From the IMG/VR virus record IMGVR_UViG_3300042473_001265, positions 248,001 to 312,000 of that record: a stretch of 64,000 bases of DNA, one strand, 5' to 3'. The notes beneath the pieces were generated by a model. That model was given only the letters and a program-made list of their open reading frames with translations. It made no database searches and was not told the DNA's origin. Below are positions 1 through 64,000 of the stretch, piece by piece. Within the stretch, counting starts at the first letter, position 1, and every line of letters begins with the position of its first letter. The position numbers were made by a program, and so were the translations under genes.

Positions 1-1
1 G

Positions 2-601
2 GAAAATTTAGAATTACTTCAAGAATTGAATCCCGATGTCAATCTTAGGATAAACACTAATCTTAGCAAGGTAGATACTGGAGTGTTTGATGCTGTTTGT
101 AGATTTAAAAATGTCCATTGGACCGTAAGTGTAGAAACTACTGAAGATGAATTTGAATACATACGATTTGGTGGCCGATGGCAGGATTTTTTAGATAATC
201 TAAACACAATTAGAAAACTAGATCATAAGATAAGTTTTAATATGTTATGGTTTTTGCTAAATCATGACAGTGTTTTTGATTGTGTAGATTATTTAAAAGG
301 ATTGGGATTTCATAACAATAGCTTTGTGATTGGAGCACTGCTAGGCCCTGATTACCTAAACATTAGACATTTACCGGAAAATGTGTTAAACTCATTGAAG
401 TTAAAATTAGAATCACGAATCAATGAGAATCCTGGATATCTACTTGAAGACAGTTATCAGAACATGCTACACTATATAACGCAACCAATTGAAAAGAATT
501 TAACAAATTCGTTTGATCAATTAGCAATAATGGATCAGCGGCGTGAAGTAGACAGCAGTAAAATTTTTACAGAATTATATACACTCAAAGAAGGAAAGTA
601 A
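2..601 (+). CDS. Radical SAM family protein, C-terminal part (truncated by window edge)
   Basis: Frame is open from base 2; 'WTVSVETTEDEFEYIRFGGRWQDFLDNL' resembles the S(I/V)D..G..YEYIR..W segment also seen in the radical SAM at 26410; the CxxxCxxC motif would lie upstream of the window. Confidence 0.6.
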   Translation, partial: ENLELLQELNPDVNLRINTNLSKVDTGVFDAVCRFKNVHWTVSVETTEDEFEYIRFGGRWQDFLDNLNTIRKLDHKISFNMLWFLLNHDSVFDCVDYLKGLGFHNNSFVIGALLGPDYLNIRHLPENVLNSLKLKLESRINENPGYLLEDSYQNMLHYITQPIEKNLTNSFDQLAIMDQRREVDSSKIFTELYTLKEGK

Positions 602-603
602 TC

Positions 604-1662
604 ATGGCAAAACCATTTGACATCTCAAAGTTCCGCAAGGACATCACAAAAAGCATCCAAGGACTCAGCATTGGATTCAATGATCCCACAGACTGGATTA
701 GCACAGGCAACTATGCACTCAACTATCTAATCTCAGGAGACTTCAACAAAGGCATTCCACTGGGTAAAGTTACTGTATTTGCTGGTGAATCCGGCGCAGG
801 CAAGAGTTATATTTGCAGTGGCAACATTGTAAAGAACGCACAGGATCAAGGCATCTTTGTTATTCTTGTTGACACAGAAAACGCACTTGACGAATCTTGG
901 TTACACGCACTTGGTGTCAACACGGGTCCAGACAAGTTGCTCAAACTCAACATGAGCATGATTGATGATGTTGCCAAAGCAATCTCCACATTCATGACAG
1001 ACTACAAAGCACTACCAGAAGAAGAACGCATGAAAGTTCTGTGGGTCATTGACTCATTGGGCATGTTGCTGACTCCTACTGATGTCAATCAGTTCGAAGC
1101 CGGTGACATGAAAGGTGACATGGGTCGTAAGCCCAAAGCACTGACAAGTCTTGTTCGTAACTCTGTCAACATGTTTGGCAGTTACAATGTGGGCTTGGTG
1201 GCCACAAACCATACCTATGCCAGTCAAGACATGTTTGATCCTGATGACAAGATCTCCGGTGGACAAGGCTTTATCTACGCAAGTTCAATCGTGGTTGCCA
1301 TGAAAAAAATGAAACTCAAAGAAGATGAAGATGGCAACAAGATCACTGATGTCATGGGCATCCGTGCCGGTTGCAAAGTGATGAAAACACGCTATGCCAA
1401 ACCGTTTGAAGGCATGCAGGTCAAGATCCCTTACTCCACTGGTATGAGTCCGCATTCGGGACTGGTTGACCTGGCAGAGAAGAAAGAGATTCTCAAGAAA
1501 GAAGGCAACAGTTTGGTACTTGTTACCAGCGACGGCGAAATTATCAAACAGTTCCGCAAAAAGTGGGAAGCCAATGAAGGCGGATGTTTAGATAAACTGA
1601 TGGCGGACTTTGCCAATCAGAAAGAAGAAAAACCGGTACTCGAAACAACAACGGAGGAATAA
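604..1662 (+). CDS. uvsX: RecA/UvsX-like recombinase
   Basis: Walker A 'AGESGAGKS', Walker B 'WVIDSLG', 'ISTGNYALNYLISG', 'ISGGQGFIYASSIVV'; followed by a UvsY-like gene. Confidence 0.95.
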   Translation: MAKPFDISKFRKDITKSIQGLSIGFNDPTDWISTGNYALNYLISGDFNKGIPLGKVTVFAGESGAGKSYICSGNIVKNAQDQGIFVILVDTENALDESWLHALGVNTGPDKLLKLNMSMIDDVAKAISTFMTDYKALPEEERMKVLWVIDSLGMLLTPTDVNQFEAGDMKGDMGRKPKALTSLVRNSVNMFGSYNVGLVATNHTYASQDMFDPDDKISGGQGFIYASSIVVAMKKMKLKEDEDGNKITDVMGIRAGCKVMKTRYAKPFEGMQVKIPYSTGMSPHSGLVDLAEKKEILKKEGNSLVLVTSDGEIIKQFRKKWEANEGGCLDKLMADFANQKEEKPVLETTTEE

Positions 1663-1664
1663 CC

Positions 1665-1922
1665 ATGTCAGTAGACCTATCAAGTGAAATCTGGAATGAA
1701 CTAAAACGATACATCAACACAGTTGATCGTACAGAAGCAGCAGAAGTGTTGGTTTCTGTACTGGTTGACAATGACGTTGCCCCGGACGAAATTCGTGCCA
1801 CATTCAAAGGCGACACGGATGTCAAAGCAGCATTGGCCGCGTATATCAAGGATCTCGACGACGAGCCCGAAGAAGAAGACTTTGATCAAGACGATGATAT
1901 TGAGTCCGAGTACGAAGATTAA
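1665..1922 (+). CDS. Small acidic hypothetical protein
   Basis: GGAGG Shine-Dalgarno, tight packing, D/E-rich C-terminal tail. Confidence 0.8.
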   Translation: MSVDLSSEIWNELKRYINTVDRTEAAEVLVSVLVDNDVAPDEIRATFKGDTDVKAALAAYIKDLDDEPEEEDFDQDDDIESEYED

Positions 1923-1924
1923 TC

Positions 1925-2377
1925 ATGTGGCTCAGCCGTGTCACTAGTGATCTGGGAGCAATCCCAGATTTCATTGCTCACTTTGAGCAAGAACTCACTG
2001 CTGCACGCCGTGATTGCGCCATTGGCGGCATGGTTGAACGAAATATCTCAGCACTGCCGGGCATTACAGAACATAGATTTAATCAGCTTCAAGAAATTGA
2101 AGCAGTATTAAATCATCTCAACATACAGCTACGCAAGATTCGTCGAAAACATTTTCAAAAATATCTCGAAGCATATGCTAGAGCATTGACCAGCAGAGAT
2201 GCTGAAAAATATGTGGATGGCGAAGACGAAGTGATTGACTTTGAAACTATCATCAACGAAGTGGCCTACTTGAGAAATCGTTACTTGGGCATTATGAAAG
2301 CCATGGAAAGTAAAAACTTCATGCTGGGACATGTGGTAAGATTACGAGCTGCTGGGATGGAAGACATACAACTATGA
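1925..2377 (+). CDS. uvsY: UvsY-like recombination mediator
   Basis: 150 aa helical protein, 'RALTSRDAEKYVDGEDEV' and C-terminal 'VRLRAAGMED'; next to uvsX. Confidence 0.75.
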   Translation: MWLSRVTSDLGAIPDFIAHFEQELTAARRDCAIGGMVERNISALPGITEHRFNQLQEIEAVLNHLNIQLRKIRRKHFQKYLEAYARALTSRDAEKYVDGEDEVIDFETIINEVAYLRNRYLGIMKAMESKNFMLGHVVRLRAAGMEDIQL

Positions 2378-3132
2378 CATTTAGAAACGACCAAGAACGG
2401 CACGAACACAGTTTACAAACTCTCAACACATTGGCCGAGTATGATGACTTCATGGAAAGCATTGGTACACTGGTTGATCTTGGTTGTGGCAGCGGTATGG
2501 ATCTAGAATGGTGGGCAACTAGAACCACCAGAGAGGATGCGCCGCAACCGTTGAACATTCGTTGCACCGGAGTTGACATTGCCAACGCACCATCGATGTT
2601 TAAAAAATATCCAAATATCACGCATCAACTGATTGACTTTGAACAAGTCAACCGGCTACCAAAAAAGACAAAGTTTGATGTGCTGTGGTGTCACGATGCT
2701 TTTCAGTATTGCGTAAATCCACTAGAAACTCTAGGTAAATGGAACAGCATTGCCGAAGATGGCGCCATGTTGGTAATGGCAATTCCGCAGACCACCAACA
2801 TGGACATTCGCCAACTGTCGTTTGTGCAGCCCGCTGGATGCTATTATCATCACACAGTGGTCAGTTTGATTCACATGCTGGCAGTGAATGGGTGGGATTG
2901 CAATTCGGGCTTTTTTCTAAAGCGGCCAGACGATGATTTTATACATGTGATTGCCTACAAGAGTGCCCATGCTCCTATGCCATACAGCACTACCACATGG
3001 TATGAATTGGCAGAAAAGGATCTACTGCCAGAAACAGCAATGACCAGTATACAGCGCCACGGTATGATACGGCAACAAGACCTTGTGCTACAGTGGATTG
3101 ATAAAAGTTTATCCCGGATGGGGCAACAATAA
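2374..3132 (+). CDS. Class I SAM-dependent methyltransferase
   Basis: Motif I 'VDLGCGSG', acidic beta2 end 'TGVDI', 'FDVLWCHDAFQY'; ATGA overlap with uvsY. Confidence 0.85.
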   Translation: MTFRNDQERHEHSLQTLNTLAEYDDFMESIGTLVDLGCGSGMDLEWWATRTTREDAPQPLNIRCTGVDIANAPSMFKKYPNITHQLIDFEQVNRLPKKTKFDVLWCHDAFQYCVNPLETLGKWNSIAEDGAMLVMAIPQTTNMDIRQLSFVQPAGCYYHHTVVSLIHMLAVNGWDCNSGFFLKRPDDDFIHVIAYKSAHAPMPYSTTTWYELAEKDLLPETAMTSIQRHGMIRQQDLVLQWIDKSLSRMGQQ

Positions 3133-3951
3133 ACGGCCAAGCGGTAAACCAGAGGCAATTTCTTCTGTATACCATTCGGTATGTGCCAGCTGTTCCAGCC
3201 ATGCTGTACGATCTGGTCTGGCAGGATCGTTGATACGGGACAGATCTAAATTGCCCACTGGTGCAGCCAAACTGGTTGAATTGACAAACGCCGGAACACC
3301 AGCCAACACTGCTTGTGAGCCAGGTCCGCTGTTGTGATTGATCACAGCCCACGCAGTGGCCAAACACCGATCATAGTCAAAGTTATCATAGGTTCCCTGA
3401 ACCGGCGTGGGCATTTGTATAACACAACCTGGCACTGCACCTATACGCTGTCTTGGGTGTGGCCGTATAACAATGGGTCGATCTGTATATTCTCTAATCT
3501 TGCCAGCAGTTTCTGTCAGCCAGGCCACAGTGGGCGGTTGTCCAGCCCATTGTTCACTTTCTGAACGCTGTGCTGCAATGACAATATTGTATCCAGTGTT
3601 GGTCCAGGGCTTGGCTGTCAGTCGTAGGTTGGCTGCACGACCTGGTATCAACTCAGTGCCATAATAAGCAGTGCTGCCGGTTCCGTTCAATCCCAATTTC
3701 CATGTGCTGCCGCGCCGCAGCATGCCCACCTCGGCCACTATCACAGGCCTTCCGCTGTTTCTAAATGTTTGCCATATTTCACGATTGTGCTTCATGCGGC
3801 CGTGCCACAACTGACTCCAGATAACAGCAACATCTGCCGAACTGTCCATGTTGTTATGCTTGATACCCAGTTGGTCAAGACCTGTTCTAATGGCGTCAAA
3901 CACAGGCCCGCTGTTGAGTGCGCCATATTGGTCAAAAATACTTACTCTCAT
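3109..3951 (-). CDS. Putative GT-B glycosyltransferase (KpsS/capsule-biosynthesis-like), paralog of 7192-8100
   Basis: 'IVIRPHP', 'WAVINHNSGPGSQAVLAGVPAFV', 'PDRTAWLEQLA..W..EE..SG' shared with 7192-8100. Confidence 0.6.
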   Translation of the reverse strand: MRVSIFDQYGALNSGPVFDAIRTGLDQLGIKHNNMDSSADVAVIWSQLWHGRMKHNREIWQTFRNSGRPVIVAEVGMLRRGSTWKLGLNGTGSTAYYGTELIPGRAANLRLTAKPWTNTGYNIVIAAQRSESEQWAGQPPTVAWLTETAGKIREYTDRPIVIRPHPRQRIGAVPGCVIQMPTPVQGTYDNFDYDRCLATAWAVINHNSGPGSQAVLAGVPAFVNSTSLAAPVGNLDLSRINDPARPDRTAWLEQLAHTEWYTEEIASGLPLGRLLLPHPG

Positions 3952-3963
3952 AATATACCCGGT

Positions 3964-3969
3964 TAAATA
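3964..3969 (+). promoter_or_regulatory. TAAATA late-promoter-like motif
   Basis: TAAATA in the short divergent intergenic gap, followed by AAGGA SD and ATG 3993. Confidence 0.55.
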
Positions 3970-3992
3970 TACACTTAGTTATAAGGAAAACA

Positions 3993-4799
3993 ATGAGTCG
4001 TAAATTCTCTGTGGTCACCACATTCAACGCATCTGGCTACAAAAAATACGGCAAAAGAATGATCGAAACATTCCTGAACACATGGCCTGCAGAAGTTGAC
4101 TTGATAGTGTATGCTGAAGATTGCACTGTCGTTGAATCTGCACCCAACTTGCGTGTGTTAGATCTGCATCGGGACAGTCCAGAACTAGTGGCATTCAAAA
4201 CAAAATGGCGCGGTGTTCCCAAGGCCAATGGTGATGTGTCTGCTGACCCCACAAGAAACAACCGCAAAGACGCTGCCAAAGGATTCAAATGGAATGCTGT
4301 ACGCTTTGCTCACAAAGTATATGCTATATTTGCTGCTGCCCATGCTGCAACTGATTGGCTGATATGGATGGATGCTGACACTGTGTGTCATAGTCCTATC
4401 TCGATGGCGCAATTACACAATTTGTGTCCCGCCGCAGCTGACATTTGTTTCTTGGGTCGCAAAGGCAAATACACCGAATGCGGGTTGTATGCTATGAATC
4501 TGCGTTCTCCGGCCACATCAAAATTTCTCAAAGAGTTTCAGCGTGTGTACGACGATGCAGACAACGGAATATTCACCATGAAAGAATGGCACGACAGTTT
4601 TGTGTTTGATGTTGTGCGTAAATCAATGACGTTGGAACAACACGATTGGAGTAGCCATTTGATTTCGGGCGAAGGCCATCCGTTGATCAACAGTGAATGG
4701 GGTGCCTATCTAGATCACTTGAAAGGTGATCGCAAGTCATTGGGTCGTAGTAAATTAAGCGATTTAAAAATTAAAAGAACAGAGGCGTATTGGCAATGA
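3993..4799 (+). CDS. GT-A fold glycosyltransferase/nucleotide-diphospho-sugar transferase-like protein
   Basis: 'RFAHKVYAI' followed by 'LIWMDADT' DxD motif; inside the glycan locus. Confidence 0.7.
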   Translation: MSRKFSVVTTFNASGYKKYGKRMIETFLNTWPAEVDLIVYAEDCTVVESAPNLRVLDLHRDSPELVAFKTKWRGVPKANGDVSADPTRNNRKDAAKGFKWNAVRFAHKVYAIFAAAHAATDWLIWMDADTVCHSPISMAQLHNLCPAAADICFLGRKGKYTECGLYAMNLRSPATSKFLKEFQRVYDDADNGIFTMKEWHDSFVFDVVRKSMTLEQHDWSSHLISGEGHPLINSEWGAYLDHLKGDRKSLGRSKLSDLKIKRTEAYWQ

Positions 4800-5476
4800 A
4801 AAGCTACATCATTTGTTTAAGTAATATTCCTGCAAGTTTGAATAGTGGCCTTCGTTTACAAAAAGAACTGTCTAATTTTAAAATAGAAGCCGAATTGTTT
4901 GAAGGCTCTTACGGAGATCAAGCACTGATACAATATCAAAAAAATAATCGACAGTGCCATCCTTGGGGGTTTAAAGGACCCGATGTACCGTTTTTGGATC
5001 AGTGCAAGCAAGACCGCACAACTCCGGGCATAGTCGGATGTTTTGATAGTCATTACAGACTATGGAAACTTTGTGCAAACTCTGATCAACCCATTGTAAT
5101 ATGGGAAGACGATGCTCATGTAATTCGCCCGTACTACCCGGTTGAATGGACTGATGTTTTGATTCTGGCTAGTAGTCATACTAAGAAAATGGAAAAATAC
5201 AAGCATTATTTAGAATCTCCTACAGGTGATCCCACAGCTGAATACTATCAACGCAGCAGCCTTCCCGGCGCCGCCGGCTATGCAATAAAACCACATGCTG
5301 CACAGAAACTTGTAGATTTTTATCATCAATCATTCCTGCCGGCAGACAACGCAATAAATCAATACATAGTAAAAATTCAAATACATAATTACATGATGGG
5401 ACAGGCACAGGATAGAGAAAGAACACACGGTAGATCCAGCCTCATTAAAACTAAAATTTGGGATAAGGAAAATTAA
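4796..5476 (+). CDS. Glycosyltransferase family 25-like (LPS biosynthesis)
   Basis: 'YIICL', 'GIVGCFDSHYRLWK', 'IVIWEDDA', 'GAAGYAIKPHAAQKL', 'PADN'; start moved to ATGA overlap at 4796. Confidence 0.8.
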   Translation: MKSYIICLSNIPASLNSGLRLQKELSNFKIEAELFEGSYGDQALIQYQKNNRQCHPWGFKGPDVPFLDQCKQDRTTPGIVGCFDSHYRLWKLCANSDQPIVIWEDDAHVIRPYYPVEWTDVLILASSHTKKMEKYKHYLESPTGDPTAEYYQRSSLPGAAGYAIKPHAAQKLVDFYHQSFLPADNAINQYIVKIQIHNYMMGQAQDRERTHGRSSLIKTKIWDKEN

Positions 5477-5479
5477 TCA

Positions 5480-6025
5480 ATGTCATACAGTTTAAAAACA
5501 GGTAAATCAGAAACGCTTGCGTGGTTTCAAGAACACCATGAAAAAATTACAAAAATTGTTGACATTGGACCCGGGTCTGGTACCTACGTCAATCTCATTA
5601 AAGAACAACACAACTGCTGCAACTCTGCTTATTGGATTGGTATAGAAGTATGGGAGCCATACATAAAAAAATACAATCTAGAACAGCGATACGATCAAAT
5701 TATTAATCAAGATGTGCGTGAAGTAAATTGGGAAGCTCTGGGACCTGTTAGTGTTGTAATTGCCGGAGATGTACTGGAACATATCACAAAAGAACAGGCA
5801 ATGACATTGGTAGATAAAATTTTGTCAGTTTCGGATGTGTTGATTGCGAGCATTCCAATTGTACACATGCCGCAAGACGAACATGCATACGACAACCCTT
5901 ACGAGGCGCATGTAAAGGATGACTGGAGCCATGCAGAAGTGATGGACACCTGGTCCCATTATATAAAACATCATTACCTTAAAAGTAGAAAAAGTAAATT
6001 AGGTGTATACTGGATGAAAAAATGA
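5480..6025 (+). CDS. Class I SAM-dependent methyltransferase
   Basis: 'IVDIGPGSGTY', 'IGIEVW', 'GDVLEHI'. Confidence 0.85.
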   Translation: MSYSLKTGKSETLAWFQEHHEKITKIVDIGPGSGTYVNLIKEQHNCCNSAYWIGIEVWEPYIKKYNLEQRYDQIINQDVREVNWEALGPVSVVIAGDVLEHITKEQAMTLVDKILSVSDVLIASIPIVHMPQDEHAYDNPYEAHVKDDWSHAEVMDTWSHYIKHHYLKSRKSKLGVYWMKK

Positions 6026-6564
6026 AAACTATAACACAACTACGAGATGATTTTTTATCTTTAAAAATAACTCCAACTGATTGGTTAGGCGACAGTCCTA
6101 GCCGATTTGACACATACACAAAATACGCGGCCAAAGTTGACAGCATTGTAGAGTTTGGAGTGTACACTGGATTGAGTACTGCTGCATTCTTGGCTGGCAA
6201 TCCAAAAAAATTGCGTAGCTATGACATCACTGATGAAAATCTCACAGTGTTGGACAGACTTAACCAACATGCAACACAACATCAAATTGATTTTGAATTC
6301 ATCATAGGTGATAGTCTAGCCGTAGACATAGAACCAACTGACCTGTTGTTTATTGATACTGTGCATAAAAAAAAGCACACTGCTGCTGAACTGGCCCGAC
6401 ACAGTAACAAAGTTAAACGATATATTATTTTTCATGATACCACTGATTGGCCTGGTGTGTTTCAGGCGGCCTGTGATTTTTTGTCGGAAAATCACCAATG
6501 GCACATAGTTGAACATTGCAATCGTGGATCTGGATTACTGGTGCTTGAGAAATATTGTGATTAA
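6022..6564 (+). CDS. Class I SAM-dependent methyltransferase (Methyltransf_24-like)
   Basis: 'IVEFGVYTGLST', 'GDSL', 'DLLFIDTVH', 'IIFHDT'. Confidence 0.8.
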   Translation: MKTITQLRDDFLSLKITPTDWLGDSPSRFDTYTKYAAKVDSIVEFGVYTGLSTAAFLAGNPKKLRSYDITDENLTVLDRLNQHATQHQIDFEFIIGDSLAVDIEPTDLLFIDTVHKKKHTAAELARHSNKVKRYIIFHDTTDWPGVFQAACDFLSENHQWHIVEHCNRGSGLLVLEKYCD

Positions 6565-7195
6565 TGTTGTATGCGTACTGCGACACGGCGGCAAAGTAAA
6601 TTATGATGCAGAATGGGTTGCCAAACTGCAGAGAGCAGTGGCAAGAAACTTAACAGTGCCCCACCGCTTTGTGTGTCTGAGTGACTGTGAAGTTGCAGTT
6701 GACCGAATCCCGTTGGATGCAACTGGTACAGGATTTTGGGCAAAACTACAGTTGTTCAAGCCTGGGGTGTTTTCTGAACCTGTGCTGTATCTGGATCTTG
6801 ACACTGTAATTTGTTCAAACATAGATGAAATTGTTTCAGCTTGCCAATCCAAAACTTTTGTAATGTGGTATGAAGCAGACAAACACATTCACTCAAGTGC
6901 CATGATGTGGTGGCAAGGTGACCACAGTCACTTATGGGAAATATATCAATCTCGTCCATTGGACCACTGGAAATCTTTGTATGGCCAGGTGCCGCTGTAC
7001 GGTGATCAAGCACTGATAAGCCAGCATGTTGACCATGAATTATTCACTGATTTCTTACCTACTGAGTGGATGCAGATTGCACATAAACGACAGTTAGACA
7101 ATCTTGAATTGGTTAAAATATTACATTTTAGAAAAAATAATCAAAAACCCAGCACTATGCTGCATCATCCATTGGTGGCGCAACACTGGATTTAG
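6557..7195 (+). CDS. GT-A (GT8-like) glycosyltransferase, paralog of 11285-12016
   Basis: 'FWAKLQLF', 'LYLDLDTVI', 'SSAMMWW', 'GDQALIS'; GTG start at 6557 overlaps the upstream stop. Confidence 0.75.
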   Translation: MINVVCVLRHGGKVNYDAEWVAKLQRAVARNLTVPHRFVCLSDCEVAVDRIPLDATGTGFWAKLQLFKPGVFSEPVLYLDLDTVICSNIDEIVSACQSKTFVMWYEADKHIHSSAMMWWQGDHSHLWEIYQSRPLDHWKSLYGQVPLYGDQALISQHVDHELFTDFLPTEWMQIAHKRQLDNLELVKILHFRKNNQKPSTMLHHPLVAQHWI

Positions 7196-8100
7196 ATATA
7201 TTTTTTAATGTGTTGCCAGGCTGCGCCTGACACGACTTCTGTGTGATTCCAATGGCACATGGCAATGCGTTCTATCCATGCTTGTCTATCTGGCATAGCG
7301 GGATTTTCTATCAATCTTAGATCTGTGTTGGCCACAGCAGCAGCTTGACTACGATCTGGATCAGTGACAAAAATTGGATATCCTTCTATTACAGATCCTA
7401 CAGTGGGACTGGAATTGTGATTTACCACAGCCCAACAGTTTCGGAGATCGTCTATTAGTGTAGAATCAGGCCGAGACAATGATACATTACGAAAATGATC
7501 AACGCTACCGATGTGTTGTCTTGCGGCTTTGTCTCCTGGATGCGGTCGCAGTACAATAGGGCGATCTGTTGCTTGTTGCAGTTTGGCAATGGTTTTTGTA
7601 GCCCAATCAACTATGTCGTATGTGCCCATGCTCCAACCGCCGTTGCGCTGCAAGCACACCAATATATGTTTGCCATTTTGTCGCCAATCCTTCAACCCAA
7701 TGCCAGTGTTGCGACTTATAGACTGCCAGCGAGCAGGATCTGGATTATCCCAGAAATATGTCCCTGTGTTCGGGAAAACTCCGTCGAAACTGTATCTAGA
7801 ATACTCATTTTTGCCACGATAGTTAAACAAGTTGCTATCTACTACAAGTAATCTATTGTTATTTTTTTTCTGATATTCGTGTACTGCTGATCTAAATAGA
7901 TTGTGGGTACCTTGTTTTCCGGTGGCATGCGGCCATCCTTGTATAAATGCTACTTCGCAGTTGCTCAGAACTGGGGATGAACTAACTACGCCAGTGTCTC
8001 CGTATGCGTTTACTCCACTGACAAATCTTGTTAACAATTCAAATTTATGCTGACTTTTTTTACTCGGCGGAATAGTTGATAGATATGCTATTAATTTCAT
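7192..8100 (-). CDS. Putative GT-B glycosyltransferase (KpsS/capsule-biosynthesis-like)
   Basis: 'IVLRPHP', 'WAVVNHNSSPTVGSVIEGYPIFV', 'PDRQAWIERIA'; paralog of 3109-3951. Confidence 0.6.
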   Translation of the reverse strand: MKLIAYLSTIPPSKKSQHKFELLTRFVSGVNAYGDTGVVSSSPVLSNCEVAFIQGWPHATGKQGTHNLFRSAVHEYQKKNNNRLLVVDSNLFNYRGKNEYSRYSFDGVFPNTGTYFWDNPDPARWQSISRNTGIGLKDWRQNGKHILVCLQRNGGWSMGTYDIVDWATKTIAKLQQATDRPIVLRPHPGDKAARQHIGSVDHFRNVSLSRPDSTLIDDLRNCWAVVNHNSSPTVGSVIEGYPIFVTDPDRSQAAAVANTDLRLIENPAMPDRQAWIERIAMCHWNHTEVVSGAAWQHIKKYI

Positions 8101-9008
8101 TTAATCTTTTCCCAAAATTCCGTAGTAGCAAGCCGACATTCTTCTAGAGCATGGTCACTTATTATAACATCATCAACTACATCTTTCCAGTCACCATCGC
8201 GCTTTAACATATACGGAACATGTTTCATATTTAAAAATTTACTACTCCATGCGTCGACTACAATAACTTTCTTACCCAACAGCGCACCCCAATAAGCGCC
8301 ATGATAACTATTGGTTAAAATTATGTTAGCACTGCCCAGGAGTTCAATAGACTGATCTATGTTGCTTCCAGAATTCACAAACCGCGGTATACTGTCATTG
8401 CCGAAGTTTTTAATCAACTGTTTTTTATGTTCAAAAAATATAACATCATTTTTAATTGCATATTTTTCATCAAATGCCGGGTGCATACAACTGGCACACG
8501 GCACCCATGGCTGATTTTGATTCCAGTCGCGGATACCAACTTCGTCAAACTTCATGAGCCAATCTGGATATTCAACTGCCGCATCGCCACGTTTATCCAA
8601 CGGACCGTTATGCCCTGCACCCCATATGTATCGTTTGGCCTGTGCAGGCGCAAGTTGCATCATATATTTTTTAATAAACTCTCTATGGGCAAACATAAAT
8701 TCCTTATGTGATTTTTTATTTGCCGGATCTCTCAGATCCCATTTATGTTTTTGTATTTGAATTAATTGATATAAATCAGCTGACGGCAATACCGATTCAA
8801 TGGCATCATTAAAAAACTCGTTAGCAATCAAGCCACCCCCACCTACAACCATCGGCAGTGTAGGATCGTATGCAGTATTTTTTATATTAGTAATATCAAC
8901 TACTTGATACTCTTCTGGTTCGAGGAAATACTGCAACGGATTACTGGCAAGGTCGCCTACATTGTTGCGGTCGGCACGATGTACTACTGTAAATTTAAGT
9001 TTGGTCAT
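8097..9008 (-). CDS. Polysaccharide pyruvyl transferase-like protein
   Basis: 'NNVGD', 'VVGGGGLI', 'WGAG', 'VGIRD', 'ILTNSYHGAYWGALLGK'; start taken at Met50 of the ORF track (9008). Confidence 0.65.
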   Translation of the reverse strand: MTKLKFTVVHRADRNNVGDLASNPLQYFLEPEEYQVVDITNIKNTAYDPTLPMVVGGGGLIANEFFNDAIESVLPSADLYQLIQIQKHKWDLRDPANKKSHKEFMFAHREFIKKYMMQLAPAQAKRYIWGAGHNGPLDKRGDAAVEYPDWLMKFDEVGIRDWNQNQPWVPCASCMHPAFDEKYAIKNDVIFFEHKKQLIKNFGNDSIPRFVNSGSNIDQSIELLGSANIILTNSYHGAYWGALLGKKVIVVDAWSSKFLNMKHVPYMLKRDGDWKDVVDDVIISDHALEECRLATTEFWEKIK

Positions 9009-9693
9009 TTGATAAGTGTTGTTGGCAATATTCTGTATGAATTCTTTCTTGGTGCCATTCATTGGCAAAGCTGCCTTTATCGGCAAACTCGTGAAAACAC
9101 GGCGTGCCCAAGGTATAATGTACCAGTTTTGCATTGGGGTTTGCGTCGTATTCAACGTCTAACCAATTCCATTCTTTGGGCAATTCGCCAATGCGATCAT
9201 CGTCTATCCACGAGAAGCGGTGGAGCTCGCTACCAGTGGCACGCTGGACGAACTTGGGAGTAAGAGCCCGGTTAGGAAAGCTATTACAATTCCACAGTAT
9301 AACACTACTCCAATTTTTACGAGGATAGTCTTCATTCTTTGCTCCTAGATATTTTACAGGCATACGAGTTTTGTAGTCATGCTTGACCACTTGCACATCC
9401 AGGCCAGGATTGCGTAGAGCCCAGAGTTCCGCAATGTCGCTGCGCACAATCATATCACCATCTATAAAGATAGCATGGCCAGTGTACTCCATCAAGTGCG
9501 GCACAAGAAAGCGACTGTAGATAAACTGATTGCTACCATCAGTGTGCGTTTCTGTGTAGTCGGTAAACAAGTTAAGGGCCAGTGGAATAATTGCTACAGG
9601 CTTGCTTGCATGCCTAATGATTGAGTTAACACAGGTGTGGTAAGCTATTGCTTCTCTGGGATCGTATCCGACAAAAATTGGTATTGGTTTCAT
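8995..9693 (-). CDS. GT-A (GT8-like) glycosyltransferase
   Basis: 'IFVGYDPRE', 'FIYSRFLVP', 'AIFIDGDM', 'YPRKNWSSVILWN', 'LVHYTLGTP'. Confidence 0.85.
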   Translation of the reverse strand: MKPIPIFVGYDPREAIAYHTCVNSIIRHASKPVAIIPLALNLFTDYTETHTDGSNQFIYSRFLVPHLMEYTGHAIFIDGDMIVRSDIAELWALRNPGLDVQVVKHDYKTRMPVKYLGAKNEDYPRKNWSSVILWNCNSFPNRALTPKFVQRATGSELHRFSWIDDDRIGELPKEWNWLDVEYDANPNAKLVHYTLGTPCFHEFADKGSFANEWHQERIHTEYCQQHLSNDQT

Positions 9694-10481
9694 TGTATGT
9701 TTTCAAAGTATTTTTTGTATTTAACTGGTAGATAGTCGTCTGGTAACAATTTTTTAGTTTTACCGACCAATACCCAAATTTTTGCATCAGGGCCTTTGCT
9801 AGAAAATGATTGTAGAGATCCTAAATTTAAAAAATCTTGATTTTGATAAATGCATTCGTTTTCTAAAATTTCAGTTAAGCACACCTGATCAAGTCCTGTA
9901 AAATTAGCTTTTTCTATTTTGTTTTCTATTTTTTCAACTTTTAAAAAATCTATATTTTTTATTTTTTCTTCGTATAGATCAATGACTTTTGGAAGAAAAT
10001 TTTTATATGATGATGTTAAAAATAAAAAATAAGCAGCAGTTCTTTCCCAAGCGGTGTTTTTTTGTTTTTTATAAGTTATTCCTATATTAACTGATTCAGG
10101 AAAGCTAATTAAAGAATTAAAGATAATATCAGCATCGACGATTTTAATGCAAGTTACAGAAGTGTGTTGAAATATATAATTAGAAAGATAAAATCTAGCC
10201 ATGTAATAATAACTTTTTAATAGATAAAAATTTAAATTTGACGTTTCAAAGTACTCAGTAGACCACGATAGCGGAATCTGTAATTTATCTATTATTGCTT
10301 TTAAAGTCAACACTGAATCCAGTGATGGATTAATTAAGTGTACATGCACTGGTTGATTGGTGTCGTTACACGATAAAATATTATATATTCCGTATTTTTT
10401 AAAATAATTATCGTCGCAAGAAAAAACAACTAAATTGTCACTCTTTGGAATTGAATCAAAAAGAACATTTTTAAAAAACAA
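9690..10481 (-). CDS. Very AT-rich hypothetical protein, possible glycosyltransferase
   Basis: 'IVDADII' DxD and 'GLDQVCL'; start uncertain (TTG at 10481 or 10496). Confidence 0.55.
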   Translation of the reverse strand: MFFKNVLFDSIPKSDNLVVFSCDDNYFKKYGIYNILSCNDTNQPVHVHLINPSLDSVLTLKAIIDKLQIPLSWSTEYFETSNLNFYLLKSYYYMARFYLSNYIFQHTSVTCIKIVDADIIFNSLISFPESVNIGITYKKQKNTAWERTAAYFLFLTSSYKNFLPKVIDLYEEKIKNIDFLKVEKIENKIEKANFTGLDQVCLTEILENECIYQNQDFLNLGSLQSFSSKGPDAKIWVLVGKTKKLLPDDYLPVKYKKYFENIQ

Positions 10482-10482
10482 A

Positions 10483-11247
10483 TTATTTTCTCTCAATATC
10501 TTCTTCGACACAGTCACTGCCGTACTGGATCTCAATCAGTTTCAGCGGTTTATCAGTTTCGTTACACAGCTGATGCCATTCACGACATTCAATAAAAGTG
10601 TGTTCATGCACATCAAGCTGGCACTTGACGTCACGGTCTGTGCTGGAGTCTTCCAGTGTGTACACTGTGGCTGTGCCTTCGGCCACAAACCAAAACTCCT
10701 GTCGTAGATCATGGCGTTGCATGCTTAAACAGGTCTGAGGCATCACAGTGAGCTCTTTGAGCTTGGTGTTGGCACCCACTTCGTGCAGCACACGATAGTA
10801 TCCCCAGGCTCGTTCGGTCCGGGGTGCTTTCCATTCTTGCAATATCCAACTGCTAGAATTCTTTTTATCTTCACCGCCTATGCCAAACACAAATGATAAA
10901 TTAGCATCTATCACATCCATTTCTGGAATGTTATCTCGGGTTCTGTCCCCGCCATTGGCAAATATCAGTTCGGCATCGGGGTAATGTGCTCTTGCTTGTT
11001 GAATAAAATGTTTTGCTGATCCGTCATTGTCGTCAAAGGTATAAACTTCGTCAACCATTGATAAATTATTAACAATGCAGAGTCGTTCGTTCCAGGGCAT
11101 AAAGGCTGCACCTTTTTTACGAACCAGCCACTCATCGCTATTGAGGCCAACAATCAACATGTCGCCTAGAGTTTTTGCAGCTTTAAAGTAGGCAATATGT
11201 CCCGAATGCACAGGATCAAATCCACCGGTTACTAATACTATTTTCAT
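10483..11247 (-). CDS. Cytidylyltransferase-like (HIGH) domain fused to a cupin (mannose-6-phosphate isomerase-like) domain
   Basis: 'VTGGFDPVHSGH', 'LIVGLNSDEWL', 'FANGGDR'; C-terminal 'ERAWGYY..L', 'SMQRH..R.EFW', 'EIQYG..C.EEDIER'; start at Met33 of the ORF track. Confidence 0.85.
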   Translation of the reverse strand: MKIVLVTGGFDPVHSGHIAYFKAAKTLGDMLIVGLNSDEWLVRKKGAAFMPWNERLCIVNNLSMVDEVYTFDDNDGSAKHFIQQARAHYPDAELIFANGGDRTRDNIPEMDVIDANLSFVFGIGGEDKKNSSSWILQEWKAPRTERAWGYYRVLHEVGANTKLKELTVMPQTCLSMQRHDLRQEFWFVAEGTATVYTLEDSSTDRDVKCQLDVHEHTFIECREWHQLCNETDKPLKLIEIQYGSDCVEEDIERK

Positions 11248-11252
11248 AAAGA

Positions 11253-11280
11253 TATTTATCGTTATATACGCACATAAATA
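11253..11280. promoter_or_regulatory. Divergent pair of TAAATA late-promoter-like motifs
   Basis: Minus-strand TAAATA 11258-11253 lies 5 nt before ATG 11247; plus-strand TAAATA 11275-11280 lies 4 nt before ATG 11285; no SD on either side. Confidence 0.6.
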
Positions 11281-11284
11281 TAGA

Positions 11285-12016
11285 ATGACCTCACTGATCG
11301 CCAACACACAGCCACTGGACTGTGCTTGTGTTATACACAGCAACGGATACGACTGGACCTATGTGGATCGACTGTACAGCATGTTATGCAGACATTTGAC
11401 CCGCCCAGTCCGACTACATGTTTATACCGAAGCAACAAGACCAGTTCCGGATCACATGGTCAAGCACTGTTTAGAAGATTGGGGATTTGCTGGGCCCAAA
11501 AAAAGTTGGTGGTATAAACTACAGTTGTTCAACACCCAGCATCATTCAGGCCCCATGTTGTATTTTGATTTAGATGTGGTCATTGCCAACAACATAGACT
11601 GGATCTGGCAATTGAATTTGCGACATTTTTGGTCAATACGGGACTTCAAATATCTGTGGAAGCACAACTGGACCGGATCAAATACCAGTGTGATGTGGTG
11701 GGACACTGCACAATACCAGCATGTGTGGAACACAGTGGTAGATCAGGACATAGACTTCTTTGTTCGTAAATACCGCGGAGATCAGGATTTTGTGTCAGAT
11801 GTAATACCCACGGCACATCGTCGATTTTTTCATTCTGAATGGGTAAAAAGCTGGAAATGGGAATGTGTCGACGGTGGATTTGACTTTGCTCGTAAAAAGC
11901 ACCGCACACCTGGTACAGGAACAACCTTAACCACTGATACCAGTATATTGGTATTTCATGGCCAACCTAAACCGCATGAAATAACAGATGCCACAGTGAT
12001 ATCACACTGGCAGTGA
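11285..12016 (+). CDS. GT-A (GT8-like) glycosyltransferase
   Basis: 'WWYKLQLF', 'LYFDLDVVI', 'NTSVMWW', 'GDQDFVS', 'VFHGQPKP'. Confidence 0.8.
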   Translation: MTSLIANTQPLDCACVIHSNGYDWTYVDRLYSMLCRHLTRPVRLHVYTEATRPVPDHMVKHCLEDWGFAGPKKSWWYKLQLFNTQHHSGPMLYFDLDVVIANNIDWIWQLNLRHFWSIRDFKYLWKHNWTGSNTSVMWWDTAQYQHVWNTVVDQDIDFFVRKYRGDQDFVSDVIPTAHRRFFHSEWVKSWKWECVDGGFDFARKKHRTPGTGTTLTTDTSILVFHGQPKPHEITDATVISHWQ

Positions 12017-12022
12017 TAAATA
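12017..12022 (+). promoter_or_regulatory. TAAATA late-promoter-like motif
   Basis: TAAATA, then AGGAG SD, then ATG 12043. Confidence 0.6.
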
Positions 12023-12042
12023 AACATAACAGGAGACCTTAG

Positions 12043-12738
12043 ATGGCCAATAGAACAATACAATTTTGCGGATACGCATACGGTGCAGTGCCGTTACAAT
12101 TAAACGCACACATCAATGGACAAACAGTTTTTAGCGGGGCAGTCGATACATTAACTGAAGATATTCCTGCGTTGCCAATTGATATGACCAATGCACCGGT
12201 ATTGTTTTCAGTGACCGAGTCAGCACTGTTTCCAACCAGTTTCAGCGGTTCGTATCCAATGACAATTTCTGTTGCAACTGGATCCGGCATAATACTTGGC
12301 TTTGTAAAAAGCAACTACATGTCAACAGCAACAAATATGGTAGAATTCAGTGGTTCCATTAGCGACACAACATTGAATGTAAGTAGCGTGACGTCTGGAG
12401 AAATTGTACCCGGCCAGATCATACATAACACTATTATAACCAAAGGAACAACAATTGTATCGGGCAGCGGGTCAACTTGGCAAGTCTCTGAGAGTCAGTT
12501 AGCAGGTGAAGCAACTATAAATGGTGAAATTCTTTTCCCAGGCACCGTGGACACATTTAAAATGTGTTACACTGGAGTTCCTACAAATTCAGACGGCACA
12601 CAAGATTCCCGCAGTAGTGTACAAATTAACGGCGTACCTCAGAGTCGAGAAATACCGCCATCCGGTCAGTGGACATGGTCAGTCGAGGCCGGCAGCACAA
12701 TTGAATACAATTTCAACATTAGTGCGGGCAGTGAGTAA
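12043..12738 (+). CDS. Probable virion structural protein (Ser/Thr/Gly-rich, beta-rich)
   Basis: Late motif, strong SD and its own terminator; composition typical of tail/baseplate accessory proteins. Confidence 0.55.
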   Translation: MANRTIQFCGYAYGAVPLQLNAHINGQTVFSGAVDTLTEDIPALPIDMTNAPVLFSVTESALFPTSFSGSYPMTISVATGSGIILGFVKSNYMSTATNMVEFSGSISDTTLNVSSVTSGEIVPGQIIHNTIITKGTTIVSGSGSTWQVSESQLAGEATINGEILFPGTVDTFKMCYTGVPTNSDGTQDSRSSVQINGVPQSREIPPSGQWTWSVEAGSTIEYNFNISAGSE

Positions 12739-12758
12739 CCCTTGCACTGTACAACATC

Positions 12759-12786
12759 AAAAACCCTGCTTTTAGCAGGGTTTTTT
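12759..12786 (+). terminator. Rho-independent terminator
   Basis: AAAAA-CCCTGCT-TTT-AGCAGGG-TTTTTT. Confidence 0.9.
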
Positions 12787-12790
12787 GTGG

Positions 12791-12819
12791 TTGACCATTA
12801 ATTGCCCAAATGCTATAAT
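12791..12819 (+). promoter_or_regulatory. Sigma70-like early promoter (repeat copy 1)
   Basis: TTGACC-17 bp-TATAAT with TG extended -10. Confidence 0.85.
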
Positions 12820-12849
12820 ACACACATAGCAAAGCAAAAAGGAATCACA

Positions 12850-12987
12850 ATGCAGTACACATTGATTGCAGGTAATGGTAAAGTATACATTTTTTTTCTA
12901 AAATCTGTAGCTGACTTGTACCAGCAATGCTATGGTGGTGTTGTAATTACGCCACAAGTGCTTGCAGAACAAACAGTTGACCATTAA
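12850..12987 (+). CDS. Small early hypothetical protein (45 aa)
   Basis: AAGGA SD before ATG 12850; sits between two promoter repeats. Confidence 0.7.
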   Translation: MQYTLIAGNGKVYIFFLKSVADLYQQCYGGVVITPQVLAEQTVDH

Positions 12988-13005
12988 TTGCTATTCTGCT
13001 ATAAT
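12977..13005 (+). promoter_or_regulatory. Sigma70-like early promoter (repeat copy 2)
   Basis: TTGACC-17 bp-TATAAT; spacer begins ATTAATTG as in copy 1. Confidence 0.85.
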
Positions 13006-13040
13006 TAATACTTAAACAACGCACACCAAAGGAGCCAACC

Positions 13041-14063
13041 ATGAGTGCAATTCGTATCGTTCGCGGAGAGTATCGTAAGCGTCCCGTAGCTGACCAAGTG
13101 TTTAGTCTTGTGTCGGGCTTTCAGACCGGCGCCAAAGGCAACTTTGTGACTGTTAAAAATGACGGCAATTTTCCCAATTGCCCAGATACGATCCGTATCC
13201 GTGTTGACAACATTTCTGATATTGAGTATACTAACGGCATGACAGACACAACCACCAACGCTGCCAAGGCAGTGGCTGCACCAGCAGAAACAGAAGAACA
13301 GGCCATGGATCGTATCCGTGAGCGTTTTGACATCCTGCACGAAATGACCAAAGCCACAGTGACAGGCGACATCCGCGCCATGATTGTATCGGGTCCTCCG
13401 GGTGTGGGCAAGAGCTTTGGTGTGGAGCAAGAGATTGAAAAAGCCACCATGTTTGACAAACTGGCAGGCAAGCGACTGCGAGCAGAAGTTGTGAAAGGTG
13501 CTGCTACACCCATTGGCCTGTACCAGACTCTGTACAAGTATTCAGACGCCAATTGCGTGGTTGTGTTTGACGACTGCGACAGTATCCTGTTGGATGACGT
13601 GAGCTTGAACCTGCTGAAGGGTGCATTAGACTCAGGCAAGAAGCGCAAGATTAGCTGGTTGTCAGAAAGCAGCAGCCTGCGCCGCGAAGGCATCCCAGAC
13701 AGTTTTGAATTCAAAGGCAGTGCCATCTTTATCACCAACTTGAAGTTTGACAAGATGAAATCGCAGAAACTGCGGGATCACTTGGATGCACTGCAAAGTC
13801 GTTGCCACTACCTGGATCTGACTTTGGACACCATGCGTGACAAGATTCTGCGTATCAAACAAATTGCCAAAGATGGCGTGTTGTTTGCAGACTACGATTT
13901 TGAACCCGAAGTTCAAGACGAGATCATTGCGTTCATGGACGCCAATCAGAATCGTCTGCGTGAAATGAGTCTGCGCATGGCAATCAAAATTGCAGACCTG
14001 CGCAAGATGAGCATGCTGAACTGGAAGCGTCTGGCAGAAACAACTTGCATGAAGGCGGCATAA
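13041..14063 (+). CDS. AAA+ family ATPase with small N-terminal domain
   Basis: Walker A 'GPPGVGKS', Walker B 'VVVFDDCD', sensor 'IFITN', Arg finger 'ALQSRC'. Confidence 0.85.
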   Translation: MSAIRIVRGEYRKRPVADQVFSLVSGFQTGAKGNFVTVKNDGNFPNCPDTIRIRVDNISDIEYTNGMTDTTTNAAKAVAAPAETEEQAMDRIRERFDILHEMTKATVTGDIRAMIVSGPPGVGKSFGVEQEIEKATMFDKLAGKRLRAEVVKGAATPIGLYQTLYKYSDANCVVVFDDCDSILLDDVSLNLLKGALDSGKKRKISWLSESSSLRREGIPDSFEFKGSAIFITNLKFDKMKSQKLRDHLDALQSRCHYLDLTLDTMRDKILRIKQIAKDGVLFADYDFEPEVQDEIIAFMDANQNRLREMSLRMAIKIADLRKMSMLNWKRLAETTCMKAA

Positions 14064-14064
14064 A

Positions 14065-14289
14065 ATGAACGAACGAATCAAAGCATTATACGATCAAAGT
14101 CTCATCCGTGAGCACGGCACGGATCACGAAGGTAATCCCATGCTAAAAATAACAATAGATCAACAAAAATTCGCTGACTTAATTGTCAAGGAATGTGCTG
14201 AATTTGTTAGCAACGATAGACGAAATGATGATTATGGTGTGTTTGTTGCTAACAGGATTAAAGAACATTTTGGAGTTGAGCATGTTTGA
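14065..14289 (+). CDS. Hypothetical protein
   Basis: GAAGG SD, tight packing; 'KFADLIVKECA...IKEHFGVE' is typical of small phage proteins. Confidence 0.7.
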   Translation: MNERIKALYDQSLIREHGTDHEGNPMLKITIDQQKFADLIVKECAEFVSNDRRNDDYGVFVANRIKEHFGVEHV

Positions 14290-14398
14290 AATCTGGGATG
14301 GTGACTTGTACTTGTACTCAGTGGACACTGAATACGAAGCAGATGAACAGCGTGAAGCAGGCTTCACAGTTAAATGTTTAGAATACTACGGAGCATAA
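14282..14398 (+). CDS. Small hypothetical protein (38 aa)
   Basis: GGAG SD before ATG 14282; overlaps the upstream stop. Confidence 0.6.
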   Translation: MFEIWDGDLYLYSVDTEYEADEQREAGFTVKCLEYYGA

Positions 14399-14399
14399 C

Positions 14400-14615
14400 A
14401 TGGAAAAGATTTTGGTTGTTGTTGGTGCAGTTTTTGGTGGCATTGTAGGCATCCTGCTGTTGAGTTTCTTGCTGAGTTGGCCTGTGTACATGTTGTGGAA
14501 CGGTTGCTTGGTAGGTGCTGTAACAGGTGTCAACGAAGTGTCCTGGTTGCAGGCCTGGGGCCTGACTGTGCTGTGCGGATTCTTGTTTAGGACCACAGTC
14601 AACAGAAAAAAATAA
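14400..14615 (+). CDS. Small membrane protein
   Basis: Two hydrophobic segments; GGAG SD. Confidence 0.75.
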   Translation: MEKILVVVGAVFGGIVGILLLSFLLSWPVYMLWNGCLVGAVTGVNEVSWLQAWGLTVLCGFLFRTTVNRKK

Positions 14616-14664
14616 CTCATCAGGGTTATTCCCGGGGTTGGTTGGCTCCGCCCCGGACTTTTGG

Positions 14665-14696
14665 CAGGTACCCTTAAAAAAGGTACCTGTTTTTTT
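14665..14696 (+). terminator. Rho-independent terminator
   Basis: CAGGTACC-(9 nt)-GGTACCTG followed by a T run. Confidence 0.8.
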
Positions 14697-14723
14697 GACT
14701 TCTTACTGCAATAAGTATATACT
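14695..14723 (+). promoter_or_regulatory. Sigma70-like promoter, leaderless arrangement
   Basis: TTGACT-17 bp-TATACT, 6 nt, ATG 14730. Confidence 0.7.
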
Positions 14724-14729
14724 ACTGAC

Positions 14730-15530
14730 ATGAAATTGATTTTTTCAAACAATTGCGTTATAGATCTGTCTATAGATGATAGCCCATTGGCCACGACCTA
14801 TCAAAAAATATACAAACATTTGAGTAAGATATCAATACCGTTTAGGCCCTGGGACAATCCTTACTATACAAAAAATTTAACCTATACAGATTTGGTCGAG
14901 CAGTTGATAAAGTATGCACATGGAGTATCGGTTCCTATTGATCGCTCAAAATGTTTGGCTCAGGATCAGATGTATTTTAACAGTATACATAAAATCTATG
15001 AAAAAAATTACAATGGTAATTCTGATTGGTTAGATTTTCACGAACATATTCACATGTGTGAAATGTATTTCAAAAAAACCAATGGTGTATTTTGTATAGA
15101 CTATCGCGAAAAATCTGGGTTACTAGAAAAACCAATTGATCAAAAATGGTTAATCAATACTCAAACAACAATTCAAGCCGGTGATATATATGTGCAGTGG
15201 TCAGAGTTGGGCAAGACACCGTACGCATATTGGATAAACAACGAGCCCAATGACATAAAAAGAATGTGTGAATTGGCCAAGCCCTGGCTGAAACTTAGAC
15301 CAAAGATATATGTGGCACTTGAGGACATGGACCGATTAAAAAACAAACAATGCGATGAATTCTCTTCTTGGTGGAAACATTATCAACATGAGTGGACACA
15401 GCATTGGAATATACCCAGCTGGAACATCGAGAACATATTCGGCGTCAGTGTGTTTGGAAAAACAACTCAACTTGATTTGTTAAAAGAACAATTAAAAAAT
15501 AATGCTGTGCCTGTCAGGGTTACTTTATAA
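14730..15530 (+). CDS. Hypothetical protein (AT-rich cassette)
   Basis: 266 aa ORF coupled by TAATG to the next gene; His-rich 'FHEHIH' may bind metal. Confidence 0.7.
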   Translation: MKLIFSNNCVIDLSIDDSPLATTYQKIYKHLSKISIPFRPWDNPYYTKNLTYTDLVEQLIKYAHGVSVPIDRSKCLAQDQMYFNSIHKIYEKNYNGNSDWLDFHEHIHMCEMYFKKTNGVFCIDYREKSGLLEKPIDQKWLINTQTTIQAGDIYVQWSELGKTPYAYWINNEPNDIKRMCELAKPWLKLRPKIYVALEDMDRLKNKQCDEFSSWWKHYQHEWTQHWNIPSWNIENIFGVSVFGKTTQLDLLKEQLKNNAVPVRVTL

Positions 15531-16699
15531 TGGCTTGGCCAGTGATCATTCTAGACGGACCACTTAGAAATCAAACTTTGAGTGGCATACAATTTGGTAA
15601 ACACGGGGAATCCACCCGGCAAGAAGTTTTTATTTGTAACAATTGGGCAGATGGTGTATTGTGGGCCAAGCAGCACGGGCACAAGTCTGCGCTGTTCGTC
15701 AAAAGCGGAACCATGTTCATAGATTGGCAGCAGTGGAAAAAATTAGTTGATACATATCCACATTATGGACTGATTGCACATGTGATTTGGCATCCAGGAC
15801 AGCCGGTATGTTTAGATGATCAATGTTGGTTTATGGATCTGGGTAAATTTGATGCAGAGGATTTTTCAATTAGCACAGTGTCTCATTCAGTGCCTGTGCG
15901 CAGCGATCAAAATTTGCATGACAATTATACACCTTTATGGATTAAACCTGGCGTGGCTGTGGCAGAATACACTGTTACAGCATTTGGACAAGGGCTCATA
16001 GCAAAACAATTACAAAGTAACCGAGCTGTTGTGAACTGGAACAATGCTGCTAGAGATTTAAAATTCTTTTTGTATGACGGCACCATTGATCTGACCCAGT
16101 TCCAGGATTATAAAAACATAGCCGAAAATCAGTTATGGATTTTTAACAACGAACCTATCACCGAAATCAAACAAAAACAATTGGTATCACCTGGATCCGG
16201 CCTATACTGGATCTTAAATATTATCAATGCTGCCACGCAACATATCCAAATAGTTGACATAAGCCGTGTACAAATTGATTTTTGTCAGAAACTTTGGACC
16301 ACTTGGGACGGAACAGACTATGGAAATTTTGTTTGGAACTTTATAACACAAAATAACTTAAAGCACTACGAAGTAGATAATCCAAATCTCACTCCATTGG
16401 AAAGATTGCAGTTAAAAAAGCAATCAATGTTTGTTGAATATGTCAACAGCAGATTTACAAAACAAGTGAAAGAGAATTTTAGCAGTCACTGGCAACATGC
16501 GCAAAAAACAAAAGTTGTTGAGTTTTGCAATGATAATCTAATTGACTGGGTGCTAGAAAACAATATAAGTGACTATGACAATATATGGTGTTCAAATATA
16601 TTAAACTACAAATGGACACTGTTACATACCACAGTTGAGAAATACAATAATTTTCAATTAAAAATCAATGAAATACGAAATAAGCCAGTTGATGTTTAA
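15530..16699 (+). CDS. Hypothetical protein, possible C-terminal SAM-binding fold
   Basis: 'LVSPGSGLYW...IVDIS' resembles MTase motif I and the beta2 acidic residue. Confidence 0.55.
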   Translation: MAWPVIILDGPLRNQTLSGIQFGKHGESTRQEVFICNNWADGVLWAKQHGHKSALFVKSGTMFIDWQQWKKLVDTYPHYGLIAHVIWHPGQPVCLDDQCWFMDLGKFDAEDFSISTVSHSVPVRSDQNLHDNYTPLWIKPGVAVAEYTVTAFGQGLIAKQLQSNRAVVNWNNAARDLKFFLYDGTIDLTQFQDYKNIAENQLWIFNNEPITEIKQKQLVSPGSGLYWILNIINAATQHIQIVDISRVQIDFCQKLWTTWDGTDYGNFVWNFITQNNLKHYEVDNPNLTPLERLQLKKQSMFVEYVNSRFTKQVKENFSSHWQHAQKTKVVEFCNDNLIDWVLENNISDYDNIWCSNILNYKWTLLHTTVEKYNNFQLKINEIRNKPVDV

Positions 16700-17354
16700 A
16701 AAATATGCCAACTGCAATTTGCAGTTGCCGGAGTACAATCCCTCTGCTGATTTTGAGTGGATAATGAACGCTTCTGGGTTGCCATGGTTGCAGTTAGACA
16801 TTGCAGTGCCGTATCAGGATATTCTGCACGAAATCAAAAATATTGAATTGTTGTTGGTAGACCATCGGGACAATTATGGAGAACATCGCGGCTGGAAAAG
16901 TTTTTGCATACACGGAAAGAGTTACGATGCTACTCGTGAAGAAAGTTATTACAATGACAATCGACCGTATGTATGGACAAGTGAAGCACAACAATGTATG
17001 CCATTGACTGTGGATTATTTTGCCACTAAGTGGCCCGGAGGTCAATTTAAAAGAATTCGAGTTATGTTGCTTGAACCCGGCGGATATATAAGCATTCATC
17101 AAGATTACGCAATATCCAAATTGACAGCAATCAACATTGCAATTACACAGCCCACCGAGTGCCAGTTTGTAATGGCCAAACACGGAACAGTGCCTTTTTT
17201 TCCCGGGCAAGCGTTATGGTTAGATATTTCAAATCAGCATGCAGTGATAAACAACAGTGACCAGCCGCGCTGGCACATAATTGTACACCAATCCTTTGAT
17301 AACAGTTTTCAAGACATGGTTGTGAATTCCTATAAAAAATTGTATAATAACTAA
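16668..17354 (+). CDS. Aspartyl/asparaginyl beta-hydroxylase-like 2OG-Fe(II) oxygenase
   Basis: 'RIRVMLLEPGGYISIHQD' (HxD), 'HAVIN', 'PRWHII'. Confidence 0.85.
   Translation: MKYEISQLMFKKYANCNLQLPEYNPSADFEWIMNASGLPWLQLDIAVPYQDILHEIKNIELLLVDHRDNYGEHRGWKSFCIHGKSYDATREESYYNDNRPYVWTSEAQQCMPLTVDYFATKWPGGQFKRIRVMLLEPGGYISIHQDYAISKLTAINIAITQPTECQFVMAKHGTVPFFPGQALWLDISNQHAVINNSDQPRWHIIVHQSFDNSFQDMVVNSYKKLYNN
17320..17348 (+). promoter_or_regulatory. Sigma70-like promoter, leaderless arrangement
   Basis: TTGTGA-17 bp-TATAAT, 7 nt, ATG 17356. Confidence 0.6.
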
Positions 17355-17355
17355 C

Positions 17356-18816
17356 ATGAAAACAGCCACAATCATAATTCGAGACGAAGTCAATATCAAG
17401 ATTGAAGGCCTAGACGCCGACGTTCGTCGTGCGTTGGTCACGGCTTTTAAATATGATGTGCCTGGTGCCAGATATTTGCCCGCAGTGCGCCTGGGCAGAT
17501 GGGATGGCAAGGTCAGTTACTTTCAATTGGGCGGTAGTACCTATGTAAATTTATTGCCGGACATTGTGCCCATACTGGAAAAGTTCAACTATGACATTGA
17601 ACTGGACGATCAGCGCACATACTCAACCACATTTGATTTTGATCATATCAAAGAAGATTCGTTTGCTCACAAAACATGGCCTAAAACACATCCGATAGCA
17701 GGACAACCAGTTGTTCTGCGCGACTACCAGGTTGAGATCATCAATGCTTTCTTGGGCAATCCGCAATGCATCCAAGAAGTGGCCACAGGAGCAGGCAAAA
17801 CACTGATGACAGCAGCGCTGAGTTTGAGCATTGAGCCGTATGGTCGTAGCATTGTTATTGTGCCCAACAAAAGTTTGGTCACACAAACTGAAGCAGACTA
17901 TGTGAATTTAGGCCTGGATGTGGGTGTGTACTTTGGCGACCGTAAAGAACATGGTCGCACACACACGATATGCACTTGGCAAAGTTTAAATGTGTTGATG
18001 AAGAATACCAAAGCTGGTGTAGCAGACATTACCATACAGGACTTCATTGAAGATGTGGTGTGTGTCATGGTTGACGAAGTACACATGGCCAAGGCCGACG
18101 CTCTCAAAACTCTGCTGACCGGAGTCATGTCTAGAGTGCCAATTCGATGGGGCTTGACTGGAACTGTGCCCAAAGAACCATTTGAGTTTCAAGCGCTGAA
18201 GTGTAGTCTAGGTCCAGTTATTAATCAACTCAGTGCCAGCGAACTACAGGATCGTGGTGTGTTGGCGCAGTGTCATGTGAACATTGTGCAGCTGGTCGAT
18301 CATGCAGAATTTTCAAACTATCAAAGTGAGTTGAAGTTTTTATTAGAAGATCCTGATAGACTTGCAGCCATTTCTGGATTGGTAACACAAGTAAATGACA
18401 CTGGGAATACTCTGGTGTTGGTGGATCGTGTGGCAGCTGGCCATGCGCTGGTTGAACTACTGGGAGACCGAGCAGTATTTGTGTCGGGTGCCACCAAAGG
18501 AACTAAAAGGCAGGAAGAATATGACGAAATTGCAACAAGCACTGGCAAGATTATTGTGGCGACTTACGGTGTGGCCGCTGTGGGTATTAATATCCCTAGG
18601 ATTTTTAATTTGGTTCTTGTGGAGCCCGGAAAGAGCTTTGTTCGCGTTATACAAAGTATTGGGCGAGGTATTAGAAAAGCAGAAGACAAGGATCACGTCC
18701 AGATCTGGGATGTGACCAGCACTTGTAAATTTGCCAAGCGTCACTTGACCAAACGAAAAGTATTCTACAGAGATGCCAACTATCCCTTCTCACAGGAAAA
18801 GTTAGAGTGGAAATAA
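17356..18816 (+). CDS. uvsW: UvsW-like superfamily 2 DNA helicase
   Basis: 'LRDYQ', 'ATGAGKT', 'VDEVH', 'GLTGT', 'VGINIPRI', 'QSIGRGIR'. Confidence 0.92.
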   Translation: MKTATIIIRDEVNIKIEGLDADVRRALVTAFKYDVPGARYLPAVRLGRWDGKVSYFQLGGSTYVNLLPDIVPILEKFNYDIELDDQRTYSTTFDFDHIKEDSFAHKTWPKTHPIAGQPVVLRDYQVEIINAFLGNPQCIQEVATGAGKTLMTAALSLSIEPYGRSIVIVPNKSLVTQTEADYVNLGLDVGVYFGDRKEHGRTHTICTWQSLNVLMKNTKAGVADITIQDFIEDVVCVMVDEVHMAKADALKTLLTGVMSRVPIRWGLTGTVPKEPFEFQALKCSLGPVINQLSASELQDRGVLAQCHVNIVQLVDHAEFSNYQSELKFLLEDPDRLAAISGLVTQVNDTGNTLVLVDRVAAGHALVELLGDRAVFVSGATKGTKRQEEYDEIATSTGKIIVATYGVAAVGINIPRIFNLVLVEPGKSFVRVIQSIGRGIRKAEDKDHVQIWDVTSTCKFAKRHLTKRKVFYRDANYPFSQEKLEWK

Positions 18817-18819
18817 AGG

Positions 18820-18847
18820 TTGCGATTTCTAACAAACCTGCTATAAT
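18820..18847 (+). promoter_or_regulatory. Sigma70-like promoter, leaderless arrangement
   Basis: TTGCGA-16 bp-TATAAT (TG extended -10), 6 nt, ATG 18854. Confidence 0.6.
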
Positions 18848-18853
18848 AACAAC

Positions 18854-19357
18854 ATGCGAATTCTACAATTAGACACAAACACATTCTTTGATCTTGATCA
18901 TCTTCCGGAAGAAGTTGATGACATGAGATTTGCTATATTTGACAACAGTGATCCTAGAGATCCCGACTATCATTATATTCCATTGATTTTTCTCGAAAGT
19001 TTCAACGCTCCTGCACTGGTATTAAAAATTGGCGAGCACAAGATACGCATGCCCATGGACTGGCAAGTGTTGATCGGCGAACCGGACGTGGGTGATCTCG
19101 AAGTGTTGCCTTTGACCAGCATCAATGATCGTGGGTTTAAAGTGTTTGAATTCAACCCGCTTAGTAGTTTCCGCCCAAGTTTTCCCACCATTGAGATTGT
19201 GGATGTGTATCATGAAGTGGCATGGTATGCCCCCAAACTAAAAAACGGACAGATGTTGTGTGTTCCTATTTCAGATGGTCCCAAGCCCGAGTGTGTTTAC
19301 TTTGTCAAAGACATCAGCCGCAATTGTGAAATTGTTGACTATTCGCGAGCTTGGTAA
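18854..19357 (+). CDS. Conserved-looking hypothetical protein in the replication block
   Basis: 167 aa ORF with core-like composition, coupled by TAATG to the next gene. Confidence 0.75.
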   Translation: MRILQLDTNTFFDLDHLPEEVDDMRFAIFDNSDPRDPDYHYIPLIFLESFNAPALVLKIGEHKIRMPMDWQVLIGEPDVGDLEVLPLTSINDRGFKVFEFNPLSSFRPSFPTIEIVDVYHEVAWYAPKLKNGQMLCVPISDGPKPECVYFVKDISRNCEIVDYSRAW

Positions 19358-19806
19358 TGAGCGATAAACTAAACATTGGCAACGAGATGCGGCAGTTCGA
19401 TCAAAAGAATCGTGGATTCTATGACGAGTTGACCGATGACGAGCGCAAGAAGTTCTCAACATTTTTAATGCTGCGTTGGGGCAGTGCTGTAGAAGGTTCA
19501 CGAGAACTGCAAGAGTTCTATCTCATTGCCACCAATGAACGACTCAACAAAAACTTTTTTGCAATGGGAAAACATCCCAAACTACAATGGCTCTGTGCAA
19601 CAACAGTTAGTCCAGACATGGGCACACCAAGACACAACTGGATCGCTCCCAAAAAGAAAGAGCCAGGCGCCAGCAGCATTCGTCGACAGTTGGCAGAAAT
19701 ATATCCAGAAATGAAAGATGACGACATTGCTGTGCTGGCATCAATTACCAGCAAAAAACAAATTGACGAGCACCTTAAGTTGATGGGTCAAGAAACTAAA
19801 AAATGA
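19357..19806 (+). CDS. Putative clamp-loader small subunit (T4 gp62-like)
   Basis: Size and pattern 'F..LRW.S...N..LN..FF...KH..LQW......R..WI..KK' recall gp62; replication context. Confidence 0.45.
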   Translation: MSDKLNIGNEMRQFDQKNRGFYDELTDDERKKFSTFLMLRWGSAVEGSRELQEFYLIATNERLNKNFFAMGKHPKLQWLCATTVSPDMGTPRHNWIAPKKKEPGASSIRRQLAEIYPEMKDDDIAVLASITSKKQIDEHLKLMGQETKK

Positions 19807-20477
19807 AATACACCTGTCAGTTTTGTCGTAAAGACTTTGTCAAAGAAACAAGTCTCACTGTGCATAGCTGTGAGCCACGCAGACGCAGACAAGAACGAGC
19901 CGAGCGCGGTGTGGAATTGGGGTTCCAAGCATATATCAAATTCTTTGAAATGACACAAGGCAGTGCCAAATTAAAAACCTATGATGATTTTTGTGAAAGC
20001 CCGTACTACAAAGCATTTGTGAAGTTCGGTCGTTATTGTGTTGATATCCGTGCTGTCAATCCTGCAAGATTTATGGAATGGGTACTGAAACAAAATAAAA
20101 AAATTGATCACTGGTGTCGTGATGTAGTTTACACCGAGTACTTGACTTTTTATCTGCGTGTGGAAAGTGTGACAGATGCCCTGGCCCGAGCAATGGAGTT
20201 TGGCATTGATTGGTCAGAAAAGACCGGCAATCCACCGCATGATTGTTTGCGTTATGGCGGTACCAACGCAATGATCTATGCAGTCACAGCAGGCAGGATC
20301 AGTCCGTGGATAATCTTCAACAGTGAATCTGGACAGAAGTTTTTGAGTGAACTCAATGCTGAACAGATTGCCATAGTGTATCCGTACATAGACGTGGATC
20401 ATTGGCAGAAACGATTTCAAGACTACCCGTCGGATCAAGAGTATGCCAAAGAAATACTAACACAAGCAGGATGGTAA
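19803..20477 (+). CDS. Hypothetical protein with N-terminal C2H2/C2HC-type zinc finger
   Basis: 'YTCQFCRKDFVKETSLTVHSCE'. Confidence 0.7.
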   Translation: MKYTCQFCRKDFVKETSLTVHSCEPRRRRQERAERGVELGFQAYIKFFEMTQGSAKLKTYDDFCESPYYKAFVKFGRYCVDIRAVNPARFMEWVLKQNKKIDHWCRDVVYTEYLTFYLRVESVTDALARAMEFGIDWSEKTGNPPHDCLRYGGTNAMIYAVTAGRISPWIIFNSESGQKFLSELNAEQIAIVYPYIDVDHWQKRFQDYPSDQEYAKEILTQAGW

Positions 20478-20478
20478 C

Positions 20479-20822
20479 ATGATTCATGGAATAATACCCG
20501 GTCCGGGACTAGTGACCACAGGCGGCAGCTCTATGCAGCCGTATATAAGCCCGGGATCTCAGAGTGCTGGAATATTACGGTACAATACAAATTTAAAAAA
20601 TATAGAAGTGTATGACGGTGTCAGCTGGCTGGCCTTGTCCAGCAGCCATACGCAGATAAGTCTTGACGGTCCAACACAGGAAGCTGTCCAGTGGGCACGT
20701 CGTCGAATGGAACAAGAAAAGCGCCTGGAAGAATTGGCCAGACAACATCCTGCTGTGGCTTAGCCACAGTGGCACGGGCACAGGAACAACTGGACATAAT
20801 AACTGCTTTGGTACAACGATGA
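20479..20822 (+). pseudogene. Small hypothetical gene with an apparent frameshift at ~20761
   Basis: Frame 1 stops at TAG 20761-63; frame 3 continues ATVARAQEQLDIITALVQR and ends in TGA overlapping the next ATG (ATGA). Confidence 0.55.
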
Positions 20823-21397
20823 GCGCAGACATTGACATTGACTTTGCTGATCGTAATCAGCTGTTGGAATTGATTCGGCATACACCGGCACGGCAACTGC
20901 ATCAAGGACAGGTACGTCGACACAATTCTGGTGTTTATGTAACAGACATTCCGCTGGACCCTGTGAATCGTTGTGCAGCCATTGATTACGAAACCGCAGA
21001 ACAGCTGGGCTATTTTAAAATTGACCTATTGAACATGAGTGTTTATCAGCTTATCACCAGTCCTGAACACTATGCCACTGCTGTGGCCACGGAGCCTACA
21101 TGGAGCAGACTGTGGCAAGACTCTGCGTGGGCAAAACAACTAGCGCACGTCGGCAACTACACAGACTTGTTAACGGAAATGCAGCCAGATTCGATTCCAC
21201 GAATGGCAGCATTTATCAGTATCATCCGTCCGGGCAAAGCACACTTGCAACGACAGCCCTGGAGCACTGTGTTTGAAACAGTGTGGGACGGTGACGAAAG
21301 CAGAGGCTACACATTTAAAAAAAGCCACGCTGTTAGTTACGCAGCCTTGGTAGCACTACACATGAATCTGCTTACTCCATCCGCCGCACAAGAGTAA
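20819..21397 (+). CDS. Miniature DNA polymerase III alpha (DnaE)-like catalytic domain
   Basis: 'ADIDIDF', 'HNSGV', 'YFKIDLL', 'IIRPG', 'GYTFKKSHAVSYA' in only 192 aa. Confidence 0.75.
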   Translation: MSADIDIDFADRNQLLELIRHTPARQLHQGQVRRHNSGVYVTDIPLDPVNRCAAIDYETAEQLGYFKIDLLNMSVYQLITSPEHYATAVATEPTWSRLWQDSAWAKQLAHVGNYTDLLTEMQPDSIPRMAAFISIIRPGKAHLQRQPWSTVFETVWDGDESRGYTFKKSHAVSYAALVALHMNLLTPSAAQE

Positions 21398-21749
21398 TAC
21401 TTTTTCTTTTGCCCTTCTTCAGTGCAATGTCTGCAAGACTACACACAGGTCCGTGCAAGATTTCTAGGTCTTTGTTGGCAAATGTGCGCAGGCAAGGCTT
21501 GAACATTTCCCAGTCTTTTTTCAGAAAAATGTTGATGGGAATGCTGCGATTGCTTTCCCACCACCATATATTGGCCAACTCCAAAAACTTCTGTTTCATT
21601 GCAGAATCGTGTATGCTGCCAAAGTCGTATATGGTAGTGATTGCGGCATCTTGATTCTGAACGATCCCCACATATTCCGTAGATGAATACACGCACAGCG
21701 TGATAAACGGATACTGTTCAGTTAGTTTTGTAAAGATATCGTTGCCCAT
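21372..21749 (-). CDS. Hypothetical protein (late)
   Basis: 125 aa; TATAAATA 5 nt upstream of the ATG. Confidence 0.75.
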   Translation of the reverse strand: MGNDIFTKLTEQYPFITLCVYSSTEYVGIVQNQDAAITTIYDFGSIHDSAMKQKFLELANIWWWESNRSIPINIFLKKDWEMFKPCLRTFANKDLEILHGPVCSLADIALKKGKRKSITLVRRME

Positions 21750-21754
21750 CTGGA

Positions 21755-21820
21755 TATTTATACACTAGCATTTTGGTCGATTCCAAAGAGTCTTCGTTTG
21801 CTATTTGTTGGCGCTAAATA
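21755..21820. promoter_or_regulatory. Divergent TAAATA late-promoter-like motifs
   Basis: Minus TATAAATA 21762-21755; plus TAAATA 21815-21820, 6 nt before ATG 21827. Confidence 0.65.
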
Positions 21821-21826
21821 CATCAT

Positions 21827-22939
21827 ATGTATTCAACCACTGTATACCTTTACCAGCAAGTAATTAGAGTTCTAACTCCTGACACCAGTGGTGCTTATTT
21901 CAATCTGAGGTACGATCCTGTGTATGCTAAAAAACTAACAATTAACAAAGGTGTTGACAATGTGGTGTTGTTTGAATTCATCAATCAAGATGAAAAACCT
22001 GTAAACATCACCGGCAGCGCACTGACATTCAGAATTGTCAGTCAAAACGGCGCAGAAGTACTGGCACAAAAAGACATGGTCATTATCAATGCTGCTTATG
22101 GTCGTGCCAAAGTAACACTGACTCCAGCTGATCTGGATGTTGTACAGGCACAGCCAGCAGGCTACAGTATTGTGCGAGCCAGTGGCAATCTAACAGAAGC
22201 AGTGTTTACTGATGCTCAAGCTGGCGCTAGAGCACCAGTTGACATTGTAGACAGCGTATATCCAGAGTTTGTGCCCAGTGTTGAATTAACAATTCCCACT
22301 GTTAATCTGTCAGCGCAGACCAGTTATGGTGGCAGCAGTGGATCACAATATCCAGATTGGGCCCTGCAGGCCGGTCAATTCATCGGATCAACCACACCGT
22401 ATCAGAGCACTGAATATTTCAGCAGTCAGATTGAACCCATGGGCCCAGTGACCAGCATACAGATGGACCTGATTGGCTACACCGGCACTATCAAAGCACA
22501 GGCAGCAGAAACATATCAAAGCATCTGGTACAATGTGACACCGTCTACACAGTACTTGAATGCAACCGAAACTATTCATATGACAGTGATTGGATGGCAT
22601 CCCTTGTTGCGCCTGTGTTTCAACAACAGTGTGACCACCACTGGCATCAACGGAACAAACTTTGGAGTGGCAGCCACAGCCAATGCTGTGGTAACTGACG
22701 GAGTTGTCACCAGTGTATCTATTACCAACCCTGGATTCGGCTACCAAGCTCCACCGCTGATTACATTTGTGGGCAATGGTGCAGGCGCCACTGCAACATC
22801 CACCATCGGAGAAAATGGCATTGTGACTGATATCAATTTGGTGTCAGGCGGCTCAGGATATCGTCCAAATCCCTACACCATGCTGTCAATTGCTGTGATA
22901 GTGTCCACTGGGTATGTGGAAAATATAAAATACCGTTAA
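21827..22939 (+). CDS. Virion structural protein (baseplate/tail-like)
   Basis: N-terminal BppU-like 'LTINKGVDN...F...DEKPVNIT'; C-terminal 'GVVTSVSITNPGFGY...NLVSGGSGY' repeats; late motif. Confidence 0.6.
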   Translation: MYSTTVYLYQQVIRVLTPDTSGAYFNLRYDPVYAKKLTINKGVDNVVLFEFINQDEKPVNITGSALTFRIVSQNGAEVLAQKDMVIINAAYGRAKVTLTPADLDVVQAQPAGYSIVRASGNLTEAVFTDAQAGARAPVDIVDSVYPEFVPSVELTIPTVNLSAQTSYGGSSGSQYPDWALQAGQFIGSTTPYQSTEYFSSQIEPMGPVTSIQMDLIGYTGTIKAQAAETYQSIWYNVTPSTQYLNATETIHMTVIGWHPLLRLCFNNSVTTTGINGTNFGVAATANAVVTDGVVTSVSITNPGFGYQAPPLITFVGNGAGATATSTIGENGIVTDINLVSGGSGYRPNPYTMLSIAVIVSTGYVENIKYR

Positions 22940-22950
22940 ACCAAAACAAG

Positions 22951-22979
22951 TTGATTGTTGCAGTAAAACATGTTATAAT
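22951..22979 (+). promoter_or_regulatory. Sigma70-like promoter, leaderless arrangement
   Basis: TTGATT-17 bp-TATAAT, 6 nt, ATG 22986. Confidence 0.65.
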
Positions 22980-22985
22980 ACTAAC

Positions 22986-23978
22986 ATGATTGATGTGTTG
23001 GCATTTTTACCTGCAAAAAGAAAACAGTCTAGTTCTGGATGGCTCAGTTTCAATGCACCCTGTTGCGTACACAACGGCAACACACCAGATCGCAGAAGCA
23101 GAGGCGGCATTAAACTTTCCGAACAAGGCTGGAGTTATCACTGCTTCAACTGTGGATACACTGCAAGTTTCATACTGGGACGCAATATCAGTTTCAAAGC
23201 ACGTCGACTGCTTGAATGGTTAGGCGTTCCAGAAAACGACATCAATCAAATCAATCTTGAAAGCATGCGCCATCGCAGCATGGAAGGCATGCTGGAGGAT
23301 CGTCAGCGTGTGTGGAACCAGTTGGCACCAATAGAATTCAAAGAAGCAGATCTTCCTGATTTTGTAGATTTTGTAACACCCGATACTCCTAAAGAATGGG
23401 CATACCTACAAAGCAGACATGTGCCAGAAGATTATCCTGTAATGGTAGTACAGCCGGGTTTCAGGGAAGGTGTTGTAGTGCCATTCACATACAACAACCG
23501 AGTTGTAGGCAGTACAATACGATTTTTAGACAATCGTAATCCACGCTACATCAATGACATGCCCCGGGGCTATGTGTTTGGCATGGATCTACAGCAAACA
23601 GGATGGCAACATGTGATTGTGACCGAAGGCATCTTTGATGCGTTATGCATTGGTGGGCTGGCAGTGATGCACAATGAGATAAGTGACGAGCAGGTAAGAT
23701 TGATACGCAGTTTAGGTCGCGATGTCACAGTGGTGCCGGATCAAGATTCAGCAGGACTTGCACTGATAGACCGTGCAGTAGAGTTGGGGTGGGCAGTGAG
23801 TATTCCTGATTGGCCAGACCAAGTAAAAGACGTCAATGACGCTGTGAAACTGTGGGGAAAGCTGCCAACCTTGCTAACTATACTGCAATCAAGAGAGACA
23901 AGTAAGATAAAAATTGAGTTGCGGAAACGACAACTTGAAAAGAAAATCAACAGACCAAGAGAACTACTAGATGCTTAA
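22986..23978 (+). CDS. DNA primase (gp61-like)
   Basis: Zn domain 'CCVH...YHCFNCG', TOPRIM 'IVTEGIFDAL', 'VVPDQD', 'KDVND'. Confidence 0.9.
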   Translation: MIDVLAFLPAKRKQSSSGWLSFNAPCCVHNGNTPDRRSRGGIKLSEQGWSYHCFNCGYTASFILGRNISFKARRLLEWLGVPENDINQINLESMRHRSMEGMLEDRQRVWNQLAPIEFKEADLPDFVDFVTPDTPKEWAYLQSRHVPEDYPVMVVQPGFREGVVVPFTYNNRVVGSTIRFLDNRNPRYINDMPRGYVFGMDLQQTGWQHVIVTEGIFDALCIGGLAVMHNEISDEQVRLIRSLGRDVTVVPDQDSAGLALIDRAVELGWAVSIPDWPDQVKDVNDAVKLWGKLPTLLTILQSRETSKIKIELRKRQLEKKINRPRELLDA

Positions 23979-25380
23979 AGAATACGGATTAGATGTACAG
24001 AGATTGTTTCTGGAAATGATGCTGGAAGATGCTGCCAGCTATGTGCGGGTACAGAACATTTATAATCCGGCCAACTTTGATCGCAGTCTAAGACCAGCAG
24101 CAGAGTTCATCAAAGAGCATTCTGAAAAACACAAGACCTTGCCGGATCGCACACAAATCTCGGCCACAACCGGAGTTAAACTGGCCGCAGTGCCAGACCT
24201 GAACGAAGGACACTACGAGTGGTTCATGACTGAGTTTGAAGCGTTTACTAGACGTCAAGAACTTGAGCGGGCCATTTTAAAAAGTGCTGACCTATTGGAA
24301 AAAGGCGAGTATGATCCTGTAGAAAAACTGATCAAAGATGCAGTACAGATCAGTCTAACAAAAGACATGGGCACTGATTACTTTGCTGATCCTGCTGCTC
24401 GAATTAATCGATACTTCAATTCAGGTGGACAAGTAAGCACAGGTTGGCCACAAGTGGACAAGTTGTTGTATGGTGGATTCAGTCGTGGCGAACTGAACAT
24501 TTTTGCCGGTGGCTCAGGATCAGGCAAAAGTTTGGTAATGATGAACATTGCATTGAACTGGTTACAGCAAGGACTTTCGGGTGTGTATATCAGTCTTGAA
24601 TTGAGTGAAGAACTTACCAGTTTGAGAACTGACGCCATGTTGACCAACATGAGTACCAAGGACATTCGCAAGGATATTGATACAGCAACATTAAAAGTCA
24701 AAATGACTGGTAAGAAGTTTGGTCAGTATCGCGTCAAGGCCTTGCCGGCACAGAGCAACATCAACGACATTAGAAGTTACATCAAAGAAGTACAGATACA
24801 AACTGGTATCCGTGTGGATTTTATCATGTGCGACTATCTGGACCTGCTGATGCCGGTCAGTGCCAAAGTCAGTCCCAACGACTTGTTTGTCAAAGACAAG
24901 TATGTGAGTGAAGAACTGCGCAACCTGGCCAAAGAATTGAATGTGTTGTTTGTAACAGCATCGCAGTTGAATCGATCGGCTGTGGAAGAAATTGAATTTG
25001 ATCACAGTCACATATCCGGTGGTATCTCAAAGATCAACACAGCAGACAATGTGTTTGGTATCTTTACCAGTCGTGCCATGAAAGAACGCGGCAAGTATCA
25101 GATACAGTGTATGAAAAGTCGCAGCAGTACCGGTGTTGGACAAAAGGTCGATCTAGAGTACAACATTGACACCATGCGCATCACAGACAACGGCGGTGAT
25201 GATGACAACAGCAGCGGATCCGTTAAAAAGCCCAGCATTTACGACAGCATCAAGCCGCAAAGTCGCATCAACAATCCAACAGAAAAGATTGACAGCGACA
25301 CAGGCGAAATAAGCAAAATCACAGCAGATGTACAAAGTGCTAAACTAAAACAATTACTTGGACAAATCAAGCAGGCATGA
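23971..25380 (+). CDS. Replicative DnaB-like helicase (gp41-like)
   Basis: 'STGWPQVDKLLYGG', 'GGSGSGKS', 'ISLEL', 'DYLDL', 'TASQLNR', 'MKSR'. Confidence 0.93.
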   Translation: MLKEYGLDVQRLFLEMMLEDAASYVRVQNIYNPANFDRSLRPAAEFIKEHSEKHKTLPDRTQISATTGVKLAAVPDLNEGHYEWFMTEFEAFTRRQELERAILKSADLLEKGEYDPVEKLIKDAVQISLTKDMGTDYFADPAARINRYFNSGGQVSTGWPQVDKLLYGGFSRGELNIFAGGSGSGKSLVMMNIALNWLQQGLSGVYISLELSEELTSLRTDAMLTNMSTKDIRKDIDTATLKVKMTGKKFGQYRVKALPAQSNINDIRSYIKEVQIQTGIRVDFIMCDYLDLLMPVSAKVSPNDLFVKDKYVSEELRNLAKELNVLFVTASQLNRSAVEEIEFDHSHISGGISKINTADNVFGIFTSRAMKERGKYQIQCMKSRSSTGVGQKVDLEYNIDTMRITDNGGDDDNSSGSVKKPSIYDSIKPQSRINNPTEKIDSDTGEISKITADVQSAKLKQLLGQIKQA

Positions 25381-25871
25381 CCATTGACCATAATTTCTGG
25401 AGAGATCAGCAATTAAACGGATTTAAAAATCTCACTGGCACATGCACAATATTAGAGCAAGAATCGGTGATGTTAAATTTTGTAAAAACATGCACTGATG
25501 TGGTATGGCGGTGGGCAGCACCAGACACTAAATTTAAAAAAATATGTCAAGAGCATATTACGATCAACAACGACAAGTACAACGGTGTGATAATATTTGG
25601 TCCAGTACTGGAACAACAAACCACACAGTCATTGGTAAATACCATACAACAATTAACAAGTGAATGCGAATATGCTTATGTAGCAATCAATCGTTATGAA
25701 GTTGTACAGCATGATTTAAATATTACATTGTTCAATGAGATTAACGATAGTTTAGACACTATTATGCATCACTGCAATAATAAATTTAAAAGATTGCACA
25801 CTTTTGATCAAGTCGACGGGAATCATATGGTCGCTGCACATCCAATGGACTGTTACGGATTATGCAAATAG
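25377..25871 (+). CDS. Hypothetical protein (AT-rich cassette)
   Basis: 164 aa, ATGA-coupled to the helicase. Confidence 0.65.
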   Translation: MTIDHNFWRDQQLNGFKNLTGTCTILEQESVMLNFVKTCTDVVWRWAAPDTKFKKICQEHITINNDKYNGVIIFGPVLEQQTTQSLVNTIQQLTSECEYAYVAINRYEVVQHDLNITLFNEINDSLDTIMHHCNNKFKRLHTFDQVDGNHMVAAHPMDCYGLCK

Positions 25872-26413
25872 TACCTGGTTATAGCACAGACTTTGGACCA
25901 ATTCGTCTGATTCAGCAATTCAGATTATATCATTTGTCTCGCCCGGCTGTTAAAAAATGGCGTGCGACTCGTTACGGAATTCCGTATAAACTTGATTTTA
26001 CTGATCGATGGATTCTGGACAATTTAAAAAATAATAAACTGGTAGCAGTTGATTGCGCCGGCTGGTATTTTCAAGAGTTTGATATCAACACAACTTGTTT
26101 AGAAAGTGATATGTTATCTAAACAATACTTTCCCGGGTGCTATGTTGAGCCTGATATTCTTACGCATCGCCCAACCTACATTCCAACAGATGAAACGATA
26201 GTTTTTAAATTTCCTTGGTTTTTAAAATATGCAACTTTAACTCAATTTGTAAATTTTTTAAACGTGTGGGTCAAATCTGTTACTGTAATAAATTTTTATC
26301 CTATTTTTATTCAACATAATCATTTGAAATTTACTTTAGACTCATTGGTGAAAGAACAAGTTAGTTTTGACATAAAGATTGTTAATCCAACTCTGTGGGT
26401 GGTCTCGCCATGA
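25862..26413 (+). CDS. Hypothetical protein (AT-rich cassette)
   Basis: 183 aa, overlapping neighbours. Confidence 0.65.
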   Translation: MQIVPGYSTDFGPIRLIQQFRLYHLSRPAVKKWRATRYGIPYKLDFTDRWILDNLKNNKLVAVDCAGWYFQEFDINTTCLESDMLSKQYFPGCYVEPDILTHRPTYIPTDETIVFKFPWFLKYATLTQFVNFLNVWVKSVTVINFYPIFIQHNHLKFTLDSLVKEQVSFDIKIVNPTLWVVSP

Positions 26414-27438
26414 CTCGGTGTGTGTTAATACAACACGGATTGACGGTTAGTCATGACGGTAGTAGATTTGGAACATGTTGTTACAATCAAACAGACCCCG
26501 CAACATATACATCTGACAGTGTTGACCCAGTTGGTTGCCGTGCTTGTATAGATCAGGAAAATAATAATATATTTTCCTATCGGCAAGGAGCCAATCAGAT
26601 ATACGGGCTAGAACACAATCATTCGTTGCCTATAGTAGTGGATGTATATCCTAATAGAAATTGTGATCTAGCTTGTAAAATCTGTGGATCTCATTCTAGC
26701 TCTACCTGGGCAAAACTTGAAAATGTTAAAATCAATTCAAATTTTAACATGAATTTTTCAGATTTTAAAACTAAATTTAATAAAATTGACCTATCACAGG
26801 TGCAAGAAATTAATTTTTCAGGTGGCGAGCCGTTTTTAAACAATAATGTTAAACAGTACATAGAACAATTGTCGGACCGATGTGATTTTTCTAAAATAAC
26901 TTTACGACTTAGTACAAACGGATCACACAAACTAAATTCAAAACTAATAGATTTTTTCCTACAGTTTGCTTTAGTAAGGGTTCGATTTAGTTTAGATGAT
27001 ATCGGTACAGGACATGAATATCAACGTTGGCCATCGCGGTGGAACCAATGGGAAACCAACTGGAAGATTTTTTTAGAAGATATGCCACATACGGTCATGC
27101 CTGCTATAAATCGTACAATTGGATTACTTAATATTAATCGTTTGCACCTACTAGATAAATGGCACCAGCAACATCTGACTAGTAAATTTGGTGACCCTAT
27201 TGAATTAATAGATCACTACGTATCTGGATCATACAGTCTTGACAACTTGCCAATGGCACTGAAAGAACACATTGGTCAACATCGGGAAGTTTACAGTCGG
27301 GCATGGGCTGCTGTTAAAAATAGGTCAACTATTACGGATCTCACCAATTTAAGACAAACAATTGTAAAACACGATCAGTTGCATAACACCTCGTTAAAAG
27401 AATTCAATCCAGATCTTTATAACATTATATTTTCATGA
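26410..27438 (+). CDS. Radical SAM protein with N-terminal Cys-rich (twitch/SPASM-like) segment
   Basis: 'NCDLACKICGSHSSSTW' CxxxCxxC, 'NFSGGEPF', 'STNG', 'FSLDD.G..HEYQRWPS.W'; N-terminal C..CC...C..C. Confidence 0.9.
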   Translation: MTRCVLIQHGLTVSHDGSRFGTCCYNQTDPATYTSDSVDPVGCRACIDQENNNIFSYRQGANQIYGLEHNHSLPIVVDVYPNRNCDLACKICGSHSSSTWAKLENVKINSNFNMNFSDFKTKFNKIDLSQVQEINFSGGEPFLNNNVKQYIEQLSDRCDFSKITLRLSTNGSHKLNSKLIDFFLQFALVRVRFSLDDIGTGHEYQRWPSRWNQWETNWKIFLEDMPHTVMPAINRTIGLLNINRLHLLDKWHQQHLTSKFGDPIELIDHYVSGSYSLDNLPMALKEHIGQHREVYSRAWAAVKNRSTITDLTNLRQTIVKHDQLHNTSLKEFNPDLYNIIFS

Positions 27439-28154
27439 AAACAGTTATAGTATTTCGAGAAGGCCACAGCGGACACTATTTAAAGTCTATAATTTTAAAT
27501 AGTAGTTTGCATGGTGTTGGATTCAGAATGTCTGAAAATCATAAAGCAAGTGGTATCACGCTGACCCATAACAACAATTATCAAGATCATACATTGGAAT
27601 TTGATTTGGCATTAAGGATCTTGCCTACTAAAAAAATCTATTCAGCAATATATAATAACTTTATGAAAAAGCTAATAGACGAACAGTATTGTTTTACGGT
27701 ATTAGACAATTGGCATGCTGATACAGTGTTTTGGTACGACCGTTGTTACCACAATATAATAGAATACCATGATTTGATCACAAAAGATATACAATCTAAC
27801 TGTTATACAAATATTATTGATTTTGACCAATTGTTAGATAAAAACTATTTAAGTGATATTTTATACAAATATTTTCAAATTGAATTTGATGACAGCCGGG
27901 AAACTATTAGAAAAACATACGAAGGATTGCAGTTACCCGTAGAATTGGATCAAGACAGATCCAGTATGGAAGATATTGTAGATGTAATCGAAGACACACT
28001 ATTACTAAAAAATCCGTGGTTTTTTACCTATTGCATACACAAATATGAATTAGCAAATAATTTTACATCTCAAAATAGACTATGGTCAATTAACAACATT
28101 GACCAACCGCCGACCAAACAATTATTACTGTCGTTAGCCGCGCAATATAGTTAA
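27435..28154 (+). CDS. Hypothetical protein (AT-rich cassette)
   Basis: 239 aa; N-terminal 'VFREGHSGHYL' is weakly sulfotransferase/P-loop-like. Confidence 0.65.
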   Translation: MKTVIVFREGHSGHYLKSIILNSSLHGVGFRMSENHKASGITLTHNNNYQDHTLEFDLALRILPTKKIYSAIYNNFMKKLIDEQYCFTVLDNWHADTVFWYDRCYHNIIEYHDLITKDIQSNCYTNIIDFDQLLDKNYLSDILYKYFQIEFDDSRETIRKTYEGLQLPVELDQDRSSMEDIVDVIEDTLLLKNPWFFTYCIHKYELANNFTSQNRLWSINNIDQPPTKQLLLSLAAQYS

Positions 28155-28184
28155 TATTTAGATTTGATCTAATTGCCCATCCGA

Positions 28185-28190
28185 TAAATA
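28185..28190 (+). promoter_or_regulatory. TAAATA late-promoter-like motif
   Basis: Upstream of the 28213-31866 operon. Confidence 0.55.
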
Positions 28191-28212
28191 ACACAAAGGT
28201 GTCAGGCCCAAA

Positions 28213-28461
28213 ATGCAAAAGAAAACTAGAAGTTTGTTAGAAGAACTCGATTCAATGTACGTTGAGCGTGACAACCGCCATGTGATTGAAAACCGTGCCA
28301 GTAACATCATAGCCAGTGCCATACGCCTGCTAGAGCAGATTGACTCCATTTACGAGCCCGAAACTGCTAAGAATTTACAACGCAAATTGCTCAATGCCAT
28401 CAACCTGCGTGACCCAGGCAAATTTACCAGAACCGTGAGAAAAACTGATGCAAATTCATGA
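28213..28461 (+). CDS. Hypothetical protein
   Basis: 82 aa helical ORF after the late motif. Confidence 0.75.
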
Positions 28462-30001
28462 ACTGAGTCGTAGACGCCGCACAGACGAAGGTGTCTTTGA
28501 CGTCGTTAAAGGTATCGGTAAGGCCGCAGGTTCTGCTCTCGGGGCTGCCACCGGCGTCACCAATCCCAATGCACAAGCAGCCTCTGCAGGAATTCTTGAC
28601 CCTGCAAAAAAATTAGACGCAGTAAGAAAAAACAAGGACATGCAGAGAGTTGCTGCACAACTGGCCGCAGGATGGACTGCAGAAGCAACAAAACTAACTA
28701 AGGCACCAGCAGCTGGTGCAGCACCACTGCCCGAAGCAGTGGGCACATACAATAAAAAAACTGGCGCAGCAAATTTAGATGGTAAAACAATGACTTCATT
28801 GTCAGACTTGCCGCCTGCAATACAGCAACAGATACAAGCAAAACAACAAGCTGCTGTACCAGGCAGCGATGCTACACCAACATCTGCAGAACAAGATGCA
28901 GCCGATGCAAGAGTTGCAGCTTCTGGTGCAAGTCCCGAAGAAGTTGCAAAGCAACGAGCAGCTAGAGAACAAACAATAGCAGCCAGAACTTCGCGTACTG
29001 CACCAACGGTCAAAACAGCTGATCCATCCGTTGATCCAAGATTAAATCCAACTGCTAATCCAAGATTAAATCCAACTGCTAATCCGGCGATAAATCCAAC
29101 TGCTAATCCGGCGATAAATCCAACTGCTAATCCGGCGATAAATCCAACTGCTAATCCGGCTGCCGCAACAACAACACCAACTAAACCTGGCGCACCACCG
29201 GGATTCAATGCTGCCAATGTAATGAAGATGCCAGGCATGCAGCCGGCTGGTAAGAAACCTGCACCTGCCTCTGCTGCAACGACACCCAAGCCCGGTGCCC
29301 CTCCTGGATTCAATGCTGCCAATGTGATGAAGATGCCGGGCATGCCCGGACAACCTGCAACACCCGGGTCAATAACACCCGGAGCAGCAGGAGGTGGTGC
29401 TGGACAGCCCGACGCAGTAACACCGCCTGCTGACCCGGCAGAAAAAGAATATTGGAACAAGTTTTTAGCATATGTAAATAAAAAAACCGCCATTAGAGAT
29501 GCCAGCACTTATCAAATGATCGGGCTAGATCAAATTCAAAAGCAATCTGGATATAAAAATGAACTTGAAGCAGCCAAAGCCAAAATTTTACAAGCATACA
29601 AAGCCGGGCAAGATGTAACACCAGCAGCCACTGAATATATATTGACAGCAATGGCTGGCGCCCAACTGATATCTTCAAAAAATAGGGCCGGCGTGGAACT
29701 AGAACAGCCAGAAGTAGATCCAAACGATCCAGACGCTGCCGCAGGAGCCACAGGAGACAACGGTGCTGCCGCAGGCGGTGCAGCGCCTGGTACTGCGCCC
29801 GGTACTGCGCCCACTGCTGGTGGCAGAATTCTTGATACCGCAGGTGTACAAGGGCTATTCAAGTTGAACGGGGTTGATCCCGCACTGCTACCCAAACTTG
29901 GAACTGAATTAAGACGAGCCAGCGGAACCAACGCTGTGACCACAACTGGCAACGGCACAGTTGATAACATGCTGAAAGCATTGGGATTCAAAGTAACATG
30001 A
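28448..30001 (+). CDS. Ala/Pro/Gly-rich low-complexity protein, probable internal virion protein
   Basis: NPTANP repeats and a duplicated [18 protein letters not shown]; N-terminus MQIHE. Confidence 0.7.
29045..29161 (+). repeat. In-frame tandem repeat, 5 x 24 bp ([16 protein letters not shown])
   Basis: Units start at 29045, 29069, 29093, 29117, 29141. Confidence 0.95.
29183..29344 (+). repeat. Duplicated 19-codon motif [19 protein letters not shown]
   Basis: Copies at 29183-29239 and 29288-29344 with synonymous differences. Confidence 0.9.
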
Positions 30002-31866
30002 TATTAAAAGAAGGCGGCAATGTATTTAAAGATCAGAATGGTCGCATTCTGACTCAACGCATCAATCAAACAGACGTGAATCCCACCTTGGCCTGGTTGG
30101 AAATGCTGCTGCCGGGCCTGGATCTACAAAACAACAAACTGGGCTCAACTGGGCTAAAACCCACATCCGGTGACTTGGATATAGCAGTGGATGCCAATGT
30201 TGTCAGCAAAGACCAATTGGCTGCAAAACTGACTCAGTGGGCTCAGAGCCATGGTCTCAAACCCGAAGACTATGTGAAACGGTCCGGCATCAGTGTGCAT
30301 TTTAAAACGCCCATCAATGGAAGACCCACAATGGGCTATGTGCAAACTGACTTTATGTTTTTGACCAATGTGCCATTCTCCAAGTTTGCGCTGACAGCCG
30401 CTGCTGACAGCAAGTACGGCGGATCTGATCGCAATGTGCTGATCAACAGCATAGCCAAAAGCATGGGTTACAAACTGAATCAAACTTCGGGCATTGCCGA
30501 CCGCGCAACCAACAAAATTATCACAGATGATCCTGACAAGATTGCCAAGCTGTTGCTGAACAATCGTGCAACCAAAGAAGATTTGTACAGTGTAGAAACT
30601 ATTGTGGCTGCATTGGAACAGGATCCCAAGCGTGATGCCAAGTTGGCAGATGCTAGAGATCACTTTGCTAAAAAAGGTGTGCCTTTTATGGAAAGCGATG
30701 AACCAGTGTACAAAGAATACACCGAAGTGGATTTTCTTGCACGCCTGCGTGATCGTATTGTGAATCAAGGCATGCAGGTCATTGTGGAAGGTGCAAAGGA
30801 TGCCAGAATTGAACACTTAGAAGATCTAGTGTTTGAAAAAGGAACCCGGGGCATTCGTGAAGCAGTGGACATCATGCGACATGCTGCTGAAAATACTAGA
30901 GCAACTACCACTGTCAAGTGGGATGGAAAGCCCGCCATTATATTTGGACGCAAGCCTGACGGCACATTTGTGCTCACAGACAAAAGCGGATTCAGTGCCA
31001 AAGGCTACGACGGCTTGGCCACATCACCGGAGCATATTCAACAAATAATGGCCCTGCGCAAAGGTGACAGAACTGAACTGGTAGCTATCTATCAAAAGTT
31101 ATTTCCTCTGTTACGGGCTGCCACTCCGGAAAACATGCGCGGCTATGTGCAAGGCGATCTGTTGTACACCAACACTCCGCCCGAAGTTGCTGGCGCATTT
31201 GTGTTCCAACCAAACTTTGTTGAATACAAGATACCTGCTGGTAGTCAGCTGGGGCAGCGTATTGCTGCCAGCGAAGTGGGTGTTGCAATTCACACCAGAT
31301 ACAAAGATCCTGACAGTTCGCCTACTGCAATTAAAAACATCGCACTGGATCCTGTTCCAGGATTGTTGTTGATTGAACCCAGTGTCAAAGACATTCAAAA
31401 TATCGAACTCAATACTCAGTTGGTCAAGCAACTGAGTCAAATCATTTCTGTTCACGGCAAAGACATTGATGGATTGTTCAATCCTGCGGACCTTCGTTCA
31501 GCTGGTATCACTGACTTACCACAGTTATGCAAACGCTATATCAATTCTAGAATTACCAGCAACTACGACAACCTGCTGAATGGCTTTGGTGACTGGTTGC
31601 AGGCCAATGTGACACCACGCAAATTCAACAACATTGTGGAATATTTACAAAGCCCGCGATCCAACACCGACGGCATTACCGCAGCATTCGCAGCGTTCAT
31701 GTTGTTGCACGATATCAAAACTGACATGTTGACACAGTTGGATCGTCAGCAGCCAGGCCAGGAAGGCTGGGTACTAGCAACACCAGCAGGCCGCGCCAAA
31801 CTGGTGAATAGATTTGGATTCAGTGCAGGAAACCGTGCTCTAAACAACCCAGAACAAGCAGCCTAA
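29998..31866 (+). CDS. Two-domain nucleotidyltransferase: Pol-beta-superfamily NTase plus ATP-dependent ligase-like (KxDG) domain
   Basis: 'LGSTG....SGDLDIAVD' and 'VQTDF'; then 'TVKWDG', 'VQGDLLY', 'EGWVL', 'AKLVNR'. Confidence 0.6.
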
Positions 31867-31889
31867 CCGGTAATTTTTCTCCAAATACA

Positions 31890-31895
31890 TAAATA
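31890..31895 (+). promoter_or_regulatory. TAAATA late-promoter-like motif
   Basis: Followed by AGGAG SD and ATG 31938. Confidence 0.6.
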
Positions 31896-31937
31896 AAAGT
31901 AGGTCAACCAAGACCACATACTTTAGGAGATTTTAAA

Positions 31938-32315
31938 ATGGCAAATATCACAACAGCAACGAACGGCACATACCAACCAGTATCCAACATGGACTCTGGA
32001 ACAGTAGCATCTTCACCAGGTGCTGGTTATCCAACACCGTTAAACAGCGCAACCAGTGCTGTCACAGTTAACTTGGCTGGTCCAAAGTTAGACTTCTTCA
32101 CAATCACTTTGGCAAGTTTGGCCACTAGTGGCGCAGTTTTGAATGCATGTATGCTTGCCATTCAAACCAAGGCCACTATTGCCATGTACGAAGTCACTGA
32201 CGCTGGTACAGATACACTGGCTATTGCTGTGTATCCCACAGGCGCTTGGACCACTGCTACACTAGACACTGCCACTGGCGGTAGTACAGCAGCCACTGCA
32301 ACATTCACAAACTAA
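31938..32315 (+). CDS. Small Ala/Thr-rich probable abundant virion protein (head decoration-like)
   Basis: Monocistronic unit: late motif, AGGAG SD, terminator. Confidence 0.55.
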   Translation: MANITTATNGTYQPVSNMDSGTVASSPGAGYPTPLNSATSAVTVNLAGPKLDFFTITLASLATSGAVLNACMLAIQTKATIAMYEVTDAGTDTLAIAVYPTGAWTTATLDTATGGSTAATATFTN

Positions 32316-32333
32316 GCAATTAGTTTTTGATAC

Positions 32334-32367
32334 AAAAACCCTGGATTAAAACCCAGGGTTTTCTTTT
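32334..32367 (+). terminator. Rho-independent terminator
   Basis: AAAAA-CCCTGG-ATTAAAAC-CCAGGG-TTTTCTTTT. Confidence 0.85.
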
Positions 32368-32372
32368 GGCGT

Positions 32373-32378
32373 TAAATA
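32373..32378 (+). promoter_or_regulatory. TAAATA late-promoter-like motif, leaderless arrangement
   Basis: 7 nt before ATG 32386, no SD. Confidence 0.55.
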
Positions 32379-32385
32379 CTTCATT

Positions 32386-32640
32386 ATGATGGTGAGCAAG
32401 ATTACCGAAGTGACGATATTTGAAAGTCCAGATGGCGGCCGGACAGTGTATGCACGTCACCCAGGCGCACAGAATCGGTCACTGCATTATCAAGATCCCA
32501 AACTAAAACAAGAACTAGATGAATTAGAACACAAGCGCCGCTGGGCAGAAATATTTGAATCCCGGCACAACAATGTAGCACTCAATGAACTGTGCAGTAA
32601 AGTTGAAGTGCTGTATGAATTGAGTAAAAAGAACAAATGA
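32386..32640 (+). CDS. Hypothetical protein
   Basis: 'TIFESPDGGRTVYAR'; late motif. Confidence 0.75.
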   Translation: MMVSKITEVTIFESPDGGRTVYARHPGAQNRSLHYQDPKLKQELDELEHKRRWAEIFESRHNNVALNELCSKVEVLYELSKKNK

Positions 32641-33077
32641 AATATGCAGTACAAACTTTCTTTGACATAACAGCCACTGGAATTACAGGACATTTTAAAC
32701 CGTCAAGGATTCCGTTTCGCGACAATGCAGGAAATATGATAACCGATGCAGAATCCTGGAATCGTGCTAGAAATCAACAACGCAACTGGGAAACCGTAAC
32801 ACAGATTCTTGGACTAAGAACTCAGCTGTTCCGCCTGCAAGATCCCATAGTAGACACATCACGCAGTGCATGGATGTTTGAATTCGAAACAGAATCTGAC
32901 AACATATACGGCAATGATGTTGATCCCACCAGCATATTGAGAGCCGATGCGGATGGTGTGCCCATGCTGACCGGACTGGATAACAAGCACGAATTGGCAT
33001 CGACCATTGTCACTCAGGGCCCGGCTCAGAATATTTGGTTTGTTCCGGTCTCCATAAATAGATCAACGGAGACTTAA
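32637..33077 (+). CDS. Hypothetical protein
   Basis: 146 aa, ATGA-coupled. Confidence 0.75.
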   Translation: MKYAVQTFFDITATGITGHFKPSRIPFRDNAGNMITDAESWNRARNQQRNWETVTQILGLRTQLFRLQDPIVDTSRSAWMFEFETESDNIYGNDVDPTSILRADADGVPMLTGLDNKHELASTIVTQGPAQNIWFVPVSINRSTET

Positions 33078-33341
33078 ATGGTTGATACTACCAATATTGA
33101 AAAGAAAAGTTTAGAAGCACATGTGGAACTGTGTGCTGAACGCTACAGTGCGTTGGAATCAAGATTGGATAATGTAGATTCTAAAATTTCTCAGCTTGAA
33201 AAAATCATTTGTGAAGTGCGCGACATGGTACAGTCCATGGCCGAAAAACGCAATGATCAATTGATCAACTGGGGCATAGGTACCATTGGTACACTAGTTG
33301 CTGTGGTTGGGTACCTTATTACACAATACGTTCTTAAATGA
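33078..33341 (+). CDS. Coiled-coil protein with C-terminal transmembrane helix (XhlA/holin-like architecture)
   Basis: Heptad region followed by 'WGIGTIGTLVAVVGYLI'; TAAATA at 33055-60 and GGAG SD. Confidence 0.65.
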   Translation: MVDTTNIEKKSLEAHVELCAERYSALESRLDNVDSKISQLEKIICEVRDMVQSMAEKRNDQLINWGIGTIGTLVAVVGYLITQYVLK

Positions 33342-33835
33342 CCCTAGACACACAATTTGAACGCCTGTTTAAAACTGAGTTTGCGGCGCTACAGTCCAAC
33401 AGTCTTTGGAAAAATGATGCTGGAGAATACCAAGTATTTGGGCGTTATCGCATTGTGAAAGAATCAGCAGGCTACAGAGTATACTGTTCTCTAACTGAAG
33501 TTGGGCTTTTTCACAGCACAAGAGCAGCACTGAGCTGGTGTATTGCCGACAAGTTTGCGCGGTATAACACAGCCAGGGATATACTACAGCTGGACAATAA
33601 TTTACATTTTTTAACAGTGGATATCAACACCAGAGCTGCCCTGGGTGATCGTGCAAAAACTGCTGATCAGCATGAAATTATACTGACCAAGCTGGAAAGT
33701 AAAATTATACAGAAAAAAGAGATAGAAAATAGGTTAGACATTTGTGTCAACTGGGCTAAATATTATCAACAACAAGGATTCGACAATGAAACTGCAAGAC
33801 CTGGCCGTGCTGCCACAAACAAAACAAATCGCTAA
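33338..33835 (+). CDS. Hypothetical protein
   Basis: 165 aa, ATGA-coupled. Confidence 0.7.
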   Translation: MTLDTQFERLFKTEFAALQSNSLWKNDAGEYQVFGRYRIVKESAGYRVYCSLTEVGLFHSTRAALSWCIADKFARYNTARDILQLDNNLHFLTVDINTRAALGDRAKTADQHEIILTKLESKIIQKKEIENRLDICVNWAKYYQQQGFDNETARPGRAATNKTNR

Positions 33836-34655
33836 AGTATTCGAAAGTTACTTTGGTAATACCATTACCTTTGAATCAATTTCCAAGCGCCATGCACATG
33901 CCATGTTGGGCCGAGTACGCAGCTTGATAAGCGAGCACCGTGCCACCACTTCCTATCATGGCAGTGAAAAAAGCCCAGCCTACTTAAAGTTGGTAATGAT
34001 GGAACAAGTGCTGACCAAGAAACTTCGTGAAGAATTTCCAAGCACTGATGGCACTGCTGCGGTTGATCCAGCCAAGACCAAACAGGCCCTGGCCAAAATT
34101 CAAGATCCCAAACTCAAAGCTGCCATGACCAAAAGCGCAGCCGGACAGACACTTTCACCAGACGAACAAAAACTTGTGCAAGGTGCAGCACTGCAAGCAG
34201 TGGCCGCAGAAAGCCGTCGTAGAACTGGTCGCCGTTTGAGTGAAAGCGAAGTGCAACAAGCTCAGGTTATCCTGGCCAGTCAAGACATGGTTGACCAAGT
34301 ACAGAAGATGATTGAACAGGTCACTTCGTTACAATTTAAAGATTTGCCTGCGTTGGTAGATCAGATTCGCAATGAAATTGGCTACGAGCAAGCAACAAAA
34401 TTCAATGCCGACGCAACTGCTGCACTGGGCGGCATGGTTCAAAACTTGCAGGGCTCCAAAACACAATTGGAAGCTGCAATGGGCACAGTCACTGGTCAAG
34501 CTCCAGTAATACCCGGCGGCGATGTAGCTGCTGAATTACCAGTTGATCCAATGGCTGATCCAATGGCTGCTGCGCCAGCAGATGATTTAGACATCGATGT
34601 TGATGCAGACATTGAAGAACCAGTTTCGGCTGGTCTAGGTCGCGATCGCAGATAA
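33786..34655 (+). CDS. Helical protein with acidic tail, putative prohead core/scaffold-like protein
   Basis: TAAATA 33757-62, AAGGA SD, start MKLQDL; internal L-x-E sites; D/E/A/P-rich C-terminus. Confidence 0.55.
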   Translation: MKLQDLAVLPQTKQIAKVFESYFGNTITFESISKRHAHAMLGRVRSLISEHRATTSYHGSEKSPAYLKLVMMEQVLTKKLREEFPSTDGTAAVDPAKTKQALAKIQDPKLKAAMTKSAAGQTLSPDEQKLVQGAALQAVAAESRRRTGRRLSESEVQQAQVILASQDMVDQVQKMIEQVTSLQFKDLPALVDQIRNEIGYEQATKFNADATAALGGMVQNLQGSKTQLEAAMGTVTGQAPVIPGGDVAAELPVDPMADPMAAAPADDLDIDVDADIEEPVSAGLGRDRR

Positions 34656-34996
34656 TGCGTTTACGAGAGTTCGCTGAAGATCAAGCTGATGGTCAAAAAC
34701 TTGCGGCATTGGCCACCTTTCTCAGCGACCGAGCCAATGACGAAGCAGCAGCAAAACAAATTAGCAAAAAAACATTCATCGAACTTGCCCGCTCTGTGGG
34801 TGTCAATGTAAACGACACCAATCTCAATGACATGGTTGCTGCTGAACCACTCAGCAACATCCTCAACCCAATTGATACTGGTTCAGACATAATCAGTTTC
34901 AAAGGCGACACAGAAGCTGCCACCGGCATGAGTGTTGATCAAGCTCAAGAAGTGGTCAACAGCAATGCCAAGTCGGCAATGAAACGCCGTCAGTAA
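34655..34996 (+). CDS. Hypothetical protein, probable head-associated
   Basis: TAATG-coupled; N-terminus MRLREF. Confidence 0.7.
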   Translation: MRLREFAEDQADGQKLAALATFLSDRANDEAAAKQISKKTFIELARSVGVNVNDTNLNDMVAAEPLSNILNPIDTGSDIISFKGDTEAATGMSVDQAQEVVNSNAKSAMKRRQ

Positions 34997-35121
34997 CACA
35001 CTCAAAATCGCAGTATACTCAAAAGACTAGTAAATACACTGAGAGTGTAGTATACTATACGCATAGCTATTATTACGATAGCTGTAAATTCAACAATTTA
35101 ATACAACAGGAAATTTTTTAA

Positions 35122-35325
35122 ATGGCATCAGGTAAAGTAAAATGGTTTAATGAAACCAAAGGTTTTGGGTTTATTACTCCAGACGCAGGCGGAGAAGAAC
35201 TGTTCGCACACTACACAGCAATTCAAACAGATGGATTCAAGGTCCTCAAAGAAAATCAGCGTGTATCTTACGATGTAGTTCAAGGACAAAAAGGCCTGCA
35301 AGCATCTAACATTGTGCCACAGTAA
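35122..35325 (+). CDS. cspA: Cold-shock protein (CspA family)
   Basis: 'GKVKWFN', RNP1 'KGFGFI', RNP2 'LFAHY', 'KGLQASN'. Confidence 0.97.
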
Positions 35326-35335
35326 ATCGCAACAG

Positions 35336-35357
35336 GCCGGGTTACTCCGGCTTTTTT
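35336..35357 (+). terminator. Rho-independent terminator
   Basis: GCCGG-GTTACT-CCGGC-TTTTTT. Confidence 0.85.
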
Positions 35358-35381
35358 ATCAAATTATAAAACAATCAACAT

Positions 35382-35765
35382 ATGGCCTATTCAGAAAAAG
35401 TAGTTGATCATTATGAGAACCCAAGAAATGTAGGCAGCTTTGCCAAAGAAGATGGTGATGTCGGCACAGGCATGGTCGGGGCTCCGGCCTGCGGCGATGT
35501 GATGAAGCTGCAAATCAAAGTCACCGACGGAGTAATCACAGATGCAAGATTTAAAACATACGGTTGCGGCAGCGCGATTGCGTCAAGTTCGCTTGTTACT
35601 GAATGGGTCAAAGGACTCACCCTTGAGCAGGCGGAAACGATCAAAAATAGCGAAATTGCTACTGAGCTTGCCCTTCCCCCTGTTAAAATTCATTGTTCAA
35701 TACTTGCAGAAGATGCCATCAAAGCGGCGGTAGCTGACTATAGAATCAAGCATCCAGCGCAATGA
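35382..35765 (+). CDS. iscU: Fe-S cluster scaffold protein IscU
   Basis: 'DHYENPRNVG', 'GAPACGDVM', 'KTYGCGSAIASSS', 'LPPVKIHCS'. Confidence 0.97.
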   Translation: MAYSEKVVDHYENPRNVGSFAKEDGDVGTGMVGAPACGDVMKLQIKVTDGVITDARFKTYGCGSAIASSSLVTEWVKGLTLEQAETIKNSEIATELALPPVKIHCSILAEDAIKAAVADYRIKHPAQ

Positions 35766-36085
35766 TCGAAGTCACTGACACTGCTGCTAAAAAAATTAAA
35801 AAAAGTTTAGCCGCTCGCGGTCGCGGTGAAGGCATCCAAATTGGTGTACGAACCACTGGTTGTTCGGGACTTGCTTATGTGTTAGAATATGTAGACAATC
35901 CCAATTTGCATTGTGTACGACATTACGATTCAAATGGTGTACGGGTGTTCATTGATCCCAAACACCTGCCGTACTTGGATGGCATGATAGTAGATTTCAA
36001 AAGGAACGGCCTCAACGAAGGTTTTGAGTTTATCAACAAAAACGAGCGCGACCGCTGCGGTTGCGGAGAATCATTCAGAGTTTAG
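35762..36085 (+). CDS. iscA: Fe-S cluster carrier protein IscA
   Basis: 'GVRTTGCSGLAY', 'CGCGESF'. Confidence 0.95.
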   Translation: MIEVTDTAAKKIKKSLAARGRGEGIQIGVRTTGCSGLAYVLEYVDNPNLHCVRHYDSNGVRVFIDPKHLPYLDGMIVDFKRNGLNEGFEFINKNERDRCGCGESFRV

Positions 36086-37714
36086 ATGAGAGTAAAATTT
36101 TGTTCGCATAGTCTGACACAACTAATCAAGCATGAAAAAGTCAGTGTAAATCCTGCATGGCTCTACATGCAAAAATGGTACGAACTGCATGGAAAAAATC
36201 CCAATGTAAAATGGTTGCTTCCTGGGATTGTATTATTAGATCCAATGGATGTTGTAATTGATAAAATTGTGCAAGAACAACCTGATATTTTGGGTCTTGG
36301 ATTCTATGTTTGGAACTTTGACTTGCAATATCACATTGCCAGAGAAGTTAAAAAACAATTACCAGATATAATTATAGTCTGCGGCGGTCCGCAACTATCG
36401 GTACACAAAGAAACAGAGACTGACAACCAAGTTGATTTTTTCATCAACCATCCGTATATAGACTATGTAGTGTACGGCGACGGCGAACGACCATTTCAGC
36501 AAATTATTGATTATCATTCCGGGCTCCTGTTCAATAAAGACGAGTTTGTTAACATTATTGAAAATGCCAATGGGGTAAGAAAAATATATCCGCACGAAAC
36601 GTTGACAGATGAACTTTACCTAAGTCAAAGTCCTTATGTGAGTCAAGAAGCTCATATGGCCGAAGTGCGTGATCATCTGGCAGCTTACGGAATTCCAATC
36701 GAAGACCAATACTGGGCTATTGAATTTGCCCGAGGATGTATGTATAGTTGTACATTTTGTGATTGGTCACAAAATTTAACTAAAAAAGTCAAACGTCGTA
36801 CACACAACTGGAAACACGATATTGATTTGTTCCATCGACTAAATGTGGCCATACGAGAAACAGATGCCAACTTTGGACAATGGCCAGATGACATAAAAGC
36901 GTTTGATTATGCAATTTCTTTATATGATCCTGCTCGTAGTTTTTCTTTTATAGTGAACAACACTCCCAAACTCAAGAAAGATGTAACCGAGTATATTATT
37001 ACTCAAAATAGTCTTGTGTATGATGTTCCGCCTGTGATCAATCTTCAAGATGCCGATGAAGATGTATTAAAGGCAATCGATCGTCCAGCAGTTCCGTGGG
37101 AAGCTATTGTTAAAATGACAAACAATCTAAGAAATAACTTACCGCCTGAAAAATTTCGCAAGACAGAACTGCAATGCATACTAGGGTTACCGGGGCAAAC
37201 AGTTGACAGTCTAATTAATTCTTATGTTAAGTTTTTTGAATTGGGCTTGTTAAGAGCTTCATGGGCCAATTGGTCATTTTTACCAAACAGTCCAGCAGCT
37301 GATCCTGCTTATCAAAGATTCTGGGGGCTTGATATCAAGGAAGTGTACTTTGCATTTGAGTCTCATGTGGTGCCAGATCTTGGGGAACTATACAGCGAGT
37401 TAGCGTCTGGCAACAGTTTGTCAGACAAATTTTATAAGCTACCAATGGTGGTTGGTCATAAAACAATGAAAATGTTAGATTTATGGACTGCTCAAATACT
37501 AGCAAAAAAATGGAACGAGTTGACTAGTCGTGTAGATCTAGTAGAAAAATACAATAGTTCTCAGGTAAGAAACATACTGGGTAAATTAAAAACACACGCA
37601 ATAAAAGAAGCAACAACACAATATGACATACATCAACACCATATCAACCAGCATGGTATTGTTGTATGGGGTCATTACCAAACTGAATCAAAACTCATAC
37701 ACAAAAATCTTTAA
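36086..37714 (+). CDS. B12-binding-domain radical SAM protein
   Basis: 'PDILGLGFYVWN', 'IVCGGPQ', 'VVYGDGE', 'EFARGCMYSCTFCDW', 'ILGLPGQT'. Confidence 0.88.
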   Translation: MRVKFCSHSLTQLIKHEKVSVNPAWLYMQKWYELHGKNPNVKWLLPGIVLLDPMDVVIDKIVQEQPDILGLGFYVWNFDLQYHIAREVKKQLPDIIIVCGGPQLSVHKETETDNQVDFFINHPYIDYVVYGDGERPFQQIIDYHSGLLFNKDEFVNIIENANGVRKIYPHETLTDELYLSQSPYVSQEAHMAEVRDHLAAYGIPIEDQYWAIEFARGCMYSCTFCDWSQNLTKKVKRRTHNWKHDIDLFHRLNVAIRETDANFGQWPDDIKAFDYAISLYDPARSFSFIVNNTPKLKKDVTEYIITQNSLVYDVPPVINLQDADEDVLKAIDRPAVPWEAIVKMTNNLRNNLPPEKFRKTELQCILGLPGQTVDSLINSYVKFFELGLLRASWANWSFLPNSPAADPAYQRFWGLDIKEVYFAFESHVVPDLGELYSELASGNSLSDKFYKLPMVVGHKTMKMLDLWTAQILAKKWNELTSRVDLVEKYNSSQVRNILGKLKTHAIKEATTQYDIHQHHINQHGIVVWGHYQTESKLIHKNL

Positions 37715-37717
37715 CCA

Positions 37718-38434
37718 ATGTACAATCCAAAATTCAACTATCACTCACTTGCCCGAGAGCAAGTGGACGGAAAACGTCTATATGCCACTCCTGATGGCAA
37801 CAGGGTTCCTAGTGTAACCACTATTCTTGACAAGACCAAACCTGCAGAAAGTCGCATTGCACTGGCCAACTGGCGTAAAGCAGTGGGCGAAACAAAAGCA
37901 CAGCAAATCACAACAGAAGCGGCCAACCGCGGCACAAGAATGCACACCTATCTTGAAAACTATGTCAAGACAGGCGAAATCAAAGACAAAGGCACCAATC
38001 CGTTTGGATGGGCAAGTCACGCCATGGCCGAAGTTGTGATCGAAAACGGGCTTAAAAATGTAGATGAGTTTTGGGGTGTGGAAGTGCCCTTGTACTTTCC
38101 CGGCATTTACGCAGGTACAACAGACTGCTGTGGCATGCACAACAACCAACAAAGTATTTTGGACTTTAAGCAAACAAACAAGCCCAAAAAAATTGAGTGG
38201 ATTGAAGACTATTTCTTGCAACTGTGTGCCTATGCCGAAGCGCACAACGAAGTGTACGGCACAGACATACGCAAAGGTGTCATTTTAATGTGCGTTAAAC
38301 CCACCACAGATGACATGGGCAATGTGACCAGCGCACCGCAATACCAAGAATTTGTCATTGAAGGTGCGGAATTTGACCACTGGAAATCCCAATGGTGGAA
38401 AAGAGTCGAACAGTATTATCTGCTAAATAGTTGA
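37718..38434 (+). CDS. PD-(D/E)xK exonuclease
   Basis: 'PSVTTIL', 'RGTRMH', 'EVPLY', 'AGTTDC', 'LDFKQ', 'LQLCAYA'. Confidence 0.85.
   Translation: MYNPKFNYHSLAREQVDGKRLYATPDGNRVPSVTTILDKTKPAESRIALANWRKAVGETKAQQITTEAANRGTRMHTYLENYVKTGEIKDKGTNPFGWASHAMAEVVIENGLKNVDEFWGVEVPLYFPGIYAGTTDCCGMHNNQQSILDFKQTNKPKKIEWIEDYFLQLCAYAEAHNEVYGTDIRKGVILMCVKPTTDDMGNVTSAPQYQEFVIEGAEFDHWKSQWWKRVEQYYLLNS
38424..38429 (+). promoter_or_regulatory. TAAATA late-promoter-like motif
   Basis: Followed by GAGG SD and TTG start at 38453. Confidence 0.55.
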
Positions 38435-38452
38435 CAACAGAGGACAACTAAA

Positions 38453-40036
38453 TTGGCTATTGTACAAATTTCGCGAATTACCCAGCGTAAAGGGTTACAA
38501 GAAGATCTACCGCAATTGGCAGGCGCTGAATTGGGATGGAGTATCGACGAACGCAGATTGTTCATTGGTAACGGAACATTGGAAGAAGGTGCTCCAGTAA
38601 TTGGTAATACAGAAATTCTCACTGAATTTTCTGACTTATTGTATCTGGTGCAAGATTATGTATATTCGGGCCAAGAAGCCACCGGATACACAGTACAAAC
38701 AGGTGCAACACCCGGAACTCCGGTTCAACTGTCCTTGCAAAACTGGATGGATCAATTTGCCACAGTCAAAGACTTTGGTGCAGTTGGCAACGGTGTTGCT
38801 GACGACACTGCGGCCATTAACCGCGCACTTTATCAATTGTACTGTAGAGAAGTGAATCCTGCAATTCGTAGAAGTTTATTCTTTCCAGCTGGCATTTACA
38901 AAGTTTCAGGCACTATTGTTATTCCACCCTATGCCACACTGATTGGCGAAGGCCCCAAGAACAGTATTATTCAACTGACAGCAACTGCCACAGCAGTTTA
39001 CACAATGCAGACTGGCGACAGCCTACAACAGACCGGTGTCAACATTGGCACCAATGGCGCTCAACCTCCAATAAGTGTCACATGTGAAAATATGGCCTTT
39101 GCCAGTCTCAAAGCAACAGATGTTGCATGTATAGAACAGGCAACTGAATTTGTGTTTAATCAGGTTGAATTCCTTGGACCATTGACCACTGTTGATTTGA
39201 CATCGGCTGTGGCCGATATTTCGTGTGTTAAATTTATCAGTACTGCTGCCAATGACACGCATCAGATCAAGTTTGACAACTGTACATTCTCCGGCTGTAC
39301 CTATGGCATGCGAACAGATCAGCAGGTGCGTGGTATTGACTTTACTGGATCACATTTCTCCACACTGTTCGAAGGCATACTGGTTGAGCCAAACCCCCTG
39401 GGTTCTGCCTATGACCCGCGTGGTATTGGCATACAAAGTTGCGACTTTGATACTATCTATGCTCGCGGCATTGTGTTTGAAGTGGAACGCAATGCCACTG
39501 CACAAAATACATTCGGTGATGTCGGCAACCACTTTGGTGGTGTCACACAGCCCTACACTGCCATTATTGATTTTGTATCGCCCAACAACATCAGCGTTGG
39601 CGATATTTTTGATCGACCAGACCAATATGCCACACTGTATCCCAGAGTTGATTTGAATGGCACTGCCAGCATTGCGTTTACCAATGGTCAACAGTTGGCC
39701 ATGGGTCCGTATGTGCGAGAATCTGGCCTCACAGCAACATTGAACAACAATGTAACTTCGCCCACTGCTGCTTTTTCTTACAGTGAACTTGACACCTGGT
39801 CACTCAACATTGATTACAGCATTTCTAGAAGCACTGCATATAGAACTGGCAGAATTACTGTTGTTTTATTTGACGGCGCCGGTGCGCTAACATACACTGA
39901 TGATTTTTCTGAAAATACTTCTACTGGCATCACGCTGACAGTGTCACAGACCGGTAATGAAATTTTTGTAAACTACGTCAGCACAAATACCGGCACCGGT
40001 GGATCGATAACCTACAGCATAAACCATATACATTGA
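38453..40036 (+). CDS. Tailspike/tail-fibre protein (Mtd_N-like N-terminus, pectate-lyase-like beta-helix)
   Basis: 'GAELGWSIDERRLFIGNG', 'TVKDFGAVGNGVADDTAAI', 'FFPAGIYKV'. Confidence 0.8.
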   Translation: MAIVQISRITQRKGLQEDLPQLAGAELGWSIDERRLFIGNGTLEEGAPVIGNTEILTEFSDLLYLVQDYVYSGQEATGYTVQTGATPGTPVQLSLQNWMDQFATVKDFGAVGNGVADDTAAINRALYQLYCREVNPAIRRSLFFPAGIYKVSGTIVIPPYATLIGEGPKNSIIQLTATATAVYTMQTGDSLQQTGVNIGTNGAQPPISVTCENMAFASLKATDVACIEQATEFVFNQVEFLGPLTTVDLTSAVADISCVKFISTAANDTHQIKFDNCTFSGCTYGMRTDQQVRGIDFTGSHFSTLFEGILVEPNPLGSAYDPRGIGIQSCDFDTIYARGIVFEVERNATAQNTFGDVGNHFGGVTQPYTAIIDFVSPNNISVGDIFDRPDQYATLYPRVDLNGTASIAFTNGQQLAMGPYVRESGLTATLNNNVTSPTAAFSYSELDTWSLNIDYSISRSTAYRTGRITVVLFDGAGALTYTDDFSENTSTGITLTVSQTGNEIFVNYVSTNTGTGGSITYSINHIH

Positions 40037-40461
40037 AGTGGCCTGCAACATTTGAAGCAAGACTCGACAGCTGGAATCAACTTCGAACACAAGTTGCTGA
40101 CCAGCCTGTTGAATCGGCACTGGAAACCATTAACTCTTGGTGGTTTCAATCTCCTTGGACTGCTTACCATTTGCACTGGGACGACCAAATCACTTGGCCG
40201 GATCCTTGGCAGTTGTTGAGCGACAACATGTATTGTGAGGTTGCAAGAGGGCTGGGAATCCTGTATACTATAACATGCTTGAATCGTGGCGATATGGACT
40301 CTGCAGAGCTGGTTTTGACCAATGATGGCCGTAATTTAGTCCTCGTGGACAAATCTAAATATATACTGAATTGGGACCGGACAGTTGTATTAAATACCAG
40401 CTCGGAGATAGAAGTCAAGAAGAGCCTGCACCAGTCACAGATAACACAGCAGTACAAGTAA
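40033..40461 (+). CDS. Hypothetical protein, weak transglutaminase-like Cys-protease resemblance
   Basis: 'WPDPWQLLSDNMYCEVARGLG'; GTG start overlapping the upstream stop. Confidence 0.6.
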   Translation: MKWPATFEARLDSWNQLRTQVADQPVESALETINSWWFQSPWTAYHLHWDDQITWPDPWQLLSDNMYCEVARGLGILYTITCLNRGDMDSAELVLTNDGRNLVLVDKSKYILNWDRTVVLNTSSEIEVKKSLHQSQITQQYK

Positions 40462-40478
40462 AATAACAAGAGAAGTAA

Positions 40479-42797
40479 ATGTCAACAATCAATGTAGTAA
40501 AACGAAGCGGTCGGCGCGAGATCATGGCCATCGAAAAATGGCAAACCCAAGTAGCAAAAGTGTGCCAAGGCATAGCAGATGTCAGCCAAAGTATGGTGGA
40601 GATCAAAGCACAATTGCATTTCTACGATGGTATCACCACCAAAGAAATTGACGGTATCACACTTAGAGCTATTGTGGATTTGATCGATGTTGAATCAAAT
40701 CCTGATGTGGGCCATACCAACTATCAATATGTGGCCGGCAAACAAAGACTTAGCATGTTGAGAAAAGATGTGTACGGCAGCTATGATGTGCCATCACTGT
40801 ACACGATTGTAAAAAAGAATGTGGCCACTGGCCTGTACACTCCTGAGCTGCTGGAATGGTACACTGAAGATGATTGGAACCGAATGGATTCTTTCATTGA
40901 CCACAGCAAAGATGAACTGTATGGTTATGCAGCCATTGAACAGCTGATTGAAAAATATCTAGTTAAAAATCGTTCAACAGGACAAATTTATGAAACTCCA
41001 CAAATTAGATACATGGTCGCGGCCGCTACTGTATTTCACTCAGAAGAACCGAACACAGCGAGAATGCGCTTCATCAAAGAATACTACAACGCTGCCAGTG
41101 ATGGGCTATTTACTCTTGCTACTCCTGTTCTTGCTGGGCTTGGTACTCCTACGAAACAATTTTCATCTTGCGTTCTTATTAGATCAGATGATGATTTGGA
41201 TAGTATTTTCGCGTCTGGTGAAATGATGGCCAAGTATGCCAGCAAGCGAGCTGGCATTGGATTAGAGATTGGTAGATTGCGTCCACTAGGTTCGCCCATT
41301 CGTGGTGGTGAGATCATGCACACAGGTATGATACCATTCTTGAAGAAATGGTTTGGAGATTTGCGTAGTTGTAGTCAAGGAGGTATTCGTAATGCTAGTG
41401 CTACTGTGTTTTACCCTATTTGGCATCATCAATTTGATGATCTTATTGTACTCAAGAACAATCAAGGGACTGAAGAGACCCGAGTTCGACACATGGATTA
41501 TGGAGTCGTATTGTCAGCATTCTTCTGGAGACGATTTAAAAACAAAGAAGACATAACATTCTTTGATCCTAACGAAGTGCCCGACTTGTATCAAGCGTTC
41601 TATAGTAATACAGAACTATTCGAAGAACTTTATGTAAAGTATGAAAAGCAATCTGGCCTGCGTAAGAAAACTATGAGTGCTGAAGAAGTATTTAAATCAG
41701 GCATCTTGAAGGAGCGCACAGACACTGGACGCATCTATCTAGTGTTCATTGACAATGTGATGAAGCAAGGACCGTTTGATCCTGAATACCACACCATTTA
41801 CCAAAGTAACCTTTGTTGTGAAATACTTTTACCTACTCGTTCTTTTAAGCGTCTCGATGATGCTGATGGGCGCATCGCTTTATGCACTCTTGGTTCAATT
41901 AATTGGGGTGCCTTCCGTAATCCTGAAGATATGCGCAGGGCTTGTCGCATTCTACATAGAAGCCTCAATAATATACTGGACTATCAAGATTTCCTATCAA
42001 TTCAGTCGAAGTTGAGCAACGATGAAATCAGACCACTGGGAATTGGTATCACCAATCTTGCCTACTGGCATGCCAAGCGTAGTTTGAAATATGGTGAGAA
42101 GGATGCTCTGGCAGAAGTCAAAACTTGGATGGAACATCAGACATATTATCTAACTGAGATGAGTGTTGAACTGGCTGAGGAGCGAGGCCGATGTGAAGGC
42201 AGTGATCACACACGCTATGGCCAAGGACAGTTTCCCTGGGAACTTCGTGCAGTAGGAGTCAATGAACTGACTGATTTTACCCCGGAACTTGAATGGGAAA
42301 CACTTCGTGCTAGAATGAAAGTGAGTGGCGTTCGTAATGCTACTAATGGAGCAATTGCTCCTGTTGAATCCAGTTCGGTGGCCATCAACTCAACCAACGG
42401 CATTGAAATGCCCATGAGCCTGATCACTGTGAAAGAAAGCAAGGCCGGCAGTTTGATTCAAGTGGCGCCCGAATACAACCGGTTGAAAAACAAATATCAA
42501 CTGATGTGGGCACAAAAAGATTGTGATGGCTACTTGAAAACAGCCGCAGTACTAGCTGCCTATGTGGACCAAAGCATCAGTACCAACACATTCTACAATC
42601 CTGCACACTTTGCAGATCGTAAGGTACCAACAACTCTAATTGCTCGGAACTTGATGCAGTCGCACTACTGGGGTCTAAAAACTTTCTACTACAGCCTGAT
42701 CAACAAAGCAGGTAGCAAAGGTCAAGACGAAGTTGTTGCACCATTGGAAGCGATTGAGTTTGATGATCAAGAAGATTGCGAGGCATGCAAGCTCTAG
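40479..42797 (+). CDS. nrdA: Ribonucleotide reductase class Ia alpha subunit with ATP-cone
   Basis: 'VVKRSG', 'FSSCVL', 'NLCCEI', 'IAPVESS', 'KTFYY', C-terminal 'CEAC'. Confidence 0.97.
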   Translation: MSTINVVKRSGRREIMAIEKWQTQVAKVCQGIADVSQSMVEIKAQLHFYDGITTKEIDGITLRAIVDLIDVESNPDVGHTNYQYVAGKQRLSMLRKDVYGSYDVPSLYTIVKKNVATGLYTPELLEWYTEDDWNRMDSFIDHSKDELYGYAAIEQLIEKYLVKNRSTGQIYETPQIRYMVAAATVFHSEEPNTARMRFIKEYYNAASDGLFTLATPVLAGLGTPTKQFSSCVLIRSDDDLDSIFASGEMMAKYASKRAGIGLEIGRLRPLGSPIRGGEIMHTGMIPFLKKWFGDLRSCSQGGIRNASATVFYPIWHHQFDDLIVLKNNQGTEETRVRHMDYGVVLSAFFWRRFKNKEDITFFDPNEVPDLYQAFYSNTELFEELYVKYEKQSGLRKKTMSAEEVFKSGILKERTDTGRIYLVFIDNVMKQGPFDPEYHTIYQSNLCCEILLPTRSFKRLDDADGRIALCTLGSINWGAFRNPEDMRRACRILHRSLNNILDYQDFLSIQSKLSNDEIRPLGIGITNLAYWHAKRSLKYGEKDALAEVKTWMEHQTYYLTEMSVELAEERGRCEGSDHTRYGQGQFPWELRAVGVNELTDFTPELEWETLRARMKVSGVRNATNGAIAPVESSSVAINSTNGIEMPMSLITVKESKAGSLIQVAPEYNRLKNKYQLMWAQKDCDGYLKTAAVLAAYVDQSISTNTFYNPAHFADRKVPTTLIARNLMQSHYWGLKTFYYSLINKAGSKGQDEVVAPLEAIEFDDQEDCEACKL

Positions 42798-42808
42798 CAT
42801 GAAATGGT

Positions 42809-43306
42809 ATGAAAATAAATGAACTGTTAGAAAGTGCAGATGACATAGAGTTCAAGGCAAAAACTCTTGCTGTTGATGCACACAAGAACCAAAAATACGG
42901 TGTACACCCTTATGTCACTCATTTGGCGGATGTTGTTGCCCGTGTTAAAACAATTACACAAGACCCGGAAATAATTGCTGCTGCTTGGTTGCATGATATA
43001 GTGGAAGATACAGATGTTACCTTAGAACAAATCAAACAACAATTTGGTGATAATGTTGCCAATATAGTTTGGGCAGTGACAGGACGCGGAGAGAACCGAA
43101 AAGAAAAAATGGCAAATGCCATTGCCAAGATTGCTCAAACTCCGGGAAGTGAATTGGTAAAGAGTGCAGACCGATTGAGCAATGTTTCTGCCAGTTTAGC
43201 AAACAATCCAAAAAAACTTAAAATGTACCGAGATGAACACAAGGATTTGAGTCCAGTCTTGGGCAATAATGCATTGGCTTTAGAGCTAGTGGATTTATTT
43301 AAATAA
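42809..43306 (+). CDS. HD-domain hydrolase, Mesh1/SpoT-type small alarmone hydrolase-like
   Basis: 'AHKNQKY...PYVTHL..V', 'AAWLHDIVEDT', 'FGDNVA.IV..VT', 'VKSADRLSN'. Confidence 0.85.
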   Translation: MKINELLESADDIEFKAKTLAVDAHKNQKYGVHPYVTHLADVVARVKTITQDPEIIAAAWLHDIVEDTDVTLEQIKQQFGDNVANIVWAVTGRGENRKEKMANAIAKIAQTPGSELVKSADRLSNVSASLANNPKKLKMYRDEHKDLSPVLGNNALALELVDLFK

Positions 43307-43321
43307 AGAAAATAAATCGTA

Positions 43322-43420
43322 ATGTTAGAAACCATTTGTGATGTGATGTTGGATGCGTACGAGCGCAATTGGTCAGCCGGTGATGATTGGTTTTACTCCA
43401 TTGATGCAAAAAAAGAATAA
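43322..43420 (+). pseudogene. 32-codon ORF, possibly a deletion remnant
   Basis: MLETICDVMLDAYERNWSAGDDWFYSIDAKKE; as recalled, the N-terminus resembles phage class II aldolase-family proteins (unverified). Confidence 0.35.
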
Positions 43421-43435
43421 CAGGAAAATATTAAA

Positions 43436-44536
43436 ATGAGCCAAGCGCAATACAACTTAAAAACAAAAACAGATTATCTCAATCGTAAGATGTTTCTGGA
43501 TCCTGCGGGTCCTGTGACCATTCAACGCTTTGAAGAAGTCAAATACAACAAGATTGTAAAATTTGAACAAGAGGCTCGCGGATTCTTCTGGGTGCCCGAG
43601 GAAGTCAGCCTGACCAAGGATGCCAACGACTTCAAGGAAGCCAGCAGCACAGTCAAACATATTTTTACATCAAACCTGCTGCGTCAAACAGCACTGGACA
43701 GTTTACAAGGTCGTGGACCCACACAGGTGTTTACTCCTGTGGTATCAATTCCTGAATTAGAAGCCTTAATGTACAACTGGGGATTCTTTGAAACCAACAT
43801 TCACAGTAGAAGTTACAGTCACATCATCCGTAACATCTACAATGTGCCCAAGGATGTGTTCAGCACAATCCATGACACAAAAGAAATTGTTGAAATGGCC
43901 AGTACAATTGGCCTGTATTATGATCGCCTGCACATGATCAACTGCCGCAAAGAACTACAAGAAGATTTTGACGAATATGAACACATCAAAGCCATCTGGT
44001 TAGCACTGAATGCCAGCTACGGACTAGAAGCGTTCAGATTCATGGTCAGCTTTGCCACCAGCTTGGCCATGGTTGAGAACAGAATCTTCATTGGCAATGG
44101 CAATATCATCAGCTTGATACTGCAAGACGAAATTCTACACAAGGACTGGACAGCCTGGATCATCAATCAGGTGGTCAAAGAAGATCCACGCTTTGCCCGA
44201 GCCAAGCAAGAATGCGAAGCCGAAGTGTATCAAATGTATCTAGATGTGATTCGTGAAGAAAAAGCCTGGGCCGACTATTTGTTCAATCAAGGTCCAGTGA
44301 TTGGACTCAATGCCAACATTCTCAAAGACTTTGTGGACTACACAGCCGTGGGCGCACTGAAAGAAATTGGTATCAAGTATCAAGAACCTGCACCTCGTTC
44401 AACCCCCATTCCGTGGTTCAACAAGCATACAAACACAGCCAACAAGCAGACAGCTTTGCAAGAAAATGAAAGCACAAATTATGTCATTGGCGTGATGTCG
44501 TCTGACCTGGACTACGAACAACTACCGGAGCTATAA
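43436..44536 (+). CDS. nrdB: Ribonucleotide reductase class Ia beta subunit
   Basis: 'FFWVPEEV', 'LDSLQGR', 'ETNIHSRSY', 'LEAFRF', 'DEILH'. Confidence 0.97.
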   Translation: MSQAQYNLKTKTDYLNRKMFLDPAGPVTIQRFEEVKYNKIVKFEQEARGFFWVPEEVSLTKDANDFKEASSTVKHIFTSNLLRQTALDSLQGRGPTQVFTPVVSIPELEALMYNWGFFETNIHSRSYSHIIRNIYNVPKDVFSTIHDTKEIVEMASTIGLYYDRLHMINCRKELQEDFDEYEHIKAIWLALNASYGLEAFRFMVSFATSLAMVENRIFIGNGNIISLILQDEILHKDWTAWIINQVVKEDPRFARAKQECEAEVYQMYLDVIREEKAWADYLFNQGPVIGLNANILKDFVDYTAVGALKEIGIKYQEPAPRSTPIPWFNKHTNTANKQTALQENESTNYVIGVMSSDLDYEQLPEL

Positions 44537-44538
44537 AA

Positions 44539-44991
44539 ATGAATGACGATATTCGACAATCTATTGCAGCAACCGCACCCGGAGTAGATGATGCCTGGTT
44601 TGATGCTGGCGGTTTCCAGACCTACAAACACCCAACACCTATCAGTTATGAAACTGCCACAGACAACGGCACAGTAGATACACTAGAAGGACCTGTGGAC
44701 TACACCGTGGGTCACAAGATCATCACTGGTCCCAAAGGTGAGAAGTATCCTGTGAGCCCCATCAAGTTTGCTGCATACTACGACGACAATGGTGATGGCA
44801 CAGCAACACCCAAGAAAATCATGAAGGTGGCAAAGATTGCCGACCATGACGGTGTTGTCCGAGCCAGCTGGGGAGATTTAAATTATACCAAGGGCAATGA
44901 CTACATTGTGAAACATGGTCCTGGTGACTACGGTGTTGTGAAAGCAGACATCTTTGCCAAAACATACAACAAATCAAAAGAAGGAAAATAA
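44539..44991 (+). CDS. PGDYG-motif protein
   Basis: 'GDYIVKHGPGDYGVVKADIFAKTY'; two similar half-domains. Confidence 0.7.
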   Translation: MNDDIRQSIAATAPGVDDAWFDAGGFQTYKHPTPISYETATDNGTVDTLEGPVDYTVGHKIITGPKGEKYPVSPIKFAAYYDDNGDGTATPKKIMKVAKIADHDGVVRASWGDLNYTKGNDYIVKHGPGDYGVVKADIFAKTYNKSKEGK

Positions 44992-45219
44992 ATGAAAGCA
45001 ATTATATGGTCAAAAGACTCGTGCCCTTACTGTGTTCAAGCCAAGGCGATGTTAGAAAGCCGCGGCATAGATTACGAAGAACGCAATATTACACAAGGCA
45101 CCTGGACCCGAGAACAACTATTAGAAGCTGTACCAACAGCTCGAACACTGCCACAAATCTTCTTGGACCAAGAACTGGTGGGCGGATTTACAGAACTTAG
45201 AAAGAAACTAACAGAATGA
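44992..45219 (+). CDS. grx: Glutaredoxin
   Basis: 'CPYC', 'TLPQIF', 'VGGF'; after nrdB. Confidence 0.95.
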   Translation: MKAIIWSKDSCPYCVQAKAMLESRGIDYEERNITQGTWTREQLLEAVPTARTLPQIFLDQELVGGFTELRKKLTE

Positions 45220-45521
45220 ATATTGAAAAAACAATGGGACAGGTTTGCACATTTAAACTCAATTCAGGAGAAGAACTGATTGCAAGAGTAGAACTGATTG
45301 AATACAATTTTATCACAGTGAGCGAGCCAGTCAGTGTGGCACCGGGCCCACAAGGACTTGGTCTTGTACCCAGCGTGTTTACCGCAGAACGAAAGGGTTC
45401 TGTCACACTAAATATTAACAATGTTGCAATCTATGCACTCACTGACGAAGAAGTCAAAATGAAGTACATTGAAGCAACCACTGGCATCCGGGTGCCGGAG
45501 AAAAAACTTATACTAGGATAA
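45216..45521 (+). CDS. Small beta-rich hypothetical protein (Sm-like fold possible)
   Basis: 'FKLNSGEELIARV', 'YIEATTGI'. Confidence 0.7.
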   Translation: MNIEKTMGQVCTFKLNSGEELIARVELIEYNFITVSEPVSVAPGPQGLGLVPSVFTAERKGSVTLNINNVAIYALTDEEVKMKYIEATTGIRVPEKKLILG

Positions 45522-45522
45522 C

Positions 45523-45804
45523 ATGCCAGCAGTACAGCGAGTAGGCGATTCAAATTCAGCAGGCGGTCAAGCCACCGGTGGCGTGGCTTCTGTACGAGTG
45601 AATGGCAGTCCTATTGTTGTCGCGGGCAACGGTGTCACTGGGCATGCTCCGTGGGGAAAACCGCATCCTCCACATGCTTCTGCCACAGTCAAAGGTGGCA
45701 GCGCCACAGTGCGAGCCGGCGGCAAGCCAGTGATCCGAACTGGAGATACCGACACCTGCGGTCATCCACGATCAGGTGGTAGCTCCAATGTAAGGGCTGC
45801 ATAA
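45523..45804 (+). CDS. PAAR-repeat tail-spike tip protein
   Basis: 'PAVQRVGD', 'VRVNGSPI', 'GKPVIRTGDTDTCGH', His-rich Zn site. Confidence 0.9.
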   Translation: MPAVQRVGDSNSAGGQATGGVASVRVNGSPIVVAGNGVTGHAPWGKPHPPHASATVKGGSATVRAGGKPVIRTGDTDTCGHPRSGGSSNVRAA

Positions 45805-47753
45805 TGGCAGCAATACTAACACCATTGCAATTGCAAGCAGGTGCTGCTCTGCTGCAAAATACAGGAATTGACATTCCTTCTACACTGACAACAGCAATCA
45901 CCAATTATACCTCGTTGCCGTTGTTGGCAAATTTGATTGCAACCATTGGTAATTCTGGTTCTTTGCCCGGCAGTACACAAACAGCGCTACAGACATTTGC
46001 AGGCAACATTGGCAATAGTTGTCCTGCATTGGCGGATTCCATAGTGACCGGAACTGTGTCGTCGGTGTCGTCTACCATTGTTGATCCAGGCATGACCGGC
46101 ATCATTACATTGACTGCTGATGAGTATTTGGGCAACAACAATGTCAGCAAGTTTACACAGATATTCAACACCGCAGCAGCGTATGCAGACACTACAAATA
46201 TCTTTATCAACAGTGCTGTAAACGCCAACACTTATCTGGCAGACACATTCACCAACATGAATAGTCTGACCACCGGTGGATTGACAGATGTAAATTTGGC
46301 AACTCAGGCCATGGGCGATGATTTGTTCAATGCCGGCTATTGGATAAATTTAGGTAACTTGGCCAACCTGGGATCACCCTTGGCCTTGATACAACAAATC
46401 TCATTACGATCGGGCACAATAACTCCGCTGATTGGCGCATTGTCTGATGCCGGCATAAATGAAAATATCATATTGAACCTAAGCAACAATGATTTAATTG
46501 TCACTGACGATGTGCAAAAAATCATGTACTTGGCACTGACAGCCATAACAGGCTCTACGCTAGAACAGATACTGCAAACACTTGGCATATGGACACCCAA
46601 CATCAATTCATTGGCAGATTTATTAAACCCAGCCATAATGCTGCCCAACAGTTATGCGTCATTGACAACAGCCACTGCTGATGGTCTTCGTGGCATCTAT
46701 ATAACACCCGAACCTGTGCCACCCTACAGCACTTTAGATCAAGAAGCCGCAGCACGAGTAGTTGAACGCCCATTGGCATGTGCAGTGCGACAAAGTTCCA
46801 CGATTCCCACCACCAACAACACCAGCTCAGGTGTATTTTACACAGTGAATTCTAATTTGGAAACTACACTGCCACCGTTTGGTATAAGTCTTGAGCGCTT
46901 GTCCATCATAACTGAGCCTGGCCTGGCTTTGGCTAACAAAGCGCTTGCCAATGCTCTATTGCAAATTACCAACATCAGCAGAATGACATTGCCACAGTTG
47001 TCAGATGCATTCTTGGCAGTGGAAACAAACACTGACTTGCCAGATATCACTGCACAGACTCAGGCTGTTCCGCAAACAGATTTAGATTACTATGCCAACA
47101 CCTATGCCACGGGTTCTGGCGACAACGGCACAATACTGATAACAGATATTCTTGGCACAGCAGTGGGCACCAACATCATTGACAGTTTAAACAATTCTGT
47201 CACAGTTATCAATTCACTGTATGCTGCTGGTCAGCTGACCAATCTAATTACCATTTACAACAACATGTTGGGGAATGTGGCATCGGACGCCACAATACTG
47301 ACCTTGATTGGGCAAGCACAAACTGAAATTGGAAATATTATCACGGCCAACCCTACACAGACCACAGAACTCAACACATACTTCTCAGCAATCAGTTCAC
47401 AGATAACGTCAGAAGTCTCTTTCCAAACAGCAGCCGCAATAGATGTTGCAAATGTTGTGGCCAGTCAAACCTCCACTCAAAGTTTTATATTCTCTTTGCC
47501 CAGCTACGGCGTTGATACCAAAGTAGGTGGCACTGCGCAATATCTCGAAGATGTTGCCAATGTGGCCACAGCAGGCGGACAAGCAATAGTGGCCACCTTG
47601 AGAGAAGGACGCAGCAAGTTAGGACTAAACAGTTCAGGCGTAGGAACCGCATCCAATGTTGTGCCTGCTGATCCAGATCAAATACCACCACAGGCAAATT
47701 TGATACCGTCCATAGTGAGCGAAAGCGCTGCCCGGGCCAATGTAGTTTACTAA
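45804..47753 (+). CDS. Large Ala/Thr/Asn-rich probable baseplate/tail structural protein
   Basis: TAATG-coupled to PAAR; composition. Confidence 0.55.
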   Translation: MAAILTPLQLQAGAALLQNTGIDIPSTLTTAITNYTSLPLLANLIATIGNSGSLPGSTQTALQTFAGNIGNSCPALADSIVTGTVSSVSSTIVDPGMTGIITLTADEYLGNNNVSKFTQIFNTAAAYADTTNIFINSAVNANTYLADTFTNMNSLTTGGLTDVNLATQAMGDDLFNAGYWINLGNLANLGSPLALIQQISLRSGTITPLIGALSDAGINENIILNLSNNDLIVTDDVQKIMYLALTAITGSTLEQILQTLGIWTPNINSLADLLNPAIMLPNSYASLTTATADGLRGIYITPEPVPPYSTLDQEAAARVVERPLACAVRQSSTIPTTNNTSSGVFYTVNSNLETTLPPFGISLERLSIITEPGLALANKALANALLQITNISRMTLPQLSDAFLAVETNTDLPDITAQTQAVPQTDLDYYANTYATGSGDNGTILITDILGTAVGTNIIDSLNNSVTVINSLYAAGQLTNLITIYNNMLGNVASDATILTLIGQAQTEIGNIITANPTQTTELNTYFSAISSQITSEVSFQTAAAIDVANVVASQTSTQSFIFSLPSYGVDTKVGGTAQYLEDVANVATAGGQAIVATLREGRSKLGLNSSGVGTASNVVPADPDQIPPQANLIPSIVSESAARANVVY

Positions 47754-47779
47754 TCTGTTGCTAAAAAACAACAAAAATT

Positions 47780-47802
47780 ACCCCAAAATCAGGGGTTTTT
47801 TT
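47780..47802 (+). terminator. Rho-independent terminator (short stem)
   Basis: ACCCC-AAAATCA-GGGGT followed by a T run. Confidence 0.65.
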
Positions 47803-47816
47803 GTGGCATAAAACGG

Positions 47817-47845
47817 TTGACCCAAAATCGCCATTCTGCTATAAT
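47817..47845 (+). promoter_or_regulatory. Sigma70-like early promoter (repeat copy 3), leaderless
   Basis: TTGACC-17 bp-TATAAT, 6 nt, ATG 47852. Confidence 0.85.
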
Positions 47846-47851
47846 ACAGTT

Positions 47852-48085
47852 ATGAAATTAGATGTTAACGAAATTTTGCAGTGGGCCGGCGCTGTATTCA
47901 TAGTGGCCGGGCATAGCCTGAACGCCATGGGCCCGGAGGCTTACCCCTACAATATACTTACATTCTTTGTGGGAACAATACTGTTTCTAGCATGGACTAT
48001 TCGTGTTGCAAATAAACCACAAATGTTTGTGAATCTTGTAAGTGTAGCCATTGGCTTTTCTGGGCTGGTAAAAGCATTTGGTTGA
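47852..48085 (+). CDS. Small membrane protein (about 3 TM helices)
   Basis: Hydrophobic 77 aa ORF; real start at 47852 downstream of the promoter. Confidence 0.75.
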   Translation: MKLDVNEILQWAGAVFIVAGHSLNAMGPEAYPYNILTFFVGTILFLAWTIRVANKPQMFVNLVSVAIGFSGLVKAFG

Positions 48086-48110
48086 CTCAAAATTGCCATT
48101 CTGCTATAAT
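48082..48110 (+). promoter_or_regulatory. Sigma70-like early promoter (repeat copy 4)
   Basis: TTGACT-17 bp-TATAAT; -35 box overlaps the upstream TGA. Confidence 0.85.
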
Positions 48111-48140
48111 TAATGCATAAACAGCAAACAGGAGCCAGAG

Positions 48141-48365
48141 ATGATCAAGCAATTTGTCCAAGTTAGTGCCCACAGAGACAGCAACAATTTTGCTCATTGC
48201 AGTAATCTAAGCCTGATGGCTGATCGCGATATGAGCGCCACACAGGCCCTGCACTACCTGCAGGTCATGGCCGATGACTATGCCCAGCGCGGATATGCCA
48301 TCGAATGGATCCGCGAAGACTTTGATGCAGTGTACGAAGAAATGTACGGAGAATTGTTTGCCTAA
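48141..48365 (+). CDS. Small early hypothetical protein
   Basis: AGGAG SD. Confidence 0.75.
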   Translation: MIKQFVQVSAHRDSNNFAHCSNLSLMADRDMSATQALHYLQVMADDYAQRGYAIEWIREDFDAVYEEMYGELFA

Positions 48366-48371
48366 TTTTGG

Positions 48372-48400
48372 TTGACCCAAAATTGCCATTCTGCTATAAT
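48372..48400 (+). promoter_or_regulatory. Sigma70-like early promoter (repeat copy 5)
   Basis: TTGACC-17 bp-TATAAT. Confidence 0.85.
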
Positions 48401-48430
48401 ATACATACACAGACACAAAAGGAGTTGATT

Positions 48431-48652
48431 ATGGGCTACAAGGTACTGGCAGACAAATTCGAGACAGACCTGATGCGTGTCAAATACGGTCCACGGGCGG
48501 GACTTGAAGGTCCGTTCAACTTCTCGGGTCGTGTGCTCTACTATGATGTCAAACAAGGTCAGTACTATGATCCAACCACAGACTTCTATGTGGAACGCGA
48601 CGAGATGGACATGATCAACAACAGTTTGATGGCGGTACTGGCGGCAGCATGA
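48431..48652 (+). CDS. Small early hypothetical protein
   Basis: AAGGAG SD before ATG 48431; 'LEGPF..SGRVLYYD.K.G.YYDP.TD.Y'. Confidence 0.8.
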   Translation: MGYKVLADKFETDLMRVKYGPRAGLEGPFNFSGRVLYYDVKQGQYYDPTTDFYVERDEMDMINNSLMAVLAAA

Positions 48653-48834
48653 TATCAATCCATCCTGATCTTAATCTGTTTGAAGTCATGCTGGTGCAGG
48701 AGCACTATCGAAAGCGTGGCATCAAGTGTTACACCTTGACCAAAGGCAACGATTGCATCTGGGCTTACCATGGCGCGATCAACGAGTATTTTATTTTTCG
48801 CAACGGCCAAATTGCCGACATTCAAATTGACTAA
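48649..48834 (+). CDS. Small hypothetical protein
   Basis: ATGA-coupled. Confidence 0.7.
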   Translation: MISIHPDLNLFEVMLVQEHYRKRGIKCYTLTKGNDCIWAYHGAINEYFIFRNGQIADIQID

Positions 48835-48844
48835 GGAGTATGTT

Positions 48845-49120
48845 ATGAATATCCAAGAAATCAACACTGCCATCATTCAAGGCCCATTTACCAACGATCA
48901 GCTGACCAGCATTGTAGACGCAGTGCGATTTGCTCGTAGTCAACTCACTCGCCGCAACACTGGATCCTTTGTGATTGGTACTCGCGTCAAGTTTCACAAT
49001 CGTAAAACTGGTGTGACCTATACCGGAACAGTCAACAAGGTCAAGCTGAAGAATATTCTGGTCGACACCGATGTTGGTGTTCGATACAATGTTCCGGCTG
49101 CCATGTTGGAAACAGTATAA
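48845..49120 (+). CDS. Small hypothetical protein with SH3-like C-terminus
   Basis: AAGGAG SD; 'GTRVKF...GTVNKVKLKNILV'. Confidence 0.75.
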   Translation: MNIQEINTAIIQGPFTNDQLTSIVDAVRFARSQLTRRNTGSFVIGTRVKFHNRKTGVTYTGTVNKVKLKNILVDTDVGVRYNVPAAMLETV

Positions 49121-49136
49121 TTGACTGTGCTTGCAA

Positions 49137-49301
49137 ATGAAACAATCAACTTTTCGTCTGTGGTTAACACAGATGTGGATGGAAAATCGCGAAGAACATC
49201 AGGCCCATCGAGAGCCTGTTGTCAGCCAACAAGAGTATTTTAACCGATACAAATATTGGCTTAAACGAGAGTATAAACATCAGCAACGCAACAGTAAATA
49301 A
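49137..49301 (+). CDS. Small hypothetical protein (54 aa) missing from the ORF track
   Basis: MKQSTFRLWLTQMWMENREEHQAHREPVVSQQEYFNRYKYWLKREYKHQQRNSK; fills the gap exactly and stops 1 nt before the ligase ATG. Confidence 0.65.
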   Translation: MKQSTFRLWLTQMWMENREEHQAHREPVVSQQEYFNRYKYWLKREYKHQQRNSK

Positions 49302-49302
49302 C

Positions 49303-50679
49303 ATGAACAAAATAGATTTTAGCACAAAAGAATTTGAAGGGATCAAGTTGGCAGCAGACTGGATTCGAGATCTTGAAAGCAGCGACAGTAGATTACACAA
49401 AGAATCTGTGATCGAAAAAGCCTATGTGGCCTCACAACTTGGCAGCGCCAGTGCTCAATGCTTTTTGTTCAACTGCTATCAGGCCTACAACCCTTTCTAT
49501 GTGTTCGGCGTCAAACAAATACCCGAGACTACTGGACTTGAGAACCAACCCAACAACTGGCCTGTGTTCTGGGCCTTGTGTGAAGCACTGCGCACTCGTA
49601 GCTTGACCGGACACGAAGCTCGTGATCGTATTGCGGCCGTGAGCCAAGAGTTTGACAGTGCCGAATGGAACATGTTGTGTCGTCGAGTGCTGATCAAAGA
49701 CCTGCGATGCGGCATCAGTGAAAAGACCATCAACAAAGTTGTGGGCCGAACAGAATGGAAGATCCCTACCTTTACTTGTCAGCTGGCACAGGACTCCACC
49801 GACCACCCCAAGAAGATGAAGGGCATCAAACGCCTGGAAGTCAAATTGGACGGTGTGCGTGTGATTGCAGTGGTGTCGGGCAATAGCTGTGTGTTGTACA
49901 GCCGCAATGGCAAGGAGTTTGAAAACTTTCCGCAGATTGCTGAGGCTATCTTGGACAACCGTCGGGCATTCCAACACGGTCGAGGCACAGGTGGACACTT
50001 TGTGTTGGATGGTGAAATTGTAGGTGAGAATTTCCAAGCCTTGATGAAACAGGCACAACGCAAAAGCAATGCCAAAACAACTGGTATGGTTTATCACATT
50101 TTTGATATCATTCCATTGGATGCACTCAAAGAAGGCCATTGCAACTTGCAACAGCACAAACGTATAGCATGGCTAGAAAGTGCAAAAACGGTGTTGGACG
50201 AAACCGATTGTTTGCGTATCATGCCGGGTATGGATGTGAACCTGGACACTGCGGAAGGACATGATGTTATGCGCAGGTTTGCTGAAGCGTCAGTTGAGCA
50301 AGGATATGAAGGCATCATGATTAAAAATCTCGATGCTCCGTACGAATGCAAACGCAGTGATCACTGGATGAAATGGAAACCCACCATCACAGTGGATTTG
50401 ACCATTGTGGGTTTTGAAGAAGGAACTGGTCGCAATGCAGGCCGGTTGGGTGCTATAATTTACGAAGGAGTTGATAATGAACGAAATATTCGGGTTAATG
50501 TTGGTACTGGCTATAGTGATAATGATCGTGATGAGTTTTGGGCTGCCCGGGATCAGTTACTTGGTGTCATTGGCGAAATCCAAGCTGATGCAGTTACTCA
50601 AAATCAAGACGGATCATACAGTTTGAGATTCCCTAGGCATGTTCGGTTCCGTGGATTTGAAGCCGGGGAGAAACTGTAA
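49303..50679 (+). CDS. lig: ATP-dependent DNA ligase
   Basis: 'EVKLDGVR', 'YSRNGK', 'LDGEI', 'YEGIMIK', 'WMKWKP', 'SLRFPR'; start at Met29 of the ORF track. Confidence 0.95.
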   Translation: MNKIDFSTKEFEGIKLAADWIRDLESSDSRLHKESVIEKAYVASQLGSASAQCFLFNCYQAYNPFYVFGVKQIPETTGLENQPNNWPVFWALCEALRTRSLTGHEARDRIAAVSQEFDSAEWNMLCRRVLIKDLRCGISEKTINKVVGRTEWKIPTFTCQLAQDSTDHPKKMKGIKRLEVKLDGVRVIAVVSGNSCVLYSRNGKEFENFPQIAEAILDNRRAFQHGRGTGGHFVLDGEIVGENFQALMKQAQRKSNAKTTGMVYHIFDIIPLDALKEGHCNLQQHKRIAWLESAKTVLDETDCLRIMPGMDVNLDTAEGHDVMRRFAEASVEQGYEGIMIKNLDAPYECKRSDHWMKWKPTITVDLTIVGFEEGTGRNAGRLGAIIYEGVDNERNIRVNVGTGYSDNDRDEFWAARDQLLGVIGEIQADAVTQNQDGSYSLRFPRHVRFRGFEAGEKL

Positions 50680-50780
50680 TGCATTGGCTACTGGTATTGA
50701 TCTTGGCATTTGTTAACCTGCCGCTGGCCCTGGGGTTGGCAGCAATTTTTATATTTTTTGGCAAACAAACAAAAAATTAA
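50679..50780 (+). CDS. Small hydrophobic peptide (33 aa)
   Basis: TAATG-coupled to the ligase; MHWLLVLILAFVNLPLALGLAAIFIFFGKQTKN. Confidence 0.55.
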   Translation: MHWLLVLILAFVNLPLALGLAAIFIFFGKQTKN

Positions 50781-50798
50781 TCTAACAAGGAATTGAAA

Positions 50799-50972
50799 AT
50801 GGAAAAATTTATGGAATGGTTTGGTCGGCACCGTAAGACGATTGGATACACTGTCGGTGGTGTTAACTTAGGAGCTGGCATTGCCGCAATTGCCGGTGGC
50901 AGTGTTTGGCCTGGGATATTATGGTTAGTCTTGGGCGCTGCAATAATTTTAGATGCTAGGATGTTCAAATGA
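50799..50972 (+). CDS. Small membrane protein (57 aa)
   Basis: AAGGA SD; ATGA overlap with the next gene; two hydrophobic segments. Confidence 0.7.
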   Translation: MEKFMEWFGRHRKTIGYTVGGVNLGAGIAAIAGGSVWPGILWLVLGAAIILDARMFK

Positions 50973-51520
50973 TTTCAATGAAAGAATGGATGGAATTGGT
51001 CGACTATAAGATCACCGAAGGCAGTGCATACGGCTGGTCATGCTACGGTCCCGATGCTTATACACTAGATTCGTGGAACGGTGTTCAAGGCGAAGGCGGA
51101 TACAGTTTCAGCATTGTGTTCAGTACTGAATCTGCACAAACAGCGCATCAAGTGTCGGCATACGACTACACCAACAATCGTGCTTACCGAATGATCAATC
51201 CAGACTATGCAGAGCAGTATCATAACGAAGCCAAGTCTAGAAATGTGCCGGCTAATCAAGCCTGGGACAATGTTGACTATGTGGATTTGGAAGTGGCAGA
51301 CGACTTTATTCAAAAGTGCCTGGCCATTCGCGCCGGTGAGGATTATGACACACGAGTACAGATTACAGTTGACTTTTCAGATGAAGATCTGTTGAAGTAC
51401 ATGAAACTGGCACACGAGCGTGATATCACATTCAACGAATTGGTGGTGCAGGCCTTGACCGAGGCCATTCAACTCCGCGACGCGAACCCAGAAAGATTTG
51501 GTCAGTTGTACAACGATTAA
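50969..51520 (+). CDS. Hypothetical protein with C-terminal ribbon-helix-helix-like segment
   Basis: 'ITVDFSDEDLLKYMKLAHERDITFNELV'. Confidence 0.75.
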   Translation: MISMKEWMELVDYKITEGSAYGWSCYGPDAYTLDSWNGVQGEGGYSFSIVFSTESAQTAHQVSAYDYTNNRAYRMINPDYAEQYHNEAKSRNVPANQAWDNVDYVDLEVADDFIQKCLAIRAGEDYDTRVQITVDFSDEDLLKYMKLAHERDITFNELVVQALTEAIQLRDANPERFGQLYND

Positions 51521-51536
51521 GCACTTGGAATAACAT

Positions 51537-51731
51537 ATGAACAAGAAACTTGAAATTGATTTTGAAACAGCAGACCGCATCACAGTGCTCACACTGAAAG
51601 AACAGCGCAAGTATCTCAAAAAAGAACTGGCCGACTTCAAAAAAGGCGAATACCTGCATCCTGAAGATGTAAGCGGAAACACAATCATGATCCATCACTT
51701 GGATGCTGTGATCAAACATTTTGGTGGCTAA
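51537..51731 (+). CDS. Hypothetical protein
   Basis: 64 aa, tightly packed. Confidence 0.7.
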   Translation: MNKKLEIDFETADRITVLTLKEQRKYLKKELADFKKGEYLHPEDVSGNTIMIHHLDAVIKHFGG

Positions 51732-52172
51732 ATGAAAATTGGACTCAGTTACAGCCGATGTGTTCGAGACATTGCGGAAGGTCGTGTGGACATTGACGAT
51801 GTGCTGGTTATCATTGCTCGTACAGATTTTGATCCCAATGACGACGAGCAATGGGCAAACATGTGGTCGGCCTACGGCGGCGGCTCGCCTAGATTTGATT
51901 CTATTACGGGCTTTAGTCGTAGTGCTCCAGAGTGGGCTGGTCAAACTGACGAAGATCTTTTCCGTAGTGTGAGCGTAGGCTTATGGAAGTTGGGCAAGCT
52001 GCACCAGCCACGCAAATTTGGCGCAAATCCGAGTCGGCGTGGTGAATTTTGGTTGGAAGCAGTGCTGCCTGATTCTGAACTGGAATCACGCCCCGCAGTA
52101 AAAGACGCATGGGATCGGTTTCAGATGCTGGCCGGATTAACCAACACAAAGTTGGATCGAGATTATCAATGA
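51732..52172 (+). CDS. Hypothetical protein
   Basis: 146 aa. Confidence 0.75.
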   Translation: MKIGLSYSRCVRDIAEGRVDIDDVLVIIARTDFDPNDDEQWANMWSAYGGGSPRFDSITGFSRSAPEWAGQTDEDLFRSVSVGLWKLGKLHQPRKFGANPSRRGEFWLEAVLPDSELESRPAVKDAWDRFQMLAGLTNTKLDRDYQ

Positions 52173-52633
52173 AAAAGGTGTATTATGAAAAAATTGGACG
52201 GCGGTATCGGCCTGTGGCTGAGTATGATAGCAATCTTTTGGATAGTTTCCATCGAGGTAGTCACCTTGTCTGCGTATACCCCGGGGGACAATCCCGTAGG
52301 TTTAATGTGGAACCTAACCATGCGGCCATGATTGCCGCTGGACGGCTGGCTGAAGATGCCATCTGTCAGGCCCTACACAAGGCCAGTGAAATGCGGCCAC
52401 AAAAAACTCCCATCACTCCGGGTCAACTCAAGGCCTGGCAAAAATTAGCCAAGGAGTTTGGTGATGAATTGTGTACATTACAGCATGCCAGTGCCAGAGA
52501 TTTGGCCGAAGCAGGTGTCAAGGCCATGCAGGCCGAAGCTGACAAACTGATGAGTCATCCCGCAGTGGTTGACGCATGGGAGAAATTTATGTTAACATGT
52601 GAACTTACTAAGGAGAGAAAAAATGGCAACTAA
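52169..52633 (+). CDS. Hypothetical protein
   Basis: ATGA start at 52169 (MKKVYY). Confidence 0.75.
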   Translation: MKKVYYEKIGRRYRPVAEYDSNLLDSFHRGSHLVCVYPGGQSRRFNVEPNHAAMIAAGRLAEDAICQALHKASEMRPQKTPITPGQLKAWQKLAKEFGDELCTLQHASARDLAEAGVKAMQAEADKLMSHPAVVDAWEKFMLTCELTKERKNGN

Positions 52634-52835
52634 AGCAACAGTATCAAAAATCAGCGACAAGCTGACCAAGATAAATGAATCATACACTGTGTATCGTTAC
52701 GACAACGGCTTCATGATAGAAGCAGGCGGTCGCAACAAAAAAGGCGACTATGTTACTGCCAAGATCCTGTGCAACACACTAGATGAGGTACTGATTCTTG
52801 TGAAAGAAGCCGGCGAAATGGACCTAGACGTTTAA
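52623..52835 (+). CDS. Hypothetical protein
   Basis: AAGGAG SD before ATG 52623. Confidence 0.75.
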   Translation: MATKATVSKISDKLTKINESYTVYRYDNGFMIEAGGRNKKGDYVTAKILCNTLDEVLILVKEAGEMDLDV

Positions 52836-52845
52836 GGACAACAAC

Positions 52846-53523
52846 ATGGCCACCTGGAAACTATCACCACAGTACAAAAAATCAGCAGTAGAGACAATGT
52901 TTTTCTACAATGGCAGCAAAACTATTGTTGTTGAACAAGGCTGGCGCTGGGGCACGTTCACAGTAGAATCAGATGAGCGTCCGCTTACAGATTCAGAACT
53001 TGCAAATGAAGACGGCTATGAACTTGGTTGCATTGACAACGACGAGTCATGGGAACTTTATGAAATGACCGACGGTTGCTGGCTAGATATTGACGCAGGC
53101 CGCGACGCCACTGAAGAGGATGTGGCAGCGTTTGAACAAGCCTGGGAAGATGATGGCTACGATGGCGTGGAAGCTCTGGGCTGGAGCAATGACGATACTG
53201 AGTATTGGTACCATGGTCCGTTGGAATTAACCAACGAAGACACTGGTGAAGTATTCCTAGGTAACGCTGCGGGTACTCAAGCTCAAACTGAACAACAGTT
53301 GCTGGCAGAGTTGGACCAGCTGATTGCCGCCATGCCAGATCCAGATGAACCTGCTGTTACCGACTGGTTTACAGCAGATGTCAAGCCTGTACATAAAGGC
53401 AATTATCAAGCAATTACTGAGGCAGCACCTATGTGGCCGTTTCCTACCATGGTAGAGTGGAATGGCAAGCAGTGGGGCGAGCCTGTCAAAGAATGGCGCG
53501 GACTGGCAAATAAACCTGAGTAA
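52846..53523 (+). CDS. Acidic hypothetical protein
   Basis: AAGGA SD; D/E/W-rich. Confidence 0.75.
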   Translation: MATWKLSPQYKKSAVETMFFYNGSKTIVVEQGWRWGTFTVESDERPLTDSELANEDGYELGCIDNDESWELYEMTDGCWLDIDAGRDATEEDVAAFEQAWEDDGYDGVEALGWSNDDTEYWYHGPLELTNEDTGEVFLGNAAGTQAQTEQQLLAELDQLIAAMPDPDEPAVTDWFTADVKPVHKGNYQAITEAAPMWPFPTMVEWNGKQWGEPVKEWRGLANKPE

Positions 53524-53526
53524 AAC

Positions 53527-53555
53527 TTGACAACACTGGTTGCTACTGTTATAAT
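53527..53555 (+). promoter_or_regulatory. Sigma70-like promoter
   Basis: TTGACA-17 bp-TATAAT. Confidence 0.8.
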
Positions 53556-53590
53556 CGCTATGCATAACATACAAATGTCAAGGGTTTATT

Positions 53591-54049
53591 GTGATAAAAA
53601 ATGTAAGGACAGACTATTATTTGAATTTCATTAAAGACGACCCTGTTCGTCCTCATCTGCCGACCTTTTGGCGTGTAGAACCCAATCGCGAAGTCTATGT
53701 GTTGGAAGATGATGAAACCAACGAAGTTACTGCAATGATATGTGTGGCATTCTGCAACGAAATACCCATTGACGAAGGTGAATTAGAAAAATATTCCACG
53801 CCAACAGACGAACACAGCGCCCGAGGCACCAATGCAATATTCTATACTGTGTGGAGTTACCGGCCTGGTTCAGGTAGAACAATTGTGTTGGGTGTGGCTG
53901 AATTGATCAGAAACACAATGCCCGATGTCAAAAGATTTGTCACACTGAGTCCAATGACCGACATGGCACGCCGATTTCATCTCAGCAACGGCGCTGGTGT
54001 ACTACAGGTCAATTCAACATCGGTAAATTACGAATACAAATTTGACTAA
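53591..54049 (+). CDS. Hypothetical protein, possible GNAT-like fold
   Basis: 'AIFYTVWSYRPGSGRTIV', 'VTLSP...A.RFHL.NGA'. Confidence 0.6.
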   Translation: MIKNVRTDYYLNFIKDDPVRPHLPTFWRVEPNREVYVLEDDETNEVTAMICVAFCNEIPIDEGELEKYSTPTDEHSARGTNAIFYTVWSYRPGSGRTIVLGVAELIRNTMPDVKRFVTLSPMTDMARRFHLSNGAGVLQVNSTSVNYEYKFD

Positions 54050-54447
54050 TGAGCGACGATCAATCCCACGATGATCTGATTCGACATCTCAAAGGCATAC
54101 GAGAAATAGTCATTAACAGATGTCATGGTGGGTTTGGGCTGAGTCATGATGCTGACCTGTTGTATCTTAAACTGGCCATGATTGACTATACCCAACAGGA
54201 TCGAACAAGTCGCGATGAAACCACAAGACTGGGACCGCAACTGATGGTCGACGGAGATGAGTGGTTGTCAACTGACTTGAAAAGAGACGATCCTGTGCTG
54301 GTATCTGTGGTAAAAAGATTGGGGAAAAAAGCCAATGGTCCGTATGCCGACTTAAAAATTGTAAAAATCCCTGCCAGTGTTGAATGGGAAATTATGAATC
54401 GCGGTGGTAAAGAGTGGGTGGCTGAAGCTCATCAGCGCTGGTACTAA
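54049..54447 (+). CDS. Hypothetical phage protein
   Basis: 'VINRCHGGFGLS', 'RDDPVLV', 'EWVAE'. Confidence 0.75.
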   Translation: MSDDQSHDDLIRHLKGIREIVINRCHGGFGLSHDADLLYLKLAMIDYTQQDRTSRDETTRLGPQLMVDGDEWLSTDLKRDDPVLVSVVKRLGKKANGPYADLKIVKIPASVEWEIMNRGGKEWVAEAHQRWY

Positions 54448-54451
54448 ACCC

Positions 54452-54459
54452 TATAAATA
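54452..54459 (+). promoter_or_regulatory. TATAAATA late promoter, leaderless arrangement
   Basis: Exact T4 late consensus, 6 nt before ATG 54466. Confidence 0.7.
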
Positions 54460-54465
54460 CACATT

Positions 54466-56214
54466 ATGATATTCGGATACTTTACATTATTTGTTGCACT
54501 GGTCATCAGTGCAGTGGCAGAGTTCTATAGCATTATAGGCCTGACTTCTATTTTTTCCGCAGCTTTTTGGCCGGTGGTTATTATGGGTGTTGCACTTGGA
54601 GTAGGCAAAATCACAGCCGCAATTTGGTTGAAATTAAATTGGCACCGTGCCAGTATAACTTATAAACTGTATCTGGTTCCAGCACTGGTATTCCTCATGT
54701 TGTTGACCAGCATGGGCATTTTTGGCTTTTTGAGCAAGGCACACAGCGATCAAAGTCTGGTGTCGGGCGATGTTACCAGTAAGATTGCAATATATGATGA
54801 AAAAATCAAAACCGAAAAAGAGAATATTGAAGCAAACCGTAAGGCACTTAAACAGATGGATGAAGGAGTGGACCAAGTACTGGGCCGCTCAACATCAGAA
54901 ACGGGTGCCGACAAAGCTGTGGCTCTGCGTCGAGCCCAGCAGAAAGAACGTGCTCGCCTTCAAGCTGAAATATCGCAGTCGCAAAAGTCTATTGCGGAAC
55001 TTAACGATGCCCGTGCGCCTATTGCCGCTGAGGTCCGTAAAGTTGAAGCCGAGGTTGGACCAATAAAATACATTGCGGCATTTATCTATGGTGATAATCC
55101 CGACGCCAATTTGTTGGAAAAAGCAGTGACATGGGTGATTATTATTATTGTTGCAGTGTTTGATCCTCTGGCGCTGATGTTAATTCTTGCTGCTCAACAA
55201 AGTATAAAATGGAATCGTGAAGAAACGGATGAAGACGCCCACAAAAGGATTGAGCAAGAGTTAACAGAAACAATGCAGGATCTCGGCAGAGTGGCCGAGC
55301 CCAAGTATGAAGCCGACGACGGCGCGTTGACCGGCCATCAGGTTGAACAGATTAAAAAAACACTAGCACAGCAACACCCTTATCTGGACCAGCCGTTTGT
55401 GCATTTTAAAAATCTTACACCAATGGTGTATAAACCGGGTGAAACAACTACACTGCCAAAACATCCAAGCATCAATGACTTTGTACCGCAGACCACAGAG
55501 TACATCATTGAAGAAGATACTATCCCTTGTCACAAGTGCGGCACTGATTTAGTAAATGCACCGGGCATCGGGCTATTTTGCCCCAACAAGGCGTGTGATG
55601 TACTAGACGGCCCATTGTGGGATGATCAACTAGAACTTGATTTTACCCAGCCATTGCCCTCAGAGTACCGTTCTTACAAATTGTTTGTGCAACCGGAAAC
55701 AGTGGTTGAGCCAGAAGTGCAGCCACCAACAACAATTATCAGCAGCGACGACCCAATGGATGACGATGTCGAACTTAGTTCGATGGATTCTGTTGAAAAG
55801 GACGCGGCCAGACGATGGAAAGCAGCTCACCCCGGCCACACTTTGAAATTTCAACGACGACTAGTTGACATGGGAAAACTGGCACAACTTCCTTGGTTGG
55901 CAGCAGAATACAATTCTAGCTTGGTTCCAGATATTGATTTGGGCAATGAAACACAATCAGGATTTGGCATTGCGTTTCCTACTGCTCCCAACAAAGGCGA
56001 CAGCTATCTGCGTGTAGACCGACTGCCAAGTGTGCTGTACAAGTTCAATGGCCTTGGCTGGATAGAAGTAGACAAAGCTCTCAGTGACCGTTACGCACAC
56101 GACGAAGCATACATTGATTATCTCATCTCCAAGATAGACACTGGTGAGTATGATCCAGACCTGCTGAGTGATGCCGAGAGAGAACAGATTGAACAAAGAT
56201 TAACTGGAAACTAG
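54466..56214 (+). CDS. Multi-pass membrane protein with coiled coil and Zn-ribbon
   Basis: N-terminal TM helices, heptads, further TM 'WVIIIIVAVFDPLALMLILAA', 'CHKC...CPNKAC'. Confidence 0.75.
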   Translation: MIFGYFTLFVALVISAVAEFYSIIGLTSIFSAAFWPVVIMGVALGVGKITAAIWLKLNWHRASITYKLYLVPALVFLMLLTSMGIFGFLSKAHSDQSLVSGDVTSKIAIYDEKIKTEKENIEANRKALKQMDEGVDQVLGRSTSETGADKAVALRRAQQKERARLQAEISQSQKSIAELNDARAPIAAEVRKVEAEVGPIKYIAAFIYGDNPDANLLEKAVTWVIIIIVAVFDPLALMLILAAQQSIKWNREETDEDAHKRIEQELTETMQDLGRVAEPKYEADDGALTGHQVEQIKKTLAQQHPYLDQPFVHFKNLTPMVYKPGETTTLPKHPSINDFVPQTTEYIIEEDTIPCHKCGTDLVNAPGIGLFCPNKACDVLDGPLWDDQLELDFTQPLPSEYRSYKLFVQPETVVEPEVQPPTTIISSDDPMDDDVELSSMDSVEKDAARRWKAAHPGHTLKFQRRLVDMGKLAQLPWLAAEYNSSLVPDIDLGNETQSGFGIAFPTAPNKGDSYLRVDRLPSVLYKFNGLGWIEVDKALSDRYAHDEAYIDYLISKIDTGEYDPDLLSDAEREQIEQRLTGN

Positions 56215-56215
56215 A

Positions 56216-57424
56216 ATGACCATCAGATCAACACCCACGCATTGCAGTTTTTGTGACAAGCACAAGGATCAAGTCGTCAAACTGATTGTGGGGCACAATG
56301 TAGGCATATGCAACGAGTGTGTTGATTTTTGTCACGGGCTACTGATAAAAGAACAGGCCAAAACAAAAAACGTCACAGAAGAATCAATTTTAGATCCACG
56401 AGCAATACACAAATATCTTGATCAGTATGTGATTGGTCAACCAACTGCTAAAATTGTGTTGAGTGTGGCTGTGGCCAATCATTACAAGCGCATCAGTGAT
56501 ACAGGTCTAGAACAAGAAATACAAAAAGCCAATATCTTAATAACAGGACCAACCGGCACAGGCAAAACACTGATGGCCCGTACTGTGGCCAAATATTTAG
56601 ATGTTCCTTTTGTCATTGCAGATGCAACCACATTGACCGAAGCAGGTTATGTGGGTGATGATGTTGACAGTTTGATCACACGGTTATATCATGCCAGTGG
56701 AAATGATGTGGAACGCACACAGCGCGGTATTATATTCCTAGACGAAGTAGACAAAATAGCCCGCAAAAGCGAAAGCGCCACGGTAACACGGGACATATCC
56801 GGCGAGGGTGTGCAGCAAGCACTGCTCAAACTGATCGAAGGTACCAAGTGCAAAGTGGCCCAGCAAAATAGTCGCAAGGTCTCAACAGGTGAAACAGTTG
56901 ACATCGACACTACCAACATCCTGTTTATCTGTGGTGGAGCTTTTGTTGGGCTAGACAAAGTTATCAAAACCCGCACACACGGAACTGCCATTGGATTTGG
57001 TGCAAAGTTAACAGTGCCAAACAACGCCACAACAGAAGCAATCACTCCAGACGATCTAGTACGCTACGGAATGATACCGGAGTTTGTGGGAAGATTTCCC
57101 AGCATTATACAACTGGACGAGCTGACCAAACCACAACTTATTACCATTCTTACCGAAGTAAAAAACAACCTGGTTGGTCAGTACAGATGGTTGTTTAACC
57201 AAGATGGGGTAGCATTGGACTTTGATACCGACAGTTTAGATCTAATTGCTGAACGCACAATGGTCACAAAAACTGGTGCTCGTGGACTGCATACAGAACT
57301 AGAGCGTGTGTTGTTGCCGCATATGTACAACTTGAAAGATTATCAGTCACGCAATGTGCTAAAAATTGCCATTGACAAAACACAAGTCACAACGCCTCTT
57401 AAATTAGAACAACAAAATTCTTAA
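56216..57424 (+). CDS. clpX: ATP-dependent Clp protease ATP-binding subunit ClpX
   Basis: 'CSFC...CNEC..FC', 'GPTGTGKT', 'GYVG', 'FLDEVDK', 'IGFG', 'GARGL'. Confidence 0.95.
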   Translation: MTIRSTPTHCSFCDKHKDQVVKLIVGHNVGICNECVDFCHGLLIKEQAKTKNVTEESILDPRAIHKYLDQYVIGQPTAKIVLSVAVANHYKRISDTGLEQEIQKANILITGPTGTGKTLMARTVAKYLDVPFVIADATTLTEAGYVGDDVDSLITRLYHASGNDVERTQRGIIFLDEVDKIARKSESATVTRDISGEGVQQALLKLIEGTKCKVAQQNSRKVSTGETVDIDTTNILFICGGAFVGLDKVIKTRTHGTAIGFGAKLTVPNNATTEAITPDDLVRYGMIPEFVGRFPSIIQLDELTKPQLITILTEVKNNLVGQYRWLFNQDGVALDFDTDSLDLIAERTMVTKTGARGLHTELERVLLPHMYNLKDYQSRNVLKIAIDKTQVTTPLKLEQQNS

Positions 57425-57429
57425 ATTTA

Positions 57430-57460
57430 TTGACAGATGTTGAGATATCTGTTATAAATA
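57430..57460 (+). promoter_or_regulatory. Overlapping sigma70-like (TTGACA-17-TATAAA) and late (TATAAATA) promoters
   Basis: TTGACA 57430-35, TATAAATA 57453-60. Confidence 0.7.
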
Positions 57461-57464
57461 ATCG

Positions 57465-57525
57465 TGTAGTGCCCATGGTGGGGCTACATTTTAAAAGTCA
57501 TCTTGCTTAATAAAGGAGAAAACAA
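57465..57525 (+). promoter_or_regulatory. ROSE-like RNA thermometer in the hsp20 5'UTR
   Basis: 5' hairpin TGTAG-TGCCC-ATGGT-GGGG-CTACA; 3' hairpin CTTGCTT-AATA-AAGGAG with a UUGCU motif pairing the SD. Confidence 0.65.
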
Positions 57526-57984
57526 ATGACAAAAACTCTCACCCTTCGCTCTTTCGACATTCCTGCAATTCACAAATTTGGCATCGGATTCGACAACATG
57601 TTTGATGATCTCATGCGTGTGAGTGCTCAACAATCTACCACAAATTATCCACCTTATGATATTGTACAAATCAACGAAGATGAGTACATGATTGCTGTGG
57701 CTGTGGCCGGATTTGGCGACGACAATCTTTCAGTGATCAAGGACAAAAAAGTTTTGGTCATTGAAGGTAAGCACAGCCGTGAAACTGTGGACAATGAAGA
57801 TTCTACTGCAAAATATCTGCACAAAGGCATCAGTGAAAGACATTTCCGCAGGGAATTTCAGTTGGCTGATCATGTGGAAATTGTCAATGCAAATCTTGAA
57901 CTGGGCATCTTGAGCATACACCTAAAGCGTGATATTCCTGAAGAAGCCAAGCCAAAGACCATTGCAATCAACTACAAAAAGTAA
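57526..57984 (+). CDS. hsp20: Small heat-shock protein (Hsp20/IbpA family)
   Basis: 'IGFDNMF', 'NYPPYDI', 'AVAGF', 'YLHKGISER.F.R.F.L', 'GILSI.L'. Confidence 0.95.
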   Translation: MTKTLTLRSFDIPAIHKFGIGFDNMFDDLMRVSAQQSTTNYPPYDIVQINEDEYMIAVAVAGFGDDNLSVIKDKKVLVIEGKHSRETVDNEDSTAKYLHKGISERHFRREFQLADHVEIVNANLELGILSIHLKRDIPEEAKPKTIAINYKK

Positions 57985-58045
57985 TATAATAATCATAAGT
58001 ACAGTGGCAGCACAGTGCTGCCACTACTACAACAAAGGACACACT

Positions 58046-58360
58046 ATGACATCACCAGATATCAATACATTAATCAAATCAAAAGTAGAACTGCGTGAAC
58101 CACCAATGTTTAAGATCATCTACTTGAACGACACCAAGACATCTGTAGATTTTGTAGTTGAAAGTTTAATCACACACTTTGAATACACAGCAGACACTGC
58201 TGTCGCCATCACTGAAGATATCCATAATTCTGGATCCGCAGTGGTAGCAGTATTGCCCTACGAAATTGCTGAACAAAAAGGCATCGAAGTCACTGTGGAT
58301 GCTCGCAATCATAATTTTCCATTGCAGATCAAGCTGGAACCTGAAACAGTTGTGCATTGA
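58046..58360 (+). CDS. clpS: ClpS N-degron adaptor-like protein
   Basis: 'PPMFKIIYLND..T..DFV', 'IHNSG.AVV...YEIAE', 'FPL'; AAGGA SD before ATG 58046. Confidence 0.9.
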   Translation: MTSPDINTLIKSKVELREPPMFKIIYLNDTKTSVDFVVESLITHFEYTADTAVAITEDIHNSGSAVVAVLPYEIAEQKGIEVTVDARNHNFPLQIKLEPETVVH

Positions 58361-58367
58361 ATAAAAT

Positions 58368-59156
58368 TTAAAAATCTATGCTGATGCGTTTGGGATAATA
58401 AGTTGGTGTCCAGCCACTGTCTTCTTGTCGGCCCTTGCAATTGTTCACATAGCGTACCCCGTTGATGTTGCGATCTACTGAATTGTGATAGTGACCAAAG
58501 CACCATGTGTCTATTTTGTTTTCAGTGTCTTCGTCCAGCACTAGCGACATGTGCGAATTACCCATTTTGTTGAACTCGTAGGTGTCGGTTATGCTGACAT
58601 CGTGACTGATAAGATCCATGGCAGGCACAGTGTGCGTGACCACAACAATGCGTTTGACATCTGAATGTGTTTGTAGTTTTTTAACACTGTTGATTAGATA
58701 AGCAACATCATCAAATGCAAAAGACTCTATTTCTGCGGTGGTATCGTAATTGGTTTTCATCACATCAGTCCACCACAGCTTGCACTGTTGTTCGTCTATG
58801 TTGCGATCAAAGTCCCAGGTCCACCATCCATTGGTGCCAATGATAGCAACACCATTGATGATCACACAGTTGTTTTGTAAAAACACAACATTTGGAATGT
58901 CAGTTATTGCTTCTTCCAGTATGGAATAACTTTGTTCAATCACATCTAAATTGTATCTGTGTTCGTTGTTGCCATCTATATAAAACACTGCTTGATAGCA
59001 TTTGCCCAAGTGCTCAAGAGTTTCTCTTACCACTTCTACATCACGGGAAATGTCTCCGGCAACTATACAAATAGGACTGGTAGCTTGCCCCATCCAGTCC
59101 AGGGTCTCATGCGGATCCAAATGCAGGTCGGAAATTAAATCAAAGGTCATTTGCAT
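58368..59156 (-). CDS. Calcineurin-like metallophosphoesterase
   Basis: 'ISDLH', 'AGDIS', 'DGNNEH', 'VTHTVP', 'FGHYH'. Confidence 0.9.
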   Translation of the reverse strand: MQMTFDLISDLHLDPHETLDWMGQATSPICIVAGDISRDVEVVRETLEHLGKCYQAVFYIDGNNEHRYNLDVIEQSYSILEEAITDIPNVVFLQNNCVIINGVAIIGTNGWWTWDFDRNIDEQQCKLWWTDVMKTNYDTTAEIESFAFDDVAYLINSVKKLQTHSDVKRIVVVTHTVPAMDLISHDVSITDTYEFNKMGNSHMSLVLDEDTENKIDTWCFGHYHNSVDRNINGVRYVNNCKGRQEDSGWTPTYYPKRISIDF

Positions 59157-59162
59157 GATACA

Positions 59163-59168
59163 TATTTA
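59163..59168 (-). promoter_or_regulatory. TAAATA late-promoter-like motif, leaderless arrangement
   Basis: 6 nt before ATG 59156 on the minus strand. Confidence 0.55.
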
Positions 59169-59182
59169 AAAGGATTTACAAC

Positions 59183-59545
59183 ATGAACATTATTATTGAC
59201 CCAGATCAGCTGAAAACATATCAGGAAAAATACACTGTGTTGGAACTGGACACTATTCGCATGGTGCCAGAAAACAAACAAGTGACGGCCTACTGTGTGG
59301 TTGAATCAATTCCTATTTTGGAATTGCATTTGACAGAAAGCAAGCGAAATCTACACAATGGTCTATTGGAAAACTATCGCAAACGCGACTGGAACTACTG
59401 CCATCAGGCCCTGGACCATTTGATCGGCAGTTGGAATGGCGAATTAGATTCATTCTACGATGATGTACGCAACAGAATCAATGTGTTTATGGAAAATGAT
59501 CCCGGGCCGCAATGGGACGGCATTATAGAAAAACACACAGCATAA
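59183..59545 (+). CDS. Protein resembling the C-terminal tail (TPR-like) of class III adenylate cyclases
   Basis: 'LELDTIRM', 'YRKRDW', 'SFY..RI..F....PG.QWDGI'. Confidence 0.55.
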   Translation: MNIIIDPDQLKTYQEKYTVLELDTIRMVPENKQVTAYCVVESIPILELHLTESKRNLHNGLLENYRKRDWNYCHQALDHLIGSWNGELDSFYDDVRNRINVFMENDPGPQWDGIIEKHTA

Positions 59546-59566
59546 TTGTATTGGACACTGGTGCGA

Positions 59567-59572
59567 TAAATA
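59567..59572 (+). promoter_or_regulatory. TAAATA late-promoter-like motif
   Basis: Upstream of the 59618-64000 operon. Confidence 0.55.
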
Positions 59573-59617
59573 TCAACAAGCCAACAAAGATTGGCTGCGA
59601 TTATAAAGGCCAGTGAA

Positions 59618-60193
59618 ATGAAAAAATTAAATTACCTGGCGGCAATTTTGGGGTTTGTTGCCGTTTCTGCGTTTGCACAGTCAGACCCAATTGTGACTGA
59701 CAGTACCAGTCGTAGTACCAGCACCAGCAACAATACCAATACCAACATCAGTGACAGTCGTAGTGTGAGTGACAGCACTCAGACTCTACGGTCGCCACCA
59801 CCCACGGCCGTGGCACCAGCAGTCACAACCATCAACAATGATGTGTGCGCTGTGGTAGCATCAGGTGCTGTGCAAACACAGATTTTTGGATTCAGCATGG
59901 GCGGTACCATGCGGGACATGAACTGCGAACGCATCAAACTCAGCAAGAACTTGTTTGACATGGGCATGAAAGTAGCAGCCGTGGCCACCTTGTGCCAAGA
60001 CGAGCGTGTGTTTGCTGCCATGATTGCAGCAGGAACACCTTGCCCCATAGACGGCAAAATTGGTGTACAGGCCAAGGCTGAATGGGACAGTCGCGGTGTG
60101 CTAGCAAATGACAAAAAGGCCATTGGCTTCTACGGCGTACCGCCCAAAAAAGCACCTGCTGCTGTTGTGTCTGAGACTCCTGAGGTCAAATGA
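59618..60193 (+). CDS. Signal-peptide-bearing protein with four Cys
   Basis: 'MKKLNYLAAILGFVAVSAFA|QSD'; Ser/Thr linker; 'C..SGAVQTQIFG...NCER...LCQD..VF.AM..AGTPCP'. Confidence 0.75.
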   Translation: MKKLNYLAAILGFVAVSAFAQSDPIVTDSTSRSTSTSNNTNTNISDSRSVSDSTQTLRSPPPTAVAPAVTTINNDVCAVVASGAVQTQIFGFSMGGTMRDMNCERIKLSKNLFDMGMKVAAVATLCQDERVFAAMIAAGTPCPIDGKIGVQAKAEWDSRGVLANDKKAIGFYGVPPKKAPAAVVSETPEVK

Positions 60194-62436
60194 AACTGAT
60201 CAGTCAACTGCTTGTGGCATTGGCTGTGTCAATCTCAGGGTTGACTGTGTCAGCACAGACCACAGGAACCAGTGCTCCACTCACAGGCAGTTGGAACAAT
60301 GTAGTGACCGGCACTCATCCCGGTGCCAATGAGTGTTGCTGGGGCGGTCCACAACCTCTGTATGATCCTGCAACCAACACCATACATTTCTCCTACACTC
60401 TGACCGCAGTGCATAGAGTCATAGCCATCAATCAAGCACTGTCTGGTTCTGGTGTACAAATCAATGGGTACAACTGGGGCTATGATTTGAGAAACATGAA
60501 CGGTGTGCGTGGTGTGCAAACCGGAACTGACTCTATTGTGGCCACCACATTCATGACCAATCGGTTCAATCAGTTTCTAGCGCAAGATGACCGACACTAC
60601 AACACACAGTTTGACTGGACTAGATTTTCTGGCACAGTGGGATTGCCCACTAGTGTGAGCCTGGCAGATAGTGGTTCCCTGGGCATTCAGTTTGTGGCCA
60701 ACGACAGCGGTAACTGGGGTGGATATTACGGCCCTCAGGTGCGCGATGTTGAGATGACTGTGAACTATACCTCGGCACCGCCGGATCCTTGTGTGGCCAA
60801 TCCTCAGAGTTCGCCTTCATGCCCGGGCTACACAATTATTTCAGACAACCTGGTGCCATTTCCCAACCACTGGACCACTGCCGGCCAAGGCATCAATCAG
60901 ACCTATGCCATCAACCAGGCCCTGAGTTCAGTGGGCGCTGGTGTTGTGATCCACGGTTTCAATTATGGCTATCAATACAATCTGGGCAGCTCATACTCTC
61001 AGTGTACAGCGTTCAATCAAGACGGCAGTTGCTCATGGACCATGACATTTAATCCGCGAGTGGATGTGAACTTTAAAATTCGCAGCAACACCAATAGCCT
61101 GTTGTATGATGTTACTCACAGCGAAACTGGCAATAATACCGGCAATCGCAGTAGAGATTATCAATACAGATTTGCCAATCCCCGATCAATCACTGAACTG
61201 GGCAACATTGGATACTCAGCTACGACTGCAGGTAATTCTACAATTTTTGGTATGTATAGCCAGGCTGCTTATACCATAGACGAGTGCGTGGTCAACCCAC
61301 TTAGTTCAACCACCTGCTCGGGCTATGCACAGGCCTACTTTGACCAACAGTGCGGTGCTAATCCCCTATACAACTCACAGTGTGCTGGCTATGCACAGGC
61401 CTATTTTGATCAACAGTGCTCGAACAATGCGTTATACAGCTCACAGTGTCCAGGCTATACTCAGGCCTATTTCAACCAACAATGCACAGCCAATTCCTTG
61501 TACAGCACTGCCTGTCCAGGATATGCCACTGCCTACTACAATTATCAGTGTTCGGCCAACCCATTATACCACACAGGCTGTACAGGATATGCACAGGCCT
61601 ATTTTGACCAACAGTGCAGCTTGAACACACTTTACAATTCGCAGTGTCCTGGGTATGCTGATGCCTATTATGTACAACAATGCACTGGCAGTCCACTGTA
61701 TGATTCAGGATGTACAGGATATGCTCAAGCCTACTTTGATCAACAGTGCGGCCTGGATCCACTCTACAATTCGCAGTGTACAGGCTATCGTGAAGCTTAT
61801 GCTTTGAAATACATTGTGATTGAAAAACCCAAGGCAGAAGAAACAGTGTCAGTCGGAGTCATGGCCATAGCAAACACCGCTCCGGCAGCAGCCGAACCAG
61901 CACCTCCAGCAGCACCTGCACCAATGGCCACAGCATCGCCTGCAGAGTCTGCCACTGCCCCTGTGCAACTTGTGCCACCACCTGCACCCGTGGCCGCAGC
62001 AGCACCTGCAGAAAGCAAAAAAGAAACCAAGGCCACTGCTGATGCAACCAGCAGCACCTCCGGCACCTCCAACAGCAGCGGTTCAAAAGAACAGCCCAAA
62101 ACCAATCGGCAAGCCTTGGCCGAACGCAGAATGGAAGCAGCCCGTGAAAAAGCAACAGCCGCGGCCAAACAAAATCCTGCTGCAATGGCAGCACAAATGG
62201 ACGCAGCAGGCAGCATGGAACAACAGGTTGAACTGCAATCCGTGGTACTAGGTGCAATGGGATTTGTAGCAGGATTTGATACATACAGCCGCAGCACCAT
62301 ACCCGACGCTGTGGGATACAAGCCATTTGATATCTATCCTGGGCAGCGCAACATAGACTCACCTGCAGCAAGATTGCTGCTGGTGCGCAGTGATAGAATC
62401 CACCAAGACATGGTGGACAGTCAATACAAAAAATAA
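60190..62436 (+). CDS. Large signal-peptide-bearing protein with Cys-rich tandem repeats
   Basis: 'MKLISQLLVALAVSISGLTVSA|Q'; 8 x 22-aa repeats; Ala/Pro linker. Confidence 0.8.
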   Translation: MKLISQLLVALAVSISGLTVSAQTTGTSAPLTGSWNNVVTGTHPGANECCWGGPQPLYDPATNTIHFSYTLTAVHRVIAINQALSGSGVQINGYNWGYDLRNMNGVRGVQTGTDSIVATTFMTNRFNQFLAQDDRHYNTQFDWTRFSGTVGLPTSVSLADSGSLGIQFVANDSGNWGGYYGPQVRDVEMTVNYTSAPPDPCVANPQSSPSCPGYTIISDNLVPFPNHWTTAGQGINQTYAINQALSSVGAGVVIHGFNYGYQYNLGSSYSQCTAFNQDGSCSWTMTFNPRVDVNFKIRSNTNSLLYDVTHSETGNNTGNRSRDYQYRFANPRSITELGNIGYSATTAGNSTIFGMYSQAAYTIDECVVNPLSSTTCSGYAQAYFDQQCGANPLYNSQCAGYAQAYFDQQCSNNALYSSQCPGYTQAYFNQQCTANSLYSTACPGYATAYYNYQCSANPLYHTGCTGYAQAYFDQQCSLNTLYNSQCPGYADAYYVQQCTGSPLYDSGCTGYAQAYFDQQCGLDPLYNSQCTGYREAYALKYIVIEKPKAEETVSVGVMAIANTAPAAAEPAPPAAPAPMATASPAESATAPVQLVPPPAPVAAAAPAESKKETKATADATSSTSGTSNSSGSKEQPKTNRQALAERRMEAAREKATAAAKQNPAAMAAQMDAAGSMEQQVELQSVVLGAMGFVAGFDTYSRSTIPDAVGYKPFDIYPGQRNIDSPAARLLLVRSDRIHQDMVDSQYKK
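61285..61812 (+). repeat. In-frame tandem repeat, 8 x 66 bp (CxxNPLYxxxCxGYAQAYFxQQ)
   Basis: Unit starts at 61285, 61351 and onward every 66 bp; two invariant Cys per unit. Confidence 0.92.
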
Positions 62437-62447
62437 AGGAGACCAAA

Positions 62448-63068
62448 ATGTCAGAAGAAATTAAAGATGTCAATGCCAAAATTGACGAAGCTGAAAAAGC
62501 TGTAAAGAAGTATGCCAGCAAAGACACTGTGATCAGCATTGGCGGGTATGAATTTACTCCAGCCAAGCTCATGGTAGCAGCTACCATTGTGAGTTCAACA
62601 CTAGGCGGCTTATATGGTGCGTTTGAAGTGTACAAGGACTATCAGGGCATGAAGAAAAAGATTGCTGAATATTCAGCACCAGACTTGAGTGGCTTTGACA
62701 AAAGGCTGGCCGTGATTGAAGAAAATTCAGGCAAGACCAGCGACTACACTCGTGACATCAAAAATGATCTAAAGAACGATATTCGCCGCAACGAAACTGT
62801 GACAGAACAAGTGGAGCGCAGTGTAAAAACTGCTCAGCGTGAGACTGAAGCTGAAATGCGAGCAGCCCGCAAAGATGTGCGTGAAGACCTTGACAAGGCT
62901 CGTGCTGAAGTCAATACTATACGCAAAGAAATGGCTGATGCTCGTAGAGAGATCAATTCTGAAACTCAATCACTCAAGAGAGAAGTCAATAGAGAAGTGG
63001 AAGCATTGAAGAAAGAACTTGATCAAAAAATTCAGCGAGCCATTGATAATCCCTTGGCTGGTAAATAA
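62448..63068 (+). CDS. Membrane-anchored coiled-coil protein
   Basis: AAGGAG SD; TM 'LMVAATIVSSTLGGLYGAF'; long heptad region. Confidence 0.75.
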   Translation: MSEEIKDVNAKIDEAEKAVKKYASKDTVISIGGYEFTPAKLMVAATIVSSTLGGLYGAFEVYKDYQGMKKKIAEYSAPDLSGFDKRLAVIEENSGKTSDYTRDIKNDLKNDIRRNETVTEQVERSVKTAQRETEAEMRAARKDVREDLDKARAEVNTIRKEMADARREINSETQSLKREVNREVEALKKELDQKIQRAIDNPLAGK

Positions 63069-63083
63069 TTCAAAGGAGTTAAC

Positions 63084-63632
63084 ATGGCAGAAGAAAAGAA
63101 ACCCCTATCAAGATCAGAACGTGAAGCACAAATCAAGGACAAAGCAGGCTTAGTAATTGTTTTCATGGCCTTGTTCCTAGCAGCAAATACATACATTGCC
63201 AACAACTTCAGCAGTGTAGCACAAACCAATCTGCTGAAGGCCAGCAACACCTACGGATTTTATCAGTCCAAAAGTATCAAGCAAACTCTGGCTGAAGGAC
63301 AACTGGAAGAAGCCCGGATTGTTGGCAACAAAGAACGCATGGAAAAACTGCAGGCCAAAATTGATCGCTACGAGTCAGAACCCGACACAGGCGAAGGCAA
63401 ACGAGAGTTATTGGTCCGAGCACGAGCACAAGAAGCTGCAAGAGATGAAGCTAGACTACACAGTCCGTGGCTGAACTTTTCGGGCATGCTGTTTCAGTTG
63501 GCCATTGTGCTGTTATCTGCCAGTATTTTAGCAGTTAACATGCGTATGTATTGGGGTTCAATAGGAGTAGGAGCACTAGGTCTGGTACTCATGAGTCAAG
63601 GCCTATGGCTGTGGGCTCCGCTAAGTATGTAA
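63084..63632 (+). CDS. Membrane protein (DUF4337-like)
   Basis: N-terminal TM, 'YQSKSIKQ', coiled coil, two C-terminal TM helices. Confidence 0.7.
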   Translation: MAEEKKPLSRSEREAQIKDKAGLVIVFMALFLAANTYIANNFSSVAQTNLLKASNTYGFYQSKSIKQTLAEGQLEEARIVGNKERMEKLQAKIDRYESEPDTGEGKRELLVRARAQEAARDEARLHSPWLNFSGMLFQLAIVLLSASILAVNMRMYWGSIGVGALGLVLMSQGLWLWAPLSM

Positions 63633-64000
63633 TGACATATTTAATTTACACCTTGATAGTCACGCACATTACCATAGTGTGCGTGACTTTGTTTTTGCAC
63701 CGTAGCCAAGCACATCGTGGCGTGACTTTTCATCCTGTGATTGCTCATGCCATGAGATTTTGGTTGTGGTTGACCACAGGCATGGTCACCAAACAATGGG
63801 TTGCAATACATCGCAAGCATCATAGATTTAGTGATCAACAAGGTGATCCGCATACACCACATGTGTATGGCATCAGGCGTGTGCTATTTCGAGGAGCAAT
63901 GTTATATCATGCAGCAAGCAAAGATAAAGTCATGGTTGATTCATACGGCGTTGGTACTCCTGCTGATTGGATGGAGCGCAACATATACACTGCTCACAGT
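63632..64000 (+). CDS. Membrane fatty-acid (acyl-CoA delta-9-like) desaturase, N-terminal part (runs off the window)
   Basis: MTYLIYTLIVTHITIVCVTLFLHRSQAH...WVAIHRKHH...DPH: first two His boxes; TAATG-coupled. Confidence 0.9.
   Translation, partial: MTYLIYTLIVTHITIVCVTLFLHRSQAHRGVTFHPVIAHAMRFWLWLTTGMVTKQWVAIHRKHHRFSDQQGDPHTPHVYGIRRVLFRGAMLYHAASKDKVMVDSYGVGTPADWMERNIYTAHS

Follow-up and report, generated by a model that had tools for sequence, protein, structure and literature searches.

The window analysed here is a stretch of 64,000 nucleotides (positions 248,001 to 312,000) of IMGVR_UViG_3300042473_001265, a T4-like jumbo phage from lake water whose record of 340,172 bp is 98%-complete. 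Between the genes for the two subunits of ribonucleotide reductase we identify a small gene for a stand-alone RelA/SpoT-type HD domain, at exactly the coordinates and on the strand that an earlier note on this DNA had assigned to it. The genes of the locus are as follows.

40479..42797, + strand: nrdA, large subunit of class Ia ribonucleotide reductase, 772 aa (Ribonuc_red_lgC, E 9e-108, with lgN and ATP-cone)
42809..43306, + strand: hydrolase gene, a 165-aa ORF with ATG start and TAA stop, encoding a single RelA/SpoT-type HD domain
43322..43420, + strand: 32-aa stub left from a class II aldolase-like gene, from the ORF list and DNA alignment to relatives
43436..44536, + strand: nrdB, small subunit of ribonucleotide reductase, 366 aa (Ribonuc_red_sm, E 7e-40)
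44992..45219, + strand: glutaredoxin gene (PF00462, E 1e-15; PHROG 22)

With nrdA, the hydrolase gene and nrdB all on one strand, the hydrolase ORF starts 11 nt past the end of nrdA and nrdB starts 129 nt past the end of the hydrolase ORF. nrdA is intact, containing neither intein nor intron. The glutaredoxin, encoded in the same co-directional gene string, is likely the reductant for NrdAB. Only the first 17 residues of the aldolase stub have a counterpart in the 207-aa gene that relatives carry intact (in relative L023, at 6526-7149, PF00596 at E 5.7e-29), the remainder having been deleted. The standard genetic code sufficed for the locus, and no alternative code was needed. Promoter and terminator scans at the locus returned nothing above shuffled expectation, so they are not used here to define a transcription unit, and none of the RNA runs searched contained a match to the hydrolase locus.

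The order nrdA-hydrolase-nrdB is identical in seven independent IMG/VR contigs, and contigs from three independent lake metagenome runs cross the end of nrdA, the hydrolase gene and the start of nrdB without mismatches; on this basis, the arrangement is no assembly artefact. A near-identity DNA search with the region found no match among deposited phages, and the nearest NrdA proteins, from Xanthomonas phages, share 60% identity. Judged from these sequence comparisons, no cultured phage is closely related to the jumbo phage of the window. Relatives of the hydrolase are encoded in 429 deposited phage records. Bacterial reference genomes scanned with strict family patterns yielded no relative, a null that says little about a bacterial origin of the gene because the patterns were strict.

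By sequence and structural model, the 165-aa protein is a small alarmone hydrolase (SAH) of the RSH superfamily, with predicted activity. It matches Pfam HD_4 (PF13328) at 55 bits (E 1e-14; gathering cut-off 27.2) and PHROG 990 at E 2.5e-38, its match to TIGR00691 is confined to the N-terminal hydrolase region, and its sequence matches in the PDB up to E 1e-4 are all RSH hydrolase domains or SAHs. The ORF is stop-bounded and holds neither synthetase nor regulatory domains, and the RelA_SpoT synthetase domain (PF04607) is absent from the whole phage record, which bears out the earlier description of a stand-alone SpoT-type HD domain with no synthetase. The active-site features are these.

42893..42901, + strand: K29-Y30-G31, at the nucleobase-contact positions of Rel enzymes, from a HMMER alignment without gaps to RelSeq and to the Rel of B. 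subtilis
42920..42922, + strand: H38, the first metal-binding histidine (RelSeq H53), from alignment; family-invariant
42992..43009, + strand: HDxxED motif, L-H62-D63-I-V-E66-D67-T, from sequence and alignment; family-invariant
43169..43183, + strand: ADRLxN motif, D121-R122-L123-S124-N125, from alignment; family-invariant

Within the HDxxED motif, which the earlier note had read correctly, H62 and D63 are metal ligands and E66 and D67 form the catalytic dyad (equivalents of RelSeq H77, D78, E81 and D82). D121 supplies a further metal ligand, and N125 aligns with RelSeq N148. The metal ligands H38, H62, D63 and D121 align unambiguously with RelSeq H53, H77, D78 and D144, and eight residues (H38, H62, D63, E66, D67, D121, R122 and N125) do not vary among 67 relatives that share 61-99% identity. 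An AF2 model of the protein (pLDDT 93.5) has ten helices, and its best Foldseek matches are 3nqw, 9chy, 3nr1, 5vxa, 6yvc and 6z3n, at TM 0.81-0.85. Clustering with unrelated HD families, an objection that the earlier note had itself raised, is not what we find: sequence neighbours and the listed Foldseek matches down to E 3e-2 are all RSH hydrolases. Its label of "Mesh1-like" stands for the fold, with Foldseek ranking Mesh1 first by a small margin over the P. aeruginosa SAH (PaSAH). As a subfamily assignment the label is no more than a candidate: the PDB sequence scores peak with the long Rel enzymes at 58 bits, and lie lower and near one another for Dm Mesh1 (48), human MESH1 (44) and PaSAH (40).

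The base-contact site departs from that of canonical enzymes. RelSeq has R44-K45-S46 and TtRel R43-R44-S45 at the nucleobase-contact positions (residue roles from PMC10083569); in place of this guanine-contacting triad R-(R/K)-S, which in Rel/SpoT is accompanied by T153, the window protein carries K29-Y30-G31, and a one-residue gap leaves either A128 or S129 as its equivalent of TtRel T153. All 67 relatives keep Y30 and G31. PaSpo of phage SSU5, 32% identical to the window protein over 146 aa (E 8e-17), has K-Y-T at the same positions; PbcSpo of phage PVP-SE1 is 35% identical over only 89 aa. K29 is a conservative replacement for the first arginine, so the triad is still compatible with ppGpp activity. 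The signature of the (p)ppApp-specific hydrolase Aph1 (D24, D116 and R119 with R96, K133 and Y134, and two helices lost; PMC10083569) is absent, D24, D116 and R119 corresponding to K29, S127 and L130 here in a mapping by sequence register, with no structural superposition. Because the protein has K-Y-G and not R-(R/K)-S, and lacks the Aph1 signature, the sequence does not reveal a base preference. PaSAH-type enzymes are active on both bases.

The gene occupies a hypervariable slot. In related lake phages the gap between nrdA and nrdB ranges from 8 to 4139 nt; some junctions are empty, and alternative cargo includes class II aldolase, isocitrate lyase, aminotransferases and homing endonucleases, the occupants being mostly metabolic cargo genes and not endonucleases. 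The earlier suggestion that T4-like phages often carry homing endonucleases at this position agrees with T4 mobE (PMC2790892) and with a PHROG-655 homing endonuclease (E 1e-56) in the slot of two relatives, L009 and L079. No endonuclease gene lies in the nrdA-nrdB interval of the window. Since many unrelated cargo genes use the slot, adjacency to nrdA and nrdB is weak evidence for a link with ribonucleotide reduction.

That the hydrolase gene was inserted, as had been proposed, is supported by the empty junctions, by its absence from the closest backbone relative (L035) and by its age relative to its flanks. Between genomes, nucleotide identity is 97% in the hydrolase gene versus 75-81% in the flanking nrd genes, and dS is 0.12-0.15 versus 0.9-2.3, which makes the gene about ten-fold younger at synonymous sites. 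These contrasts, together with the lack of the gene in L035, show that the cassette was exchanged laterally and recently. The unit of exchange can be delimited:

42779..43387, + strand: exchanged block, comprising the nrdA tail, an 11-nt spacer, the hydrolase gene, a second spacer of 15 nt and the 5' part of the aldolase remnant

Near 42775, sliding identity to relative L022 climbs from roughly 0.75 to at least 0.95, and it remains high until 43306; the junction of the block is visible at base level in the alignment. The last ~19 nt of nrdA (42779..42797, ...GAGGCATGCAAGCTCTAG) belong to the block, matching L022 and L023 and not L035, and the 5' part of the aldolase stub is near-identical to L023. 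This nrdA tail travelling with the cassette is evidence compatible with co-conversion of flanking sequence. The same lake samples hold both forms of the phage, with and without the hydrolase gene. A search for the gene elsewhere in relatives found it in one of five partial contigs, which are fragments (20-62% complete) and hence uninformative. The variability of the slot and the recent lateral exchange of the cassette are the new part of this result.

We propose that the gene probably encodes a catalytically competent, metal-dependent alarmone hydrolase, carried as optional, recently exchanged cargo that aids infection. SAHs take the 3'-pyrophosphate off (p)ppGpp and/or (p)ppApp to leave GDP/GTP or ADP/ATP, and Mn2+ is the metal of the characterised enzymes; GDP and ADP are in turn substrates of class Ia ribonucleotide reductase. 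Co-directional, tight packing with nucleotide-supply genes suggests that the hydrolase is probably expressed together with nrdA, nrdB and the glutaredoxin gene. The enzyme would then hold alarmone levels down during infection, which could keep a nutrient-limited lake host out of a stringent, growth-arrested state and blunt alarmone-based or alarmone-dependent abortive-infection responses. Nucleotide and macromolecule synthesis would thus continue for the phage, and the hydrolysis products GDP and ADP could feed the reductase as substrates. The gene is optional cargo and not core equipment: it occupies the hypervariable nrdA-nrdB slot, and recombination has recently carried it between diverged phage genomes, to which homing-endonuclease co-conversion may have contributed. 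The activities put forward in the earlier note (on ppGpp, ppApp and NADPH, and rescue from toxSAS) are each documented for other SAHs and are candidate activities of the window protein. HD-alarmone phosphodiesterases have been noted before in jumbo phages (PMC7824862), and a ppGpp-depleting phage MazG-like enzyme guards against abortive infection driven by TIR (bioRxiv 10.1101/2022.06.09.495361). A search of the window's genome for MazG as a second alarmone-degrading enzyme gave no match.

The main role might instead be dedicated counter-defence against toxSAS (CapRel, FaRel, PhRel) and not housekeeping modulation of the stringent response, the enzyme degrading toxin-made (pp)pApp or stripping 3'-pyrophosphate from tRNA CCA ends. 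We regard this as a real possibility, although on balance an unlikely one. The stand-alone phage SAHs PaSpo (SSU5) and PbcSpo (PVP-SE1) neutralise 5/5 tested toxSAS toxins (PMC7229694), SAHs restore pyrophosphorylated tRNA, with MESH1 and ATfaRel restoring tRNA modified by FaRel2 (bioRxiv 10.1101/2021.04.30.441581), and CapRel is a defence triggered by phage (PMC9712102). The sporadic, laterally exchanged distribution of the gene is typical for anti-defence cargo, and in two relatives (67-77% identity) it lies directly upstream of the NAD+-salvage genes NMNAT/NUDIX and NAMPT, themselves counter-defence candidates. However, the phage itself encodes neither toxSAS nor synthetase, and no sequence feature separates counter-defence from general alarmone removal, two roles that are non-exclusive.

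A further reading, which we find doubtful, is that the lake-phage clade forms a distinct subfamily of SAHs and a mobile counter-defence module whose preferred substrate is not ppGpp but (pp)pApp, 3'-pyrophosphorylated tRNA or NADPH. The invariant K-Y-G and the position of the relatives' gene next to NAD+-salvage genes are the reasons for thinking that the clade may be distinct. Under the same doubtful reading, co-occurring jumbo phages would trade the module via the nrdA-nrdB hotspot through endonuclease-driven co-conversion.

We consider it improbable that the main substrate is a non-alarmone, either NADPH (by removal of the 2'-phosphate) or another phosphorylated adenosine nucleotide, with the enzyme tuning NAD(P)H alongside phage NAD+ salvage. 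An NADPH phosphatase activity is reported for human MESH1, and in bacteria the orphan enzyme XccSAH changes NADH levels and can hydrolyse NADPH (PMC9765508); the top structural matches include complexes of MESH1 with NADPH (5vxa) and with PAPS (9chy), and the K-Y-G triad departs from guanine-binding R-R-S. Yet every characterised NADPH-active SAH also hydrolyses alarmones, and the salvage neighbourhood seen in the two relatives is weak evidence, as is adjacency in phage genomes generally. NAMPT is missing from the genome of the window, so that the association does not extend to it, and we retain the NAD+-salvage link only as a minor rival.

It is very improbable that the gene is a neutral or selfish passenger, spread by homing-endonuclease co-conversion with no gain for the phage. 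In its favour, the nrd region is documented as a hotspot of endonucleases, with mobilisation in trans of non-mobile DNA (PMC2790892), the hydrolase gene of L009 has a homing endonuclease directly upstream, and the neighbouring aldolase gene of the window has decayed. Against it, a dN/dS of 0.04-0.08 indicates strong purifying selection, all catalytic residues are invariant across >200 relatives, related jumbo phages retain the family elsewhere in their genomes, and the window's slot is free of endonucleases. There is equally scant reason to expect an HD phosphohydrolase of other specificity (a dNTP triphosphohydrolase or 5'-nucleotidase) that merely resembles the RSH domain, as the location amid nucleotide-metabolism genes and a match to generic HD PF01966 (E 1.8e-5, 25.5 bits) might suggest, given the far better HD_4 score, the neighbours that are all RSH hydrolases, the invariant RSH-specific ED dyad and ADRLxN motif, and slot cargo that in most relatives is unrelated to nucleotide metabolism.

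Returning to the alarmone hydrolase that we favour, stand-alone phage SAHs have been described and two of them neutralise toxSAS toxins, so the enzyme is no new kind of protein. Phages and bacteria are increasingly seen to contend over alarmone signalling, by way of stringent-response restriction, toxSAS/CapRel defence and TIR-driven toxin activation, and there have been few direct tests so far of alarmone hydrolases encoded by phages. The lakes offer a natural experiment, with near-isogenic phages that have or lack the hydrolase at one defined site and the same cassette in diverged backbones, so that what alarmone removal contributes to fitness can be tested in environmental populations. The classical T4 endonuclease hotspot between nrdA and nrdB also emerges, in freshwater jumbo phages, as a general entry site for auxiliary metabolic genes.

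Among known systems, SSU5 PaSpo (PMC7229694) resembles the window protein in consisting of one HD_4 domain, in coming from a phage without cognate synthetase, and in its HDxxED motif and K-Y at the base-contact positions. It differs in its length of ~213 aa with a C-terminal extension, in reading ADLLDN where the window protein has ADRLSN, and in coming from a plasmid-like enterobacterial phage. Neutralisation of toxSAS is experimental for PaSpo and a candidate activity for the window protein. PaSAH (6yvc, 6z3n) shares the fold (TM 0.81-0.82), 28-29% identity and a similar size, but is a chromosomal bacterial enzyme whose sequence similarity reaches only 40 bits. It hydrolyses (p)ppGpp and (p)ppApp and has roles in biofilm formation and in protection from the Tas1 toxin. 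Metazoan Mesh1 (3nqw, 3nr1, 5vxa, 9chy) provides the best structural matches (TM 0.82-0.85) and is likewise a stand-alone HD domain, of ~180 aa, whose metal-binding and catalytic residues are the same; it is unlike the window protein in its R-K-D base site, its longer loop before the first metal histidine and an identity of only 25-29%, and the hydrolase domains of long Rel enzymes outscore it in sequence.

Aph1 of B. caccae (7smg; PMC10083569) is an SAH associated with phages that shares the core fold (TM 0.69 by query, 0.80 by target), but it lacks two helices of the window protein and is the weakest sequence match among SAHs, at 27.6 bits. The T4 mobE and hyperplastic T-even nrdA-nrdB region (PMC2790892) shares the intergenic position in a T4-like phage, as well as the homing endonucleases found in the slot of L009 and L079; it differs in that the gene found here encodes an enzyme of metabolism or counter-defence, not an endonuclease, and the slot of this clade holds mostly auxiliary metabolic genes. 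Finally, the phage MazG-like Atd1 (bioRxiv 10.1101/2022.06.09.495361), which protects infection by depleting (p)ppGpp, parallels in function the role that we propose, with an unrelated fold, the all-alpha NTP pyrophosphohydrolase fold of MazG.

We propose that the interest of this locus lies in population genetics: the gene between nrdA and nrdB, predicted from its sequence and a structural model to encode a functional stand-alone small alarmone hydrolase (SAH), is optional, recently traded cargo in a hypervariable slot of abundant lake jumbo phages. An earlier note had described an open reading frame with an HDxxED motif and no synthetase between the two reductase genes, an observation that we confirm. 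The three genes share one strand and are followed by genes for a PGDYG-family protein and a glutaredoxin.

Features of the nrdA-nrdB slot (window positions)
40479..42797, plus strand: nrdA (Ribonuc_red_lgC, E 9e-108), its stop 11 nt before the SAH gene
42809..43306, plus strand: SAH gene, 165 codons, ATG start, TAA stop
42992..43009, plus strand: HDxxED motif L-H62-D63-I-V-E66-D67-T, seen in the sequence
43322..43420, plus strand: 32-aa open reading frame, a stub left from the 5' part of a decayed class II aldolase-like (PF00596) gene
43436..44536, plus strand: nrdB (Ribonuc_red_sm, E 7e-40), its start 129 nt past the SAH gene

The source record, of which the window spans positions 248001-312000, is a 340,172-bp IMG/VR virus genome rated 98% complete. 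It carries a gene for a major capsid protein of the T4 gp23 type (E 8e-99), which points to a T4-like jumbo phage; no RelA_SpoT synthetase domain was found in this genome. All 24 public runs listed with the window stretch are lake-water metagenomes. Seven independent IMG/VR contigs carry an identical nrdA-SAH-nrdB arrangement, and contigs from lake runs X4, X5 and X6 show zero mismatches from the nrdA end through the SAH gene to the start of nrdB, which excludes an assembly artefact. Among the neighbours, the PGDYG-family protein directly 3' of nrdB (44539..44991, plus strand; PF14083, E 2e-9) is 91% conserved in L023, a related phage locus. A 93-aa PAAR-motif protein (45523..45804, plus strand; PF05488, E 4e-9), encoded in a locally GC-rich stretch (0.52-0.53 vs about 0.44), precedes a 649-aa protein without a Pfam match; the two are probably parts of the tail tip or the baseplate spike. 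Immediately upstream of the nrd genes (38453..40036, plus strand) is encoded a 527-aa protein that resembles a tail fibre or tail spike and has a beta-helix of the pectate-lyase kind (PF12708, E 1.7e-15). It shares only 42% identity with its counterpart in the L023 backbone and so probably helps to determine host range.

Sequence and structure neighbours support interpretation of the protein as an alarmone hydrolase. It passes the Pfam curated threshold for HD_4, the RelA/SpoT-type HD domain (55 bits vs 27.2), matches PHROG 990 'metal-dependent phosphohydrolase' (E 2.5e-38), and matches the NCBIfam spoT_relA model within the N-terminal hydrolase part only. PDB sequence matches to E 1e-4 are all RSH hydrolase domains or SAHs, comprising B. 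subtilis and S. aureus Rel, RelSeq, SpoT, Drosophila and human Mesh1, P. aeruginosa SAH, C. glutamicum RelH, and B. caccae Aph1. A gapless HMMER alignment to RelSeq equates H38 with H53, H62 with H77, D63 with D78, E66 with E81, D67 with D82, D121 with D144, and N125 with N148, indicating a complete metal site and the presence of the catalytic dyad; none of these residues varies in 67 aligned relatives (61-99% identity). For the AlphaFold2 model built from this alignment (mean pLDDT 93.5, ten helices), the best Foldseek matches in the PDB are Drosophila Mesh1 (3nqw, TM 0.82), human MESH1 (9chy, 3nr1, 5vxa; TM 0.82-0.85) and P. aeruginosa SAH (6yvc, 6z3n; TM 0.81-0.82), and the remaining matches listed, down to E 3e-2, are all RSH hydrolases. 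The label 'Mesh1-like' suits the fold and may or may not extend to the subfamily. By sequence, Rel scores higher (58 bits) than fly Mesh1 (48), human Mesh1 (44), PaSAH (40), or Aph1 (28). At the positions where Rel contacts the base (R43-R44-S45 in T. thermophilus Rel, R44-K45-S46 in RelSeq; PMC10083569), this protein has K29-Y30-G31, of which Y30 and G31 do not vary across the family. The (p)ppApp-specificity signature of Aph1 (D24, D116, R119) is absent, since K29, S127, and L130 stand at the matching register, and sequence alone gives no base preference.

To the 80 fetched loci with close NrdB relatives (86-100% identity) we added the SAH-bearing L009, L022, and L023, and measured the slot in the 62 loci overall that contain both gene ends. 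The gap spans 8 to 4139 nt. Six loci (L038, L039, L042, L050, L074, L081) have an empty junction, in which 8-17 nt with a ribosome-binding site separate the nrdA stop from the nrdB ATG. A class II aldolase-like gene (PF00596) is present in 21 loci and is the sole slot gene in L035 and L107, and other cargo comprises isocitrate lyase (L090:574-1818), class IV (L069:3676-4596) and class V (L044:3718-4935) aminotransferases, a fatty-acid desaturase (L096:1747-2475), and radical-SAM/SPASM (L091:3859-5001), YHYH (L091:874-1989), Tim44-like (L069:2261-3100), and ferredoxin-PHROG (L067:2293-2952) proteins. The phage-borne isocitrate lyase may merit separate study. PHROG-655 homing endonucleases with NUMOD3 motifs occupy the slot of L009 and L079, in line, like T4 mobE, with the earlier remark that T4-like phages often carry homing endonucleases here, although most occupants in this clade are metabolic cargo genes. 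SAH in the slot is confined to the window's own group: window-identical contigs excepted, it occurs there in none of the 55 loci from the NrdB search that contain both gene ends. It stands alone in L022, with an intact aldolase in L023-L025, with an endonuclease in L009, and with the stub in the window. Over its first 17 residues, and about 66 nt at the DNA level, the stub matches the intact gene (207 aa), which L023, L035, and numerous further relatives have in this place; the remainder is deleted. In L034, whose NrdB is 100% identical to the window's, the 64 nt available upstream match the 3' end of the intact aldolase, so a variant with this nrdB and a full aldolase may exist.

The divergence of the SAH gene and of its flanks indicates that the cassette moved far more recently than the genomes diverged.

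Window compared with L022/L023 (nucleotide identity; third-position identity at identical residues; dS)
SAH: 97%; 0.92; 0.12-0.15
nrdA: 79-81%; 0.60-0.62; about 1.4
nrdB: 75-79%; 0.60-0.68; 0.9-2.3

Identity to L022 rises sharply at about 42775, from about 0.75 to at least 0.95, and stays high until the SAH stop. At base level the crossover falls inside the last ~20 nt of nrdA, where the gene ends in ...GCAAGCTCTAG in the window, L022, L023, and L009 but in ...AAATTATAA in L035 and most empty sites. The closest relative by backbone, L035 (NrdA 97% and NrdB 96% amino acid identity; about 93% nucleotide identity; nrdB dS 0.39), has the aldolase gene without SAH in its slot; with the six empty junctions, this upholds the description of the gene as inserted. 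Natural near-isogenic phage forms with and without SAH exist. Contigs of independent lake runs include the SAH-bearing form with zero mismatches, a stub-less form of the L022 type in run X19 (43312 joined to 43436 with CATT between), and, in X5 and X6, contigs joining 42718 to 43436. Summed contig depth, a poor measure when derived from contigs, is 3-20 times lower for SAH than for nrdA and nrdB, consistent with SAH in a minority of co-occurring related phages.

In T4, the nrdA-nrdB interval contains mobE and belongs to a documented endonuclease hotspot, and mobE mobilises adjoining DNA that is not itself mobile through co-conversion (PMC2790892). A similar route is plausible here, given the endonuclease gene that immediately precedes SAH in L009, although the window's own slot contains no endonuclease, and homologous recombination within the conserved flanking nrd genes would yield the same pattern. 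L009 (1399-5304; SAH 91% identical) also has an nrdA split into 315-aa and 610-aa open reading frames by one of 364 aa without a Pfam match. The insert could be an intein, an ORF within an intron, or a free-standing endonuclease, and the layout brings to mind nrdA of Aeromonas phage Aeh1, which is split by an endonuclease (PMC3045599).

The tight, co-directional placement of the SAH gene with nrdA, nrdB, and glutaredoxin makes joint expression with the nucleotide-supply genes probable; a promoter scan was at chance level. We propose that SAH would hydrolyse (p)ppGpp, (p)ppApp or both, yielding GDP/GTP or ADP/ATP, and so keep a nutrient-limited host from stringent arrest and disarm both alarmone-based toxins and toxin activation that depends on alarmones. 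Class Ia ribonucleotide reductase uses GDP and ADP directly as substrates. Given the many unrelated slot genes in relatives, however, the position lends little weight to a link with ribonucleotide reduction. A dedicated anti-toxSAS role, which we considered, is compatible with this alarmone removal. We also considered a Mesh1-like NADPH phosphatase. SAHs 62-77% identical lie outside the slot, and in two relatives (67-77%) the gene is directly upstream of an NAD+ salvage pair, a bifunctional NMNAT/NUDIX gene and NAMPT (L003:6001-9886; the 126-kb contig of SAH relative P0013), which hints at this activity, but no NAMPT was found in the window's genome. That neighbourhood could be a counter-defence island; rIIB is nearby in L003. 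Were the gene a neutral passenger, the purifying selection on it (dN/dS vs relatives 0.04-0.08) would be hard to explain. An unrelated HD specificity is opposed by all sequence and structure neighbours.

The enzyme itself is an ordinary, well conserved SAH and not a new kind, as phage SAHs are already described and relatives are many: 429 records of the deposited phage collection (best, Nodularia cyanophages at 46.5% identity) and at least 217 metagenomic proteins 60-96% identical, several on 345-360 kb contigs. Jumbo-phage counter-nucleotide enzymes include 'HD-alarmone PDEases' (Iyer et al. 2021, PMC7824862), and a Pakpunavirus SAH has been annotated and discussed (PMC12846349). Elsewhere, ppGpp is depleted by Atd1, a MazG-like enzyme of a phage that protects against TIR-driven abortive infection (bioRxiv 10.1101/2022.06.09.495361), and RelA and SpoT are blocked by phage portal proteins (2026 paper, PMC13483052). 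SAHs are able to strip from tRNA CCA ends the pyrophosphate added by toxSAS enzymes (Kurata et al., bioRxiv 10.1101/2021.04.30.441581), and the stand-alone SAHs of SSU5 and PVP-SE1 neutralise five of five tested toxSAS toxins (Jimmy et al. 2020, PMC7229694). The PVP-SE1 PbcSpo enzyme has D-K-G at the base-contact positions in an alignment that spans only 89 residues. The experimentally tested PaSpo SAH of Salmonella phage SSU5 has K-Y-T there and is 32% identical over 146 residues; by sequence, the lake phage protein is probably a PaSpo-like, promiscuous enzyme that accepts both bases.

What the first reader, a model, noticed from the sequence alone, without database searches (positions are those of the whole stretch)
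56216..57424. Phage ClpX keeps the ClpP-docking IGF loop but has a rewritten RKH loop
GYVG pore-1, RD(I)SGEGVQ pore-2, the Zn domain and IGF are intact, but the canonical 'GGRKHP' is 'NSRKVS'. The RKH loop is an established substrate-specificity determinant. No clpP is in the window, so the phage unfoldase could hijack host ClpP to degrade a new substrate set (defence proteins, regulators) or remodel phage complexes.
Basis: partly seen in the sequence, partly recalled or inferred. Interest (0 to 1): 0.6.

Follow-up and report, generated by a model that had tools for sequence, protein, structure and literature searches.

The report
Jumbo-phage ClpX with histidine-less RKH loop
This is a genuine ClpX unfoldase gene of a 340-kb lake-water phage that has lost the histidine bacteria use to recognise ssrA-tagged proteins, but the phage carries its own ClpP, ClpA, ClpS and tmRNA, so it need not borrow the host's protease.

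Summary
The zinc finger, Walker motifs, GYVG, pore-2 (RDISGEGVQ) and IGF are intact. 'NSRKVS' stands where E. coli has 'GGRKHP'.

The change is a lineage trait, not chance. None of the 121 closest proteins (65-96% identical) has RKH, though all keep a basic pair (R/K-K/R). In contrast, 78 of 79 sampled bacterial ClpX keep PPQGGRKHP. The third loop position takes 11 different residues. The loop's pN/pS is 0.44 against 0.14 for the core, so constraint is relaxed; positive selection is not shown.

The window lacks clpP, but the same 340,172-bp genome has:
- a true ClpP and a second, divergent ClpP-like gene about 16-18 kb past the window end;
- a ClpA-like ATPase with its own IGF tripeptide;
- ClpS and an IbpA-like sHSP directly after clpX;
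- a two-piece tmRNA whose 29-residue tag ends -LAV.

The likeliest reading is a phage-borne ClpXP. Its ClpX probably still unfolds proteins but recognises canonical -AA ssrA tags poorly, like mitochondrial ClpX with RKL. Substrates are unknown. Co-variation between loop and tag was not supported. Clp genes in jumbo phages are already known, so interest is moderate.

The parts
56216..57424 (+). clpX coding sequence, 402 aa
   Evidence: ORF list. NCBIfam ClpX equivalogs above cut-off. Best solved relatives are bacterial ClpX, E 7e-119.
56240..56344 (+). N-terminal C4 zinc-binding domain (Cys10, Cys13, Cys32, Cys35)
   Evidence: PF06689 at 47.7 bits against cut-off 27. The four Cys are invariant in alignment A1. 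Translation checked.
56546..56569 (+). Walker A motif, GPTGTGKT
   Evidence: Alignment to E. coli ClpX. Invariant columns in A1. Translation.
56645..56656 (+). Pore-1 loop, GYVG
   Evidence: GYVG is present in all 121 clade members.
56735..56755 (+). Walker B region, FLDEVDK
56789..56815 (+). Pore-2 loop, RDISGEGVQ, with Ile at the E. coli Val202 position. The Thr199 equivalent just upstream is kept.
   Evidence: 76 of 79 bacteria have ITRDVSGEGVQ. Most clade members have [SA]RDVSGEGVQ.
56867..56884 (+). RKH-loop tip, NSRKVS, where E. coli has GGRKHP. Arg-Lys is kept and His is replaced by Val.
   Evidence: Alignment. Clade and bacterial tallies. Entropy. pN/pS. Translation.
56990..56998 (+). 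IGF tripeptide of the ClpP-docking loop
   Evidence: [IM]GF is present in all 121 clade members.
57080..57097 (+). EFVGRF, holding the arginine finger (E. coli Arg307 equivalent)
57275..57289 (+). GARGL, sensor-2 arginine (E. coli Arg370 equivalent)
57526..57984 (+). IbpA-like small heat-shock protein, 152 aa. Conserved downstream neighbour of clpX.
   Evidence: PF00011 at 60.6 bits. IbpA model at 126 bits, below its equivalog cut-off. phrog_432 Hsp20. Synteny.
58046..58360 (+). ClpS adaptor homologue, 104 aa from the ATG (a GTG at 57929 would give 143 aa). Conserved neighbour.
   Evidence: PF02617 at 74.6 bits against cut-off 23. Synteny.
54466..56214 (+). 582-aa ORF of unknown function whose stop lies 1 nt before the clpX start. 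Always upstream of clpX in relatives. It is probably co-transcribed; a functional link is not shown.
   Evidence: ORF list. No Pfam or PHROG match. Synteny.

Best explanation
The gene encodes the ClpX ATPase of a Clp proteolysis kit that the phage carries itself.

Shown:
- It is a full-length ClpX with every catalytic, translocation and ClpP-docking motif.
- The same 340-kb lake-water phage genome also encodes a bona fide ClpP, a second divergent ClpP-like protein, a ClpA-like ATPase with its own IGF tripeptide, ClpS, an IbpA-like sHSP and a two-piece tmRNA.
- The ClpX-sHSP-ClpS module and ClpP are conserved in related huge phages.

Inferred:
- ClpX hexamers dock through their IGF loops onto the phage's own ClpP and degrade selected proteins during infection.
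- The axial entrance keeps the basic Arg-Lys pair, which gives electrostatic grip and unfolding support.
- It has lost the His that helps bacterial ClpX bind the Ala-Ala-COO- end of the ssrA degron. This ClpX should therefore unfold and translocate normally but bind canonical ssrA tags weakly, much like mitochondrial ClpX with RKL.
- In this phage lineage the third loop position and its flanks vary freely, while the loop is almost frozen in bacteria. That fits released constraint from a narrower or different client set better than tuning to one new target.

What the clients are is unknown. Candidates are phage or host proteins, or proteins carrying the lineage's own [LF]AV-ending tmRNA tag.
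For: Identity as ClpX.

Own ClpP:
- PF00574 hits at G000:C1:329912-330457 (262.8 bits) and 327686-328213 (95.2 bits).
- The 196-aa protein passes NF001368 (309 bits against 249).
- It aligns along its whole length with bacterial ClpP, including the N-terminal axial loop [23 protein letters not shown] and the Ser/His/Asp motifs.

Other Clp parts:
- ClpA-like, 757 aa: TIGR02639 784 bits over 4-732 of 734, with IGF at residues 607-609.
- ClpS and sHSP.

Co-occurrence:
- ClpP is present in 4 of 5 relatives at least 90% complete.
- The module synteny holds down to 46% ClpX identity.
- [IM]GF is present in 121 of 121 clade members.

Loop:
- RKH in 78 of 79 bacteria against 0 of 121 in the clade.
- Position 222 has entropy 2.44 bits with 11 residue types, and ranks 40th of 402.
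- Loop pN/pS is 0.44 against 0.14 for the core.
- At least 6 His/non-His changes on the tree, all among viral rows.
- 2 of the 8 differences from a 98%-identical relative lie at the loop tip.

Functional meaning of His230 and RKL: PMC7652416 and bioRxiv 10.64898/2026.07.31.739446.

The sequence is real and widespread in lake-water metagenomes.
Against: - No experiment or structure shows that this ClpX binds the phage ClpP. The one complex prediction gave no answer, which is no evidence either way.
- clpX and clpP are about 25 kb apart, not in an operon as in bacteria.
- The host is unknown, so pairing with host ClpP cannot be excluded.
- The predicted loss of ssrA recognition is extrapolated from E. 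coli mutants and human ClpX. This ClpX keeps Thr199, Tyr-Val of pore-1 and Arg-Lys.
- A tag ending Leu-Ala-Val is still a hydrophobic C-terminal degron of the ssrA/MuA type (my own knowledge of C-motif-1 degrons), so recognition may persist.
- Synonymous sites are near saturation in most pairs, so the pN/pS contrast is only rough.
Confidence: 0.6

Rival explanations
1. One reading: the phage ClpX docks onto the host's ClpP and redirects it to new substrates such as defence proteins or regulators.
For: The IGF loop is intact. ClpP docking pockets are broadly conserved, and the phage ClpP itself closely resembles bacterial ClpP, so cross-pairing is physically plausible. The altered RKH loop would change substrate choice.
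Against: The premise fails at genome level. The phage has its own ClpP and ClpP-like genes, and these co-occur with this ClpX in relatives. No host is identified and no substrate evidence exists. The loop tip varies among close relatives instead of being fixed on one new motif.
Confidence: 0.15
2. Neutral drift: the loop change has no adaptive meaning. The phage ClpX serves a few clients through its N-domain or adaptors, so the RKH tip is simply unconstrained beyond the basic pair.
For: 11 residue types at position 3, with R/K-K/R conserved. pN/pS is 0.44, raised but below 1. His was lost repeatedly. No clean link between loop state and tmRNA tag end.
Against: This overlaps largely with the best explanation and differs only in denying any specificity consequence. 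Loss of His has strong kinetic effects in E. coli, so some change of substrate preference is hard to avoid.
Confidence: 0.2
3. ClpP-independent chaperone: the phage ClpX works alone to remodel or unfold proteins for replication or virion assembly, as ClpX does for MuA. The 196-aa ClpP serves ClpA or capsid maturation.
For: Comparative work has proposed assembly or translocase roles for jumbo-phage ClpX and ClpA (PMC7824862). Phage G ClpX and ClpP were detected in the virion proteome (PMC12484599). PHROGs files the ClpP under head-maturation protease families.
Against: Strict conservation of [IM]GF in all 121 clade members is hard to explain without ClpP docking. The ClpP has the bacterial-type N-terminal axial loop and passes the ClpP subfamily cut-off, while it scores below the head-maturation model's cut-off (94 against 120).
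Confidence: 0.1

Closest known systems
Bacterial ClpX (E. coli ClpX, PDB 8e91/6wr2; NCBIfam PRK05342 / TIGR00382)
   Same: Same domain order: C4 zinc finger followed by an AAA+ large and small domain. Walker A/B, arginine finger, sensor-2, GYVG, pore-2 RD(V/I)SGEGVQ and the IGF loop are all present. It aligns over residues 9-390 and scores above the equivalog cut-offs.
   Different: Only about 50-53% identical to any bacterial ClpX sampled. The near-invariant bacterial PPQGGRKHP is replaced by AQQNSRKVS. It has Ile at the Val202 position. It is encoded by a phage, far from clpP, and followed by sHSP and ClpS genes instead of lying in a clpP-clpX operon.
Human mitochondrial CLPX (RKL in place of RKH)
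   Same: Keeps Arg-Lys but has an aliphatic residue instead of His at the third loop position. In human ClpX this goes with no ssrA recognition, and an RKL swap into two of six bacterial loops raises KM without much loss of Vmax.
   Different: Human ClpX also has Leu at the Thr199 position, whereas the phage protein keeps Thr there. The phage protein is much closer in sequence to bacterial ClpX (400 bits against 284 bits).
ClpX/ClpP/ClpA/ClpS genes of other jumbo phages (Bacillus phage G gp257-258, Agrobacterium phage Atu_ph07, Sinorhizobium phages, Lak phages)
   Same: Huge phages are already known to carry ClpX, ClpP, ClpA or ClpS, Hsp20 and tmRNA genes (PMC7824862; PMC12484599; PMC11242549). 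These ClpX are 45-51% identical to this one.
   Different: This lineage combines all of these parts in one genome. Its ClpX clade has lost the RKH histidine throughout. No paper found in the library searches describes RKH-loop variation in phage ClpX.
Phage-encoded two-piece tmRNAs of aquatic phages (e.g. Methylophage Melnitz)
   Same: A permuted tmRNA in an aquatic phage next to a tRNA cluster. Such tmRNAs were reported mostly from marine and aquatic phages (PMC9004378).
   Different: Here the tag is unusually long (28-29 residues) and ends [LF]AV rather than AA. It also coexists with phage ClpX, ClpA and ClpP.

Membership tests
ClpX (ATP-dependent Clp protease ATP-binding subunit) | Whole-protein score above the curated equivalog cut-offs | tested here: met
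   PRK05342 at 509.1 bits (cut-off 359). TIGR00382 at 475.3 bits (cut-off 370.75).
ClpX (ATP-dependent Clp protease ATP-binding subunit) | N-terminal C4 zinc-binding domain | tested here: met
   PF06689 at 47.7 bits (cut-off 27) over residues 9-43. Cys10/13/32/35 are invariant in A1.
ClpX (ATP-dependent Clp protease ATP-binding subunit) | Single AAA+ module with Walker A, Walker B, arginine finger and sensor-2 | tested here: met
   GPTGTGKT, FLDEVDK, EFVGRF and GARGL aligned to E. coli ClpX.
ClpX (ATP-dependent Clp protease ATP-binding subunit) | Pore-1 GYVG and pore-2 RDVSGEGVQ translocation loops | tested here: met
   GYVG is exact. Pore-2 is RDISGEGVQ with one conservative Val-to-Ile change.
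ClpX (ATP-dependent Clp protease ATP-binding subunit) | IGF loop for docking on ClpP | tested here: met
   GTAIGFGA aligned to E. coli GSGIGFGA. [IM]GF is present in 121 of 121 clade members.
ClpX (ATP-dependent Clp protease ATP-binding subunit) | Bacterial-type RKH loop (GGRKHP). This is a signature of bacterial ClpX that recognise ssrA, not a requirement of the family models. | tested here: not met
   NSRKVS in the query. 0 of 121 in the clade against 78 of 79 bacteria. Mitochondrial ClpX also lacks it, so this does not bar membership.
ClpX (ATP-dependent Clp protease ATP-binding subunit) | ATP-dependent unfolding and delivery of substrates to ClpP | not testable with these tools
   Needs biochemistry. 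The complex prediction gave no answer.
ClpP (partner encoded elsewhere in the same genome, G000:C1:329873-330463) | Score above the ClpP subfamily cut-off, Ser-His-Asp triad and N-terminal axial loop | tested here: met
   NF001368 at 309.3 bits (cut-off 249). TIGR00493 at 293.9 bits is just under its equivalog cut-off of 308.6. Full-length alignment to bacterial ClpP shows the GQACSMG, MIHQP and DRD motifs and the N-terminal loop.
Permuted (two-piece) tmRNA (same genome, G000:C1:111362-111767) | Covariance-model score above Rfam's gathering score, plus a tag reading frame | tested here: met
   RF04321 at 89.4 bits (gathering 47). ARAGORN calls a permuted tmRNA with tag ANANTGEVTVSGKNVKFSARTAQRHSLAV.

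The most novel reading that the evidence does not exclude
The phage lineage may run a private tag-and-destroy circuit. Its own two-piece tmRNA appends an unusually long tag ending [LF]-Ala-Val. Its own ClpX, with a histidine-less RKH loop and altered pore-2 contacts, would read that tag in preference to the host's -Ala-Ala ssrA tag and feed the tagged proteins to the phage ClpP. Phage-directed proteolysis would then be uncoupled from host quality control.

The evidence does not exclude this. Tags in the query's lineage keep the [LF]AV end while the rest of the tag diverges. The ClpX clade lacks His throughout.

Co-variation is not supported. A relative with RKN appears to have a -LAA tag and relatives with KKH have -MVA. 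The phage ClpA-like protein or host proteases could equally well be the tag reader.
Probability: 0.12. Interest if true: 0.75.

Novelty: new variant of a known kind. Interest (0 to 1): 0.4.

Why it matters
The RKH loop is the best-studied specificity element of ClpX, and in the bacteria sampled here it is almost invariant. This abundant freshwater jumbo-phage lineage keeps the motor, the ClpP-docking loop and the basic Arg-Lys pair, but lets the histidine position vary over 11 residue types. That is a ready-made natural mutant series for asking what the loop tip contributes to degron choice as opposed to unfolding.

The genome also shows that some huge phages import a nearly complete Clp system (ClpX, ClpA, ClpS, ClpP) together with a tmRNA, rather than only tapping host proteases. 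Knowing its clients would show how such phages manage protein turnover during infection.

Tried and rejected
1. Near-identical DNA in the GenBank phage collection: none found. The tblastn best hits are only 42-51% identical, so no cultured relative gives a host.

2. Complex prediction of ClpX(60-402) with two ClpP copies: 'no answer', score 0.24 against a mark of 0.34. It is not used as evidence either way.

3. Co-variation between the RKH-loop state and the tmRNA tag C-terminus: rejected as a rule, on few genomes.
- RKV and RKT genomes have -LAV tags.
- KKH genomes have -MVA tags.
- The RKN genome appears to have -LAA. ARAGORN made no call there, so this tag was read by eye and by translation.
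- Distant ClpX-like genes without RK go with -AAA and -KAA tags.

4. Positive selection on the loop: pN/pS is 0.44, higher than the core's 0.14 but below 1, with synonymous sites near saturation. It is not demonstrated.

5. Expression: two lake metatranscriptome runs hold contigs 90-95% alike over parts of clpX, the sHSP gene and clpS. These are relatives' contigs in RNA libraries and do not show transcription of this gene.

6. Searches of the genome for SmpB, SspB, Hsp70 and Cpn60: no matches. The kit is Clp-centred, and trans-translation must use host SmpB.

7. The idea that the 196-aa ClpP is merely a head-maturation protease, as PHROGs labels suggest: rejected. It passes the ClpP subfamily cut-off, stays below the head-maturation cut-off, and has the bacterial N-terminal loop.

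8. Host identification was not achieved. The nearest bacterial ClpX are gamma- and betaproteobacterial at about 50% identity, and the phage ClpX lineage branches apart from them (SH-aLRT 82).

Full report
**What is at the coordinates.** window:56216-57424 (+) is an open frame of 402 aa.
- It matches the NCBIfam ClpX equivalogs PRK05342 (509.1 bits, cut-off 359) and TIGR00382 (475.3 bits, cut-off 370.75).
- It matches Pfam zf-C4_ClpX, AAA_2 and ClpB_D2-small.
- Its best solved relatives are bacterial ClpX: E. coli 8e91 at E 7e-119, aligned over residues 9-390.
I checked the window coordinates by translation.
- It also shows E. coli 'VPPQGGRKHPQQEF' against 'VAQQNSRKVSTGET'.

An independent lake-water metagenome contig covers 54999-57525 without a single difference, which rules out an assembly error.

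**Is the loop change more than chance?** Yes, and it is a trait of a whole lineage.
- A scan of species-representative bacterial genomes returned 80 ClpX loci, mainly Gamma- and Betaproteobacteria, 49-53% identical.
- Of 79 extracted proteins, 78 carry RKH, 53 share the identical 15-residue stretch VPPQGGRKHPQQEFL, and 76 carry ITRDVSGEGVQ.
- The 120 closest protein clusters in the metagenome protein collection are 65-96% identical.
- None of these 120 clusters, nor the query, has RKH. The tripeptide is RKS 53, RKT 19, RKI 9, RKA 8, RRT 8, RKV 4, RKN 4, RKQ 4, RKM 3, and others.
- All keep a basic pair (R/K-K/R), GYVG and [IM]GF.
- Position 222 has 2.44 bits of entropy with 11 residue types. 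The loop tip is the most variable stretch of the AAA+ body outside the linker-like segments at 94-100 and beside the IGF loop.
- A relative that is 98% identical differs at eight residues, and two of these are V222A and S223P.
- Nei-Gojobori counts on eight related genes give pN/pS 0.44 for codons 215-226 against 0.14 for the rest of the AAA+ module.

The pN/pS result means relaxed constraint. Positive selection is not shown, and synonymous sites are close to saturation.

On a maximum-likelihood tree of 73 ClpX, the phage lineage groups apart from the bacteria (SH-aLRT 82). The His/non-His state changes at least six times, always among viral rows. Outlying phage branches still have RKH or KKH.

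**What the loop change should do.** This part is inference from published work.
- In the E. coli recognition complex the ssrA degron is held by Tyr153/Val154, Thr199/Val202 and Arg228/His230.
- H230A raises KM for GFP-ssrA from 1.3 to roughly 140-240 uM (PMC7652416).
- Human mitochondrial ClpX has RKL and does not recognise ssrA. Replacing two of six bacterial loops with RKL raises KM but hardly lowers Vmax.
- The positive charge of the loops supports unfolding (bioRxiv 10.64898/2026.07.31.739446).

The phage protein keeps Arg-Lys, Thr199 and pore-1. It has Val for His230 and Ile for Val202. In the wider clade the Thr199 position is Ser in 78 members, Ala in 29 and Thr in 13. I therefore expect a competent unfoldase with weak, or different, recognition of -Ala-Ala tags.

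**The genome context changes the interpretation.** The window is G000:C1:248001-312000 of a 340,172-bp virus record estimated 98% complete. Outside the window the genome has the following.
- A 196-aa ClpP at C1:329873-330463. PF00574 scores 262.8 bits and NF001368 scores 309 bits against a cut-off of 249. It aligns full-length to bacterial ClpP, including the N-terminal axial loop and the Ser/His/Asp motifs.
- A divergent 191-aa ClpP-like protein at 327656-328231. It is 25% identical to the ClpP over 143 aligned residues, and its catalytic residues align.
- A 757-aa ClpA-like ATPase at 49656-51929. TIGR02639 scores 784 bits over nearly the whole model, below the equivalog cut-off. It has its own IGF tripeptide.

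Inside the window, clpX is followed on the same strand by an IbpA-like sHSP gene and a clpS gene.
- The order 582-aa ORF, clpX, (variable insert), sHSP, clpS is kept in related viral contigs down to 46% ClpX identity.
- ClpP is found in four of the five relatives that are at least 90% complete.
- There is no SmpB, SspB, Hsp70 or Cpn60.

So 'no clpP, hence host ClpP is hijacked' does not follow. The parsimonious partner is the phage's own ClpP. I could not confirm binding, because the complex prediction gave no answer. Cross-pairing with host ClpP is not excluded.

**The tmRNA.** At G000:C1:111362-111767, after a cluster of 30 tRNA genes, lies a permuted two-piece tmRNA.
- ARAGORN calls it, and Rfam RF04321 scores 89.4 bits against a gathering score of 47.
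- Its tag is ANANTGEVTVSGKNVKFSARTAQRHSLAV.
- All five relatives that are at least 90% complete also have a match to the permuted-tmRNA model, four of them above its gathering score.
- Nineteen contigs carry a related tag-coding stretch. The 12 with a called tmRNA all have 27-29-residue tags ending [LF]AV, while other tag positions diverge.

The RKH loop and pore-2 read the tag's C-terminus in E. coli, so I tested whether loop and tag co-vary. They do not do so cleanly.
- RKV and RKT genomes have -LAV.
- KKH genomes have -MVA.
- The RKN genome appears to have -LAA. That tag was read by translation because ARAGORN made no call.
- Two distant ClpX-like genes without RK go with -AAA and -KAA.

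The idea of a private tag/reader pair is therefore kept only as a low-probability novel reading.

**Habitat and expression.** The stretch is held almost completely by many lake-water metagenomes. Two lake metatranscriptome runs contain contigs 90-95% alike over parts of clpX, the sHSP gene and clpS. This shows that relatives are present in RNA libraries but does not prove transcription.

**Comparison with what is known.**
- Jumbo phages with ClpX, ClpA, ClpP or ClpS have been catalogued (PMC7824862).
- Phage G has adjacent ClpP-ClpX genes detected in its virion proteome, and a tmRNA whose tag ends -QVA (PMC12484599).
- Sinorhizobium phage AP-J-162 has six Clp ORFs, Hsp20 and a tmRNA (PMC11242549).
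- Two-piece tmRNAs are typical of aquatic phages (PMC9004378).
- None of the library searches turned up a description of RKH-loop loss in phage ClpX. That is absence within one library, not proof of novelty.

**Verdict.**
- The protein is a member of the ClpX family. All defining features that could be tested are met.
- The bacterial RKH signature is not met, but it is not family-defining, since mitochondrial ClpX lacks it too.
- The finding is a new variant of a known kind: a phage-borne ClpXP whose specificity loop has been released from the bacterial constraint.
- Interest is moderate at 0.4. It offers a natural mutant series at a well-studied specificity element and a nearly complete phage Clp system.

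Noticed in passing
window:57526-57984 (+) and window:58046-58360 (+): An IbpA-like small heat-shock protein gene and a ClpS adaptor gene directly follow clpX. The clpX-sHSP-clpS order is conserved in related viral contigs down to 46% ClpX identity, sometimes with a 2-3 kb insert after clpX.
   Followed up: partly
window:54466-56214 (+): A 582-aa ORF with N-terminal membrane segments, a coiled-coil-like middle and a CxxC...CxxxxC stretch. Its stop lies 1 nt before the clpX start. It has no Pfam or PHROG match but is always upstream of clpX in relatives.
   Followed up: partly
G000:C1:111362-111767 (outside the window; L059:11362-11767): A permuted two-piece tmRNA after a cluster of 30 tRNA genes. 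Its 29-residue tag ends -SLAV. The 12 related tmRNAs called by ARAGORN have 27-29-residue tags that all end [LF]AV. No SmpB gene is present in the genome.
   Followed up: yes
G000:C1:49656-51929 (outside the window; L068:88-2361): A ClpA-like double-AAA+ protein of 757 aa (TIGR02639 784 bits, below the equivalog cut-off) with an IGF tripeptide at residues 607-609. Together with ClpS it suggests a phage ClpAPS branch as well.
   Followed up: partly
G000:C1:327656-328231 (outside the window; L002:1471-2046): A second, divergent ClpP-like protein of 191 aa, 25% identical to the phage ClpP over 143 aligned residues, with aligned Ser/His/Asp. It could be a ClpP2-type partner or a capsid maturation protease. 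A copy is also present in the 347-kb relative G001.
   Followed up: partly
window:53591-54049 (+): A 152-aa ORF matching the C-terminal domain of malonyl-CoA decarboxylase (PF05292, 34.5 bits against cut-off 23.2). It is conserved next to the module in close relatives.
   Followed up: no
window:58368-59156 (-): A calcineurin-like metallophosphoesterase gene on the opposite strand, converging on clpS. It is conserved in relatives.
   Followed up: no
window:57425-57525: The clpX-sHSP spacer holds TTGACA, 17 nt, then TATAAA. This is promoter-like but was not listed by the scan because it lacks the final T, so the sHSP gene may have its own promoter.
   Followed up: no
L051 and L052 (viral contigs of 129 and 407 kb), match at 4001-4792: Distant ClpX-like AAA+ modules sit inside 777-aa open frames (N-terminal extension of about 480 residues), with KAG in place of RKH. 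The complete 407-kb genome has no ClpP match.
   Followed up: no

Follow-up and report, generated by a model that had tools for sequence, protein, structure and literature searches.

The 61-nt leader of the ibpA-type gene of a large freshwater phage is probably (we put the chance at about 70%) a divergent two-hairpin ROSE-like translational control element, inherited from or co-ancestral with the ibpA thermometers of proteobacteria. By analogy with these thermometers, the leader most likely places translation of the phage IbpA under temperature control, and it possibly mediates self-repression by IbpA as well. ROSE-like thermometers are the commonest RNA thermometers of bacteria. We found no earlier description of a phage ROSE-like element in the literature, and our sequence comparisons suggest that phages are a new host class for this known kind of element, and one in which it is widespread. 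The source is a phage of about 340 kb, represented by a viral record of 340,172 bp with a completeness estimate of 98% and a large terminase gene; the window, i.e. the whole stretch of 64,000 nucleotides analysed here, corresponds to bases 248001-312000 of this record. Positions refer to the window unless given as genome positions.

The gene behind the leader (57526-57984, + strand) encodes an IbpA-type small heat-shock protein (sHsp) of 152 aa (Pfam HSP20, E = 1.7e-16; PHROG 432, Hsp20), which is 41% identical to Escherichia coli IbpA over its full length. Its 5' neighbour codes for a clpX-like AAA+ unfoldase (56216-57424, +; Pfam AAA_2 and ClpX zinc finger) and its 3' neighbour for a clpS adaptor (58046-58360, +; Pfam ClpS, E = 5.6e-21). 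With two clpP homologues located about 22-24 kb downstream (genome 327686-328213 and 329912-330457), close to a second ROSE-like leader described below, these flanking genes form a phage proteostasis set. Between the stop of the sHsp gene and the start of clpS there is a 12-bp GC-rich hairpin (ACAGTGGCAGCAC.GTGCTGCCACTGT, 58001-58027), with a TATAAT upstream of it at 57985-57990 and without a U-run on the + strand; it may be a stem at the 5' end of clpS transcripts, or serve in processing or stability. A protein homologue search with the phage sHsp returned phage relatives only and no pointer to a host. When one genome per prokaryote species was scanned, the closest cellular IbpA proteins were 42-45% identical and, because they are spread over alpha-, beta- and gamma-proteobacteria, neither the donor nor the host can be named from them.

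The earlier note on this DNA had described the promoter as sigma70-like or late-like rather than sigma32-like, and the first part of this description holds. A consensus -35 hexamer, TTGACA (57430-57435, +), can be read directly and is followed by a TG-extended -10 element, TGTTATAAATA (57450-57460, +), with TATAAA at 57453-57458; TTGACA and the 17-nt spacer also occur in several relatives. The promoter scan did not report the TATAAA element, the last base of which is A, not T. The sigma-32 pattern of heat-shock regulons (CTTGAAA, 13-15 nt, CCCCATnT) is absent from the window promoter, which reads TTGACA-17-TATAAA, while the bacterial homologues do show CTTGAAA...CCCCAT. The late-like part of the description has to be dropped, as TATAAATA has only 5 copies in the genome compared to 479 copies of TTGACA, and we rejected the reading of TATAAATA as a T4-type late promoter for this genome. 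The TTGACA count (both strands) is about three times the expectation and suggests heavy use of sigma-70-type promoters. An inverted repeat, ACAGAT..ATCTGT (57433-57452), sits in the promoter spacer and bridges the -35 and the extended -10, and its ACAG..CTGT part is kept in relatives with TTGACA promoters; it could serve as an operator, or simply result from the two promoter elements.

We infer that transcription starts about 7 nt past the -10, at about 57465 and hence at the foot of the first hairpin, which would give a leader of 61 nt up to the AUG at 57526. Among relatives, an ATAAATA block stands at a constant distance of 5 nt ahead of this hairpin and is near-invariant in our alignment of leaders (A1). 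In lake metatranscriptome contigs of relatives, the leader is present in RNA from the 3' arm of the first hairpin onward, and these contigs argue weakly against a start downstream of 57502.

ROSE-like elements contain a U(U/C)GCU motif that pairs imperfectly with the Shine-Dalgarno site (SD), leaving a bulged G, and consist of two to four hairpins (PMC3669281, PMC11342760, PMC11182007). The leader at 57465-57525 folds, as the earlier note had predicted for a 5'UTR of about 60 nt, into a stable 5' hairpin and a weak 3' hairpin (all elements on the + strand). Hairpin I (57465-57488) is a 5'-terminal stem-loop, UGUAGUGCCC AUG GUGGGGCUACA, with a minimum free energy (MFE) of -10.2 kcal/mol, one U.G pair and a bulged G57470. 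It is separated by a single-stranded, A/U-rich linker (57489-57496), variable in length and sequence in A1, from GUCAU (57497-57501), the 5' arm of an outer helix. In the MFE fold, GUCA (57497-57500) of this arm pairs with UGAC (57527-57530), a helix that also covers the last two bases of the AUG, and U57501 pairs with A57519. Hairpin II itself is formed by the anti-SD CUUGCUU (57502-57508), which includes the ROSE motif UUGCU, and by the SD AAGGAG (57513-57518) as its 3' arm. The MFE fold contains exactly the pairing proposed in the earlier note, with G57505 bulged: C57502-G57518, U57503-A57517, U57504.G57516, C57506-G57515, U57507-A57514 and U57508-A57513. The position of G57505 between U57504.G57516 and C57506-G57515 matches the crystal structure of a ROSE-like stem, in which a bulged G lies between a U.G wobble and a C-G pair (PMC11342760). 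The loop AAUA (57509-57512) varies among relatives (AUA, AAUA, AUAUA, AUUAUA and others) with the arms fixed, and the SD-AUG spacer AAAACAA (57519-57525) is invariant in the close clade and variable in wider clades. The leader thus combines all the sequence-level features by which the literature defines a ROSE-like element: it belongs to an sHsp gene, its anti-SD is of the U(U/C)GCU type and pairs imperfectly with the SD so that a G is bulged, and its 5' hairpin is stable; the anti-SD CUUGCUU has no four-U run and is not of the fourU type.

Folding energy cannot tell this leader from shuffled sequence. For hairpin I we obtained z = -1.6, with 11 of 200 shuffles folding equally well, and for the whole leader z = -1.2 (27 of 200 shuffles); the 19-nt core of hairpin II has a predicted energy of -0.9 kcal/mol at 37 C and z = -0.3. 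As these single-sequence statistics are not significant, we dropped them as evidence, and the support for the element is comparative.

A search with the sHsp protein yielded 175 viral contigs; we retained 80, and the upstream regions of these represent 48 distinct leaders. Two wider clades were seeded from phage-type genes on MAG-binned contigs (L084 and L085). Across the resulting three phage clades, in which identity to the window protein falls to about 53-55%, U(U/C)GCU, a loop of 1-6 nt and (A)AGGAG are kept in 238 of 240 sHsp loci, UCGCU being the only variant. In the window, the motif is UUGCU (57503-57507), which pairs with AGGA(G) (57514-57518). Among 59 distinct sequences comprising leader and gene start, CUUGCUU is found in 58 (the exception being AUCGCUU) and AAGGAG in 55, while third codon positions of the first 42 codons in the same sequences have a mean pairwise identity of 75%. 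Insertions and deletions in hairpin II are confined to the loop. The two seed contigs, binned with a Haliscomenobacter MAG (L084) and a Pirellulales MAG (L085), have a leader of the phage type together with an sHsp gene of 53-55% identity to the window protein; they probably derive from phages and were placed in bacterial bins and, without checking, are not host evidence.

Pairing in hairpin I is kept in 98.6% of cells across the 48 distinct leaders. Exchanges in A1 include CG/GC (30/17), AU/GC and CG/UA, with compensatory changes in 3 of 10 pairs, and in 9 sequences an extra A-U pair has been inserted on both sides of the stem. The outer helix is invariant in 48/48 sequences and so shows no covariation. 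For hairpin II, we saw no double compensatory changes in the window's own clade, which is too conserved to show them. In the wider clades the SD-AUG spacer and GUCAU are variable or absent, and the GUCA/UGAC helix is absent from the marine clade; since spacer and GUCAU vary or vanish there, the universal feature is the anti-SD/SD hairpin. A covariance model built from 47 close phage sHsp leaders only (R1) recovers 64 of 68 diverse phage loci, and the phage cassette stands behind differing upstream genes. This kind of leader is also present in cultured phages: a ROSE-like hsp20 leader was found in three of the four examined, namely Sinorhizobium phage Phosso, Pelagibacter phage HTVC115P and Methylophilales phage Melnitz-3, with the cores CUCUCGCU-AUUU-AGGAG, ACUCGCUU-AACGA-AAGGAG and AUCUUGCUU-AACU-AAGGAG. 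Cyanophage S-TIM5 and its relatives (L432-L435) have a compensated variant, in which CCAC-G-CU faces AGGUGG; when the S-TIM5 Hsp20 protein was used for a scan, no more than 7 loci were obtained.

The same core precedes the start codon directly in 75 of 78 bacterial ibpA loci, with sigma-32-like promoters upstream; examples are AUUGCUU-CAA-AGGAG, CUCGCUGAUUUCAGGAG and CUUGCUCUAUGGAGG. R1, despite its purely phage training set, finds matches directly upstream of several of these bacterial genes with E-values of 7e-4 to 0.06, and it scores 26.7 bits in Neptuniibacter (E = 7e-4), 24.1 bits in an alphaproteobacterial MAG and 21.9 bits in Buttiauxella. In the Buttiauxella and Enterobacter matches, the CCAUGGUGG region of the preceding hairpin is shared as well. 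Furthermore, base pairs of hairpin II do covary over this wider range of phages and bacteria. The last SD position has C-G in some sequences and A-U or U-A in others (18 vs 16 in bacteria; 19 vs 2 in the paralogous family, or 3 by the count in alignment A4); the loop-closing pair alternates between G-C, U-A and C-G; at ROSE position 2, U.G alternates with C-G; and S-TIM5-like cyanophages show an exchange of U-A and A-U. The phage leader is demonstrably related to the bacterial ibpA leaders.

The outcome of the Rfam search that the earlier note had recommended was mixed: the window copy gave no ROSE match at E <= 10, while ROSE_3 produced full-length matches to relatives and to the paralogous leader that were significant but sub-threshold. 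The Rfam gathering scores (43 bits for ROSE_3, 49.9 bits for freshwater-2) were reached nowhere in the window or in 20 related loci. ROSE_3 aligned end to end with the leader of one relative, L011 (23.0 bits, E = 0.0057), and with the Melnitz-3 hsp20 leader (34.1 bits, E = 2e-4). Both alignments place hairpin I on hairpin I (AUGCCG...CGGGU) and UUGCU on UcGCu, followed by AGGAG and AUGAC; indeed, the hairpin I core (A)UGCC-N...N-GGG(U) matches the consensus hairpin I of ROSE_3. ROSE_2 and ROSE gave no match in a 301-nt scan or in the genome, but the genome scan also missed a ROSE_3 site of 31 bits, so that its negative results carry little weight. The best Rfam match of the window copy, to freshwater-2, scores 22 bits and is confined to the ribosome-binding site. 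The window leader is therefore ROSE-like by motif and homology, and not an Rfam family member by score; the leaders of L011 and Melnitz-3 are likewise below the cut-off and ROSE-like in motif, architecture and detectable similarity.

Nearest-neighbour calculations for the hairpin II core gave -5.3, -3.2, -0.9 and about 0 kcal/mol at 4, 20, 37 and 42 C. At 37 C, the medians for phage hairpins are -0.6 to -1.4 kcal/mol and enterobacterial hairpins lie at -3.8 to -4.8 kcal/mol, so that the phage hairpins are predicted to be weaker by about 2-3 kcal/mol. It is plausible, albeit speculative, that the weaker stem fits a set-point in the range of lake water rather than one of 37-42 C. Modelled SD accessibility did not rise with temperature for the sHsp leader, which did not stand out from a background of 110 further translation starts in the same genome. 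Because the validated thermometer of E. coli ibpA, our control, fails in the same way, we rejected accessibility modelling as a method, and not the hypothesis. At 25 C and below, the model favours a competing fold in which GUCAU-C-UUG pairs with CAAAUGAC, plus CUU/GAG; this low-temperature fold is not kept in spacer-indel variants or in wider clades and is clade-specific at most. We likewise found no support for the UCGCU and UUGCU variants having been tuned to the same stability, the UCGCU stems being about 2.5-3 kcal/mol stronger.

The following mechanism would account for these observations. After transcription from the sigma-70-type promoter at about 57465, hairpin I would form a stable, non-melting 5' cap, which probably aids the folding of hairpin II and protects the mRNA. 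This role is modelled on the ibpA elements of Pseudomonas, which have 61-62 nt and two hairpins, a GC-rich hairpin I that stays closed and a hairpin II that melts, and in which disruption of hairpin I derepresses the element (PMC3669281). Hairpin II, with its U.G wobble, bulged G and mostly A-U pairs visible in sequence and structure, would be deliberately weak, and in the window's clade the GUCA/UGAC helix would add cover to the AUG. By homology, the ribosome-binding site would be occluded in the cold, and upon warming the stem would unzip and the phage holdase be translated. Since the phage protein retains residues with which E. coli IbpA binds its own leader, this structure may also be subject to self-repression that is lifted when proteins aggregate. 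The mechanism would be weak if host ribosomes rarely use SD pairing. A gene for bS21 was looked for, and none was found.

The strongest competitor to temperature as the main input is this self-repression itself. In such a scheme, the leader is mainly the operator of a phage IbpA-type aggregation sensor, with temperature secondary: sHsp oligomers, while free, would occupy the stem-loops and keep translation shut off until they are titrated away by aggregates, e.g. during massive phage protein synthesis. The IbpA proteins of E. coli, Cedecea and Vibrio do repress their own translation via a ROSE-type 5'UTR, an activity that needs R93, R97/K98 and Y34 (PMC10474464) and requires the stem-loops (bioRxiv 10.1101/2020.04.20.050740). 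The phage protein has Y41, R105 and R109 at the positions equivalent to Y34, R93 and R97 (alignment A2), and the sequence core of hairpin I is conserved beyond what pairing needs. In addition, a second leader in the same genome parallels the E. coli situation, where IbpA represses ibpB through the thermometer of ibpB (bioRxiv 10.1101/2020.04.20.050740). On the other hand, the equivalent of K98 is E110, though R108 adjoins, and in the cited papers self-repression adds to the thermometer and does not replace it. The two are compatible, and we give self-repression as the main function roughly one chance in three.

We consider it unlikely that the leader is a passenger acquired with the gene, i.e. 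a stabilising 5' hairpin and a strong ribosome-binding site without conditional control. The very weak hairpin II predicted at 37 C (-0.9 kcal/mol) would fit such a leader, as would the modelling without a temperature effect, a test that the validated E. coli control also fails, and the reuse of the AAGGAGAAAACAAA(A)UG context by the gene downstream of the freshwater-2 RNA of this genome. The validated elements of Pseudomonas and Providencia, however, have similarly short and weak stems (PMC3669281, PMC11342760), and a plain ribosome-binding site has no use for an anti-SD heptamer, which has nevertheless survived in 238 of 240 loci over about 45% protein divergence. Loop, linker and, in wider clades, spacer drift while the anti-SD stays, and the leader was retained where the promoter was replaced. 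Even less probable, to the point that we do not expect it to hold, is a leader that is ordinary apart from hairpin I acting as intrinsic terminator or attenuator of the upstream clpX. The window stem is indeed followed by AUUUUAAAA, but this U-run is unconserved, with relatives showing AUUACAAG, AAUUCAAA or ACAGUAUA. Hairpin I also lies downstream of the conserved promoter rather than between clpX and the promoter, the cassette is found behind different upstream genes, and a terminator scan did not report the hairpin; we rejected the terminator reading on the negative scan and on the sequences of the relatives.

Outside the window, the genome contains a second two-hairpin ROSE-like leader at 324450-324520 (+) (G000:C1, corresponding to L164:1949-2017), in front of a gene for a 93-aa protein. 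It consists of a promoter, TGTTATAATAAC, a hairpin, UAGGAUGCCGC..GGCGGGUCUUA, and then ACUCGCUUAAAUUAGGAG, and scores 31.1 bits with ROSE_3 (full-length, E = 6.9e-5) and 28.7 bits with R1. Of 80 related loci, 70 retain this leader, with strong covariation: 8 of 9 pairs of its hairpin I covary and hairpin II shows an exchange of C-G to U-A. The 93-aa protein has no Pfam match, and an atlas gave a weak lead to phasins only. A weaker R1 match of 13.7 bits is found at L169:8519-8583 (genome about 87719-87783, +), where CCUAU pairs with the AUAGG of an AUAGGAG SD in front of an AUG; the site is possibly another SD-occluding leader. Furthermore, the genome has a bona fide freshwater-2 RNA (RF02980) at 202588-202673 (+) (L420:1501-1586), which reaches 64.4 bits against the gathering score of 49.9. 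freshwater-2 is an orphan motif from freshwater metagenomes, and here it stands directly 5' of a 271-aa ORF rich in Ala, Gly and Thr and without a PHROG match.

It is tempting to propose, although we regard it as doubtful, that these phages run a small regulon of ROSE-like leaders. The IbpA-type holdase would bind its own leader and that of the 93-aa gene and so couple translation of both genes to temperature and to the load of unfolded protein in the infected cell, detached from the sigma-32 of the host and beside clpX, clpS and clpP. If this were true, the leader would be a virus-owned proteostasis sensor and not a leftover of gene capture.

At a more general level, leaders of this kind stand ahead of hsp20/ibpA genes on hundreds of viral contigs of freshwater and marine origin. 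This wide occurrence, and the swap of the host's heat-shock promoter for promoters usable by the phage while the leader was kept, speak for a need of phages to control an auxiliary chaperone gene conditionally and after transcription. These putative natural thermometers are perhaps tuned to cool water, and Melnitz, HTVC115P and Phosso offer cultured systems in which to study them. The orphan Rfam motif freshwater-2 is now tied to a large freshwater phage.

Among thermometers of phages, a count in 2024 comprised lambda cIII, the fourU element of SPbeta blyA and a fourU element of a Caudoviricetes sigma-70 gene, none of them ROSE-like (PMC11182007). Like the leader described here, these are encoded by phages, and temperature-dependent translation has been proposed or shown for them. 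None is on a chaperone gene, and they come from temperate phages, prophages and gut phages, in contrast to the large freshwater phage studied here. The freshwater-2 RNA (RF02980) has the AAGGAGAAAACAAA(A)UG ribosome-binding context in common with the sHsp leader and differs in its upstream hairpins.

The bacterial systems are closer. Classical ROSE of Bradyrhizobium and other alpha-proteobacteria (RF00435) likewise precedes an sHsp gene with the core CUUGCU...GGAGG (L103), but has four hairpins in about 100 nt. The leaders of enterobacterial ibpA and ibpB (ROSE_2, RF01832) belong to the same gene family, have a UCGCU/AGGAG core with a bulged G and, in Buttiauxella and Enterobacter, an upstream hairpin with the same CCAUGGUGG loop region, and are also targets of IbpA self-repression; they differ in having three hairpins and a length of about 100 nt, and their thermosensing stem is stronger, with -3.8 to -4.8 kcal/mol at 37 C. 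The nearest likeness in layout is the short ROSE-like element of Pseudomonas (ROSE_3, RF02523; Krajewski et al. 2013, PMC3669281), which likewise precedes an ibpA-type gene and places two hairpins in 61-62 nt; the core (A)UGCC...GGG(U) of its GC-rich 5' hairpin is common to both, as is a tetraloop-sized loop in hairpin II. Compared to this element, hairpin II of the phage is one pair shorter, rich in A-U and without flanking G-C clamps, the AUG is paired in the phage leader and free in Pseudomonas, and the phage-encoded leader stands behind a sigma-70-type promoter rather than a sigma-32 one.
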